Positions 1 to 64,000 of a stretch of DNA of 64,000 bases are shown piece by piece. The position numbers were made by a program, and so were the translations under genes. The notes beneath the pieces were generated by a model. It made no database searches and had not been told where the DNA came from. It worked only from the letters and a program-made list of their open reading frames with translations. The first letter of the stretch is position 1. Each line of letters opens with the position of its first letter. The stretch is from Diadema antillarum (taxonomy: Eukaryota), in contig NW_027270939.1 of NCBI RefSeq assembly GCF_040938485.1, positions 434,001 to 498,000 on the forward strand. The letters run 5' to 3'.

Positions 1-114
1 ATGGCACAAACTAGTGAGTCAATTTCGCGAGGAGAACTACAAGCTCTTCCAGTTCAACACGACCCCAGTACTAACACTGACGCTAGAGGCTGGTCTGGCC
101 GCCATGAAGACTCC
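1..114 (+). CDS. MAEA: MAEA (CTLH/GID E3 ligase subunit), internal coding exon; begins before the window
   Basis: Frame 2 reads WHKLVSQFREENYKLFQFNTTPVLTLTLEAGLAAMKTP, matching the MAEA C-terminal region (QFRYDNY...LTLQAGLSAIKTP); donor GTATCCTTT at 115. Confidence 0.9.
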
Positions 115-516
115 GTATCCTTTGTGGTTATTGTTATCATCTGCTCATTGTTTGTTCCAGTCTTGGTTAATTGTTATGGAGTACAGGGAACGTTTGATGA
201 TCAGTAGAAAAGCCATATGTGGGACTAGTCAAGATATAGATTGAACCGTTTCCTAACAAAGTGATTTCAAACACCATAAATCAGTTAATTTTGTGAAGAA
301 AGAAGCGAGAAGCATGATTACATTAACTGTTTACAGACCTCAGAAACATCCACACCTATATCTAGGTGTGCAAGAAAACTTGAAATACCTTGAGTGAGAG
401 GTCACTATCCTGCACTCGATGATAAATGTAGAGATTTATCAGGTTTGTAAAGTCTTATATGATTATGAGTGCATATTTTTTCTTGACCATGCCACCCACA
501 CACTTGTAATGTTCAG
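115..516 (+). other. U12-type (minor spliceosome) GT-AG intron of MAEA
   Basis: 5' site GTATCCTTTG matches the U12 consensus; branch-like TTCTTGAC around 480-487; CAG at 514-516; splicing restores the KTP-QCY frame. Confidence 0.8.
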
Positions 517-641
517 ACAATGCTACGCCGATCACGCCAAGAATGCCGATTGCCCAGTATGCAGCAAAAATCTGAATGAGCTAGCCAAGACACTACCCTT
601 CGCCCACTGCGCCCAGTCTAGGCTAGTCTGCTCTATATCAG
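517..641 (+). CDS. MAEA: MAEA coding exon (start of degenerate RING)
   Basis: [41 protein letters not shown]; AG/GT boundaries in phase. Confidence 0.92.
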
Positions 642-1416
642 GTGGGTGTGGAAAGTAGACAGCAAGCCTAATCAACCTCTCCTCAAAATCTGAGAGTTTG
701 ATTGTGATCTTTCACACAGATGTCATACATGTGTGAAATGTGTGAACCAAAAAAAAAATCATGTTCAGCAGTGAGAATTCGATATTGATCCAAATCTCAC
801 ATAAAATAGGAGCAAGTATATGAATTTGCTTTTTTTTTTGGATGGAATTATGCTGATTAGCAGTAAGCTGTTGTGTGAGCACCAAATGGAGTCACAACAT
901 TAATTTTTTTTTTTTTAAATCCCACCCCATCATGCATTGCCACAGCGCACACATGTGTATAAATTTTTTCCACACACTTGAGCAGGGGGGGGGGTCATGG
1001 TCAGGTCAGTGGACATGCATTCTTGTGTGACAGGCAGCGACTAGCAATCTCAACCTCAACAAATAAGTTGCTCTATTTGCTTGTCTGGTTTTTGGCAAGA
1101 AGTATTGATATTTGGACTGCAGTTCAGTCTTCACTTTTTAGATACAAGGTTCTCTGCCATGTTTGAACACCGGCTCACCTTCACCATTGGCTTTATGTGT
1201 GAGTGGGCGTTATACATTGAAATCAGTTAACTCTTTATGTGCCATGTTCACACACACGACGACTCAGTCAATGGCGTGTGCCAAGTTTACATATTTTGCT
1301 CCCATGCACAAGCCCACCCAAACTGATCGATAAATCACCAAATGATGCAGTACAATGAAAGCTTTACTCGTGATGGCATTCCTGTCACATGTAGCTTGCA
1401 TTATGTGGTGATTTAA

Positions 1417-1774
1417 AGGCATAATTTACCATTTGCAGATGAAACAAAAACCCAGCATTAGTGCTTTAAAATAGTTCTAAAATGTGAGAAAGGGATAGAA
1501 ACAACCACTGTAAAAATTTGAATCGGTAAAATCGATGTTAGGTATTGTTGAATATACAAAATGTGAACAATAGTTTAATAAAAATTTTTCCAGACTTAAC
1601 CGTCTACAGTTACGGTTTATAGAGAAAAATACAGATATCTCCTTTTATTTTAGGCTTTATTGCGAAAATTTTGTATGATAGGATTTTTTGTGGTACAACA
1701 GACCTACACATGTGCATTAAATGTCATATCTTGAAAAATTTTTAAATCACTGTTCCCAAAGGTAAACAGCACCT
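1417..1774. mobile_element. Non-autonomous TTAA-flanked DNA element (Kolobok-like ends AGG...CCT)
   Basis: TTAA|AGGCATAATTTACC ... GGTAAACAGCACCT|TTAA; a reverse-oriented copy lies at about 55905-56270. Confidence 0.6.
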
Positions 1775-2278
1775 TTAATATCAGGCTGTGTTCCCAATTG
1801 GATTTGCAAATAAATTCAAAGTTTCTGCCACTGTTTTTGTGTACAAAAGTCATGCTTAAGGACAATATAGTAGCTACTGATCATTTGAAAGAGAAATAAC
1901 CATAGATTTGTCATAAAATTTTATACATCATAGCAAATTTTGTCTACAACTTTACTCATTGCATGTCCAGTGTGACAAAAATCTATACAAAGTTACTTGG
2001 ACCTGAAAACATAATGTTTTCCCAAAGCATGCCTATGTGGCAGTCTCAGAAATGTGTGGCACACAGGGGCTTACGCTGTGGTGCATAAGGAGTAAATACA
2101 GTGCTTTCATGTGTGTTATATGAGTTCACTTGAATTAGAAAGGACCCTGCTCTGTCTACAGTTTGTGCCGCAACTGCAGGCAACAAATTTATATTTTGGT
2201 CACCATCATGAACCTCACAATATTTCTTGTTGCACATGAGTTTCAATAGTCCTAACCCTTTTAATATTTCCTTTGCAG

Positions 2279-2343
2279 GGCACGTCATGAATGAACACAA
2301 CCCACCGATGATGTTACCCAATGGTTATGTTTATGGAGAAAAA
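2279..2343 (+). CDS. MAEA: MAEA coding exon
   Basis: GHVMNEHNPPMMLPNGYVYGEK; ttgcag acceptor, gtaagt donor. Confidence 0.92.
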
Positions 2344-3391
2344 GTAAGTGGGAACAGTGCTATCTCAGTTTATGAACTTATTGGAGTGGGGGGAATTTAA
2401 AGATGGCCCTTCCCTTTTGGATTCCTTCCCGAATAGCACAGAACATGATATATTCCACCAGAATGACAAGACTATTGTAAATCTATAACATTTCTGTGAT
2501 ATTTGAAGGTTTTTAGCTGTTAAAATTCAAATAATGCACCAAACGCTCATCGTAACGTATTCTGTGTACTAGGCACAGCTGCATACATTAATCCTCCTGT
2601 GGTTGTAATATGAAACTTATACTTCGAACAACAGATATGCACGTTAAAGCTGTCAGAAAAGAAGAATTCACTAGCTTCTCTTACTTTGTTATCAATGGCA
2701 AATAACAACACACCACTTACATGAACTACATGTACAACTCAGTGCATCACACAGGTCTGTAAAACTAGACTAGTATTTATATTTGCAATTTTTGCGAAGT
2801 TCGCAAAAATTATTCAAATCTTAACGGTCAATTTAACTAAACAAATAAAGACCCTCTTGAGTTCAAAATATACAGGAGGTTTCCAAATAGTGTTTTCTTC
2901 AATACCTAAGTGTTCTCACCAATTTTGTCAAAGATTTGCATGCAAAAGGGATTGGCTGTCTTTAAAGGTCAATGGTTCAAGGTCAGCACTCTAAGAAAGT
3001 ATGGAATATCACACTTCACCCAATATCTCAAGAGACATTACATGAAATTCATCAAATTGGGGTCAACAAGTTCTTGTGATAGGACTAACCATAGCATAAA
3101 CTGACAACAATACAATCTACAATGGCAATAAACAAGAATCCTGAAAGCTGATTGGCTGTTGCTACTGCAAATTTCTTCATCTGATTCATTAACTTCTATC
3201 TTCTATTTATTCCCTTCTGTTGCACCACATCTGTGGACTTCTCTACCAATCCTACATCTGAATTGTAACAACCTCAATACCTTCAAATCTGAACTGAAGA
3301 CCCGTTTTCCAGCTACTTTGTGAATGATCATGATTAGTGACACATTGTGGAATGTTTGTACAGATAAGTGGCTCAGCTATATAAATGCTAT

Positions 3392-3392
<1 letters not shown>

Positions 3393-3424
<32 letters not shown>

Positions 3425-3436
3425 GTCATCATCATC
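3393..3436. repeat. (TCA)n microsatellite
   Basis: Direct reading. Confidence 0.95.
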
Positions 3437-3642
3437 TTTAGCATATAAAATCCAACATGGATCTCCTTATATAAAACTGTTAGAAATTAGTGATAAACTA
3501 AACGTCTGAAAGTGAACTGTTTTGGTAATTTACGTGAGAGAGACCCAGTGAAATTCAGTCAAAATTGATGACTAACAGTCAGAATGATTTATGGAGATTA
3601 TCACTGTATGATTTTTGCTAGTGCAACATGAAAATGACAATA

Positions 3643-4722
3643 GCCGCATTTACACTTACTAACATCGCGATTTTTAAAATCGCGATATTTTGGTCCACCG
3701 TTTACACTTGCGCAAAAGCACGCGAAGTTTTAGCTTCACGAAACATCGCGATTTTTTGGTCGGTAGTGCGCATGCGTAATTTACCTGTTTTCAACACGGT
3801 AGCTGATTGGAAGCGCGCGCTATTCTGTTCGTTTTCACTGCAGTGCAGTATATTTTGATCACAGCTGGCTGGTTGGAACGTTGAGCCAGGGCTTTTTATC
3901 ACATCAGTACAATGCACACATAAATTTGTGCTTCTCGAGACTGTTTACTTACGGTAAAACTATGTAGCTTGCTATATTAGATCACGTACGTAGTAGGTGT
4001 GTAAAACTTCTTCTACAGCAGCATTCAGGAGGATCATGAAATTTCGCCGATATGACGAAAGTGGGAAGTAAGACTTGGAAGTTAGGACTGGTATTTTATC
4101 AGGCGACAGCAAGAACTTACACTTGTTACGTACTCCTGAGTCCTGTATTCCACAAACAACGTATATATATCGAGAGCAGTACGGGCACTCCCACAATCTG
4201 AATCAACGCATTTCTGGGAGAACATTATTTTGTTTAGTTGTCATGGGGTGATGATACGTGTTTGGAGAACTTCAGGTTTGCTACCAGTAGTAGTTTTCAC
4301 GTACAGTGTACTAGTTTCATCAGGGAGGGGGAGGTGAGAGACCACGAGCCGACCGAGAATCGGCCGTTTAGACCTGTGGCTGTACACAGCTGTCTTTCCC
4401 GTGTACTAGTACAGTACTCTCCTGCTGGCCAGTGACCGACGTGCTCTCTACACGTTCCAAAGAGGGATCGGGAGCGCGCGTAAACTCCCAGTGCAATCCG
4501 ATACCGAGAGTCACGTGATGAAAAATCGCGATATTTTTGCAGCTTGGGTTTACACTCGCTAACTTCGCCTCAAACTTCGCGATGTTTCAAAAAATCGCAC
4601 TCCGGCTGGCGATTTTTCTGGCGATGTTTCGAGGGCGTTTGGGTGTAGTTGCTTAGCAACTTACACCCAAATGTCGCGATTTTAGAAAAATCGCGATTTT
4701 TCCATGCAAGTGTAAATGGGCC
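3643..4722. mobile_element. Non-autonomous TIR element (Harbinger-like terminal motif) in MAEA intron
   Basis: Ends GCCGCATTTACACTT / AAGTGTAAATGGGCC, TA on both flanks, many subterminal AAAATCGCGATTTT palindromes. Confidence 0.6.
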
Positions 4723-4830
4723 TATTGTTAGACAAGACTGCTATGCATTTGTATGATTAATTGGAGCAGTCACTGTTCTTATGTCTGCTGTCTCTCTCTC
4801 TCTCTCTCTGTTTTTATTCCCCCTTGGCAG

Positions 4831-4932
4831 TCTCTACTGGCTCTAGCTGCTGAAAACGACGGCAAAGTCACCTGTCCAAAGACCAAGAAGACGTATTCCT
4901 TTGATGAACTGGAGAAAGTTTTCATCATGTGA
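4831..4932 (+). CDS. MAEA: MAEA terminal coding exon
   Basis: SLLALAAENDGKVTCPKTKKTYSFDELEKVFIM-stop, like the MAEA C-terminus (VCPRTKEVF...EKVYIM). Confidence 0.92.
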   Translation, partial: SLLALAAENDGKVTCPKTKKTYSFDELEKVFIM

Positions 4933-7037
4933 ATGCACCTGCGATGTGCATGGCATTAGTTAGATAGGCTGCAAATTGTCTTTTATGCCTCTGTTTGTTC
5001 TCGTTTTTGTCTCTTTTTTTTTTTTTGAAAGCTGTCCGTTTCATGTGACAAATGATGGCAACAAATGCAGAGAAAAAAAAAAATGCATAGTTGTTGTGCA
5101 CCCTACGGCAAAGATCGCTGCATTTGCATTCTGGTGTCCAAATCGTATGTGTGTATGGAACTTGCCTCAACAGATGGATGTATGATTGTCCACAAACTAA
5201 TGTACAAAGATCATATGCACAAACTAAACTTAGCCAGAGCCCATCCAGGTAATCTTTTCATGTGCCACGCCGGAGAAATCCCCGCCAAAGACAACTGATG
5301 ATCAAGATACTTGCTACATGCACTGAATAGTAGGTGTAGTGAAGTCTGTGGTTAATATTCTGCAATGAATAATACGCAGCTACTATTGTATAAGGTCTAT
5401 TGAATTTGAAATACAAAAAGCCTTGTGTAGGGCAGTTGAACAAACAAATGAGTAGATAAGGCATAAGCATCAAATATTGTAACTGGATTTGGGGAGATAT
5501 AGAAAGATTAGCCGGCTTATGTGTGATAACTGCACACAGTGAACTATCATTGCAACACAATATTCAAGCTCCGTTTCTCCCATGTTTATTTTGAATAGTG
5601 CCGGATACTGTGGTAGGCTTTGTGAAATCTTTGTGAAGGAGCATGTTACAGAGTGGGTATTACACTGCACACATACATATTTTACTAATATCAGTTTTTT
5701 GTCAATTTTCATCATCTTTTTGTTGTGGAGTCTGCAGAGTTATAAAATGTCACCCTACAGTTGATGGTATGAAAACAACATGATGTGCACAGCTGAGAAG
5801 TCGTGTGTTGCTTAGTGTCAGGGTTTTACGTGCATTCACAATAGAAAAAGAGAAGGCTATAATCCCATACCACCTGCAATTACAACCAACCAACCACATA
5901 CTCACACGTAGTTTTGTACACACAAAACTACACGATTCATGCACAGCACAAGCTTCAATCCTAGTTTTTCCACTGCTCAAGAATCGATGATGATACAGTT
6001 TGAGCAGTTCTGTGACCTTGCAATGATGCTCAGTGTACGCGATTAAACATTCATGTATAAGCATGTGCACACGCAGACAGACAGACATGCGCATGCATGT
6101 ATGCATGCACAAATTTGTATGGCTGCAACATTTTTGGACAATTCAAAAGCATGCATATGTTATGCATTTATATTAAAAAAACATGGTTCAACATCAAGTA
6201 ATGAAGTAAGTTTTTTTTGTTATCTCTTCTCAACAGTAAATTCAGTATTTCCAATTGGAGCTGAAATAGTTTTGAAAAATAGCAGTGCTTTGTATAGTGA
6301 AAGGGAAGTAATATTAACCAAATCTTGTTCAAATTTTAACAGTATTCAGACACCTTGTCACAATATCTTCTCTGACGTCACTGGCTGCCAAGAAACAGGT
6401 CAGTCGTGTATGCCAACATTATGGATGTAGCTAGGAAGAATATACTGTTAATGTGGAATACTTTGAAGTGTTGATATTTTTGCGCTCTACTGAACCAGTG
6501 TGCAAATAAAAACATGCAAATATTTTTGCGAGACATGAAAATATGTACAGAAATACTGTCAGCAGTGATATTGTAAACAAGTGAAATCCACCTACAATGC
6601 CCCAATGAAAGAAGAAAAAAATGAAACAAAACAAAGAAACAAAATATAACATCTGGACAGTTATGTCGCTGTGAATACTTTCTTTATTCCTATTTCAAGG
6701 GAGCTGCTGGCTCCCTGTTACAAGCTGGCCAGTAAGAAGGTTCATTTCTCTGTTTATAATGAATACTCTTGTTACGTTTCTAGCATGCAAAAATATAGAC
6801 GTCTGTGTTGACGAAAGCAGTGTGTTGCATGCGTGCAATCTGTGCTGCCTATTAAAGGCGTACAGGTTATTCATGCAATCAGTGCCGTAGATAGCCAGTG
6901 AATGGCTAGAAAATATCTTTTCAGGGATGAATTAAACACATTTATAAAGCCATGATGTCCGTGCTTTCTCAGAATTTGTATGACACCACCAGGTACATAT
7001 ATGGGGATATATTGAGCAGGCAGTAACTGACATTATA

Positions 7038-7424
7038 CATGGCTCGACACTAACTTTTTTGTTTGGTGGCCCGATGGGAAAAAAACCCCAATAAAAACAT
7101 TAAAAGTCCTGTTTTTTTTAATGAGTCAAATATTTAAGTTTTATGAGAGTAAGAATTAGAAATTGTACATATCTACTCATAAATAAACTTCAACAAACTT
7201 GCAACACTCACTTTCAGGCATTCATTCAGTCCTTTTCATCCATCCTTTAAACAAATTTAACTGCTAATTTCCGGCGCAAAAAGTTACGAATTTATTGACA
7301 TACTTTTAAAAGATTTTGGTGGCCCGAGGCGGGCCACCAAATTTGCCGTTTTTTGAAATTTGGTGGCCCGACTTTCATTTTTGGTGGCCCTGGGCCACCG
7401 GGCCACCGTTAGTGTTGAGCCCTG
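7038..7424. mobile_element. CAGGG-ended MITE (hAT/P-like)
   Basis: CATGGCTCGACACTAAC ... GTTAGTGTTGAGCCCTG flanked by direct repeat CATTATA. Confidence 0.65.
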
Positions 7425-8643
7425 CATTATAAAACAGTATTACTTTGTGGTATTATATGCAGGTACATGTTTGATCAAACATGTTTGTTGTCTGAATCGG
7501 GACAAATGTGAAAACATGCCGTCAACTCTGCACAGGGCGGAGTCACACCAATCAAATATCTGCCCAAGTCAAGGTATATTCTCGGACCAAAACATGAAAG
7601 GTGTGTGTTCATGGCGCCATGCGAGTCGAGTATTGCCTCATCTGTAAGGGTAATTCTCTAGTCCAAGTGGATTCTAGTTAAGCAGCAGCATTGACTGTCC
7701 TGCATTTGTTGATCTGGTCCGCCTGTCTATGGGAAGAATGTATCTTTATTTTGTAGTGATACATAATGGCGACAAGAAAGGAATGGGAAAACATAATTCC
7801 ACAAAACTTTGCGGTGTAAATGTTGTGTCCCGTTACTGGATCCCAGAGTTCTAGTCCCAGTTGAAGATGTTGACATTTCTTGTTTGTTTTTTTGACATTT
7901 AGGGAAGAGGCATGAGAAATCCACACATTGTCAAACTGTACAATGTATGTGTGAGTCATTGATCTGTCTTTTTGATTTAGTAATGAATACAACACTGTCG
8001 CACTGATCATTCCTGAGAAATGTTTGACTTGAATGTTTATCGGTAGTTTAAAGTCCATGAAAGGTGTGCTGCAATGCCCTCATCGCACAGAATCCTATCA
8101 CTTTGCAATTTCTGTTGGGATATAATGATTACATTTACATTTGTGTTTTTCACTTGTCTTTTGAATGTGACGAGCAGATGAATGACAGTATTGTGTTGTT
8201 GTCGTTGACATTGCCAATCAGTTAATAGCAATATCATCTGGTGAGATCTCAAACTTCCACAGGGATGGCCGATGTTGAGCTCTTTGAAACAATCCTCGGC
8301 CAAAGATGCTTGCATCGTTTGACTCCCGATTGAGTAGAAAGCTGTGTCCCAAGTTAAGCACTTTCTCATCTTTAGGGCTGGCCTTTGACAAGTGGTTCAT
8401 TGTTATTGTTTATACACAGTTGTATATAGTTTTAACTCTTCAGGATTCATATTAATGACTGGAAACCAGTTATTTGTTAGTGATTACACTTTTGACAGTT
8501 GCACTCAATCACTCTCCAAGTATGTTTGAGTTGTTTGTTTGTTTGTTGTTGTTGTTTGTTTGTTTGTTTTTTTTTTGGGGGGGGGGGGAGGGTGAGGGTG
8601 TATTGTCAAGGGGAATAAGTCAAGATACAGGATATTGCAGCTA

Positions 8644-9197
8644 CAGTTAAACCTGCCTATAGCGGCCACCCAAGGGAAACGAAAAAAGTGGCCGTTATAG
8701 ACAGCTGGTCGCTATAGACAGGTAATCCAACTTTATGTGCATTGCCTATACATGTACATTATATCATCGTTGGCTACATCGATAAGTATTTAATGTACAT
8801 GTACATGCGTAAGTATACACACGTGTGTTTCATGCATTGAACAATGCCGGTGTTTATGAAATTGTTGCACAGTAGCATGTGTACAGTAGTGAACAAAACT
8901 TAACACTAGTGCATTATTATGACTGAATAAGTGATGAATGCAGCAGTGGCCATCACTGAACGTTGCCCATGAATATCTGGCAAGGCCACAAATCAGAAAA
9001 ACATGCTGAATTACCGGCTCTGTGGCCGCTATAGACAGGTTAAAATCTACCGCGGGAAACAAAATTTGTGGCCGCTGGCCGCGTTAGACAGGTGGCCGCT
9101 ATACACAGGGTCTTTAACAGGGCTTTTCTCGGGGGGGGGGGGGGGGGGATTTTTCAGTGGCCGCTATAGACAGGTGGCCGCCAAGGCAGGTTTGACT
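8644..9197. mobile_element. Tc1/pogo-like MITE with internal GGCCGCTATAGACAGGT repeats
   Basis: TA|CAGTTAAACCTGCC ... GGCAGGTTTGACT; the right half is also present at about 31940-32120. Confidence 0.6.
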
Positions 9198-9787
9198 ACG
9201 GTATTTAGGGATGGGACTGGTACCCTGCGACTGATCTGAACATTACAGTGAGCAACAATGGGGAATTGTTGATATTGGTACAATGATATTACAGCAAGGA
9301 ACAACCTCAACGGTAAGTCTTATTGATCTCAGAGGCAAGACTTTCCCCATACGTGAGCAGTGGATTTGTAATGTGGCCCTCCGAGGGTCAGTTGATGCTG
9401 AAATCTCTCTTGATTGATGTCGTAATGCTTCCTGTTAAACTTGCCACGTGTTTATGAAGTGTGAAGTCTTGCATGTGTTTCGTATTTGTCTTCACATTTA
9501 CCTGCACTTTTCCGATATCAAATCCAATCAGCAAATCTGGTGTAAGTTGATCTTATTATAAACCTTCTCTGCTACAATGTATGTCGGTGCTTTCTGAAAT
9601 GCCGTATTAGCACACATTATTGAAATACAGTAGTAGTCGACTGTCCTATGAAGTGAGATGTTTTGCGAGTGGGAACCCCGCTTGTTTGTTGTTTCCATCC
9701 TGGTGGACTTGATGGGTGATGATACATGTAGAATGTACATCAAATCTGTTATACCAGTCACACATCACAACCAATATAGGTCAAGTA

Positions 9788-10119
9788 CAGGGCCGGCGCA
9801 GTGTTTTCAAAAGTGTGGGGGCCCACTTCCGGGTTTCATGAGCTAACAAGCAAAAAAAAATAAAATAAAAGGTCCTCAGCTCATTCTCTCCCCCCCATTT
9901 CCGGGTGTTATAAAAAAAAAAAGGTCTTCAGAGAAAACACATAACCTTACCGCCGCCATACTTCAAGATCTCTATTTCTATTATAATGCCACTTCTGTAC
10001 TTCCGGGTTGAAAAAAGTGTGGGGGCCCAAAGTGATGACACCTTATGTATTCCTTTGTATGGTGCACAAAATGTGTGGGGGCCTGAGCCCCCACGGCCCC
10101 CATGGCTGCGCCGGCCCTG
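9788..10119. mobile_element. CAGGG-ended MITE
   Basis: 14-bp TIR CAGGGCCGGCGCAG / CTGCGCCGGCCCTG; AAGTA on both flanks. Confidence 0.65.
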
Positions 10120-12331
10120 AAGTATGCCAGATAATTTTATTGTGTGCATTTTTTTTTTCAGGCATATAAATGTTAAACAAGAAAATAAAACTTAAGGTAT
10201 TAGTTTTCTTCATAACATCAGATGTGTCTATTGTCTTCATATTTTTGATAGATAACGCAATCAACTGGAAATGCAGACTTAAAGGACAATGGCTGAATAA
10301 AGCATTTTTTTGTTTGTGTGTGTGTGTGTGTCTCTGTGCCGTGTATGATGTTCAATGAATGGCTGCATGTACATGCCATGTGCCTAGATGGCTACAGGTG
10401 TCTCTCGTCATACAACCAAAGCGTATGTGTGAGTGTATGGCAGGCAGACTGCGTAATTGTGCGTCTTTGTGCCTTGTTCGCCTTGTCATAAACCACACTG
10501 AAATAGAGTTGCTCTCATGTCAGAATACATAGCATTGTTGCATCATTGAAAGATAGTCTTGAGTGGGAACAGGCGCGTGGTTCCAACTAACAGATTTTTT
10601 TACCCACTTTCATTTTTGTTTTCTCTTCGTTTTTGGTTTTGGTTTTTCAGTGGCAGACTGTAAGTGTGAACTTTGTGTAATGACCATCAAGCTGTGAATA
10701 TTTGTTTTCCATTCAGACGATTTTGAAGTGTCACGGTGGATTAGTAAAGACTAGTCAAAAAGAACAATAATACAACAAATGTCTTATAATAACAAAGTAC
10801 TTTTTTGGTTCCCTATGTTTCTTTATGGTTGTTTTTCAAATCCTGGTAAACAAAGTTTTGATACAGTATTAAAAATGATTTGACTTTTGGCAGCAAGTTT
10901 ACTGTAATGTTTAATGACTGGAACTGCTTTTTGCTGTTATATCTTAATGAAATCAATATAATTTTTTGTTTGTATTCCAAGTGTCTTGTATAATTTTAAG
11001 ACTGTAGAGTAGCTGTGTAACTCCTGCTGAATTATTTAGTTATTGATCATCAGTTGAATAATGTATCATGCCCTGTGTGACCAAAAAAAGTAACTTCTCT
11101 GAATGGTACTGTGGCATTGTTGGTTCAAGGTGGGACTTTGTCTCATGAAATGATGGCACGTCATGATTATGCATAGTCAGATGATGTGTGTAGACTTCCA
11201 GAAAAGAATTGTTATGACTGAGGTTGACATCGTACCCAATTTTTAAATGTACATGGCATGGAATGCACTCTTTTTGTGTGGACATGCTTTGTTATCCCCC
11301 TGCCCACCTCCCAGCAAAAACAAAGGCCTGAATTCACTAAGGTGGTTTACATTTAAACCATTGATAATGCAAATTTCTTCTGCGTAAATACCATTGACAG
11401 ATTGTGTACACCCAACAGACGCCTAGAAAGAAACACACAATTGATATGCGAATGTCAAAGATACGCCTATTTCACACTTACTGTAGACTATTGTCTAAAA
11501 CTTGTACCATGCTCGAAGTATAAACCACCTTTGTGATTTTGGGCCAAAGAGTTTAGACAGTGCATTAATGACGCAAGATTGATTCAACGATCGTTTCGAA
11601 CTAGCAAATTTATCAGTAACCTCTTTGGATTATGGGCTCTGTAATGAGATCACCAAAATATTCAACAACAGTATTGAAATATTGAAATGCATGTGTATGT
11701 GAATAGCAAGAGAATACTCACAGCTCCATTTTTGAAAGTGGATGCTAAATAATGCTCACCGATCTACAATGTCACCTTTCTATGGTGCTGCTTGAGTTAA
11801 ATACAGTGTATGACAATCTTTTGAAGTACTTGAAAATTTAAATCATCTATTGCAGAGTTGCCCACTATGCCCCATTCTGGCAACATTGTATTTTTAATGT
11901 GCTATTAGGAGAAAGTCACTCGAGTTCAGGTATCTTGTGGGAAGATTACATAACATAGACATGTACTGTAGATATACCCCTGTTTAAATTTGGATATTAT
12001 TGAGTGTTCTTCCATGGTGACTAATAATTCGACTAGACCATGTAATCCTTCTTGTGTTATGTTTGTGTGATTCACAACCTTTGTTTGGCGTGCCACTCAT
12101 CAAATGTTAAAGTATTAATACGTTGTAGTATGGTATGAGGAGAATGACTTGGTTGAAGGAGAAAACAGAAAATTTTTGATCAGTCTGTTTGGGGAAGAAA
12201 ATAGAATTGGAATCTGAATGTTTCGGGGGAACAGAGAATCAGAGCAGAAGCGAATAGATGTAGAGACCAATGTGATGAAGATGAAGAAACCATTCTTGTT
12301 GTAGAGGTGATGATATTGTGGGTGATTTATA

Positions 12332-12667
12332 CCCCTTTCATAAACTCAATTATGCGGATAATATGCGCATAATTTGGTCGTAAAATCGGAGCGGGGCAAG
12401 AATTATCCACTTTTTTTAAACGCTTCTATTATCCGCATAATAGCAGCATCGGGACCAGATTTGGAGTTTGTGAACGCAAATCCAAAATTATGCGGATAAT
12501 TGCCGGGGTGCGGTCAAAAGGTCACCTGTCTTTCCCGCACGCGTCACCATGACGATTATCCGCCTTGTGCTAAGTGCGGATAATTTTCAGAGTTTGTAAA
12601 CGCATTTTTTATAGAAATGTCCTCATAATTCTTAGGCTGATATTGGAGGATGAGTTTATAGAAAGGG
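12332..12667. mobile_element. MITE with internal TTATGCGGATAAT repeats
   Basis: TA|CCCCTTTCATAAACTCA ... TGAGTTTATAGAAAGGG|TA. Confidence 0.5.
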
Positions 12668-14951
12668 TATCGGTGGGAGCTTTGTGTTGAAGTGGACCAG
12701 GCAAACAACACGTTATCAAGGGTGCAAATCCTGTCTGGTGCATCTGCATCCATGGGACAGGATTTTTGCCTAGAATGTCCCTCTTCACCCAGGTGTATAA
12801 ATAAATGTGTACTTGGCATTGCAGAGGTAAATTGTAAGAACAATAATAATCATGGCAGGGCCCTCTGGAAGAAGAGAGTTGACACTATTATAAGGGGGTA
12901 CCCCTGGGCAACTGAAGGTATTGCATCATATTAACTGAAATTTGGTCGATCCTTGATGGGTCATGTAAAGTTTGACAGCACCTTTGATTATAACCAGCCT
13001 TCCTCTCTCCAGAATTTAGTTGAAGCAGAGTAATTCAATAGTCAATCCTCTCCTCCCCCCCCCCCAAAAAAAAAAAAAATGAATAGAAGAAAGAAAGAAA
13101 GGAAGAACTTGGGTGACAATATTAGCACATAAAAAGTGATCAGTGCCATCCTATGTGCCTGCGGCATGTAACTGTACTGGTTTGTAAAACCACTGATGGT
13201 GAAAACTACTTGTACTTAGAGTTATATTGTGCTTGTTGTTGTTTTTTCCAACCCAGTTTTTTAGAATATTTTGAAGAAGGCATTAACCCCATGCGTGTAA
13301 CCATGGACTTATACCAACCGCACAAAAGTTGTTCCCTCTTTCTGTGGAAGAACAAAGCTGTGAAAGTGGAAAATGTTCAGGGTCATCAAGGGACCAGCCA
13401 ATGTTTATCGGCGTAGTAGCTGCCAGTACATTTGATACTGAAGGTCGCAAGCTTCAGTCAATCGGGGTGCTCCTGTTTTGCCAACACATAATCAGGGAAG
13501 TGGAGTATAATTTGCATGCAAAGATACGTTAGCTTTATCCTCGGTAGATTATATTCCCTTGGCAAGTACCAAGAATGTACAGTGTATGTAGTTTATTAGT
13601 AGATTATTTATTTAGCCGTATTGCTTATGCCGTTATAGAACAACCACAGGGCTCGTAAGAAACGAGAGTGACCACAAACCGTGGACTCGTCTTAAAAGTT
13701 GCATACCTTGCTCATGAATACTTGTCAAAAACTGCACAATTCTGAAGTCCCTCAAAACTTCATTGCAGGAACTAGTGGACAGCATACTGAACAAATATTT
13801 CTACAAGCACTGTACTCGTGCACACAAGTATCTGAGAGCAGTCCTATTTTACTGGCAGATTGCATATTCATTTATCATCATCATTATTAATGGTAAGCAT
13901 GGCCATTATCATTTCCTTCAGATATGTTTTGTAGTCAATCTCAAGATATTTTATGAATGCACATGATATTTTGTTCAGTGTAAATCAATGTGAAATCCTA
14001 CTGACGTGGCTAACACTCCATAAATAAATATGTTTTGTTGTCCAGCCACATATGGAGCTCCAATGTGCTTTATTTTCTCTGTCTGACTGCTCACCTATGT
14101 TTGTATCTGTCTCTGATTGTGTGTTTACATGGATACATGTGTGTGCGTATGTCTTTGTTTTGAATGTCCTGGATGTATACTTCAATGACATGTGAACCTA
14201 TAATTGGCAAGACCTTTGTTTTTTGTGTCCATGCTTCGTGGCTCACAGATAAAATAAATTGGTTGGGGTGATCTAACGCTGATGACAATCCTTTGGTTGA
14301 TCCCACCTTCGACACTCGAATTTCATTTGAAGTTTGATGATGCACACAAAATGATTGGTCCAAATCAATCTACAGACATTACAATCTGTTAAATGAATCT
14401 CTACTGCTGGTTTCAAATCATTACTCATGCAGGAAGGAATAACTAACAAATTTTAACTGACAAATAAACCCAGGGAGTATAGGACATGCAAGTATTTAGG
14501 TATAAGGTGCTGGTAGGATGTCCAAAATGGTTGATGACTGCACAAATTACCTCATGTCGTATCTCAGTTCCATTTGTTGGTTGAGGATGAACTGATTTTG
14601 CTCTACACGCATTTCCAATAGATACCTGCCTGATTATACTAGGGCTAGTCTTCAATGGGTTCACTGCAGCACTTCTTTGTGGGAACGATAGACCAGTGTA
14701 ACAGTTGTACATCATGCATAACTTTACAGCAAAGGCTATTGCTGATATAAAGAAGCTTATCTGAAGCTCCTGATACAGCAACATGTAATGACTTCCAACC
14801 AGATTTTGAGTATGTATTGAATTGTATTCTATAGGAACATGTACATGTAATTGAATGGGTATCTCCAAGGTCCTTTTGAAAAAACTTCCATACATGTGAA
14901 CAACATCGCAGCACTAGTTTATTGTATGTGTATACTTTTGACGAGTAGTTG

Positions 14952-15208
14952 CAATTGAAGAGTTTGTTTGCAAAAACCGATAAGTCCATATTTGCCAAAT
15001 GGAGATATTTGCGATTAAAGGTCAAGAAAAATAAAGAGAATAATAAGAAATTTTTTGCTTCTTTTGACCATAACTTTAAAAATATACCTTTATATGAAGT
15101 GATCAATATATCATTTAAAAGGTATTATTTTGTACTTTATGACAAAGATCGTACTTCAAAATCTTCAAAAATGGACTTATCGGTTTTTGCAAACAAACCC
15201 TTCAATTG
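14952..15208. mobile_element. MITE with about 38-bp TIR
   Basis: CAATTGAAGAGTTTGTTTGCAAAAACCGATAAGTCCAT and its reverse complement at the other end. Confidence 0.65.
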
Positions 15209-16099
15209 TAGAATCATCCTCAAAATATCTGTGTATTTGCCTAAATCTGCCTACTGTCTCCACTATTTTATGACACAAATGCAATTGCATTGATTTCTTT
15301 ATTCCACATTTTGGTTTCCACAGTGCATATTACAGCAAATTACAATTTACATGGTACGAGCTGACAAGACCAAAAAGCCATTAGAAAAAATATCTTCTAC
15401 GCTTTAGGAGATATATCCTGTGAGCATATGCACACACACAAAAAGAAGTAAAAAGATACTGTATGAGCTTTGGGACATACATGTATTAGCAATAAGAGTA
15501 TGGCCACCTGCAAGATGTACTGTACACCTATATATTTTGTGAGGTTTTTATTTTTGAGAATTTTGCAAAAATATCAACTCTGATTCGGACATATGCAACA
15601 TGCACACATACATTTCTCTGTTCATTGCCGTACTCCATGATCGTGAATTTAACCACTTGTGAAATTGTTGGGAAGTCCCGATTCGCAAAAAAGCAGACTC
15701 ACTAAATATACGGTGGAGTATGCAGTACATCATCAGTGAGAATGTCAGTGTATCAACAACCTACCAATCAAGAACGACTGATAGCATTACAAAAACAAAC
15801 AAAAAAATCATATCTTGCTTGATTCTTTGGACGCTTCAATTCATGAAAAATATAAATGAGCATCTAATATTGTACATAAAATACTTGCATTTGCCTGTAT
15901 CTCAATTGAATCATACTCTACAGCCTTTGTTCACAAAGAGTGCATGACAAATGCCACTTGAAAATAATGTTACCATGGCAACAGCTGTCTGATGACCAGG
16001 AAGTGTCTGCACAGTCACTGCTGGATGAGAAGACTACTACAATGTATGATGTCACATGCGTACAACAATATAAGGAAAATATAAAGAGAATTTCACATA

Positions 16100-17034
16100 C
16101 AGTAAACCTCGCATGAGTCGAAGCTCTCGGGACTGAGAAAAATGCGTCGACTTAAGTGAACTTCGACTCTCGCGAGAGTCGATTTTTTTTCGACTCACAG
16201 TTTAGTACATGTATTATAGTACATTTGCATGCATGCGTGTGTGTGTGTGTGTGTGTGTGTGCGTGCGGGTGTGTGTTTGCATTCAAATTTGTCTGTTCTT
16301 GAAGATAATGTTCTTATTTTGTTCTAAATTGAACATGGAATTTGTATCAATACTAGTAGTTAAACGTAGTTCTGAGAATGTCTGCGCTAATGTGGTAATG
16401 TGCATGTGCTATGTCTATGCAATGGTGCAACATAGGTAGCCGTCTCTGTCAATCTACCCTGAGACAAACACTCTCCCAGGCCCATCCCACCTCCATTGAA
16501 CAGCCGGGGCACGCACAAACTAGCTCCGCCCACTTGGCCTGTCACTAGAATATTAAAGCAGCGATTGGTTGACCAAGGAGTTCTGGCTTGACATGGATAA
16601 AGTATGGATGTGCTGTGTGTATGGATAAAGTATGGATCGATGTGCTGTGTGTATACATGTCAAAGAGATTATCTCTTTGATACATGTATACATGTGTATG
16701 TATTCGACATGCGTGCGGAGCGGTACGGTGAGTGTGCATGCTTACCTGCAGCAGGTCAGGGACGGAGTTTGCGACATGCCGATTTTTTTTTGTTCTCCTC
16801 TTAAAATGAGAATGCCAGTCAAATCTTCTTCGGCTCAAGTGATGTAAACTACGTGTATTTTGTACAAAAGGGACTGAATGTTTTACTTCGACACAGCCGA
16901 AATTCGACTCTCGTACTTCGGCTTATCCAAATATTTCTTAGAGAAAATACATAGGGAAAAATCAGGACTTTTCATTTTGCTTCGAGTTAAGTGATTTTCG
17001 ACTCACTCGACGTCGACTTATCCGAGGTTTACTG
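16100..17034. mobile_element. Tc1/pogo-like non-autonomous element
   Basis: TA|CAGTAAACCTCG ... CGAGGTTTACTG|TA; contains a (GT)n tract. Confidence 0.65.
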
Positions 17035-18601
17035 TATTTTTATTTTTCGAAAAAAGAGCACATTTCCTCGACTTGTCACTGAAGTATGTTAAAGGTAGGG
17101 GATACCTTTTACAGACCTCCCAAAATGCAGCAAAACATTAAATATGAACCTCAGGGGACTTGCTTAGGCCACTGCTTAGAAATTTGGAAGTCAACAGTTA
17201 TCTAAAATTTGAATGATGCACAAAACTCAACTACTCAGTAGTTCTGTGTGTCAGCCACACTTAAGCCTTTTTGTTACAGTCTTCTGTATTTGTTATCTAT
17301 AAACACAAATCTAAAAGTACAAGAGCTGATGTAATAACATATAGAGTGTGTGGCAAGAATGTATATAGAACTGTTTGTAAGTGTTGATGAACTTTCTCCA
17401 CAAAATATACATGATGGACACACATGCGGTGCATGGGTCTGCAAAGGTAGCCTAGTAATGTACTGGAATTTACGGTGAGCCACGAAAAAAATTCAATTCA
17501 AAATCTAACGGTCAAAAAAATGTACTAAATGTTACCTTCCACTTTCAATACTTTAAGGGAGTTTCTAAAATGATACTCTCTTCAACATACCACTGTATTT
17601 ATACAACTCTTCATTTAAGGCATGCAAATGGGATTCCCTACCTTTAAGGGTAATATTATTCCCCCTGCCTTCTGAAAGAGCCAAGTCAAGCGTTCTTTTA
17701 TTATGCGAGAAAAGTGAAAATATGTTGAATTTTTTAATGTTTTCTTTGTATGGTTGAACACATGTGACATCACAAGCCGTAGTAGTCTTCTCATCCAGCA
17801 ATGACTGAGCAGAAACTTTAAAAATTCATAACTTTTGAACGGGTTGTCCAATTTTCCTCAAACTCTCACTGATGTGTTCTACTAATATTGCTGCATGCAC
17901 TCAATCCACATGTATATGAAGGTGAACTTGTCCTTTAACTGCAGACTGCATCACTTACAAGATTATACAAGAACTTATTGTCTGTTAACAATTTTGGTTT
18001 GTCTTGAGCGAGGGCAGAATGCAAGATGTGGCAACTCTGGTAGAAAGAACGGTAACCTGGTCAGTATACTGACTGATGGACCGCATCCTGCAGACTGTGG
18101 CTGTGATACACAGAAACATTGCACACAGGATACAAATTAGATCGCTGCTAGTCAAACAAGAGCCCCATCTGAGGCAAGCTATTTGTACTTCAAAAATCTT
18201 GAAATCATGGGACCCCAGGACCCCCGACCCCCACCCTCCTCGGGGCACCACATTTGTACATATGATGATTTCCCTTCCCCTGAGATGATTGCCAAGGTTG
18301 GTCAAAACCAGCCACAAGATGTGAAGATTGGAGCCATTTGGCTTGGTGAGTGAAAAACCTTAAACACAAAGGAGCGATGGTCTACCACAAAATCATTTTT
18401 CACCGTGAAGAGTTTGATGCGGCTGCACGGAGCAGGCAACTGCTGTAGAAAGATGGTCACTAAAAAGATATGTTTGTCTGTAAATGAAAACAATAAGATG
18501 ACGTCATCATTTGAAAATATAGACAAACATTAGAGTCCAATGACGATCATTAATGAGACATTCAGGATGAGAAAAGGAGATGGGGGCATCATGTCTCATC
18601 T

Positions 18602-18997
18602 TCAGCTGGGTGTAGCTTGACTGTTACTGGCTGTCGAACTCTCTTTATCCCCGTCCGTACCATCTCCTTCCAGTGACTGACTCCCCCTCCTCTCACTAGA
18701 GGAATCTGCTGCGGTATCACTGCTTTGAACTTCCTGTTCAACTGCCCCTGCCTCAGCGGGCACACTGGGTGACAGAACAGTGGTGCTTGAGGAGGAATTA
18801 ATCGTGCTTACAGGAGTCTTTTCCACATTTTGGCACGTTCCAGTGTCACTGGTGCTGCCACCATCTGCTGTTTGTGGGGTGACGGTGGGCAATTCTAGAC
18901 CTGCAACTGTCCGACTAGTCAGGAGAGCCTGCTTGTTGTCTGTGCTGGGGTTGGTTTGCGGAGTTTCACCACTCGATGAGGACACTGCCGATTCCGC
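18602..18997 (-). CDS. PUS1: PUS1 exon 11 (Ser/Thr/Glu-rich tail, stop codon)
   Basis: tag|GCGGAATCG acceptor in phase 0 with exon 10; open to TGA at 18602. Confidence 0.75.
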   Translation of the reverse strand, partial: AESAVSSSSGETPQTNPSTDNKQALLTSRTVAGLELPTVTPQTADGGSTSDTGTCQNVEKTPVSTINSSSSTTVLSPSVPAEAGAVEQEVQSSDTAADSSSERRGSQSLEGDGTDGDKESSTASNSQATPS

Positions 18998-19737
18998 CTA
19001 TCACAAATTATGATAAGTTCAAACCCATTACAACTGTCACTTTTAAAAAACAATACGCTAAGCTATTTTTAAAATTCCGGCAACTGCAGTATATAAAATC
19101 ACACCACTTTGTTCTGGCTGATATAACAACATCATAATGCTGGTTTACAAATTATTCAAAGCTTTAAGTACCCCTAGCTATGAAGACAAACACAATGGAT
19201 GTCTTGGCGCTGTGGTTACCTGATCAATTAACTAATAATATTCAGTGGGATTCAAAATAAAAATGAAATACCCGCAGAAATTGATGGTCCTTAAGAGAAA
19301 AAAAGATTTTGATGTACATGAATTGCACAATGTATATAAGACAGAACAGTATACATGCAGGGGAACATTGTTATTACAAGAACCTTAATACCATTACAAT
19401 TATCCTGTTATATAAGGTTTCTCAATATATCAGGGTACCGTGGTACGAAAAACAAAGAAATAAAAAGAGCTGGGATCTGCAAAATCACATCGCTATGAAA
19501 TAATTTTGTTATATCAAGCCTCTTTTCAATGAGGTTCTACTATTTGATAGTTTGAGATTATGTCAAGCTACTCACTGCTTCTCTTGCTTTCTTCATCTCC
19601 ATGTGGGCCTGGCGGAGAGCACTGTGTGTGCCGACTACATCATAGCTGTGGAGAGGAAGGGTGCTTAGCCACTGGAACATACTGAGAGATTTCACACAGT
19701 AAAGGAAGTTTTCTCTTTTTTTCCTTTGTCATGGCTT

Positions 19738-19799
<62 letters not shown>

Positions 19800-22700
19800 A
19801 TTTTTTTGAGTGAAGGTATTCCAGGAATGTATCATTATGGAGGATGTAAGCAAACAAGATGGTAAAATGAGAGCCCCATGTTGGCCACAGTTCCAAACTA
19901 CTTGTACCCATAACTTCTACTAAACTGTAGGCAAACTAAACATCGGAACAGCCAAAAATTGTCTTTGGAAAACAGAAAAGCTACCCACTGTTGGAATGTG
20001 TATAATAACATTACTGTTTAGGAGTACCGCGATCACCTTATATTTCATGAGCACAGTATTTTGCAAATTGAACTTATAAGACAATTTTGTGAGTGGTTGG
20101 ATTTGAGATCGGGCACCACAGGGACAGAATGAGGATTAAGTATTATCCCTTTGAAAAGAAAATCTATGTACTTTACCACCTTGGAGATAACATACATAGC
20201 AATTCTCATACCACAGGCAATATTTTTTTTTTTTTTAAGTCTTTATTTCATGAATGTTGGCAAGCTCGCAAAATTTGTCAGAACAAAATACCACAAAATA
20301 CACAGCATATCAAAGGATACGATTTGTTGTACTTCTCCCTCACAATGATGTTGGGATATATATGCTTGTGCTTGAATTCTTCAATGGCATTCTGCAGTGA
20401 AAAAAAAGAAAAGAAAAGAATATCCACGTAATTTTGGTCAGCTAAAAAGAAATGACACATACAGTTGAACAAAGACCTCCAGATTATTTTCAGATTTTTA
20501 CATTTGAACAAGTATGAATTAGTTATACTGAGGACAGAGTTTCAGAATTTATGATAATTGGGATGAAGAATAAGAATACTTTTGAAATTTATAAGAAATT
20601 GCAATGAACGAGGATGATGACATGGCAGGGTCACCATAAAATGCATGAGTTGGGGCTCATGGAAGCAGCACAAAAGAAGAAGGCATGCACAGATTATACA
20701 CAGGTGAACTTGCAAGCAAGTGGTATTGTAATGGAATTAAACTGCTACATTTCTAAAATTTGTGAGCCTACTATGTCCTCATCCTTGTTCAGTGTAATTT
20801 AAGGTTTTTCAAAATATAGTTTCTCTGCTCAAGAACCACTACAATAAATTCCACAAATCTATACATGGAGCTGTTGATATATGTACTACATGATGTGAAA
20901 TTATGAAAATCATCTGGAATGCCCCTTTAACATCAGTTGTCTCTATATATGGAGTCAGAGTTAAATGAATATGTTTTGGCAGTTTGTGGCATTCAGCAGA
21001 CTCGTCCCACTCTTTATGTACTAGATATCATCACATCTGGGCTGCATGACAACGGATAATTCTTTATAATGCCAGTCTGCTACAAATACTTTCAATTCTT
21101 GCTCATTAGGACTCTTAAGGAGTCATGTTATATGTAGAAGCCACTTAGCTGTATGGCCTTGAAAGGCAGGACCTCTATCTTAAAAAGATGCCAGATCGGT
21201 TGCATATCACTCTGCTTTGAGCGCGTAAAAAGGATACAAAATTTGTAAACATTTCATGAATGTGACATGACAAACATAAATTTTGTTAGGAATTCACTCC
21301 AAAACTAACATTACTCTCCCTTTGGATCCCATACATCATAAAGGCATTACATCTAAGCACCTATTCTTGTTGCATAAGGCTGCGTTCACATAGAAGTATA
21401 CTATTCGGGTACTCGGGGCTCGTTTTCGAGGGCTCCCGAATAGCTTGAATCAAACGATAGGATTTCCTAACACCGGTTCACATAAGAGGGCACTATTCGA
21501 AAATACCAAATAGCTGCGAATAGTATAGCATAGTGGGAATCACGCTTGTTCGATTTTCGAGCAGCGTATACCATCTTTCGTTTATGAAATGATGAAAATT
21601 TTGGTCTGGATTTGCCCTTTAGCAAAAATAGGCATGTAGACTGACATTCTGGTGCAGTTTAGAAATTGTTATTGCTGGGATGATTGTGTAGGAGGAAGAG
21701 GTAGGGAGTTGATGGTGCGGGTGATGGTGTACTGGGTCGACTTGACGGCGCATAGCGAATAGCGAATAGCGTATACCGTATACTTCTATGTGAACGCAGC
21801 CTAAAGCAGACATCAACAAAATAGCAGTATTCAACGCAATATAGTAAATTGCAACAGAAGACACACAAGTACATAATAAATATTATGTAATAGTATTTGT
21901 GTGTGTGTGTTATATTGGATACATGCTTACATTTGACATATTTGTCTCAACATTTTGGGACTTACTCTGCATTCATCAAAGGTCAAAGGTTCATGGAGAC
22001 CGTCATTGCCCCAGCGTTTGTTGTAGCAGTCATAGTGGACCTTTGGAAGACAGTTAAGATGTCAGAGAAAAATGTTAGTGACACAGGTCTTAGTAACTTC
22101 TCTCTCTCTCTTTCTCTACCTAAAAAGTAGCATTTATAACATGATAATTATAATTCCATGTTCTGAAAAGATTCATCAATATATCTGAAAAGTGATGCAG
22201 AAAGGGAAATCAAGATTTCTTTCTTGATTTCTGATGATTTGAAATTCCTCAAACACAAATACTCAGAAACACACTGTGCATTGCCTATAACAGGCAAATA
22301 TGATTCATGACTATAATATCATGCACCTTGTTACAGGGCAGTTGTGAGGTGTGGGTGTAAACTTGTTCATGTACTGAAAGAATTTGAAATACTTTGCTTC
22401 TCTCTGCAGAGATTGAGAGATTGAGTACTGGGAAGAAGAAATGAAACCATAAAATTACAGTCTACTTTAAAGTATACCCACACAGATAGACAAAAACAAA
22501 CTCAAAGTTTCCACACAAAGAAGGGTTCATTTCATTGTACACGTTTTGTGCAGTTATATCTGAGAAAAATGCACAATACTCTTTTTTTACTTGCGTACAT
22601 GCACAACCAAAAGTACAAAGTGAGATAATGAGAGAGACAGGTGGATGCATGTAGTAACAGAACAGAAACAATAATTTTAAAAGCTGTCATTCACCTTGGT

Positions 22701-25700
22701 TTTTCTTTTATGATGAACAATTGCTATTGGTTTTTGGCATTTATGGCCAGACTATACGAGGGCACCGTGAATTCAAAAAACTTCTTCATTATGGACAGCT
22801 GGCCCTGAGGGAACATTACTTACCGACTCAAGGACCAGTCCTAAACCAGGTGCACGAGGAATGTCCAGTTTCTCCTCACCAAATGCCCTCTCAATGATGG
22901 AGGGGGGAGCCAGGCCCCTTACTACAGCTACCACAAGACCTGAGACCACAAGAATGAAACAACAATGTGTGTTTAGGTACACATCTGTATCAATTTAGAT
23001 ATATCTATCCATCTGTCTGTCTGTCTCGCTATCAATCTATTATCTACAATGTATCTGTCAGTCTGCATGTCTATCCATCTGTCTGTCTATCTGTCAATCT
23101 ATCTATGATCTATCTATTTATCAAACTATTTGTCTGTCTGTATAATCTTGTGTATGAGCAATTAGTAATAATGGTCTTCACTGGAGATGTGGGGGGGGGG
23201 GGGAAACAGCATTATGATAATCTTTCTCTGAAAATAAATTTCACAAAGTCTCTTTGCTAGAAAAAACAAACAAACATATATATGTATAATATCTTCATGA
23301 TAAGAATGATGGGCTTGTATGCCATGCAATTACAGCAACATACACTTTCCAAACATGATCTTTATGCAATTGGTTTCAATAACTTGATTACAGGAGGATG
23401 CATCTCAGATGGAAAGTTATCTTGTTTGAAAGCAGTGCCTTTGCATCCCGAGACTCACCAATCATTTTGCGGATCTGATGGAGCATGAAGCTTTGACCCT
23501 TGACCTTGATGATGGCGAACTCGATTCCGTCATCGACAAAGCCTTTCTCGCAGTAGAACTCTTTCATGTACCTATTGGCACTGGGATCGTTAAACAGCCT
23601 GGAGATGTGGGGGAGAATACGGGCATTATAATAATCTTTCCCCAGAAGGAAAATAAATATCACAGATTCTCTGTGCTAAAACATGAATGAACTCTAATAC
23701 CTGTATTGAATTCAGTGTTAGAATCACAAATATGTGTATAAAGTATCAACAGAAAAGAAGTGTTAAAGGGCGATGTGGTATGATGGCCTGGACTGAAATC
23801 TACCCAATAAATGTAATATGATTAATTATTCCTGTTCAGTCAAATGCTTGCTCATACAAGGAGAAACACTTTCCACATGAATGTCCCCAGTAAAAAAAGT
23901 CAATAATTTGTGGACATGACAACTGAATTGTTTTGGTTTTGCATTTCAGTCCCATTTGCAAGACAAGTTACAGTATTCCATAACAATAATAAAAGAAAAA
24001 GATGGGGTTCAGCACAGTTTGTAAGCTAGTTGAGAGTTGAAGATTTAATTAACTTCTGTTTTACTCCATCCTCTTTAACAGCAGAAACATACAAGGGTCT
24101 GGCTATGGGTCAGTCAAACTCTTGATAATTCTATAATCTGGAGTCAAAAGGGGCCAAGTTTTCGATCCTAGCAGAATCTTCGTCAGTGGCAAAATGACAA
24201 ACAGGCAGGGAAAGCAATCACATATAAGGACTACACACAACAAGAACAGTCAGGAGAGGGCTAGGGACACAGAACAAAGGAAACAAAAGTGAAGGGTTGG
24301 AAATCATGGGCAAAGAGCCCAACAAGTAAAAAAGAAAGGGGGATTAAAGCAGGAGGGTGGACAGACAAGAGGTAGAGGAGGGTCAGTGATGATCCCGAGG
24401 ATCAAGGGGGCAACCTGTGAAGGATAAGGATGAATACTTAACCTGTTGGGCTCTTTGCCCTTGACTTCCAACCTTTCCCTTTTGTTTTCTTTGTCCTGTG
24501 TCCCTAGCCCTTCCCTGACTGTTCTTGTTGTGTGTAGTCCTTATATGTGATTGCTTTCCCTGCCTGTTTGTCATTTTGCCTCTGACAAAGATTCTGCTAG
24601 GATCAAAAGCTCAGGCCCCTTTTGACTCCATTTTACTCCATTAGCTCGCCACTATTGGATAAGCAGTTTTCAGCAGCTTTTTTTTGTTGCTACATTTAAT
24701 TGATAGATTAAACGAGAACTTACCTGTTTGTAGTTTGATCTCAATTATATGAGTAATATTACGGAAGGGATTACGTTGACAAGAGAGACCCGCTGACGCA
24801 TGCGCAGATTCCCCAATATTCGTAGAAAACCGGTCATGGCTAACGAAAACATAGATCAACGAGAACTTTCCACTGTAGTTTGAATACACAGGGAGGGAAG
24901 GGAGGGACGTAATCCCTTCCGTAATATTACTCATATAATTGAGATCAAACTACAAACAGGTAAGTTCTCGTTTAATCTATCAATTATACTTCGTAATTCC
25001 GTCAGGGATTACGTTGACAAGAGATTTTAAAGCCGTTAGCCATGAACGGCCTATGTAAATTAATGGCTTATCTATGCAGTAGGTATTTACCTGCATTAAA
25101 TGGCCCTGTAGTCAATGTGGGGCTGGCTGCCATTAATTCTGGTGGTACAGCTGTGGATTGCTTTTGCTCAGGATCACAGCTGCAGCATAACTTCTCCTCG
25201 TTTCCAGTGGTTTGTTGTAGAAATTTCTAAATGTCCTTTCTCCAGCCCAGCCTGCTTGTGCCAGAATTTGACTGATGGGCAAATCCGCACACCTTGCGGC
25301 TGATGTCGTAGCTGCTCGGGTAGAGTGGGCTGCGTAAACCTGAGTATTTATCCCTGCAGCTGAAAGCGTGCTCTTGATCCACCTGGCTATGGTTTGTGAT
25401 GTCACGCGATGATGAGGCTTCTTGAAGCTAATGAACAGGTAGCGCTCCTTGCCTCGTAATGTGCTTGTTCGCTTGATGTAGTGCTGCAGATAGTTCACCA
25501 CACACAGTCGTCTGTCTGGTGGGAAGGCCCTCATCGACAAATTGAGGTTAGCGTTTCCTGGCCTGCTGTGCTTTAAGAGGTCCTTGAAAACAAATTGCGC
25601 AAAGCTGGTTTTTAGCTGCATGTGGTCGAGGTGAAGATTGTGCAGCGACTGTACTCTCTGCGCAGAAACTAAGGCCATTAATGTGCACAGTTTCCAGGTC

Positions 25701-28700
25701 AACACTTTCAAAGAAAGTGTCTTTGCAGGTGCCCACCTACGAAGTTTATTAAACACTATGTTCACATCCCAAATCTCACGATATCTGGGTAACGGTGGGC
25801 GAAGATGAAAAACACCTTTAACGAAACGCGAAATGAGTGGATGTTTTCCAACTGGACAATTATCCTCCAATATCAAAAACGAAGAAAGTGCACTACGTGC
25901 ACTGTTGATAACACTGTAACTACAACTTTCATCATAAAAAAGAACACTTAAAAATTCCAGCACGTCATTTGCTTGTGCTGTTAGATAGTTCAAACTACGC
26001 TTTGTACAAAAGGACTTCCATTTCCTGATGTAAACCCCATACTGCTTTTTTGTAGATTTTCGCCACGATGCTGCGATGATGTCAACTGTTCTTGAATTCA
26101 GTCCATCTCTGCTTAGGGGTTTTCGCAGCACCTGAAACAGAGCAGATCAAGTCTGTCATGCAGGGGGTGAGGTTCTCCCGTTCCAGGGAGCGTAAGCAAC
26201 TCTGCACTATGTCTTAATAACATTGGTCTTTCAGTGGTCAGGGACATTAATACAGGGAACCATGGTTGGGTGGGCCAGTTTGGTACAACTACGATGCCTT
26301 TTGCTTTGTCCTGCCTAATTTTTTGTAGGCATCTTGAGATAAGACAGAAGGGAGGAAAGGCATAGAAATCCAATGGACCCCAATCGAGTGTGAAGGCATC
26401 TACATTTTCTGCCTCTGGGTCTGGCTGCCATGCTACATATCTTTCTACTTGTTTATTTAGCCTTGATGCAAACAAGTCGATTTCTGGGGTACCATAGTGA
26501 CTGGCAATTTCCTGGAATTTTGCTGGATTTAGCATCCATTCAGACCCATCGTTAAACTGTCTTGACCTGTGGTCCGCTTCTACATTTAATTTTCCAGGAA
26601 TGTGGGACGCAGTGATCCAAATGTGCTTATGTATGCACCATTTCCAAATTTCTTTTGCGGCATCATTACAGTTAGGGGACTTAACGCCTCCCATGTTGTT
26701 TAGATATGCTACAGCTGTAGTGTTGTCTACACGCAGCAAAACATGCACATCTCTTAGTTCTTTGCAGTACGACTTGAGACCATGCCCAGCCGCAACTAAT
26801 TCAAGATAATTGATGCCACTATGCTTTGCGTTATGTAGTTCCTTCTCACTCCATCTTCCCCCAGTACTACTGTGGAGGTTTGTGGCGCCCCATCCTGCCC
26901 CACTGGCATCTGAGCGCAATTCTAGATCTGCTTTCTTTCTTTGGATTGGTGCGAAGGCAGTGTGAATGTTCTCTACCCACCACTGAAGCTCCTGTTTTGC
27001 TTCGGTGGATAGTTCCATTTTTCTATCAAAGTGACCTTTGTTTGCCTTCAGAGCTTGAATTTTGTCTTTTTCCAGTTCACGATAGAACAATGGACCATAC
27101 TGTACTGCCGGAAAGCTTGCTACAATCTTTCCGATCACTCGTGCTACTTGCCTAATTGAAGGTCTATTCATATGTAGCAAGTTAGCGCACAGATCTCTGA
27201 TTTCTGTCATTTTTTCTTCTGGCAGACTGATAGACATTTCTACAGTGTCAAGCATAAAACCAAGGAATTTTATTTTCCTGGTCGGATAGAGCACTGATTT
27301 TTCTGGGTGCACCACAAACCCAAGATGTGTGAGAAGGCTTACTGTTGTAGCTATGGATTCCTTCAGTTTCGCTTCACTTTCACTGATCAGTATGGTATCA
27401 TCAAGATATCCAATAACGATGTGGCCCAATCTTCTCAGTGTTGCAAACACTGGTTTCAGTATTTTAGTGAACAAACGGGGGGCTGAGCTAAGCCCATTTG
27501 GCATTGCTTTGAATTGCCAACACTGGTCACTGAAAGTGAAATGTAGGAATTTTCTGTCTCCATCATGTACTGGGACTGAATAGTAGGCATCTCGAAGGTC
27601 GACTGAGGCTAAGAAATTGTTTGGAGATATCAATTCCAGTACTTTGTGAATATTGTCCATCTTGAAATGACGATACACAAGATACTTGTTTAACTCTGAC
27701 AAGTCCAGAATTAACCGTATGCCCCCATTCTTTTTGGGGCGTGGGAATACATTGGAGATGAACTCTCCTTCCACATGACTGCATTGCTCAATAACATTTT
27801 TTGTCTGCAGATTTCTGATTTCTTCATGCACACGAGCATTGTCAATTGAATTTCTCCGAAAGGAGTGAGGATTTCTTGTGCTTGTAGGGGGGAATTTTCC
27901 CTCCTTAAATTCCAATTTCATGCCAGAAATTGAGTTCAGAATGAATTGATCATGTGTCACTGTCCTCCAATTATTTCTAAATAGCCTCAGTCGACCTCCA
28001 ATAGGCCTATCGTGTTTCAATGTACTAGATCTAGTGCCAAGTCTAGTGTGATTAGGTAAGCAGAGATTACTCACCGTTTCGGCGGTATCAGCTCCTACTT
28101 CCTCCGATGGGAGTGCCCCCCTCGCTGGGCTGTCTGTTGAGTTGCCTGGCTCGACGAGCTCAGCGTTTGTGTGTGAGGTGGTGGCTGCCTGCCCCTCCTG
28201 TTGTAATTCTGGCCTAAAAAAGGTCCAGCAGTAGATCCAGCTATCGGTCTGTTATATGCAGCATGCTGAAAACCGCGTCCTCTCTGTGGATACGGCCTAC
28301 TGAGCGAGCGCTGATACGCCGCGATTGGTCTCGCCCTCCCTTGCGATTTCATGACTCCAGCTGCTGCTAGCTGTTGATCTTTCAAGTCCTTGACTTGTTT
28401 TCCTAGATCGTCTCCAAACAGTAGACGGGTAGCAGGGAGTGATGGCTTACACAAATGTGCAAATCTAGAGTTTATGTCTGGTTTGATCAGCTCCTTACGG
28501 AGACAGTTGAGCTCGAAATTCGCGTTGCAAATCAGAGCGAGGGCATCTTGCTGCGTATCAGACATGCGACCTGCTGAGAGCGATCTTGTGAACGCATTTA
28601 ATCCCTTTGTAAGCGATTTTTGCACCCGTTGTAGCTTTAAATCCCGACTCTTGGTCGCTGGTGGCAGAAAATCCCAGATAGGCGGATTCACTTTGGGCAC

Positions 28701-31700
28701 ATCGATGAGTTGACAATTGTTTGGAGAGGGATACTTTCCAACCACATCCTCCAGAACTTTCAGTTCGAGTTGGTGAGTCATGAGATAGGTAGTCGACTTT
28801 GCCACTTCATCGTCTATTGGATCCCCAATGTCAGTGGGCATCGCGAATTTAGCTGCTATGGTGGGGATCTCAAACTGTTCCACTTGGGACTGCGGGATCT
28901 GCTCTGCGTGGTCGAATCCAGACGCAGTATCGTCGTCATGATCTATCATGTACATATCCAGTTGCCCAGTGGGCGAGTTATCCGGCAAGTTCATGTCCGC
29001 GTGTGGCGCGGTTGGATAGTATGCACCCCGCATACTCATATCTTGCTCGCCACTGCCCGTGGCGGTCGCCATGTTGGCCGGCGAACGCGATGAATTTGCG
29101 GTCGCTTGTGGTAGAGCTTCGATAACTTTTGAAAGCAAACTTTCCATTTTGTCAAGCCTTTCGGCGAATTCAGTCATATGAGCAGAAGTTTTTTGCTGTG
29201 AAGATCCCGCTACGGTTTTGGCAGTACCTTTCTTCACCTTCGTATTACTGACCGACGAAGCGATCGTCTTCTTCGCGGTGTTACTGATAGCTACTGCGGC
29301 CTTACCGCTTGCGTGTTTTTCTACCGGGATACCGACCTTGCCGGTGCCCGGAACCAGCGGGCCAGCTTTAGCGGGCGCCGCTGGGGTATTGGGAGAGGCA
29401 GCCGTGCTCGCCTCCATACCGATCGTTAATTTTTTGATAACGGAAACGTGAAATATAGTCTCGAAAGTGACTTACACTTCGACTAAGAGACTTTAAGTTT
29501 CAATATTCCACTAAAGCGCTAACCTATTCTTGAGGATCGCGCCGATATTTTCAGGGGAAAAAACGGGCATCCGAAGCCGTGCTTCAGTGCAAATGCGCCG
29601 TCAACGAATTGGGGAATCTGCGCATGCGTCAGCGGGTCTCTCTTGTCAACGTAATCCCTGACGGAATTACGAAGTATAATTCTATAATCTGTCACAAAAA
29701 CTGCCTTGTTTGCTGATGCTGAGCAAGCCCAGTTTTATATCATGTGTACACTGAAAGCAAAAGGATTGCATTTTGAACTTCAATGCAAATTTTATTGCTA
29801 GTCTACACACTTGATACCTGCTTTTGGACAGTATCAACTCTGAATTCACTTAACAATACCCTCTTTCAAATTACAGGATGTTAATTGGGTCTGAAAAGCT
29901 TGGGCAATGCATCACGTTCTAATCTCCTTTACAGATCCTGTGAAAAGCTGATTAAAGGGTGTGTCAACACTGAAATGTACTGTGCACTTTATGGCGGCTG
30001 ACCCATGCCAAAGTTTGAATGCAAGAGATAGAGAGAGAATCAATATCCACTCACTTTCCAGAGGTGAAGTTGTGAAAGTTGTGGGTGCCAATGTACTTCT
30101 GTAATTGTGTATTCACTTCTGTCATCTTCTCATCTGGAAGGGGAAAAAACAGTAACACTGTATTTATACCAGTAACAAGTTACATCTTCGTCACTGCATG
30201 GAACTGAGATTCAGATTCTTAATAATTAACTTTCACTAAACGTGAGCTGCTGAAGGCCCACGATTTCACCTATCAAAACACAGATTATTTCTAAAAACAA
30301 TCAACAAATAAGACAATGAACACGTTGAAGACGAGTCCTGAGAATACTCGGGCAGGTGTCTATGGGAAATGCGTGTTATAGCTAAATTAGTCCGTCCTCA
30401 ACAGGTTAAGATAAAATTGACACTGGGTTAAAGTGCTTTGAAAAGTATTGTTATTATCCAGGGCTCCACACTAACCAATCTTTTTTTCTACTGTACAACC
30501 TGTCTGACAGACCAGTAGGTGCCCAGTTTTTCCATGTTTTACTGGTCCATTCCTGAAAACGTCTACTGGTCCGACAGTGATTTTTACTGGTCCCGGACCA
30601 TCGGACCTGTGCCAGTGAGCAGCGTTGTATTATCACTTGATATTTGGTCAAGAATATTTATTGAATGACAGAGCCGTCAAAATACTTTGTGAAGAGGGAA
30701 TTCACCTGTGACTCGGTATTTCTCCATAGAGATGTCCTCCAGGGGTGTGAAGGCAAATGTGGGCAGTAAGTACATGTAGGTTCTGTACTCGCAGTTATTT
30801 TTGCTGTTGAATCCCCCCGTCGTCCGCTTCACTCCTATCAGGGGGGAACACAAAAGAGGACAAATTCATTTCTTCACATTCATTCTAGATCAAAGATGAG
30901 AAACTATTGCTCATGTAAGTTTTGAGCTTGACTTATCAAGATGATCTCACATACCGTAGAGAAATGTACTTAGGATCTAGTACTGTATACGCCATATATT
31001 TAGCGAGTCTAAATTTTCGCGAATTGGGACTTACCGACGATTTCGCGAGTGGTTAAATTCGCGATCGTGGAGTGCTGTACTGAACGGAGAAATGTATACG
31101 TGTGGGTCACATTCATATCGGGATCAGAGTCATTATTTTGGCGTGTCTTTAATTTCACGAATAGCACCCGACTCGCGAAATTCGCGAAAATAAAAACCTC
31201 ACAAAATATTTGGCGTATACAGTAAATGGGGGAAAAGGTGTTTGATATAAAGAGACACTTGTTTTATTGTAATGTAGTGTTATGACATTCTGAGACATGA
31301 CAGCTTATTGTTTGTGTCCAAAGCACCTTATTGGTTAATACATATGTTAAGATGCCTATTTGTTTGGATAAATATTTTACATCTGATACAGAATGAGAAA
31401 TATCCCAGTGGGAGAGCAAGAAAAAAAAAGGGGAAAAAATGTAATAAAATAAGACATGACAAGACAAGGAAAGGCAAGACAGAAAAAAACATGAATGATC
31501 ATCCCTACCCATGACTTTAATAGCTTCTGGTAAGTGTTTGTTGATTTTCTCCACAAGATTGTCTAGCAGGAGGAGCTTGAGGGAGACGACCTGACCGGCT
31601 GCCGACACGCCCTTGTCCGTTCGGGCACACCGCTGGAAGTTCATCTTGCCCATGTTTTGACCGTGATCTGGAGGAATGGCACCGGACTTGACCAATGCCT

Positions 31701-33881
31701 TGACCAGGTCTTCCTCGATGGTGGACACTCCAGGATTTCTAGGACAAGAAGAGAAAACAATGGTTGTATAAAAGAGAGAGGTGCTATTTGCTGAGAGTCG
31801 TTTACAAATGCAGACTAAATTAGCCACATTGGGATTTTTCATTTTAATGTTCGCCACGAATCACTGACAAGGCTGCAATTCAGAAAAATGTGCTGAATTA
31901 TCGGGTCTCCTGTGGCTCTGTAGGCCTATGGGTCTGTGGCCACTATACACAGGTTAAAATCTACAGCAGGAAACAAAACTGGTGGCCGCTGTCCGAATTA
32001 GACAGGTGGCTACTATACACAGAGTAACTAACTGGGCTTTTCTCTCGGAGGATTTTTCAGTGGCCCCATAGGGCAGGTGGCCACTACAGACAGGTGGCTG
32101 CGCAGGCAGGTTTGACTGTGTACAAAATTCTGAGAAAATTGAATACAGTCAACCTTGCCTAAGTGGAATCTATTAGGACTGAAGAAATAGCTTTGACTTA
32201 GAGGAAAATTTGACTTCAATATGAGGGATTAAAATCAGTACAGTGAAGAGAAGAGAATATGAAAAGACCTTCGACTTAGGCAATTATTTGACTTATGTAA
32301 GGTCGACTTAAGCAAGGTTGACTGTATACAAATGAATAAGATAAAGTGAATAGATAAATGAAAATATGATTAAGCAAACACAATGAAGGAATTCATCAAT
32401 CGTTCAATTTTTTTCAATCTGAATCAATCCATCTTGGCATATTTCATGTCATCCTGGCAAGCATACTACCTGTACTTACTTCTGCATGCCGACATAGTTG
32501 GCACCGGCATAAGACAGTAACATAGCAACCTTCCTCTTCATAACCTTAGCTGGTCTCTCATCCCTACTTCCATTGGTTGTTGTACTCCCTACATCACTCT
32601 GAAGAGAGAGAGAAAGGGGCAGAAACATAAAGAGTGGTATGAGTTGTTAACTCAAAGCTCTTCAAAAGTTTTCAGGTACAAGGATGTAAGGCTAACATGA
32701 ATATTTCATCACACAATGTACTGTAAGATTTAGGGCTTATGGTAGACATTATTGAATGAACACCAAATTCAGAATATGCTCTTCCTTCAAGGGCATTCCA
32801 CTTTTTCTTCGTCAAAAACTTCATTCCACAGGTTCCTTATACCAGCTTTCTGTTTCTGTACCGTCACAATATCATGAATGACTAATGACATTTTGCAATC
32901 GTTATTAAAAGTATTTTTAATAGGGCTATTATTTGTGTTCTGTCAAAGTGATCATTGATATTAGAACCTTCATCATGTTTTGTACACAGATAGCCAATGC
33001 ATATACTTATAAGTATGCTACAATTCCAGTACCAGTAACACAAAATCTTACAAATGTCTTTCAACAGGTACCTTGGCACAAATGGTGGGTATAGTACTGT
33101 AAAGCATAATTTGACATACATTCTCATTTAATGAATTAAAGGGACTGTACAGTACTGGTTGAGGTGGGGATTCATGTTTTGAACATTCCTAAGTGAGATA
33201 ATGAGAAACCTCTTATGAAATATGAAAGAGCATGTAATTTTAAGAAGGATTCAACGTATATTTGATGAAAATTGGTTTTCAAATGGCCGAGATATCCAAA
33301 AAAGTGATAATAATAAAAGGCGACAGGCCACGCCTTTTATTAGGATCTCTTTGTTTCACCTTGTTTTTGGATATCTCAGCCATTTCAAAACCGATTTTCA
33401 TCAAATATACTTTTGATACCCCTTAGAATTGCATGCTCTTTGACATCTCATAGAGTGGTTTCTGAATATCTTGCAAAACGTTAAAGACTAAATCCTCATC
33501 TCAACCAGAACTGTACACACCCTTTAAATGATTCATTTGATACCAACAAAGACATTCTATACAAATGACAACGAAATATCTCACATACATGTACATTTAC
33601 CGCCTTCATACACACCACAGAAATGAACAGAATCTACACATGCCCACGATGCTTGATTGTAGAAAAAAAGAGAGATATTAAATGATTTTTTTTTTTCATT
33701 TTTAAAAAAAAATAACCAATAATCACTTCACCTCCGTTCTGAGTTTCTTGGAGTCCCCCTGCTCTGTCCCACTGGCTGGTCTCTTGTTTTCTCCCCCCTC
33801 TGCTTTCCCAGCTGACTCCCCGCTTGAGCCCTGCTGTGGGACAGCCGCAGCTGCCGACGCAGAAGGGACGACATCCGCCAT
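18602..33881 (-). CDS. PUS1: tRNA pseudouridine synthase 1 (TruA family), 11 exons, 536 aa from the strong ATG (554 aa from the upstream ATG at 33935)
   Basis: Exons 33881-33732, 32598-32480, 31738-31509, 30834-30706, 30133-30055, 23598-23459, 22939-22824, 22040-21966, 20391-20321, 19681-19576, 18997-18602 join in phase (1611 nt). TruA motifs: [27 protein letters not shown] (catalytic Asp), [35 protein letters not shown]. Confidence 0.95.
19576..19681 (-). CDS. PUS1: PUS1 exon 10
   Basis: (S)[35 protein letters not shown], similar to human SMAQWLSTLPIH. Confidence 0.9.
19682..20320 (-). other. U12-type GT-AG intron 9 of PUS1
   Basis: 5' site GTATCCTTTG at 20320; branch TTCCTTTAC with the A at 19700, 18 nt before the 3' end. 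Confidence 0.88.
19738..19799. repeat. (TTG)n microsatellite inside the U12 intron
   Basis: Direct reading. Confidence 0.95.
20321..20391 (-). CDS. PUS1: PUS1 exon 9
   Basis: [24 protein letters not shown]. Confidence 0.9.
21378..21801. mobile_element. PIF/Harbinger-type MITE
   Basis: Perfect 24-bp TIR GGCTGCGTTCACATAGAAGTATAC with TAA target duplication on both sides. Confidence 0.85.
21966..22040 (-). CDS. PUS1: PUS1 exon 8
   Basis: [25 protein letters not shown]. Confidence 0.9.
22824..22939 (-). CDS. PUS1: PUS1 exon 7
   Basis: [39 protein letters not shown]. Confidence 0.92.
22985..23145. repeat. Degenerate (TCTA/TCTG)n tetranucleotide array
   Basis: Direct reading. Confidence 0.8.
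23459..23598 (-). CDS. PUS1: PUS1 exon 6
   Basis: [47 protein letters not shown]. Confidence 0.93.
24139..24630. repeat. Long inverted repeat (arms about 24139-24329 and 24438-24630)
   Basis: About 190-bp arms, roughly 90% identical by eye, with a loop of about 108 nt. Confidence 0.85.
24907..25024. repeat. DIRS internal complementary region (ICR)
   Basis: 24907-24985 is the exact reverse complement of the 3' terminus 24698-24776, and 24982-25024 is the reverse complement of the 5' terminus 29639-29681; the two halves join at AATT. Confidence 0.92.
25133..26131 (-). CDS. DIRS tyrosine recombinase (phage-integrase family)
   Basis: SAQRVQS (catalytic R), HSTRAA (H-x-x-R), GW...TFRNFY (catalytic Y); 332 aa uninterrupted, no ATG near the start. 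Confidence 0.92.
   Translation of the reverse strand: MLRKPLSRDGLNSRTVDIIAASWRKSTKKQYGVYIRKWKSFCTKRSLNYLTAQANDVLEFLSVLFYDESCSYSVINSARSALSSFLILEDNCPVGKHPLISRFVKGVFHLRPPLPRYREIWDVNIVFNKLRRWAPAKTLSLKVLTWKLCTLMALVSAQRVQSLHNLHLDHMQLKTSFAQFVFKDLLKHSRPGNANLNLSMRAFPPDRRLCVVNYLQHYIKRTSTLRGKERYLFISFKKPHHRVTSQTIARWIKSTLSAAGINTQVYAAHSTRAATTSAARCADLPISQILAQAGWAGERTFRNFYNKPLETRRSYAAAVILSKSNPQLYHQN
26113..28251 (-). CDS. DIRS reverse transcriptase / RNase H / DNA adenine-methyltransferase-like ORF
   Basis: [66 protein letters not shown]; this frame stays open upstream from 28074 to the TAA at 28254-28252. Confidence 0.93.
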   Translation of the reverse strand, partial: QTDSWIYCWTFFRPELQQEGQAATTSHTNAELVEPGNSTDSPARGALPSEEVGADTAETVSNLCLPNHTRLGTRSSTLKHDRPIGGRLRLFRNNWRTVTHDQFILNSISGMKLEFKEGKFPPTSTRNPHSFRRNSIDNARVHEEIRNLQTKNVIEQCSHVEGEFISNVFPRPKKNGGIRLILDLSELNKYLVYRHFKMDNIHKVLELISPNNFLASVDLRDAYYSVPVHDGDRKFLHFTFSDQCWQFKAMPNGLSSAPRLFTKILKPVFATLRRLGHIVIGYLDDTILISESEAKLKESIATTVSLLTHLGFVVHPEKSVLYPTRKIKFLGFMLDTVEMSISLPEEKMTEIRDLCANLLHMNRPSIRQVARVIGKIVASFPAVQYGPLFYRELEKDKIQALKANKGHFDRKMELSTEAKQELQWWVENIHTAFAPIQRKKADLELRSDASGAGWGATNLHSSTGGRWSEKELHNAKHSGINYLELVAAGHGLKSYCKELRDVHVLLRVDNTTAVAYLNNMGGVKSPNCNDAAKEIWKWCIHKHIWITASHIPGKLNVEADHRSRQFNDGSEWMLNPAKFQEIASHYGTPEIDLFASRLNKQVERYVAWQPDPEAENVDAFTLDWGPLDFYAFPPFCLISRCLQKIRQDKAKGIVVVPNWPTQPWFPVLMSLTTERPMLLRHSAELLTLPGTGEPHPLHDRLDLLCFRCCENP
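28095..29417 (-). CDS. DIRS gag-like ORF1
   Basis: 440 aa, first ORF after the left ITR; low-complexity N-terminus, basic C-terminus. Confidence 0.8.
   Translation of the reverse strand: MEASTAASPNTPAAPAKAGPLVPGTGKVGIPVEKHASGKAAVAISNTAKKTIASSVSNTKVKKGTAKTVAGSSQQKTSAHMTEFAERLDKMESLLSKVIEALPQATANSSRSPANMATATGSGEQDMSMRGAYYPTAPHADMNLPDNSPTGQLDMYMIDHDDDTASGFDHAEQIPQSQVEQFEIPTIAAKFAMPTDIGDPIDDEVAKSTTYLMTHQLELKVLEDVVGKYPSPNNCQLIDVPKVNPPIWDFLPPATKSRDLKLQRVQKSLTKGLNAFTRSLSAGRMSDTQQDALALICNANFELNCLRKELIKPDINSRFAHLCKPSLPATRLLFGDDLGKQVKDLKDQQLAAAGVMKSQGRARPIAAYQRSLSRPYPQRGRGFQHAAYNRPIAGSTAGPFLGQNYNRRGRQPPPHTQTLSSSSQATQQTAQRGGHSHRRK
30055..30133 (-). CDS. PUS1: PUS1 exon 5
   Basis: [27 protein letters not shown]. 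Confidence 0.93.
30706..30834 (-). CDS. PUS1: PUS1 exon 4
   Basis: [43 protein letters not shown]. Confidence 0.92.
30981..31224. mobile_element. MITE with TACTGTATACGCCA termini
   Basis: TACTGTATACGCCATATATT ... AATATTTGGCGTATACAGTA. Confidence 0.7.
31509..31738 (-). CDS. PUS1: PUS1 exon 3 (catalytic motif)
   Basis: [15 protein letters not shown]...[21 protein letters not shown]...[10 protein letters not shown]. Confidence 0.95.
32146..32324. mobile_element. Tc1/pogo-like MITE
   Basis: TA|CAGTCAACCTTGC ... GCAAGGTTGACTG|TA. Confidence 0.75.
32480..32598 (-). CDS. PUS1: PUS1 exon 2
   Basis: ...[23 protein letters not shown]. Confidence 0.92.
33140..33523. mobile_element. TTAA-flanked non-autonomous element (Kolobok-like)
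   Basis: TTAA|AGGGACTGTACAG ... CTGTACACACCCT|TTAA; a same-family copy lies at 34451-34828. Confidence 0.65.
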
Positions 33882-33935
33882 TTTGAAAGACGACACGGCA
33901 GACTTGATCAGTCCCCTCAGTGTTTGGCGAATCAT
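33732..33935 (-). CDS. PUS1: PUS1 exon 1, two in-frame ATGs (33935 and 33881)
   Basis: [25 protein letters not shown]...[18 protein letters not shown]; gtgaag donor in phase 0 with exon 2. Confidence 0.8.
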
Positions 33936-34450
33936 CAATGTGAGATTCTACTCTCGCTTCTGCACTCTTTCATGCGCCACACCTGATAGAAAAGGAGGGG
34001 CGATGAAATTAGCACAAAATTCAGAATTCATCCTATTCAAATCATCAAGTGTGCACACAGAACAATGTGAAGTCATTGCTGACTTATATTTGAGCTGGAA
34101 CATTGCAGGGAAATGATAATTTCCTATTGAACATAAAATATTATGATGCACATGTAAATATTTGTCACATCCATTAACTGATAGTAAGTACTGTATCTTC
34201 ATATATAACTGAAGTCAGTGTGCATGATTGGGCAAAGTCACACAGGTACCCTGATAAAACTTTTGCTCTCACACAATATTCATGACATTTACTCTTTTTC
34301 ATATGATATCATGGAGCAGAAATTCTTTTTATCAACCACTCTGATATTACAGTTCAGCAAATGATGACTTTATAAGGAGAGATATAAATCATACAATTTT
34401 ATCATCTAAAAGAATGATGTCATATATTTACAGGAACCAATGTGTGTTAA

Positions 34451-34828
34451 CGGGATGGTACAGTATTGGTGGAGATGATAATTGGGCTTTTAACTTTTTG
34501 CGAAATACCAAGAAAACACTTATGATATAGTACGGAGCATACCATTTTAAGAGGAATTCAAAGTTTATTTGATGAAAATCGGGTTTGGAATGACTGAAAC
34601 ATCCAAAAACAAAGTAAAACAAAGCAATCGTAATAAAGAGTCCCACACTTTATTAGAATCGCTCTTTTTTTGATATCTCAGCCATTTCAAAACCAATTTT
34701 CATCAAATAAACGTTGAATTCCTTATAGAATTACATGCTCTTTCATATTTTCTAAGAGGTTTCTCATTATCTCACCAAAAACTGTTAGAAACCTGAAATT
34801 AGGTCTCAACCAAAACTGTACGATCCCT
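34451..34828. mobile_element. TTAA-flanked element, same family as 33140-33523
   Basis: Shared internal sequence and TTAA flanks. Confidence 0.6.
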
Positions 34829-35444
34829 TTAAGTGACATCATCACCTTGTACAATTTATATGCGACTGTGACTGAGGTGACATTTTAGCAAAAAACATTG
34901 TACATGTACTCCAAGTTGCACACCATTCCATAACCTTAAATTGACATTGAAACCTTGTTATAAAGAGGTCGGATAAAATAAAACCCTATAAAATAACAAA
35001 GCGATTTTGTAGGTCCCAATTCTGTACATTTCTATGTTTTTGTACCCCCCTCCCCCCCCCCCCCCCCCCATACAGTGAGAAACCTGATATGTATAACAAG
35101 GTTGTTGTCATGGTTTTAAGGTCATAAGAATGAGGTTCCCTTGTACATCATTTGATTTCACTGGAGCTCTGTTTTGGTTTGTCTGACAATATTCTCCTAA
35201 TCACACCAACTTGAACACGGAGTGATGCATCCCTTTAAACTTACTTCTATTCTAGTCAATTCTCCTATCAGCAATAAATATATTCAATACAACTGTACAT
35301 GGTTGGCTCAGTATTCATTGTGGTCTAAGAAATAAGCAGTGTGAAAAGACTACAAAGATGGCATTTGTACAGCATTTTTACAAAATCATTTGAAACAGAT
35401 CTATCAATGTGAGCATGAGGGGAAGCTGTGTACCTGTACAAGTA

Positions 35445-35632
35445 CAGCGGACTCCCGTTATAATAACAAAGTCCTCGGGACCGGCAGTTTTCTTTCACTA
35501 TATTGAAATTTTGTTATAAATGAACAAATAAACAATAAAAAGCAAAGAACTGGTAATGTTGTGGCATGAATTTTTATTTTGTTGTAACCGGAATTTTGTT
35601 ATAACCGTGTTTGCTATAACTGGAGTGCACTG
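35445..35632. mobile_element. Tc1/pogo-like MITE
   Basis: TA|CAGCGGACTCCCGTTATA ... TATAACTGGAGTGCACTG|TA. Confidence 0.65.
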
Positions 35633-36513
35633 TACCTAAAATGGGAAAGAATTGTTCTTGCAATACACATAAAAAATCATTTCTTTTTTTCCCCTTCTTC
35701 CTAATGGAGATCTTCCTTGTGGAGCAAAACATGTCAGTCATTCGCTGTAATCATGGCAGTGTAGATATTCATAAGGATATCAACAGAAGAATTGCAGCAC
35801 TGCAAAAAGAAATAACATCTCGCAAAAAAAATTATCAAACCATAAAAGACAAATCAAGGAAACATTTTGCTCTCATTTTCTCTGCAGCTTTTAATACCTT
35901 AGAAATCATAAATGTACATACCAAATTATGAAATCCTTCTAACAATGATTCAACAAAGATTTACAGTGTATTCAATGTTTTATACAAAAACTTTCTTGAT
36001 CAACAAAACCTAGGAATGCTAAAACCAAAACATTTTCACACATTATCCTACGCATGAACATTAGCAAAAAGAAGTTTGGCATACAACCTGTGTGAACATA
36101 CGTACACGTGTACGCACAATGCTGATACTAAATATGGAATACTGGTATGCACTCACTGTAACATTTGCACATTTTGGGGCCCTTTAACATTATATGCTAT
36201 CAATGAAACTAATTTTCAACATGGTAATTAAAAGACACTGACTACGTATACCTGTATGTTTCAAAGTTATTGATTTATCGCAAATACTGTGCCAATATTG
36301 TGTTCTAAACTAGACTCTTTTGCAAGACTGCAAGAAAGATGCAAACTGGTACAAGTTGTATTGCAAATTTACATCAAAGTACCATAAACTGAATATAACT
36401 TGTACAACCAAAACTGCTCCTTAAAGTTTTAAAAAGGAAATGCTTGTATGATTAACACAGATTTATTCTTTTATTGATCAAATATTTGCTCAATATTCTC
36501 AACAATAATGTAC

Positions 36514-36514
<1 letters not shown>

Positions 36515-36580
<66 letters not shown>
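36515..36580. repeat. (GT)n microsatellite
   Basis: Direct reading. Confidence 0.95.
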
Positions 36581-36581
<1 letters not shown>

Positions 36582-38091
36582 TAGTGGTCGTGGTGGTTGT
36601 GGCGGGGGAGAGTATGATGCATAGCTACATGTATCACATGTCGTTGTGCGAGTGTTCGAATTTTGTATACTATGTACACTGCACTTGTAGCAAAGTATCA
36701 GTAGATAGAAACTTGCCTTCATCACAAAATTTCATTAGTAAGAAATGATAATAATAAAACCCCAACATAACTCCACTCAATTAATTGTTACTAATTACAA
36801 GTAAAGTAAGAGAAAATTTAGAGAAAACCTTAGGAGAAGGGGACAACTGTCAAATATGTGTAATACAATCAATGCCTCAAATACAAAGTTTTGTCCAAAT
36901 GATTCCTTCATGAAGTTTTTACATACTAAGGTTCTGATCGATTTCATCATTACGACAGGCCATAACGAAAATGTGAATGATACGTGTAGGCTTAAACACA
37001 CAACGCTATTGAAAAATACTGAATGATCCTTCTGACCATGAGTCCATTTTAAAAAGCCAGTCCAATTACAGTGTTCTTTGCAAGATACACAGTAACATGC
37101 AACACAATGTTCAACTAAATGAAATTGACTCGGATGACGTGTTAGACATTTTCGTGATTTGACAGGCCAACTCATACCACAGATTAGATTGTCCTCAGTA
37201 TTAAGTTGTGACAGAAAAGTAGCCAAGTTTAAGAATTGCTCTGAAAAGGCTAATGCAATCAGACATTTACAGCAATGGTTTCACCTTTTCTTGAAATTTG
37301 CTTTGCGTTCAAATGTCAAAACTGACTCTTATTGTCAAGCCTTTGCCAGAATATTCATGCCTATCCACTTGCAAGACACTCACCTCATAATTATCCAGCA
37401 GTATTTTGTTCTAATCAAACACTGAGTGGTATTTGCAACTCTTCAGTCCCATACTCCAGACAGCAGAAACATTTTTAGTCATTTACAATGAACACATCCC
37501 CCATTGCAGTGTCCTTCTGTGGCATTCTCTAACCCCTAAAAACAAACATACAAACAAACACACAAACTAACAAAATTCCATGCCATCTGGCAAGAAATTG
37601 TAAGGCTTCAATGAGCAGGCATGTAAGTAGCAGGGAAGATGGGACAAACAGTAACATCACCCTTCTACAATGTATGCGGCAAGACAATACAACTTGCCTA
37701 CCAATACATGTATTGCAAAACATGATGTATTCTGAATGCATTTATTTAAATCATATTTTTTTTATCATATTCTTTGCTTCAAAGCCAGTATGTACCAATA
37801 AAATGTCTGTTTGTTTGTTTTTAATTTGTACATTACTGAAACACTGTTTTTCTGTTTGACATACAGGTATCATGAATTATTTGTATCACTTCATTTCACC
37901 TACACTGTAGATGTGATAAAAAAACAGTGCAAGACTGTAGATGCTGTTTTGTCTACCAGTGGGATAATTCATAAAGCATGATTAAGTGTTTGCTTCCACT
38001 GCTGTGTATGGACACCAACTTTTGCTTGGGACATATTCTTTTGTAAACTGTAATATGTTACAAGCACATTTTTAGTTCAGGTACACTGTTA

Positions 38092-40065
38092 TCATGAATG
38101 GTTCGCATTGGGCTTTCTAAAAATCACTAACCACAAAAGAAACCAAACAGGAATCCAAATAAGTGCTACTAAGGCAAACATTTTGTTACCAAACAAATAA
38201 GCATTGACGACTCCATCGAAGAAAGAGTCCACAGTCTTTTGCCAGCCATACGCAAGAATGTCAAAAGGAGCAGTCCTGGGGTTCAGGAATCTATGATGCA
38301 GACAGAGGAAAGTAAATAGCAGGGCTGGTGGGGAGATAATGAGGAGGAGGATCCCCTGAAATACCGTCAGGATTCTGCGGCTGGAAGGCCGCACCAGAAC
38401 TGCAACAGGAATGGTTGGCACGGCGATGAAGAAAGCCAGAGAGAAGTTGAACATGGATACACCTAAGAGGGCGATGGTGTACCAGATGAGAGTGAGGGAT
38501 TTGAGCAGCTGCCAATCTGATGGGGCATCATCATTGCCGCGGAAGTTGTTCCTCCTGCCCAAGATGGGGAGGGTGGTGATTCCAAAGAAGAAGGCCAGAA
38601 AGCCAACTGTAATGGCATCCTTTGGGGTGAGGCCAAATGTTTTGATGTGGTCCCCAAGGAAGTACTCTGGGCTAACAAAAAGAACTGCTCCTACGACATG
38701 AGCTCCTATGAGGAGGGGCATCACCTGGCCGAATGGACGGCATGCACGCTTGGCTGATATATCCCCTGATGTGCTCTTGGTATCTTTGTCCTTGTCCTGG
38801 TCACCAGTGTCATCACTTGTGGTAGGAAAAGACAGAGCTAGTAGCCACAATGCCATGGCATGAAGTGTGGGCACCACAAGCAGGAGGCCAAAGGGGATCA
38901 TGTACATACCGATGGAGATGTACCGCTCACAACCAGGGAGAATGTAGAAAAAGAATGACTGGTGGAACCTCTCCAGTAGGTTGTTCACGCTGCGGACAAT
39001 GCCTTCCATAACACGGCCAACGGCTACCGTGTCACTGGACCCCTGTCGCGTTGATGGATGGGCTTGCAGAGTCAGGGCCTCGATGTGGTACCGCATGAAG
39101 AGGCCGTGTATTCCACTCGGGTTGCCACTTGCTTGCTTAGCCATGTTCAACAACATTGTTGTAGCAGCATGCTGCAGCCCTTCCAGTTTCACAACCACGC
39201 GATCCGGCACATTATACCTGTTCTGGAAGGTGACGGGCACCCTTTCGACTCTGCAGAGCCTGACAGCGAGGTTAAAGAGATCCAAGTTGGGCAGCTGCCC
39301 GTTGATGCCTTCAATCTTGACATCAATGTGGTCTGTGAGCTCTGAGCCCAGCTCCAGATTTATGGCAGCTATGATGCCACCACTGCGACCAAGCATCAGA
39401 CTAGACTGGATGTATTCTGAGTGTCTGTCATGGTAACCATCCAACCACGCCTGCATCCCAACCTCCTCCTTGTCAACAATTACGAAGATGATGTCCTTAG
39501 ACCAATACATCTGTCTACTGAAGAACTTGGCCACAGAAAGCACGAGCCCTATACCAAAATTGTTACGGTCCAAAGTTTTGCTGCTTTCCTTGTTCCGAAA
39601 TGGCACTGTGATGACCATGGCTTCCGTGCTGGCTATTCTCGGCGCGCGAAGGATGGCATACACATTTGTTCCCGAGTTGGAGTCCACCAGTGCATTCCTG
39701 TCACCCTTCTCCATGAAGGGGTGATTGACTGTAAAATTCTGCTCAAAGACGTCCAACCCCAACTCTGTGAACTGCTCCCTCAGCCACTCCACTGGCATCT
39801 TAGCACGTCCACCATCTACCGCCGCCAGTCTCGTCAACTCCTTGGCGTAATTCTGGACATCCTGCTCACTCTGGTACTTCCTATCCACCAGACCAGGCAA
39901 CAGGGCGTTTTCTGAGAAGTATGTTTTCTCATTCAGTGGGGTGAAAGCCAGAGCCAGTAGTGCCAAGACCCCAGCGATGTACAATACCACCTCTAGAGGT
40001 TTGTGGACGGCCAGGATGACACGAGACATAAAGGCCTGGGTGCGCGTGTCTGTTAGGAGACCCAT
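38092..40065 (-). CDS. GPAA1: GPI transamidase component GPAA1, single-exon ORF of 657 aa
   Basis: N-terminal MGLL, TM segment, TYFSENALLPGLV, GTNVYAILRAPRIASTEA, EGINGQLPNLDL, LLERFHQSFFFY, several C-terminal TM helices; Kozak CCACCATGG. Confidence 0.96.
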   Translation of the reverse strand: MGLLTDTRTQAFMSRVILAVHKPLEVVLYIAGVLALLALAFTPLNEKTYFSENALLPGLVDRKYQSEQDVQNYAKELTRLAAVDGGRAKMPVEWLREQFTELGLDVFEQNFTVNHPFMEKGDRNALVDSNSGTNVYAILRAPRIASTEAMVITVPFRNKESSKTLDRNNFGIGLVLSVAKFFSRQMYWSKDIIFVIVDKEEVGMQAWLDGYHDRHSEYIQSSLMLGRSGGIIAAINLELGSELTDHIDVKIEGINGQLPNLDLFNLAVRLCRVERVPVTFQNRYNVPDRVVVKLEGLQHAATTMLLNMAKQASGNPSGIHGLFMRYHIEALTLQAHPSTRQGSSDTVAVGRVMEGIVRSVNNLLERFHQSFFFYILPGCERYISIGMYMIPFGLLLVVPTLHAMALWLLALSFPTTSDDTGDQDKDKDTKSTSGDISAKRACRPFGQVMPLLIGAHVVGAVLFVSPEYFLGDHIKTFGLTPKDAITVGFLAFFFGITTLPILGRRNNFRGNDDAPSDWQLLKSLTLIWYTIALLGVSMFNFSLAFFIAVPTIPVAVLVRPSSRRILTVFQGILLLIISPPALLFTFLCLHHRFLNPRTAPFDILAYGWQKTVDSFFDGVVNAYLFGNKMFALVALIWIPVWFLLWLVIFRKPNANHS

Positions 40066-41590
40066 GGTGGTGCAGGCTTAAAGACTTCTTGCAACTATGA
40101 AACAGTCTTGGGCCCTGTGCCAAAGACCTGCCAGGACAAACCAAACAAGACAGAGACAATCAGTGACAAACTGGTGTTTTGCAGTCAGTTGGGACACAGG
40201 AGTGTTTAACATAGTGAAGTTTTATTCCACTTCTTGTCCTCCAAAAAAGTCATTTTCTTATGTCAATATGCTAACGTTAACTGCACAAACATTAAATGGT
40301 TGATAACCATTCCAAGCTTGCATATGTAGGGTTGATCTTGTTTCTGGCAATAAACTCAATAAAACAAACAAATAAACAAACTACTAGTAAATGCATTCAC
40401 ACCATTTACTCTGATTGTCTCTGTCTCATTTGTGTTTTTGTAACTTTACCCCTTGAAATTGATTATGTAATGATTCTAACAACAAATTTGCAATAAACTT
40501 CAAAGTTTATCATTCTCATTCATAACAAGTCTCCTTTCTTGCAACCATATCAGAGCCTTCCTTGACGTGAACCGCTTGTTGAGGAAACTGGCATGTATGC
40601 GTGAATTCCATTCTCATAGCTGTCACACACTATTTTTAATGTGATCATAAGAAACTAAACCAAAAATGAAAAAAAAAAACCCTTAAATTCTCCTATCTTT
40701 GTTAAACAGACATGACATTGCTGAAGAATAATATGCAACCACTTCAAATGATTTCGACAGGAAAATGAAAAAAAAACTTCAGCGCCAATGTACTTTTGTG
40801 TCCATGTCTTTTTCAATAATCAACTAAAATGTCAACTTGCCATTCGAGCAAAATCACTGAAAATTCATTTCTATCATACTGCTCCCACGTTGAGTCCATC
40901 ATCCCTGTTCGCACAATACAATGGCTAACGTCAATGTGCAGGTAGTGTATGCTGCGATCTCTCGCGGAGAGTGAGTTTGTTTTGTTTCAAGTTAAGACTT
41001 GAAAGTTGATGGCGACAACCCATTCGATTCAACTTGATGTAGGCACTAGATCACTGGAAATAAGCTTATCAGGCAGAGTATTTTTAATATACCCCTTTGA
41101 TGGCCTTTTCATCAATGAATGAAATGGCCTTTGCCTGCTGCACAAACAGTTGAGCTCTAACGTTAGGTATGATTGAGGGTATACCGCCTATCGCCACCCT
41201 AACCAGATCTACAGTTTGTTTATTCCAAAAGTATAAAACAAATTTGCCTATTTGCCTCAGATATGCCGTAAATACTGCAGTTTCAAATCTCGTGACCGTC
41301 CTGTTGATTCTGAATCTCCGTAGTGAAATAACACCATTTTACTAGTGTGTGCGATGCATTTTCTTTGCGCGACTTAAAGGGTACCTCAAGTTCAGCACCC
41401 CCTCCCTCAATACATGCATCATGTTCGTAATTTACTAAGCGGATGTGTAACTGAACCACGTTTAGTTTAATGAACATTGTTAGATTGTTTAAGAGTTTGT
41501 TTTCGTCTCTTCATTTTCATTATTTTCATAGCTTACGTCTACACATGGCACATACACGCGTACCCTTTCGTTCTAACCATTAGATTTCTA

Positions 41591-42380
41591 GAGTAAACCC
41601 CCTAATTTTCAGACACATAACCTTTTCTGCAATATTTGTTAAACTCAAAAAATACTCTACAAAATTACATCTATAACAATCTATGTTAAATATATCAAAC
41701 TACATTTTCCCAATATTGATTTTGTTACATACATCATTCATAAAATTTCACAAAATCCCCAAATATTATCACCTTGTCAATTCCCCAATTTTTGGACAGC
41801 CTCTCCAATTCGGACACGCGATATGTGCGCTCAATGTCAATACGCATACAAGGTCGCTGAAAAATGAGCGCGCGCCTTACCTTGTTGGTGGAAGCTTGCA
41901 TCGGGGACGTTGCAGTGCCCATTCGTGTTCAAATTTTGGTGACTTGGCACTTGCATTCGGCCCCTACAACATTTATTACCTGCATCGGCATGTACAGAAA
42001 TCTTGTTTTTCTTTTGTGTTTTTGAGGATACCATCACACTCTGAGCTTGTGATAAGCGAAAAATCTCGCAACTGAACAGCGTAATTTTTCAATTTTTAGC
42101 ATTTTTTTTCGGCAACCCCGGGACCTAGAAAACCTACAATTCGCGTGCGCTTTGGATAAGTTGCGCCGATTCTGCGTTTTTGACGGCGAAATTTGGGATT
42201 TTAGATGGGTTTTAGGAGGTGACTCGGGCACTTTCCTGTGATGAATGAGTGTGCCAGTAGCTATGTGAAACGATGTGATATGCATGTAATGTGACAGTAG
42301 AATTTGCTGGCTTGTAATACCGTAAGTGATACGTCAGTGTCCGGATTCAGGAGGCCGGCCGAAAATTGGGGATTTTACTC
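41591..42380. mobile_element. TA-flanked non-autonomous TIR element, copy A
   Basis: TA|GAGTAAACCCCCTAATTTTC ... GAAAATTGGGGATTTTACTC|TA. Confidence 0.7.
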
Positions 42381-42382
42381 TA

Positions 42383-43148
42383 GAGTAAGAACCCCAATTT
42401 TCGGCCGGCCTCCAATATCCGGACACTTACCACTTATCACAAGGCAGCAAAGTCGACTGTCACAGCACAAGCATATCACATCGTTTCACACACTAGCACA
42501 CTCGTTCACACCACGCGAAAATGCCCGAGTCACCTCCAAAAATCCATCTAAAATCCCAAATTTTGCCGTCAAAATCGCGGAATCGCCGCGACTTTTCCAA
42601 AGCGCGCGCAAATTAGGGCCTGTGTAAAGAATCGGGGTCGCCGAAAAAGCGCTAAAAATTGAAAAATTACGCCGTTCTGTTGCGAGATTTTTCGCTTATC
42701 GCAAGCTCAGAGTGTGATGGTATCCTCAAAAACACAAAAGAAAAACAAAGTCTCCGTACGTGCCGATGCAGTGAATAAATGTACAGGGGCTGAATGCAAG
42801 TGCAGAGTCCCCAAAATTCGGACACGAACGGGCGCCACAACATCCCCAATGCAACCTTGCGTCAAGAAGGTATGGCGCGAGCGGATTTTTCAGCGGCCTT
42901 GTATGCGTACTGACATTGCACGCGTGTCCGGATTTTGGAGACGCTGTCCGAATTTTGGGGAATTGACAAGGTGATAATATTTGGGGATTTTGTGAAATTT
43001 TATGATCGGTTTGAGAAAATCAATATTAAGAAAAATTAGTTTGATATATGTAACAAACATTATTATAGATTTCATTTTGTGGAAAATTATTTGAGTTGAA
43101 TAAATATTGCAAAAAAGCTTAAGTGTCCGAAAATTGGGGCTTTTACTC
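42383..43148. mobile_element. Same family, copy B, inverted relative to A
   Basis: TA|GAGTAAGAACCCCAATTTTC ... GAAAATTGGGGCTTTTACTC|TA; internal sequence is the reverse complement of A. Confidence 0.7.
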
Positions 43149-43158
43149 TATGCGTTAA

Positions 43159-43761
43159 CCCGTTCCTTCCGCAATTCTCTGAGTGCCTTTAATGCCCCCA
43201 AACGGGATTCTTTTCGCCCGTCGACAAAGAGGCACACAGGTTGGTAATCCAGCTGTGTGAAGTCAGTCAAGCGGTTCATTGTGTCCCCCTTTCTACGGTA
43301 AACTACATGTGCCTGTAAACAATGGAAATATCGATCGGGTGCGAGGTATGAATAGAGCGTGCGCTGATGAGCTCTCAGAATCTTTTGTTCTACACAAAAC
43401 CAGGTACCTGAATGAGGTGACTGGGGTCAGCGAACCCGCATTTCTAACTGATCTCAGCCTCGATCATTACGTACATGTTCGTACGAGTTTACAGCAGAAC
43501 AAGCAAAAAACTAAATCGGGAAAAGGTATATAATACTGTAAACCCCCCTTTTTTGAAACAGCAGGAGAACAAATCCTGATAGAATAAACTCTGATCTTTT
43601 TATCAAACTCACTTTTCTGAGCATTCTAACACAAAGAAACATGAATTTAGGCCACTGAAGCAGGCATCTTTGTCTTCATTTTGGGAACCTGGTAAACCAG
43701 GTTCCCGTATATCAGTTGCTCCCACGGGAACCTGGTAAACCAGGTTCCCGTAAGGAACGGG
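43159..43761. mobile_element. piggyBac-like non-autonomous element
   Basis: TTAA|CCCGTTCCTT ... AAGGAACGGG|TTAA. Confidence 0.7.
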
Positions 43762-44759
43762 TTAACAATCATGATACGCAGGGCCCTGCCGATACGTGGT
43801 ACCCTTACCATACAACTCAAGTAGGCACATCACCCTGCTGCAAACACTAAAGGGTTTACCAAAATTTATGCATCTTGTGATTTTGGTGCAATTTGGTTCA
43901 GTGGGATTTAGGATATCTAGCATTGAATAAGTAACGTTAGAAAAAAATAAGCGTTAAACCGTTACACTTTGTGATGCTTACAGCTAATTACTGATTACAT
44001 GTATAATACATCACTCACAAAATGTTACACAAAAAATTTAAAAAGTTTATATCAAGTCATTAGCACCCCGACTTCTAACCTGTGTTACTACTGTTTAATA
44101 GTAAGATTATCTAGACTGTAACACACAGTTAGCTAGCTGTCAGTAGTTCAATATAAAAAAAGGCTTACATAACACCTGAAGCCTGATGAAGACTTTCATT
44201 TGATTGGTTGTTTGCCCTTGATCATTCGGCCCATTTCACTATGACATCATAATCCATGCAACTGTGGCTCCATTTACCGTGCAATTTTGGATCCATACGA
44301 ATTGCTCCATTGCACGCTCGCTGAGACTCAGAGACCTGCACGCTTGCTGCACACTACGCGTGTCATTAAAACGCTTGCATTTGCAGTGTGTGTATGCGAC
44401 AGCGTGCTAACGTAAAGCGCTCAGTGAGCACTCTCGCAATCTCAGTAAAGTAGGTCTAGCCCTAGTCAGATTCTCTCTTGTTTCTTTAATCTAAATTAAT
44501 AAAACATCAAATGACAAGCCAGGATCTAACTTGGGGCCAATTTAACAAATAACAAATGTTTCTCATTCGTGCAACCAATGGCATGGACAGAATATTTCAT
44601 TCGGTGAAAGATGAAATTACTGATCCATTCAACACGCTCAACTCAGCTGCGCCTCTTTGAATGGACCATTGGCATTGCATCTTCCATCTCATGAAATATT
44701 CTGTCCATTGCACTCATAAACATTCATTATTTGTACATTGTATACTGGCAAAATTACCC

Positions 44760-44849
44760 GGTGTGGCCGCGCCGCTACTCTGGCTCTCGCTCTCCCAGGA
44801 CTCTCTCTGACTGACACAGCTCAGCCTTGCTGCAAATAACTAAGCGCCA
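44760..44849 (+). other. Possible non-coding first exon / promoter of a + strand gene
   Basis: GC/CpG-richer segment ending in CCA|GTAAGT; no coding exon identified downstream. Confidence 0.25.
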
Positions 44850-45352
44850 GTAAGTAAGGCAGTATCCCATCGCCCATCCTGAACACTTACGATTAACTGC
44901 GGCGTTTAGAAATTTGTGTCAAACATTTGCTCACCTGTTGAAAATTAATCTTCACAGCCAGTACAGCTCCCAGTGTAGTAATTCAACTCATGAAGAATGA
45001 AACTACTGTAGAAATAAGTCATCTATAACTAGGCGTTGTTGTATGCAGGGGGGTACATGTACGTAGCGGGTAGTATGCTAGCTACATCCTGTACATCAAA
45101 CCATGTACCGCGCTGCATGCACCGCATGGCCAGTTTTGGTTGTGAGTTTGTGTGCGTCTGTGTGTGTATGTGTGTTCAGTGTTGGTTCAGTGTGTGTATG
45201 TGTAGGGGGGGGGGGGGGGACGGCGGATGATAGTCATGAGGGTCATTAGAAGCATAAATTCGCTTTGGACCAGATCTTGTTCGGCATTGCTCGGTAGCGA
45301 TGTAAAAGACTGGTAAATCATACTACTCGACTGAGAGAGTGTTTTCCTGAGC

Positions 45353-46857
45353 TCGTTATTCCGAAGGTTCGTTATTCCGAAGGCTTTTTAATCCGAAGAT
45401 TCGTTATTCCGAAGGTTCATTTTTCCGAATTTTATTTTCGGATTAAGGAATCTTCGGAATAACGAAAAAAATTCACGAAAAATTAACGAAAAAATTTAAA
45501 ATTGTGTACATGGTTTCAGGCAAATCGATTATCTGTTAACCCTCGCAAATGTAACTTTATTGTTTTTAGTAATCATAACAAATCATACGACACTGATTTT
45601 GTTAAAGTGGAATTGAATGATGTTCAAATTCCCAGGGTAGAGAAAACTAAATTTCTTGGTGTTATTTTAGATTCCAAATTAACATGGAAGCCTCATATAC
45701 AAGAAACAGAGAAAAAAATATCAAAGAGCATTGGTATTATATCCAGACTAAGCTACATGTTACCTACTGATGTATTACGGATGTTGTATTCCATTCTTGT
45801 TTTGCCCTATTTTGTCTTATTGCAACATGGTGTGGGGAAGTACTTTTCAGTCCAGTCTAAAGAAATTGACTTCAAAGCAAAATAAAATAGTAAGAGTTAT
45901 ACATGGAGCGAACCCGAAATCTAAAGCAGGCCCGTTATACTCAAAACTAAAATTGCTTACTTTGAAAAATATCACCACCTATCAGCAATGTATTTTTGTA
46001 TATCAGTGTGTTAACAAACTTATGCCTGACCATTTTGTTCAATTGTTTGATATCAATCAGAATGTGCATAATTATAATACACGCTCCTCGTCATTAATGC
46101 ATTTGCCCAGACCCAGAACCATGTCTTACCAACATAATATTCGTTTAAATGGGCCCCAAGAAATGGAACAATTTATCTAAAGACATAAGAAATGCACCAT
46201 CTCAAAATTGTTTTAAGATAAGACTCAAGAAAAAGTTGTATTCATCCATATAAGGTAGTTTATAGTGAGGGCTGCTAAATTTCTCTTGATTGTACTAAAA
46301 TGAAATACATGTACATGTATGTACAATGTTGCCTTGTTTGTTTTAGTATTACAAGTGTGTGTTTTAGGTTCTCTTTACCTCTCCTTAATGTATTTTTTTC
46401 TTTCTTCTCTTTTCTTTTCTTTCTCTTTTTCCTTCTTCCTATCTGTTTTCCCTCCTGCATCCCTAGCTTTAGTCTCTTGTGTATCTGTACTTCGTCTTGT
46501 AAATATATATATATTTTTTTTAAAATGTCTTTTTAGCTATGTTTCAATCAGATTCAGCTACATTTTTAAATGTTAAAGGTGCACTCACTTCAAGCTGTGC
46601 TTACTGAGTTGTCACCTCCAGTTTGTCATTACTGAATTGTTACTGCTGTTACACGAATTGATCTGGAAATAAATGTTCTATTGAATGAATGAAACGAACC
46701 TCCGGAATGACGCCACAAATGTTCGGATTAACGAATCCTTTTTCACTTTCGGATTAACGAACCTCTAGGTATAGGGAATTTGTGTGTTTCGGATTAACGA
46801 CCCTTCGGAATAACGAACCTTCGGAATAGCGAACCTTCGAAATAACGAACAGCACCC
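45353..46857. repeat. TTCGTTATTCCGAAGG-type tandem-motif element split by a LINE insertion
   Basis: Motif arrays at about 45353-45485 and, inverted, at about 46693-46857. Confidence 0.6.
45500..46692 (+). mobile_element. 5'-truncated L2/CR1-clade LINE (RT C-terminus plus 3' UTR)
   Basis: WFQANRLSVNPRKC, FLGVILDSKLTWKPHI, YCNMVWG, YNTRSS with one frameshift; AATAAA...TGAATGAA tail. Confidence 0.85.
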
Positions 46858-47691
46858 CAATTTACTCTATTCTTTTTATTGAAATATAGAGACAATTGAG
46901 TTTTTTGCTTTGTTTTAATACTTACCCTACTCAACTCAATTCCCTTTTGAACGCGGCTTATCGACAAAGCATTCCCTGGGTGTAAGACTATGAATGCTTT
47001 TCTCAGGCTCATTTTTTTCCTCGTATCTCTTCCTTTATTCGTGTCAACCCATTTTGTGTTTATTTATTATCTTTGTATAGTATCGATTTATGTCATTAAT
47101 CGAGAGATGCTTTCTATGTGGAAGGTACAATAGTTTTACAATGAATATCGATGTTTCTGAGCGCGATAATTGCAGAATATGATAATATCGATAATGTGAG
47201 AAATCTTCAGGATGAATTTGCCAGTGAAGCTTGCATATTATATCTTTCGCCAAATGAATATAACAACATGGTTCATTATGATTGCAGAAGCCTCAAAAAG
47301 AGTTCTCATAATTTTGAAACGATGATTTTATCTGCATGCATGCGAGAAATAAATTCTCTGTCATTGCTCTTTCCGAAAGGTGGCTAATGATGAAGTGATC
47401 AGTAGATGGATATCCCTATCCATGGATTATGGTGGGTAGTGAGAGAAGGGGGAAACGAGGTGGTGGTGCTGGCTTTTACGTTGTTAATTAAATTTTGTAA
47501 GACGTATAAATTAGTGTCAAAATTGAATCAAGTTTTAAAGAAATTCATATAAAATATAAAATGTTTTATTTGCCTCCATTTATACACCACATTCTCAATC
47601 CTATTGCTGAATTTTTACAGAATCTGGAAAATTCATTGAGTAAAGTGTCTGATGAGCAGATATTATGCCCGAAGAATAAGTCTTTTTACTA

Positions 47692-48241
47692 TGCTGGCCT
47701 CAGATTTCTAGGTACCGGTAGCACTAGATCCTATCCAGTCAGCTAACCGCCGTACACACAATGTACAACAAGAATAAAATTGCAGACAGTCGAGTCGAAC
47801 GTTGCACTCTTGTCTTTATTGCATTCTCCTTCTTGCTGTGCATGCGCAAGCCCAAATGCGTATGCGCATGTATGTGATGAACGAACGAACAGTAAAAAGA
47901 CTTGTGATCTTCCAAGCCTAGAAGCTTAGCCCTTCTGGATGCATTCTGATTGCGATCCTGTCCCAAGGCAGAACCATCAGATGCCAAACTTCCATCCGGG
48001 ATTCTGTGATTATCGTGTGATAATCTTACACATTTTCTGCATTTTTGCTAGACTCACGAACCAGCAAACCGTCGGTTCGTGCGCCATCTTTCTAGCCCAT
48101 TATGGAAGGCCCAAAATCACACTACTATATATTGCGTGCGCGCATACATTTCACACACAATCACTGCTACATTTGATGCGCTAACACTAGCCTACGTATG
48201 GGAAGCCGAAATTGCAAAAACAATTCAGCGCGAACAGCACA
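47692..48241 (-). repeat. 3' LTR (550 bp, TG...CA); identity with the 5' copy continues to 47667
   Basis: No differences seen versus 52883-53432; the ORF track gives identical translations for both copies. Confidence 0.85.
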
Positions 48242-48253
48242 CTCCCCCCCCCC
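48242..48253 (-). promoter_or_regulatory. Polypurine tract
   Basis: GGGGGGGGGGAG immediately before the TG of the 3' LTR. Confidence 0.85.
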
Positions 48254-48432
48254 AACGTCCGATGGACGTTAAAATTCCACAACTTAAAATGTTACCTAGG
48301 ATGTCCACCACACATCCCCTAGTGATTGAATACAAATGCACATAACTTATGGTACACATTACATGCGAAATGTAAACTCTAAAACTGAACAATTATCAAC
48401 AAGTGGCCTTCAAACTGACCATGAACAGGCGT

Positions 48433-60856: not shown

Positions 60857-62752
60857 AGACACCCTAGTACGGATCTAGATGGTAAAAGTCAAGGTCAACA
60901 CCTTAAAATTTCGCTATTTTCCCTCTTATTTATGCAATGCCTACAGGATTTTTCTTGAAACAGAATATATACATTGTATGTCTTACCCAATAGAGATTCT
61001 CTTGGAAGTTTCTTGCCAAAAGGTCAAAGATTAAAAGGTCAAAGATCAAGTGAAAGTGCTAAATTTCACTTCTTCCACCATATCTCAAAAGTGACTCAAA
61101 GTATCATCATGAAACTTAGTAATTATCTATGCTTGTTCTACCTGACAGTGATTCTTGGGAATTTTAGGGTCAAAGGTCAAGGGACAAAGGCCTGGTTAAA
61201 ATGCTAAAATTTTACTATTTAATACTGAAATTACAGTTCTTCTCCATACTTTGAAAATTACTTAATGCATAAACTTATCAAAGGGTCAAAAGTCAAGTAA
61301 AAATCCTCAAATCCCCAAATACTTGCACTCTTAAACAATATAGCCATTCATCCAGTTATACCTACATGTAGTTCAAAGAAAGTGAACATTCAACACATTT
61401 GTGACAAGCCTGTCATTGGGGGCATACCAGTCGCCATGGCGACATCATCTATTGCCCAATTGGCATAATCAGGCACCATGCCCTGGGTTCGATAGCATGT
61501 GTTCTGGTACTGTGTGCATGTGTGTGGGATTTCGTGTTGGGATATACATGTACAGTAACTGTACAGTGTCATGTGTGTGTATGTCAATGCGTGTGCTTAA
61601 TAAAAGCACTTATGGTGCGCTGTGGCGTTTGCTCTAAATGCCCTTTCATGTGCCGCATGAGCAGCGACAGGGTGCTGTGTATGGCACTCAGTACAACTCA
61701 AGAGTGCTAGAAACTCTATTACTATTAACTGGTAAACCCTTGGCCTTCGTATGATTTTAAATGAATGGATATATCTCAAGGAGCCGTGGATCACTAACTG
61801 AGCTATTACAGAGGGCTTACATGTCCAAAACTGTCCCTAGGGAGATAATTCTGTGAAAACATGAAAGAAAAAAAATCCTTAAAAATCTTATCCCTATCTG
61901 TCTGTTAATACCAGCTACACAGTTACCAATTTACAGGCAGCCACCACATGTATGCACAGTTGTACATGCATGCCTGCCTGACCTGCGCAGGTGATGTCCA
62001 TGAATTGTAGCAGCGGCAGATGAATGAAGGAGGCATAAACATATTAGTGTGATTGTTGTGGCTAGCAAGGATGTTCAAAATTCACAGGCTTTTGTATTGC
62101 AGACTTCCCAACACTTTCCGCCATCTGGTAATCTTTTGCGGTGCAATATTGTTTTGCAAGACATTGCAGTGTTAGGCGAGCTTAAAATCATACAAATACT
62201 ATGGCATGTAAAGCTAGATAACCCTGCAATAGAGAGCAATGGCCCGGTTTACCTGCACAGGATATCACTCCGTGCTCAACGTTTTGTTAGAATGATGCAT
62301 GATCGCAAGCTATCACTATAAAATCGCAGTGTAAGGTGGGCTTTAGCGACCCTTTCAAGTGGCATTCCATACAGCAAGAGAAGCTCACCAGCTGTTCAGT
62401 GCGTGATGGTTCATGGGATATCACCTTGGCATAAAACCATGCATACGGGGATAGAGGAACCGATAATATATAGCCCGAAAGTGCATGATTGCCTAACTAG
62501 ACTGTAATGTATTATTATAGTGTGGTGTGGACAATCCAGGGGTTCAGGGGCCACACACAGTTTTGACCTTAAAATGACTCTGATTTGATATTTTGGGTCG
62601 CACGTTGTCATTGTTTGCCTTCCTTACACTCTCCCTACATGTATGTCGCTTCCCTCCCCAACTTTCCCCTGTCTAGGCTCTTCTTCTGCTAAGCAACAGT
62701 CCCTGCAAGGACTATATACACATGGTGTTACCGTAAACCTCTCTTCCTCATT

Positions 62753-62878
62753 TACTTCACCATGCAAACCTCCAAACAGTGCACATAAACGCTGCACAAC
62801 TTGCACATTTTCGTGTACTTCACCATGCAAACCTCCAAACAGTGCACATAAACGCTGCACAACTTGCACATTTTCGTG
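62753..62878. repeat. Perfect 63-bp tandem duplication
   Basis: TACTTCACCATGCAAACC...ACATTTTCGTG occurs twice. Confidence 0.92.
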
Positions 62879-64000
62879 TTCAATCACATTTGGGGTTAAA
62901 CTGTTTTAGCAGTCTTGGAGGTATTGTAAAATGTGCACCATTTATCGGAGGGGAGGTCAGTTATTGTGAAAACAGAACTAGTCAGGGCCTGCCTTGGCAG
63001 GTGGCCTGAGTGGTGTAAACAGAGAAGAGATCAAATTTTGATAGGATTTTCGAAACAGTTTGAGGGTGTTTCAAATTGTATTAAAATAGGGTATCATGTT
63101 GCATTGTTCCATGACCATTAAACCGAATAATGCAATGGCATGGCTATGGACTGGACTGGTCACCATAATGCCCCTTTTCCTTGGAGTGGTTTGATGTTGA
63201 AAGTTTGTGTTCATTTGGTATTACTAGCATAGTATCAATGATTTATATGGCCCCATTATGGTTTCATGACTTTTAAGAAAAAATGATGAGATGGTATGAT
63301 AACAATGAAGATAATGAGTAATGGTAATGGTACATATTACCTCTGATGATAGTGATAAAGAAATAAACCTAATACAATAAACCATGATCTATAATATGTA
63401 CATGGTGTACATTTGTATTACTGGCCTGGTGTCCTATGATGTACATGTACATATGCACATTCTACTGTAGGCATAGTAACAATGACGTAAAACACACAAC
63501 TTTCAACCACACGTTAGACTGGATGCATATTGAGGTACAGTGCTCACCTGATTATAGGCTGCCCCTTTAGTGGGAACGAGGCTTAACTGCAACAAAATTT
63601 GGTGTTTACCCAACAAACTTTTTTTTTTTTTTTTTTGTGCTGATTACAGTCTAAACAGACTCCCAACAGATTCTTTCTTTTATTTTCTTTCACAACAGAA
63701 AGTGGTTTGGAAGTGTTTATTTGACAGTTGCTTGTCAATAATTGTGTAGAAATAGACATGAAATATGTGCCCCATCACCATAATATCATGTCACAGATAT
63801 CATAATGTCACAAACACTAAAGCTCAGAAAACTGCAAAATATTCCTTTTGCAAAACCCCAAAAGAACAACAACAACCAAACAGATAAAGAAACCACTACA
63901 AATGCCCCAGAGTTTCATAATCATCTTGTCTAGGTTTTAGAAGGCTATGAATGTTTTGAAATTATTCAAAGTTTTTCTGTTTTTGTGAAGCATGTTGTAA

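Follow-up and report, generated by a model that had tools for sequence, protein, structure and literature searches.

How does a retrotransposon express an enzyme whose reading frame offers no AUG in its first 151 codons? The question is raised by a complete DIRS1-like retrotransposon on the minus strand (24697..29683) of the window analysed here, a stretch of 64,000 nt from the sea urchin Diadema antillarum. The element is bounded by inverted terminal repeats and has an internal complementary region; its inverted repeats I1–I3 (43 nt at 100%, 60 nt at 95% and 80 nt at 100%) are not LTRs. It contains three ORFs. The first, gag (28095..29417, minus strand; 440 aa), runs from an ATG at 29417 to a TAG at 28097-28095, and is homologous to the ORF1 proteins of sea-urchin DIRS elements. 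The second, pol, encodes RT/RNase H/MT in the -1 frame (28251-26113, minus strand; TAA at 26115-26113) and matches Pfam RVT_1 with E = 1.1e-22, a profile score that covers the RT only. Pfam gave no match to a methyltransferase-like domain in the ORFs of the window element; the MT-region motifs FYAFPPF and WPTQPWFP were spotted by eye in the translation and align with relatives. The third frame, a further -1 relative to pol and overlapping it by 19 nt, is open over 26146-25136 and matches PF00589 Phage_integrase (E = 1.4e-7) together with the SAM-like N-terminal domain PF13495. It encodes the tyrosine recombinase (YR), for which 135 homologues were retrieved. No aspartic protease family appeared among the Pfam matches at E <= 0.01 for any of the three ORFs. 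With a YR, an RT ORF, inverted repeats and an internal complementary region, and without a protease, the element belongs to the DIRS1-like retrotransposons.

A sibling copy (L093), 98.9% identical over window positions 24711-29683 (4976 nt), keeps all three ORFs intact as well as both of the splice sites described below. It lies on a 5023 nt Tara Oceans metagenome scaffold (TARA_SAMEA6040077); the plankton sample evidently contained sea-urchin DNA, from larvae or gametes. Gene calling on this scaffold recovered gag and pol and missed the ATG-less YR. About 370 nt upstream of the window element, on the same strand, there is also a host-like exon (30133-30054, minus strand), bounded by ccttccAG/ and /GTGAGT (slashes at splice sites mark exon boundaries), whose product was judged by eye to be pseudouridine-synthase-like. 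The element would therefore occupy a host intron in sense orientation, where its strong splice sites could disturb splicing of the host gene.

An answer to the question of recombinase expression was put forward in a preliminary description of this stretch, which read the RT gene as an optional intron (26132..28074, minus strand), and the particulars on which it drew are all present in the sequence. The proposed intron would measure 1943 nt and hold nearly the whole RT/RNase H/MT ORF. The consensus donor ACG/GTGAGT that it had named occupies 28069..28077 (minus strand), so that the exon ends at 28075 and the intron begins with G 28074. This site matches the consensus MAG/GTRAGT at 8/9 positions and follows the gag stop by 20 nt, the distance given in that description; in the rest of the element, 2.5% of 60-nt windows contain a donor match of equal quality. 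At the other end, a pyrimidine tract and acceptor, ctgctctgtttCAG, lie at 26132..26145 (minus strand) with the AG at 26133-26132, preceded by a branch-point-like CTTGAT (26146..26151, minus strand) whose A at 26147 is 16 nt upstream of the exon. CTTGAT matches the yUnAy branch-point motif, which is expected 15–40 nt upstream of an acceptor. The full context reads cttgat-ctgctctgtttcag/GTG, so that the exon starts at 26131 with the first codon of YR, as had been claimed, and extends through 332 codons and a stop (25133..26131, minus strand). Both sites are in phase 0, also as proposed, the donor at a codon boundary of the -1 frame and the acceptor at one of the YR frame. The description had further held that the YR frame is closed by a TGA five codons upstream and lacks a Met for more than 140 residues; the TGA is at 26149-26147, five codons before the GTG at 26131, and the first Met is residue 152. 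Upstream of the donor, exon 1 holds a -1-frame leader of 59 codons (28075..28251, minus strand), which also contains no AUG and ends ...ADTAET. The predicted junction would join ADTAET in phase 0 to the YR frame from GTG 26131.

These features suggest a scheme in which a single RNA, transcribed from the 5' end of the element, would serve for all three ORFs. Unspliced, it would be both the genomic RNA and the mRNA for Gag, and a -1 frameshift at a slippery heptamer T_TTT_TTA in the gag frame (28215..28221, minus strand), which precedes the gag stop by 124 nt and lies on the upstream side of the donor, would yield Gag-Pol (RT/RNase H/MT). In a fraction of the RNA the host spliceosome would join the donor at 28075/28074 to the acceptor at 26132/26131, removing 1943 nt. 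Most ribosomes on the spliced mRNA would still produce Gag, stopping 20 nt before the junction, while those that shifted at the same heptamer would read the leader across the junction into YR and make a Gag-YR fusion of about 780 aa. This would account for expression of the recombinase despite the lack of an AUG, since with none in the leader and none in the first 151 YR codons no entry into YR other than the -1 shift is evident on the spliced RNA. As DIRS elements have no protease, the scheme would also provide a separate Gag tether for each enzyme. We put the probability that an optional intron combined with a single gag-pol frameshift yields Gag, Gag-Pol and Gag-YR from one RNA at roughly 0.7. 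Splicing of this particular copy, use of the frameshift, the fusion protein and escape from nonsense-mediated decay (NMD) are all four things that we infer from the layout of the element.

Relatives were gathered via the YR homologues and their contigs, plus a metagenome scan. Restricting these to distinct elements with a locatable gag end gave a set of 20, with recombinases 35–70% identical to that of the window, including a Strongylocentrotus purpuratus family, a Diadema copy, a clam (Ruditapes) copy and many marine-metagenome elements. Conservation of donor, acceptor and phase in other DIRS1-like elements had been named in the preliminary description as a check on its proposal, and the outcome was positive: phase-0 YAG acceptors were found, and 20/20 elements, which share kinship and are not independent events, have a 5' splice-site motif 2–38 nt past the gag stop, in phase 0 of the -1 frame. 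The conservation of phase is in part trivial, since both flanks are coding and tolerate only indels in multiples of three. The gag stop would accordingly precede the junction by 2–38 nt in all of these elements, which would be compatible with the 50-nt rule, a rule of mammalian NMD.

Motifs of this kind might be by-products of coding. In that case there would be no functional splicing, and YR would form the C-terminus of a Gag-Pol translated from unspliced RNA, reached in the pol/YR overlap through another -1 frameshift or through termination-reinitiation, as its -1 position relative to pol and the 19-nt overlap might suggest. The composition of the donor is not explicable by protein coding, however. 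In logos tallied from short anchored stretches around the splice sites and aligned on the GT, information across the 20 donors is high only at -2A, -1G, +1G, +2T, +5G and +6T, moderate at +3 and +4, and near 0 bits in both flanks. Information confined to the splice positions is typical of metazoan 5' splice sites and not of a conserved peptide. Nine elements have AGT as the second codon of the intron and six have GGT, yet across these pol ORFs AGT accounts for 17% of the codons for Ser and GGT for 32% of those for Gly; such exclusive use of AGT and GGT indicates constraint on the nucleotides and not on the amino acids. Two relatives have tandem overlapping donors 4 nt apart, GAG/GTAG/GTGAGT (L013:1751-1760) and GAG/GTAG/GTAAGT (L014:1809-1818), and in each pair YR stays in frame only if the first donor is used.

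A phase-0 YAG is found at the 5' edge of the open YR frame in each of the 20 elements, mainly in one of two places, the site used in the window (26132) or about 210 nt upstream; in two elements there is a third position, at -75 and -84. The acceptor was assigned by openness of the YR frame and not by the best pyrimidine tract, since a picker based on the tract mislabels some elements of the first kind and the sequence coding for FYAFPPF is pyrimidine-rich in any case. Twelve distinct elements, including the window and a skate copy, have a YAG homologous to 26132 (class A), and 34 have none there and encode the usual end of the MT domain, ...AC(H/R/K)LSG (class B). The homologous site differs between the classes in pyrimidine content at -24..-4 (0.64 in class A against 0.44 in class B) and in the presence of a YTRAY branch-like motif (8/12 against 1/34). 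In most class B elements the phase-0 YAG is found about 210 nt upstream, where the pyrimidine-rich stretch coding for FYAFPPF ends, and their pyrimidine tract thus comes free from coding; the class A acceptor lies within a stretch read in two frames, which would be conserved anyway. From the upstream YAG to the conserved N-terminus of YR, the YR frame is wholly open in 22/22 class B elements, whereas in class A the same interval carries 3–12 stops in the YR frame, and in several elements the last such stop is the TAG of the acceptor itself.

The opening of the YR frame therefore tracks the position of the acceptor, as expected if translation enters YR from an upstream exon, and this again speaks against an origin of the splice-like motifs in coding. 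The window's clade has lost the FYAFPPF/S acceptor, and its putative new one lies 210 nt downstream in the same phase. Most relatives have the acceptor inside the conserved MT motif FYAFPPF/S, with L019, L035, L049, L052, L056, L058, L063, L074, L088 and L092 among them; in these, about 70 extra codons rich in Ser, Glu and Asp are open in the YR frame. None of 59 related loci is a processed, intron-less DIRS copy; all keep pol-derived sequence upstream of YR.

The overlap between pol and YR was compared as well. A heptamer-like string, A_AAC_CCC, lies in the pol frame at 26116..26122 (minus strand) and abuts the pol stop; ribosomes slipping by -1 on it would come into the YR frame at ...KPLS. 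Relatives do not keep this string, and among 19 elements no slippery heptamer is conserved in the pol/YR overlap; moreover CCC in the A site is poorly suited to -1 slippage. For want of conservation, we rejected a second -1 frameshift at A_AAC_CCC as the principal route. MT and YR do form one continuous frame in some distant relatives (P0061 and skate L091), which agrees with delivery of YR on the end of Gag-Pol and means that the superfamily has more than one solution, splicing being not the sole possible route. With the donor composition and the shifting acceptor set against it, expression of YR from unspliced RNA through the overlap nevertheless seems decidedly improbable as an account of the window element, and the pol-spanning intron is probably a real and functional alternative intron.

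The heptamer on which the optional-intron scheme depends is, by comparison with the pol/YR overlap, well conserved. In 18/19 elements a T_TTT_TTA or A_AAA_AAC heptamer lies in the same place, within the gag/pol overlap and upstream of the donor. The 120 nt that follow the window heptamer showed no significant stimulatory RNA structure (MFE z = -1.08, from a tool that does not model pseudoknots).

Gene models in public annotation include the same junction. NCBI models in both S. purpuratus and D. antillarum hold the homologous splice junction, which we checked in both cases on genomic DNA, and a 90% cluster of the S. purpuratus YR holds several NCBI models, although Gnomon models from NCBI can be partly ab initio. 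In S. purpuratus, XP_030847864.1 (P0123, 367 aa) reads ...EEIATPLPKE/VMRQHFENRG, in which the post-gag -1 leader runs into YR across the homologous sites. In the Spur_5.0 DNA (L090) this corresponds to a 1958-nt intron, GTAAGT...TTGCAG, frame 0 of which is the stop-free pol ORF, and the junction also maps onto a Logan contig (L006). A search with the S. purpuratus junction peptide (region 1-60 of P0123), made against cluster representatives only, found no further proteins. In D. antillarum, a 658-aa model (P0235) that contains PF00589 consists of gag, the -1 leader and YR, joined at ...ALPKE/VLKLPF.

The models raise the further possibility that the intron is real and that YR is reached on the spliced RNA without a frameshift, either by reinitiation past the gag stop at a Met beyond the junction or through a second, small intron in gag that would give a Gag'-YR protein. 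In S. purpuratus and in L001 an ATG lies one codon past the acceptor, and the NCBI isoforms X2 of S. purpuratus begin at a Met just past it; the long models P0127 (S. purpuratus) and P0235 do reach the -1 frame via a small extra gag intron (2224-2303 in D. antillarum L094, 80 nt, GT..AG). Reinitiation would have little to work with in the window, where neither the -1 leader nor the 151 codons past the junction hold an AUG. The small gag introns occupy different positions in the two species, and at neither of these does the window have a GT donor. Gene modelling has no means of representing a frameshift and would be driven to invent an intron of this kind; these introns are probably the modeller's stand-in for the shift. 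We therefore consider a frameshift-free entry into YR unlikely.

A recombinase that starts independently would need neither the intron nor the shift. On this reading translation would begin at an ATG or near-cognate codon at the head of the ORF, the RNA being either unspliced or made from an internal promoter, and the missing ATG of the window copy would be a simple loss. Many relatives do begin MLQ..., with ATG TTG CAG before the junction in L005, L009 and many homologues. This ATG is missing, however, from the window, L001, L010, L011, L013, L014, L015 and L016, whereas the CAG or TAG never varies; where present it sits 6 nt inside the intron; class B has no conserved ATG at the acceptor; and the sibling L093 is likewise without the ATG although its three ORFs are intact. 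We regard an independent start as very improbable. The MLQ start was rejected as a candidate, its ATG being both unconserved and inside the intron.

Expression by an optional intron and a single frameshift thus remains our preferred reading, and the conserved sites, the homologous NCBI introns, the upstream heptamer and the absence of AUG codons all support the Gag, Gag-Pol and Gag-YR products foreseen in the preliminary description. On balance we also lean, if more cautiously, towards a broader proposal: splicing of the pol gene together with a single frameshift may be a general and ancient means of YR expression in metazoan DIRS1-like elements, with the parallel Gag-YR fusion standing in for a protease, and with one or more moves of the acceptor between the FYAFPPF site and that of the window that left the frame intact.

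To our knowledge, reviews of DIRS elements describe only overlapping ORFs, many without a start codon, and leave the expression of the recombinase open. The window element shares with Dictyostelium DIRS-1 and published DIRS1-like elements the gag, RT/RH/MT and YR ORFs, the inverted terminal repeats, the internal complementary region, the overlapping pol and YR frames and the lack of a protease (PMC3266345, PMC7192593). In those descriptions YR is treated as an overlapping ORF (PMC3266345, PMC7192593). The words intron and splice are absent from a 2011 overview of DIRS1-like elements (PMC3266345), the only intron in a 2020 Dictyostelium study is an artificial reporter intron (PMC7192593), and the Xenopus, nematode, kinetoplastid and ALOG papers likewise make no mention of introns or splicing. 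Expression of the recombinase by splicing out pol was found undescribed in the literature searched, a scope without Goodwin & Poulter 2001 and Poulter & Butler 2015.

If the scheme is true, it provides a concrete route to the DIRS recombinase, with Gag, Gag-Pol and Gag-YR from one transcript, and adds to the known uses of host splicing by retroelements a layout in which the donor follows gag instead of preceding it. It would also suggest a rationale by which a retroelement without a protease delivers two enzymes to its particle. There is a consequence for annotation too, in that the YR ORF is split or missed by gene callers and NCBI pipelines emit Gag-YR "genes" uncommented.

The frameshift has a close parallel in HIV-1, whose -1 programmed frameshift heptamer is U_UUU_UUA. 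The heptamer in the window is identical and likewise lies in the gag frame within the gag/pol overlap, but unlike in HIV-1 this one shift would be used on two mRNAs, each leading to a different downstream enzyme. In retroviruses (env, accessory genes; the foamy-virus pol mRNA) the unspliced RNA is both genome and mRNA for Gag and Gag-Pol, and spliced RNA expresses the downstream gene. The DIRS scheme resembles this in having one promoter, a host-spliced RNA for the downstream gene and splicing that must stay partial. The major donor of retroviruses lies in the 5' leader and gag is removed by splicing, whereas here the donor lies just past the gag stop, gag is kept and pol itself would be removed; again unlike in retroviruses, the downstream enzyme would be entered only through the gag-pol frameshift, as a Gag fusion. 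Among Ty1/copia elements, Drosophila copia, barley BARE and Arabidopsis Copia are described as producing spliced gag-only RNAs that give extra Gag (PMC3735527, PMC5580714). What is common to Ty1/copia and the DIRS element is that host splicing drops pol sequence to make a second mRNA from one transcript; the difference is that in DIRS splicing would bring a third ORF, the recombinase, into frame. Splicing that removes pol, as in copia-type elements, and splicing to reach downstream genes, as in retroviruses, are thus already known, and what appears to be new is their arrangement here, with the donor past the gag stop, pol as the intron, and the recombinase entered through the gag-pol frameshift.

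What the first reader, a model, noticed from the sequence alone, without database searches (positions are those of the whole stretch)
28215..28221. Candidate -1 programmed ribosomal frameshift (U_UUU_UUA) linking DIRS gag to pol
Gag reads CCT TTT TTA GGC, giving the HIV-1-type slippery heptamer in the correct phase (TTT codon at 28220). The -1 frame is the RT frame. It is closed by TAA at 28254-28252, only 30 nt upstream, and then runs open to 26113, with no ATG until well into the RT ORF. The overlap therefore begins almost exactly where a frameshift needs it. A possible stimulator (GAGG-GGC...GCC...CCTC) starts about 17 nt downstream, farther than canonical, and is unverified. I do not recall PRF being established for DIRS elements.
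Basis: partly seen in the sequence, partly recalled or inferred. Interest (0 to 1): 0.75.

Follow-up and report, generated by a model that had tools for sequence, protein, structure and literature searches.

The report
Conserved gag-pol frameshift site in DIRS
A DIRS-type jumping gene carries, in its gag/pol overlap, the same slippery sequence HIV uses for Gag-Pol; distant relatives keep it letter for letter, so these elements very probably make their reverse transcriptase, and after splicing their recombinase, by a ribosomal -1 frameshift.

Summary
On the minus strand gag reads CCT TTT TTA GGC, so U_UUU_UUA (28221-28215) is in gag phase. The RT frame is -1, is closed by TAA 30 nt upstream, and has no ATG before its conserved motifs.

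Taken alone the site is not beyond chance (about 0.13-0.15). The evidence is comparative:
- In 12 DIRS families, 8 from this genome and 4 from other public assemblies, ten bases (CCTTTTTTAG) are invariant in the same phase.
- Their flanks are unalignable, and pol N-termini are 36-55% identical to ours.
- One further family has A_AAA_AAC in phase instead, one has U_UUU_UUG, and one has gag and pol fused in one frame.
- In two families the -1 frame opens only 3-6 nt before the heptamer.

RNA-seq reads also show a GT..AG splice (28074..26132). It joins the same -1 frame to the recombinase ORF, which has no start codon, so one shift site probably feeds both Gag-Pol and Gag-recombinase.

No frameshift has been measured. 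No paper I could search describes this for DIRS. The scan reached the same reading on another piece of this genome (s1-208719).

The parts
24697..29681 (-). DIRS1-like tyrosine-recombinase retrotransposon (approximate limits), ordered gag - RT/RNase H/MT-like - YR, with inverted termini and an internal complementary region
   Evidence: Inverted repeats 24758-24817 / 29608-29667, 24982-25024 / 29639-29681 and 24697-24776 / 24907-24986. Pfam RVT_1 and Phage_integrase hits. About 21 copies at 96-99% identity in the genome.
28095..29417 (-). gag ORF (440 aa, frame 0), ending in a basic tail after the slip site
   Evidence: No Pfam family. It shares the ..[13 protein letters not shown].. motif with the upstream ORFs of the other DIRS families.
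28215..28221 (-). slippery heptamer U_UUU_UUA in gag phase, inside the invariant decamer CCUUUUUUAG (28223-28214)
   Evidence: Read directly. Kept in 21 of 21 same-family copies. Invariant in 12 family representatives with unalignable flanks.
28252..28254 (-). TAA that closes the -1 (pol) frame 30 nt upstream of the heptamer
   Evidence: In other families this stop lies 3-111 nt before the heptamer.
28095..28251 (-). gag/pol overlap: both frames are open, and the -1 frame has no ATG here
   Evidence: Present in the minimum-energy fold, but the 120-nt fold has z -1.08. The 40-nt window has dG -9.9 kcal/mol, 12th percentile of control windows.
26113..28251 (-). pol frame (712 codons, -1 relative to gag): RT, RNase H and a C-terminal MT-like domain; first ATG at codon 111
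   Evidence: Relatives carry PF00078 and PF05869 (Dam) hits.
26132..28074 (-). 1943-nt intron GT(28074-28073)..AG(26133-26132) covering nearly all of pol. The exon ends at 28075, the last base of a pol-frame codon, and resumes at 26131, the first base of a YR codon
   Evidence: RNA-seq joint 'skips 1943, CT..AC (cut +3)', with 3 reads in X8 and 4 in X9. Acceptor ctctgtttcag|GTG. All 21 genomic copies keep the intron.
25133..26131 (-). tyrosine recombinase ORF without a usable start codon (first Met about residue 152 counted from the splice acceptor, residue 157 of the open frame, inside the domain)

Best explanation
The heptamer is a functional -1 programmed ribosomal frameshift site of the retroviral gag-pol type.

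Proposed course of events:
- Ribosomes translating gag reach CCU UUU UUA.
- In a minority of passes the P-site tRNA-Phe and the A-site tRNA-Leu slip back one base, onto UUU UUU.
- Translation then continues in the -1 frame with AGG CCA GAA.., giving ..AGPF(L/F)RPELQQ...
- On unspliced RNA this yields a Gag-Pol fusion (RT/RNase H/MT-like).
- On RNA spliced from 28075 to 26131, the same 49-codon -1 leader runs in frame into the tyrosine recombinase and yields Gag-YR.

Shown here: the signal, its phase, the frame layout, its deep conservation, and the splice in RNA.
Inferred: the slip itself, its efficiency, the two fusion proteins, and any role for a downstream RNA structure. DIRS elements encode no protease, so the fusions may stay uncleaved; that is also inference.
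For: 1. Anatomy: the heptamer is in the X_XXY_YYZ phase, pol is in -1, the -1 frame is closed 30 nt upstream, and there is no ATG before the conserved pol motifs.
2. Frame layout: in all 14 intact junctions the long upstream ORF is at 0 and pol at -1, with overlaps of 100-295 nt.
3. Conservation: CCTTTTTTAG is invariant (2.0 bits per position) in 12 families. Eight are from this genome: ours, L053/61, L055, L063, L066, L070, L071 and L072. Four are from other assemblies: L079, L080, L082 and L083. Positions beyond about 5 nt on either side carry 0-0.5 bits, and pol N-termini are 36-56% identical to ours.
4. Synonymous codons are never used. Pooled usage gives P(CCT TTT TTA | Pro-Phe-Leu) = 0.029 per family, yet 12 of 12 use it.
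5. L081 has a different canonical heptamer, A_AAA_AAC, in phase and 12 nt after the -1 stop. Its gag there reads LAKNL, so the signal is kept but the PFLG peptide is not.
6. In L055 and L070 the -1 frame opens only 3 and 6 nt before the heptamer, which pins the entry point.
7. The YR ORF has no start codon. RNA reads show a splice that puts it in the same -1 frame behind the heptamer. Phase-0 donors and phase-0 acceptors at the homologous place recur in 7 other families of this genome and in L081-L083.
8. Six same-family copies have fully open 712-codon pol frames, and the family is transcribed.
Against: - No translation data exist: no reporter, no peptide, no Ribo-seq.
- No canonical stimulator is present. 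The candidate stem starts 16-17 nt after the heptamer rather than 5-9, and the folds are not significant: z -1.08 for ours and -2.4 to +1.0 across families. No structure is shared between families.
- L086 has U_UUU_UUG and still encodes PFLG, so some protein-level constraint on that motif cannot be excluded.
- Both heptamer types contain a run of six identical bases, so polymerase slippage is not excluded by sequence alone.
- The outside loci are single copies from unnamed organisms.
- The sampled families are one clade of DIRS1-like elements. Dictyostelium and fungal DIRS were not examined.
Confidence: 0.8

Rival explanations
1. Transcriptional slippage: RNA polymerase II, or the element's RT during copying, adds one U in the T6 run (or one A in the A6 run of L081). 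A subset of mRNAs would then carry gag and pol in one frame, and the ribosome would not slip.
For: Both conserved heptamer types contain a six-base homopolymer. L086 keeps T6 although the seventh base has changed.
Against: - No insertion or deletion at 28215-28221 was reported in RNA reads at 3% or more. Depth there was low (a summed mean of roughly 15 reads across the three runs), so this is a weak bound.
- Slippage needs no fixed phase and no fixed bases around the run. Yet the phase is X_XXY_YYZ in 14 of 14 junctions, and the bases CC before and A, G after the run are invariant in 12 families.
- Six-base runs are short for efficient eukaryotic polymerase slippage (general knowledge).
Confidence: 0.06
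2. Pol and YR are translated independently of gag, by non-AUG initiation, reinitiation or an internal entry site in the -1 frame. CCUUUUUUAG would then be conserved for another reason, such as an essential Gag PFLG motif or a cis-acting RNA/cDNA element.
For: - Gag reads (R)PFLG in 13 families, including L086 where the heptamer is altered.
- A gag-frame motif PHT(Q/Y)T recurs downstream, so the gag tail is under protein constraint.
- Five of the 10 other families examined (not ours) have an ATG three codons before the YR acceptor.
Against: - The codons for Pro-Phe-Leu are invariant although synonymous choices are freely used elsewhere (P = 0.029 per family).
- L081 lacks PFLG but has another canonical slippery heptamer.
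- The -1 frame has no ATG between its upstream stop and the splice donor.
- That stop sits 3-6 nt before the heptamer in two families, so any independent start would have to lie on or after the heptamer.
- The ATG near the YR acceptor lies in the intron and is absent in 6 of 11 families, ours included.
Confidence: 0.08
3. Chance: a T-rich heptamer happens to lie in phase in the overlap of this copy.
For: For a single element the expectation of an in-phase canonical heptamer in the overlap is about 0.13-0.15.
Against: The same decamer, in the same phase and at the same place, occurs in 12 families whose flanks are unalignable, and functional substitutes occur in others.
Confidence: 0.01

Closest known systems
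HIV-1 gag-pol -1 frameshift site (U UUU UUA followed by GGG; transframe peptide begins FFR/FLR). Recalled from established literature, not re-derived here.
   Same: - The heptamer is identical and the next bases are the same (UUUUUUAGG).
- Gag reads -FLG- and the -1 frame reads -FFR-.
- The downstream ORF encodes RT, lacks its own start, and overlaps gag by about 150-200 nt.
   Different: - No stem-loop at the canonical short spacer; the candidate stem starts 16-17 nt downstream and is not significant.
- The element has no protease or DDE integrase, so the fusion is probably not processed.
- A splice donor 140 nt downstream lets the same shifted frame lead into a second ORF, the tyrosine recombinase.
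-1 frameshifting between gag and pol in LTR retrotransposons (Ty3/gypsy, BEL/Pao) and retroviruses generally
   Same: The gag(0)/pol(-1) overlap and the X_XXY_YYZ signal. DIRS RT/RNase H are held to be related to those of Ty3/gypsy (PMC3266345).
   Different: DIRS elements are a separate order with a tyrosine recombinase, inverted termini and an internal complementary region. I found no paper that describes a frameshift signal for them.
Dictyostelium DIRS-1 ORF2/ORF3
   Same: The same order of elements with overlapping ORFs. A frameshift has been suggested to link ORFs ('+1 frameshift, not determined experimentally', PMC5006619).
   Different: That suggestion concerns RT and YR, the direction is +1, and no signal is named. 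Here the site lies between gag and pol, the direction is -1, and a conserved canonical heptamer is present. Dictyostelium sequence was not examined here.

Membership tests
-1 programmed ribosomal frameshift site (retroviral gag-pol type) | Slippery heptamer X_XXY_YYZ in the phase of the upstream ORF | tested here: met
   U_UUU_UUA at 28221-28215, with gag codons CCT TTT TTA.
-1 programmed ribosomal frameshift site (retroviral gag-pol type) | Downstream ORF in the -1 frame, overlapping the upstream ORF, with no start codon of its own before its conserved domains | tested here: met
   The pol frame is open from 28251. Its first ATG is codon 111, after the GGRL motif at codon 85. The same layout is seen in 14 of 14 intact junctions.
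-1 programmed ribosomal frameshift site (retroviral gag-pol type) | Signal and phase conserved among diverged relatives beyond what coding alone requires | tested here: met
   Ten invariant bases in 12 families, with flanks at about 0 bits. Synonymous codons are never used. A_AAA_AAC replaces the heptamer in L081.
-1 programmed ribosomal frameshift site (retroviral gag-pol type) | 3' stimulatory stem-loop or pseudoknot 5-9 nt after the heptamer | tested here: inconclusive
   - Our 120-nt fold has z -1.08, and the stem starts at +16/17.
- Across families z runs from -2.4 to +1.0 and no structure is shared.
- The first 40 nt are more stable than control windows in 11 of 14 families (median percentile 0.14), but that stretch is GC-rich.
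- Pseudoknots were not searched.
-1 programmed ribosomal frameshift site (retroviral gag-pol type) | Measured frameshift product | not testable with these tools
   This needs a reporter assay, proteomics or ribosome profiling.
DIRS1-like retrotransposon (DIRS order) | RT/RNase H pol together with a tyrosine recombinase instead of a DDE integrase; no protease | tested here: met
   RVT_1 (1.1e-22) in pol and Phage_integrase (1.4e-7) in the 332-aa ORF. No protease or rve hit.
DIRS1-like retrotransposon (DIRS order) | Inverted terminal repeats plus an internal complementary region matching both termini | tested here: met
   Pairs I2, I3 and I4.
DIRS1-like retrotransposon (DIRS order) | Methyltransferase-like domain at the C-terminus of pol | tested here: inconclusive
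   Our pol gave no Dam hit at E 0.01 or better. Several close relatives carry PF05869. The C-terminal ..DLFAS..PPF.. region resembles it by eye only.
Transcriptional (polymerase) slippage site | Transcripts with one extra base in the homopolymer that are absent from DNA | tested here: inconclusive
   No indel at the T run was listed at 3% or more, but depth was low (a summed mean of roughly 15 reads across the three runs).

The most novel reading that the evidence does not exclude
One conserved -1 frameshift site, placed upstream of a conserved splice donor, is the common gateway to two alternative downstream ORFs in a protease-less retroelement. It gives Gag-Pol from unspliced RNA and Gag-recombinase from RNA with the whole pol gene spliced out. 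This layout (CCUUUUUUAG, then the gag stop, then a phase-0 donor, then a phase-0 acceptor at YR) would be ancestral to a large clade of animal DIRS1-like elements.
Probability: 0.6. Interest if true: 0.7.

Novelty: new variant of a known kind. Interest (0 to 1): 0.6.

Why it matters
How DIRS elements express pol and the recombinase has been an open point. Neither ORF has a usable start codon in these families, and reviews only note 'overlapping ORFs'.

A deeply conserved HIV-type slip site gives a concrete, testable answer. It extends -1 frameshifting to a third major order of retroelements.

Coupling the slip site to a downstream splice, so that one recoding event serves two enzymes, is not an arrangement I know from retroviruses or LTR elements. 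It predicts Gag-fused RT and Gag-fused recombinase, which bears on how these protease-less elements assemble their replication complex.

In practice, annotation pipelines that call gag, pol and YR as three separate genes, as in the contigs, miss the true products.

Tried and rejected
I folded the 120 nt after the heptamer and the 60 and 90 nt after it in 13 families. Nothing was significant against dinucleotide shuffles and nothing was shared between families. I kept only a weak tendency to local stability.
- **GGCC..GGCC palindrome.** It flanks the heptamer in about half the families and could put the slip site in a hairpin loop. It is not conserved (L063, L071, L079 and L083 lack it) and follows from the codons for R-P-F-L-G-Q, so I dropped it.
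- **Antisense polypurine tract** (AAAAAAGG on the other strand) as the reason for conservation. I rejected it because the RNA template is the sense strand.
- **Sister family L024/L025** (75% identity). These are degraded copies reading G_UUU_UUA with a T7-containing insertion upstream. They are uninformative.
- **Broken copies** L068 (minisatellite insertion), L074/L075, L084 and L085 were left out of the counts. L084 still reads ..SFFR.. in the pol frame.
- **P0073.** No DNA was available.
- **Intron-less genomic copies** that could mimic the RNA joint. There are none: all 21 same-family copies keep about 1769 nt between the junction probe and the YR exon, apart from one with a 2.6-kb insertion and small indels in others.
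I used coordinates only.
- **Literature.** Six of the ten allowed full-text searches and six papers gave no description of a DIRS gag-pol frameshift. The older subscription papers of Goodwin and Poulter (2001, 2004, 2005) are not in the library and could not be checked.
- **Complex prediction, structure prediction and the big protein search** were not needed and were not used.

Full report
**What is there**

Window 24.7-29.7 kb, minus strand, holds a full DIRS1-like retrotransposon.
- The gag-like ORF runs 29417..28095 (440 aa).
- A 712-codon open frame, 28251..26113, carries RVT_1.
- A 332-aa ORF, 26131..25133, carries Phage_integrase and Phage_int_SAM_4.
- Inverted termini and an internal complementary region are present.
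- The genome is 1.75 Gb.
- It holds about 21 copies at 96-99% identity. Six of them have a fully open 712-codon pol frame.

**The observation**

Reading the minus strand, gag is in the frame CCT TTT TTA GGC. T_TTT_TTA therefore occupies 28221-28215 in the X_XXY_YYZ phase.
- The pol frame is -1 relative to gag.
- It is closed by TAA at 28254-28252, 30 nt before the heptamer.
- It has no ATG until codon 111, which lies after the conserved GGRLxxF..W motif at codon 85.
- The gag frame runs on for 39 codons to TAG at 28097-28095.

**Is it more than chance?**

For this element alone, no.
- Codon shuffling gives an in-phase canonical heptamer in a 52-codon overlap in 15% of trials.
- The empirical rate in upstream gag sequence (13 per 5231 codons) predicts about 13%.

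The case therefore rests on comparison with relatives.

**Comparison within the genome**

A six-frame search with the pol N-terminus found hundreds of DIRS pol frames in several length classes, 50-55% identical to ours over the query. I fetched one to five junctions per class (plus loci) and analysed frames mechanically.
- In every intact junction the long upstream ORF is at frame 0 and pol at -1.
- Each overlap contains TTTTTTA in gag phase.
- Gag there reads ..(R)PFLG.. and pol reads ..AFFRP...
- The seven other families are L053/L061, L055/57/62, L063/64/65/73/76, L066/67/69, L070/77, L071 and L072.
- Copies with broken junctions (L068, L074/75) were set aside.

**Comparison outside the genome**

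A word-based protein search with pol and look-ups of the encoding contigs gave loci from other public assemblies. These are ENA, JGI, Logan and one NCBI assembly; the organisms are not named.

| Locus | Junction |
|---|---|
| L079, L080, L082, L083 (pol N-terminus 36-43% identical to ours) | CC TTT TTT AGG in gag phase |
| L081 | A_AAA_AAC in phase, 12 nt after the -1-frame stop; gag reads LAKNL |
| L086 | T_TTT_TTG; gag still reads PFLG |
| L078 | gag and pol in a single 1132-aa ORF, no shift needed |
| L084, L085 | broken copies |

**Strength of the conservation**

I anchored 12 family representatives on the heptamer without gaps.
- CCTTTTTTAG is invariant, at 2.0 bits per position.
- Positions beyond about five bases on either side carry 0-0.5 bits. 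The flanks are not alignable.

Pooled codon usage in these elements is CCT 0.32 of Pro, TTT 0.61 of Phe and TTA 0.15 of Leu.
- A Pro-Phe-Leu tripeptide would therefore be spelled CCT TTT TTA 2.9% of the time.
- It is spelled that way in 12 of 12 families.

Two further points argue that the nucleotide signal, not the peptide, is selected.
- L081 has lost PFLG but carries another canonical heptamer.
- In L055 and L070 the -1 frame opens only 3 and 6 nt before the heptamer, so entry into the pol frame must occur at or after it.

**A second line of evidence: the recombinase**

The YR ORF has no start codon. Its first Met is residue 157 of the open frame, inside the domain.

I tested this with polyA RNA-seq reads of the same species label.
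- A joint that skips 1943 nt, with minus-strand GT at 28074 and AG at 26133-26132, is seen in 3 reads of X8 and 4 reads of X9.
- Those reads begin at 3 and 4 different places respectively.
- The acceptor is ctctgtttcag|GTG.
- The exon ends at 28075, the last base of a pol-frame codon, and resumes at 26131, the first base of a YR codon.
- The spliced RNA therefore places YR in the same -1 frame, 49 codons after the heptamer. No ATG lies in that frame upstream of the donor.

A phase-0 donor 5-41 nt after the gag stop, and a phase-0 acceptor (..ttgcag|G) at the homologous start of YR, recur in six other families of this genome (in a seventh, L093, my donor pattern found the acceptor only) and in L081-L083.

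The joint is not explained by an intron-less DNA copy. All 21 same-family copies keep about 1769 nt between the junction probe and the YR exon, with one 2.6-kb insertion and small indels (coordinates).

The same shift site would thus serve Gag-Pol on unspliced RNA and Gag-YR on spliced RNA.

**The stimulator**

The 120-nt fold is ordinary (z -1.08).
- Across 13 families z ranges from -2.4 to +1.0.
- Each family has some G-rich hairpin starting 8-17 nt after the heptamer, but none is shared.
- The first 40 nt are more stable than control windows of the same element in 11 of 14 families (median percentile 0.14). That stretch is also GC-rich.

I regard a stimulator as unproven. U_UUU_UUA is intrinsically slippery (general knowledge), and a low shift rate may be all the element needs.

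**Rivals**

- Polymerase slippage on the T6 or A6 run is not excluded by sequence. RNA reads show no indel there at 3% or more, but depth was low, a summed mean of roughly 15 reads across the three runs. It would not explain the fixed phase or the invariant CC, A and G around the run.
- Independent initiation of pol and YR, with the decamer conserved for a Gag PFLG motif, is disfavoured by the synonymous-codon result, by L081, and by the position of the -1-frame stops.
- Chance is excluded by the conservation.

**What is known**

Full-text searches and six papers gave no description of a gag-pol frameshift signal in DIRS elements.
- Reviews note overlapping ORFs (PMC3266345).
- One paper suggests an untested +1 shift between RT and YR in Dictyostelium DIRS-1 (PMC5006619).
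- The older subscription papers on DIRS1-group elements are not in the library, so priority cannot be ruled out.

The scan itself reached the same reading on another piece of this genome (s1-208719) and noted a further site (s1-237551). My tests were run independently of those notes.

**Verdict**

The stimulator is not established, and no translation data exist.

This is a known kind of signal, the HIV-type -1 slip site, in an order of elements where it is not documented. What is unusual is a downstream splice that lets one slip feed two enzymes.

**Limits**

- One clade of DIRS1-like elements was sampled.
- The outside loci are single copies from unnamed organisms.
- Pseudoknots were not searched.
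- Only the exons were used, by reference.

Noticed in passing
window 26132-28074 (minus strand): RNA-seq reads show the whole pol gene removed as a GT..AG intron (7 joint reads in two runs). The donor and acceptor phases are kept in 10 other DIRS families.
   Followed up: yes
L078:426-3824 (Logan ERR6349604): A DIRS relative with gag and pol in one uninterrupted 1132-aa ORF. This lineage appears to have dispensed with the frameshift.
   Followed up: partly
L081:1485-1491 (NCBI GCA_029980105.1): A DIRS family in which the in-phase heptamer is A_AAA_AAC instead of U_UUU_UUA, 12 nt after the -1-frame stop. A second family in the same assembly (L082) keeps U_UUU_UUA.
   Followed up: partly
L086:1065-1071 (Logan SRR30713895): A family whose pol protein cluster has 326 member sequences, with U_UUU_UUG. 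The last base of the heptamer has changed, gag still reads PFLG, and there is no local downstream structure. It could be a weak site or a dead copy.
   Followed up: no
L068:1381-1790 (G000:C618): A DIRS copy whose gag end is replaced by about 400 nt of a tandem CCTGTGGTACTG-like minisatellite.
   Followed up: no
window about 28140-28185 and the homologous places in L053, L055, L066, L070, L071, L072: A gag-frame motif, (P)PHT(Q/Y)T(P), recurs about 15-25 codons after the slip site in most families. The part of Gag made only when the ribosome does not shift is therefore itself under protein constraint.
   Followed up: no
L087, L089, L091, L082, L083 (just before the YR acceptor): Five of the 10 other families examined carry ATG TTG CAG| immediately before the YR exon, inside the intron's pyrimidine tract and in the YR frame. 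This is a possible alternative start on unspliced RNA. It is absent in the window's element.
   Followed up: partly
window 28022 and 25194: Most RNA reads carry a TAC insertion after 28022 and a 3-nt deletion at 25194 relative to this copy. The transcripts therefore come mainly from other copies of the family.
   Followed up: no
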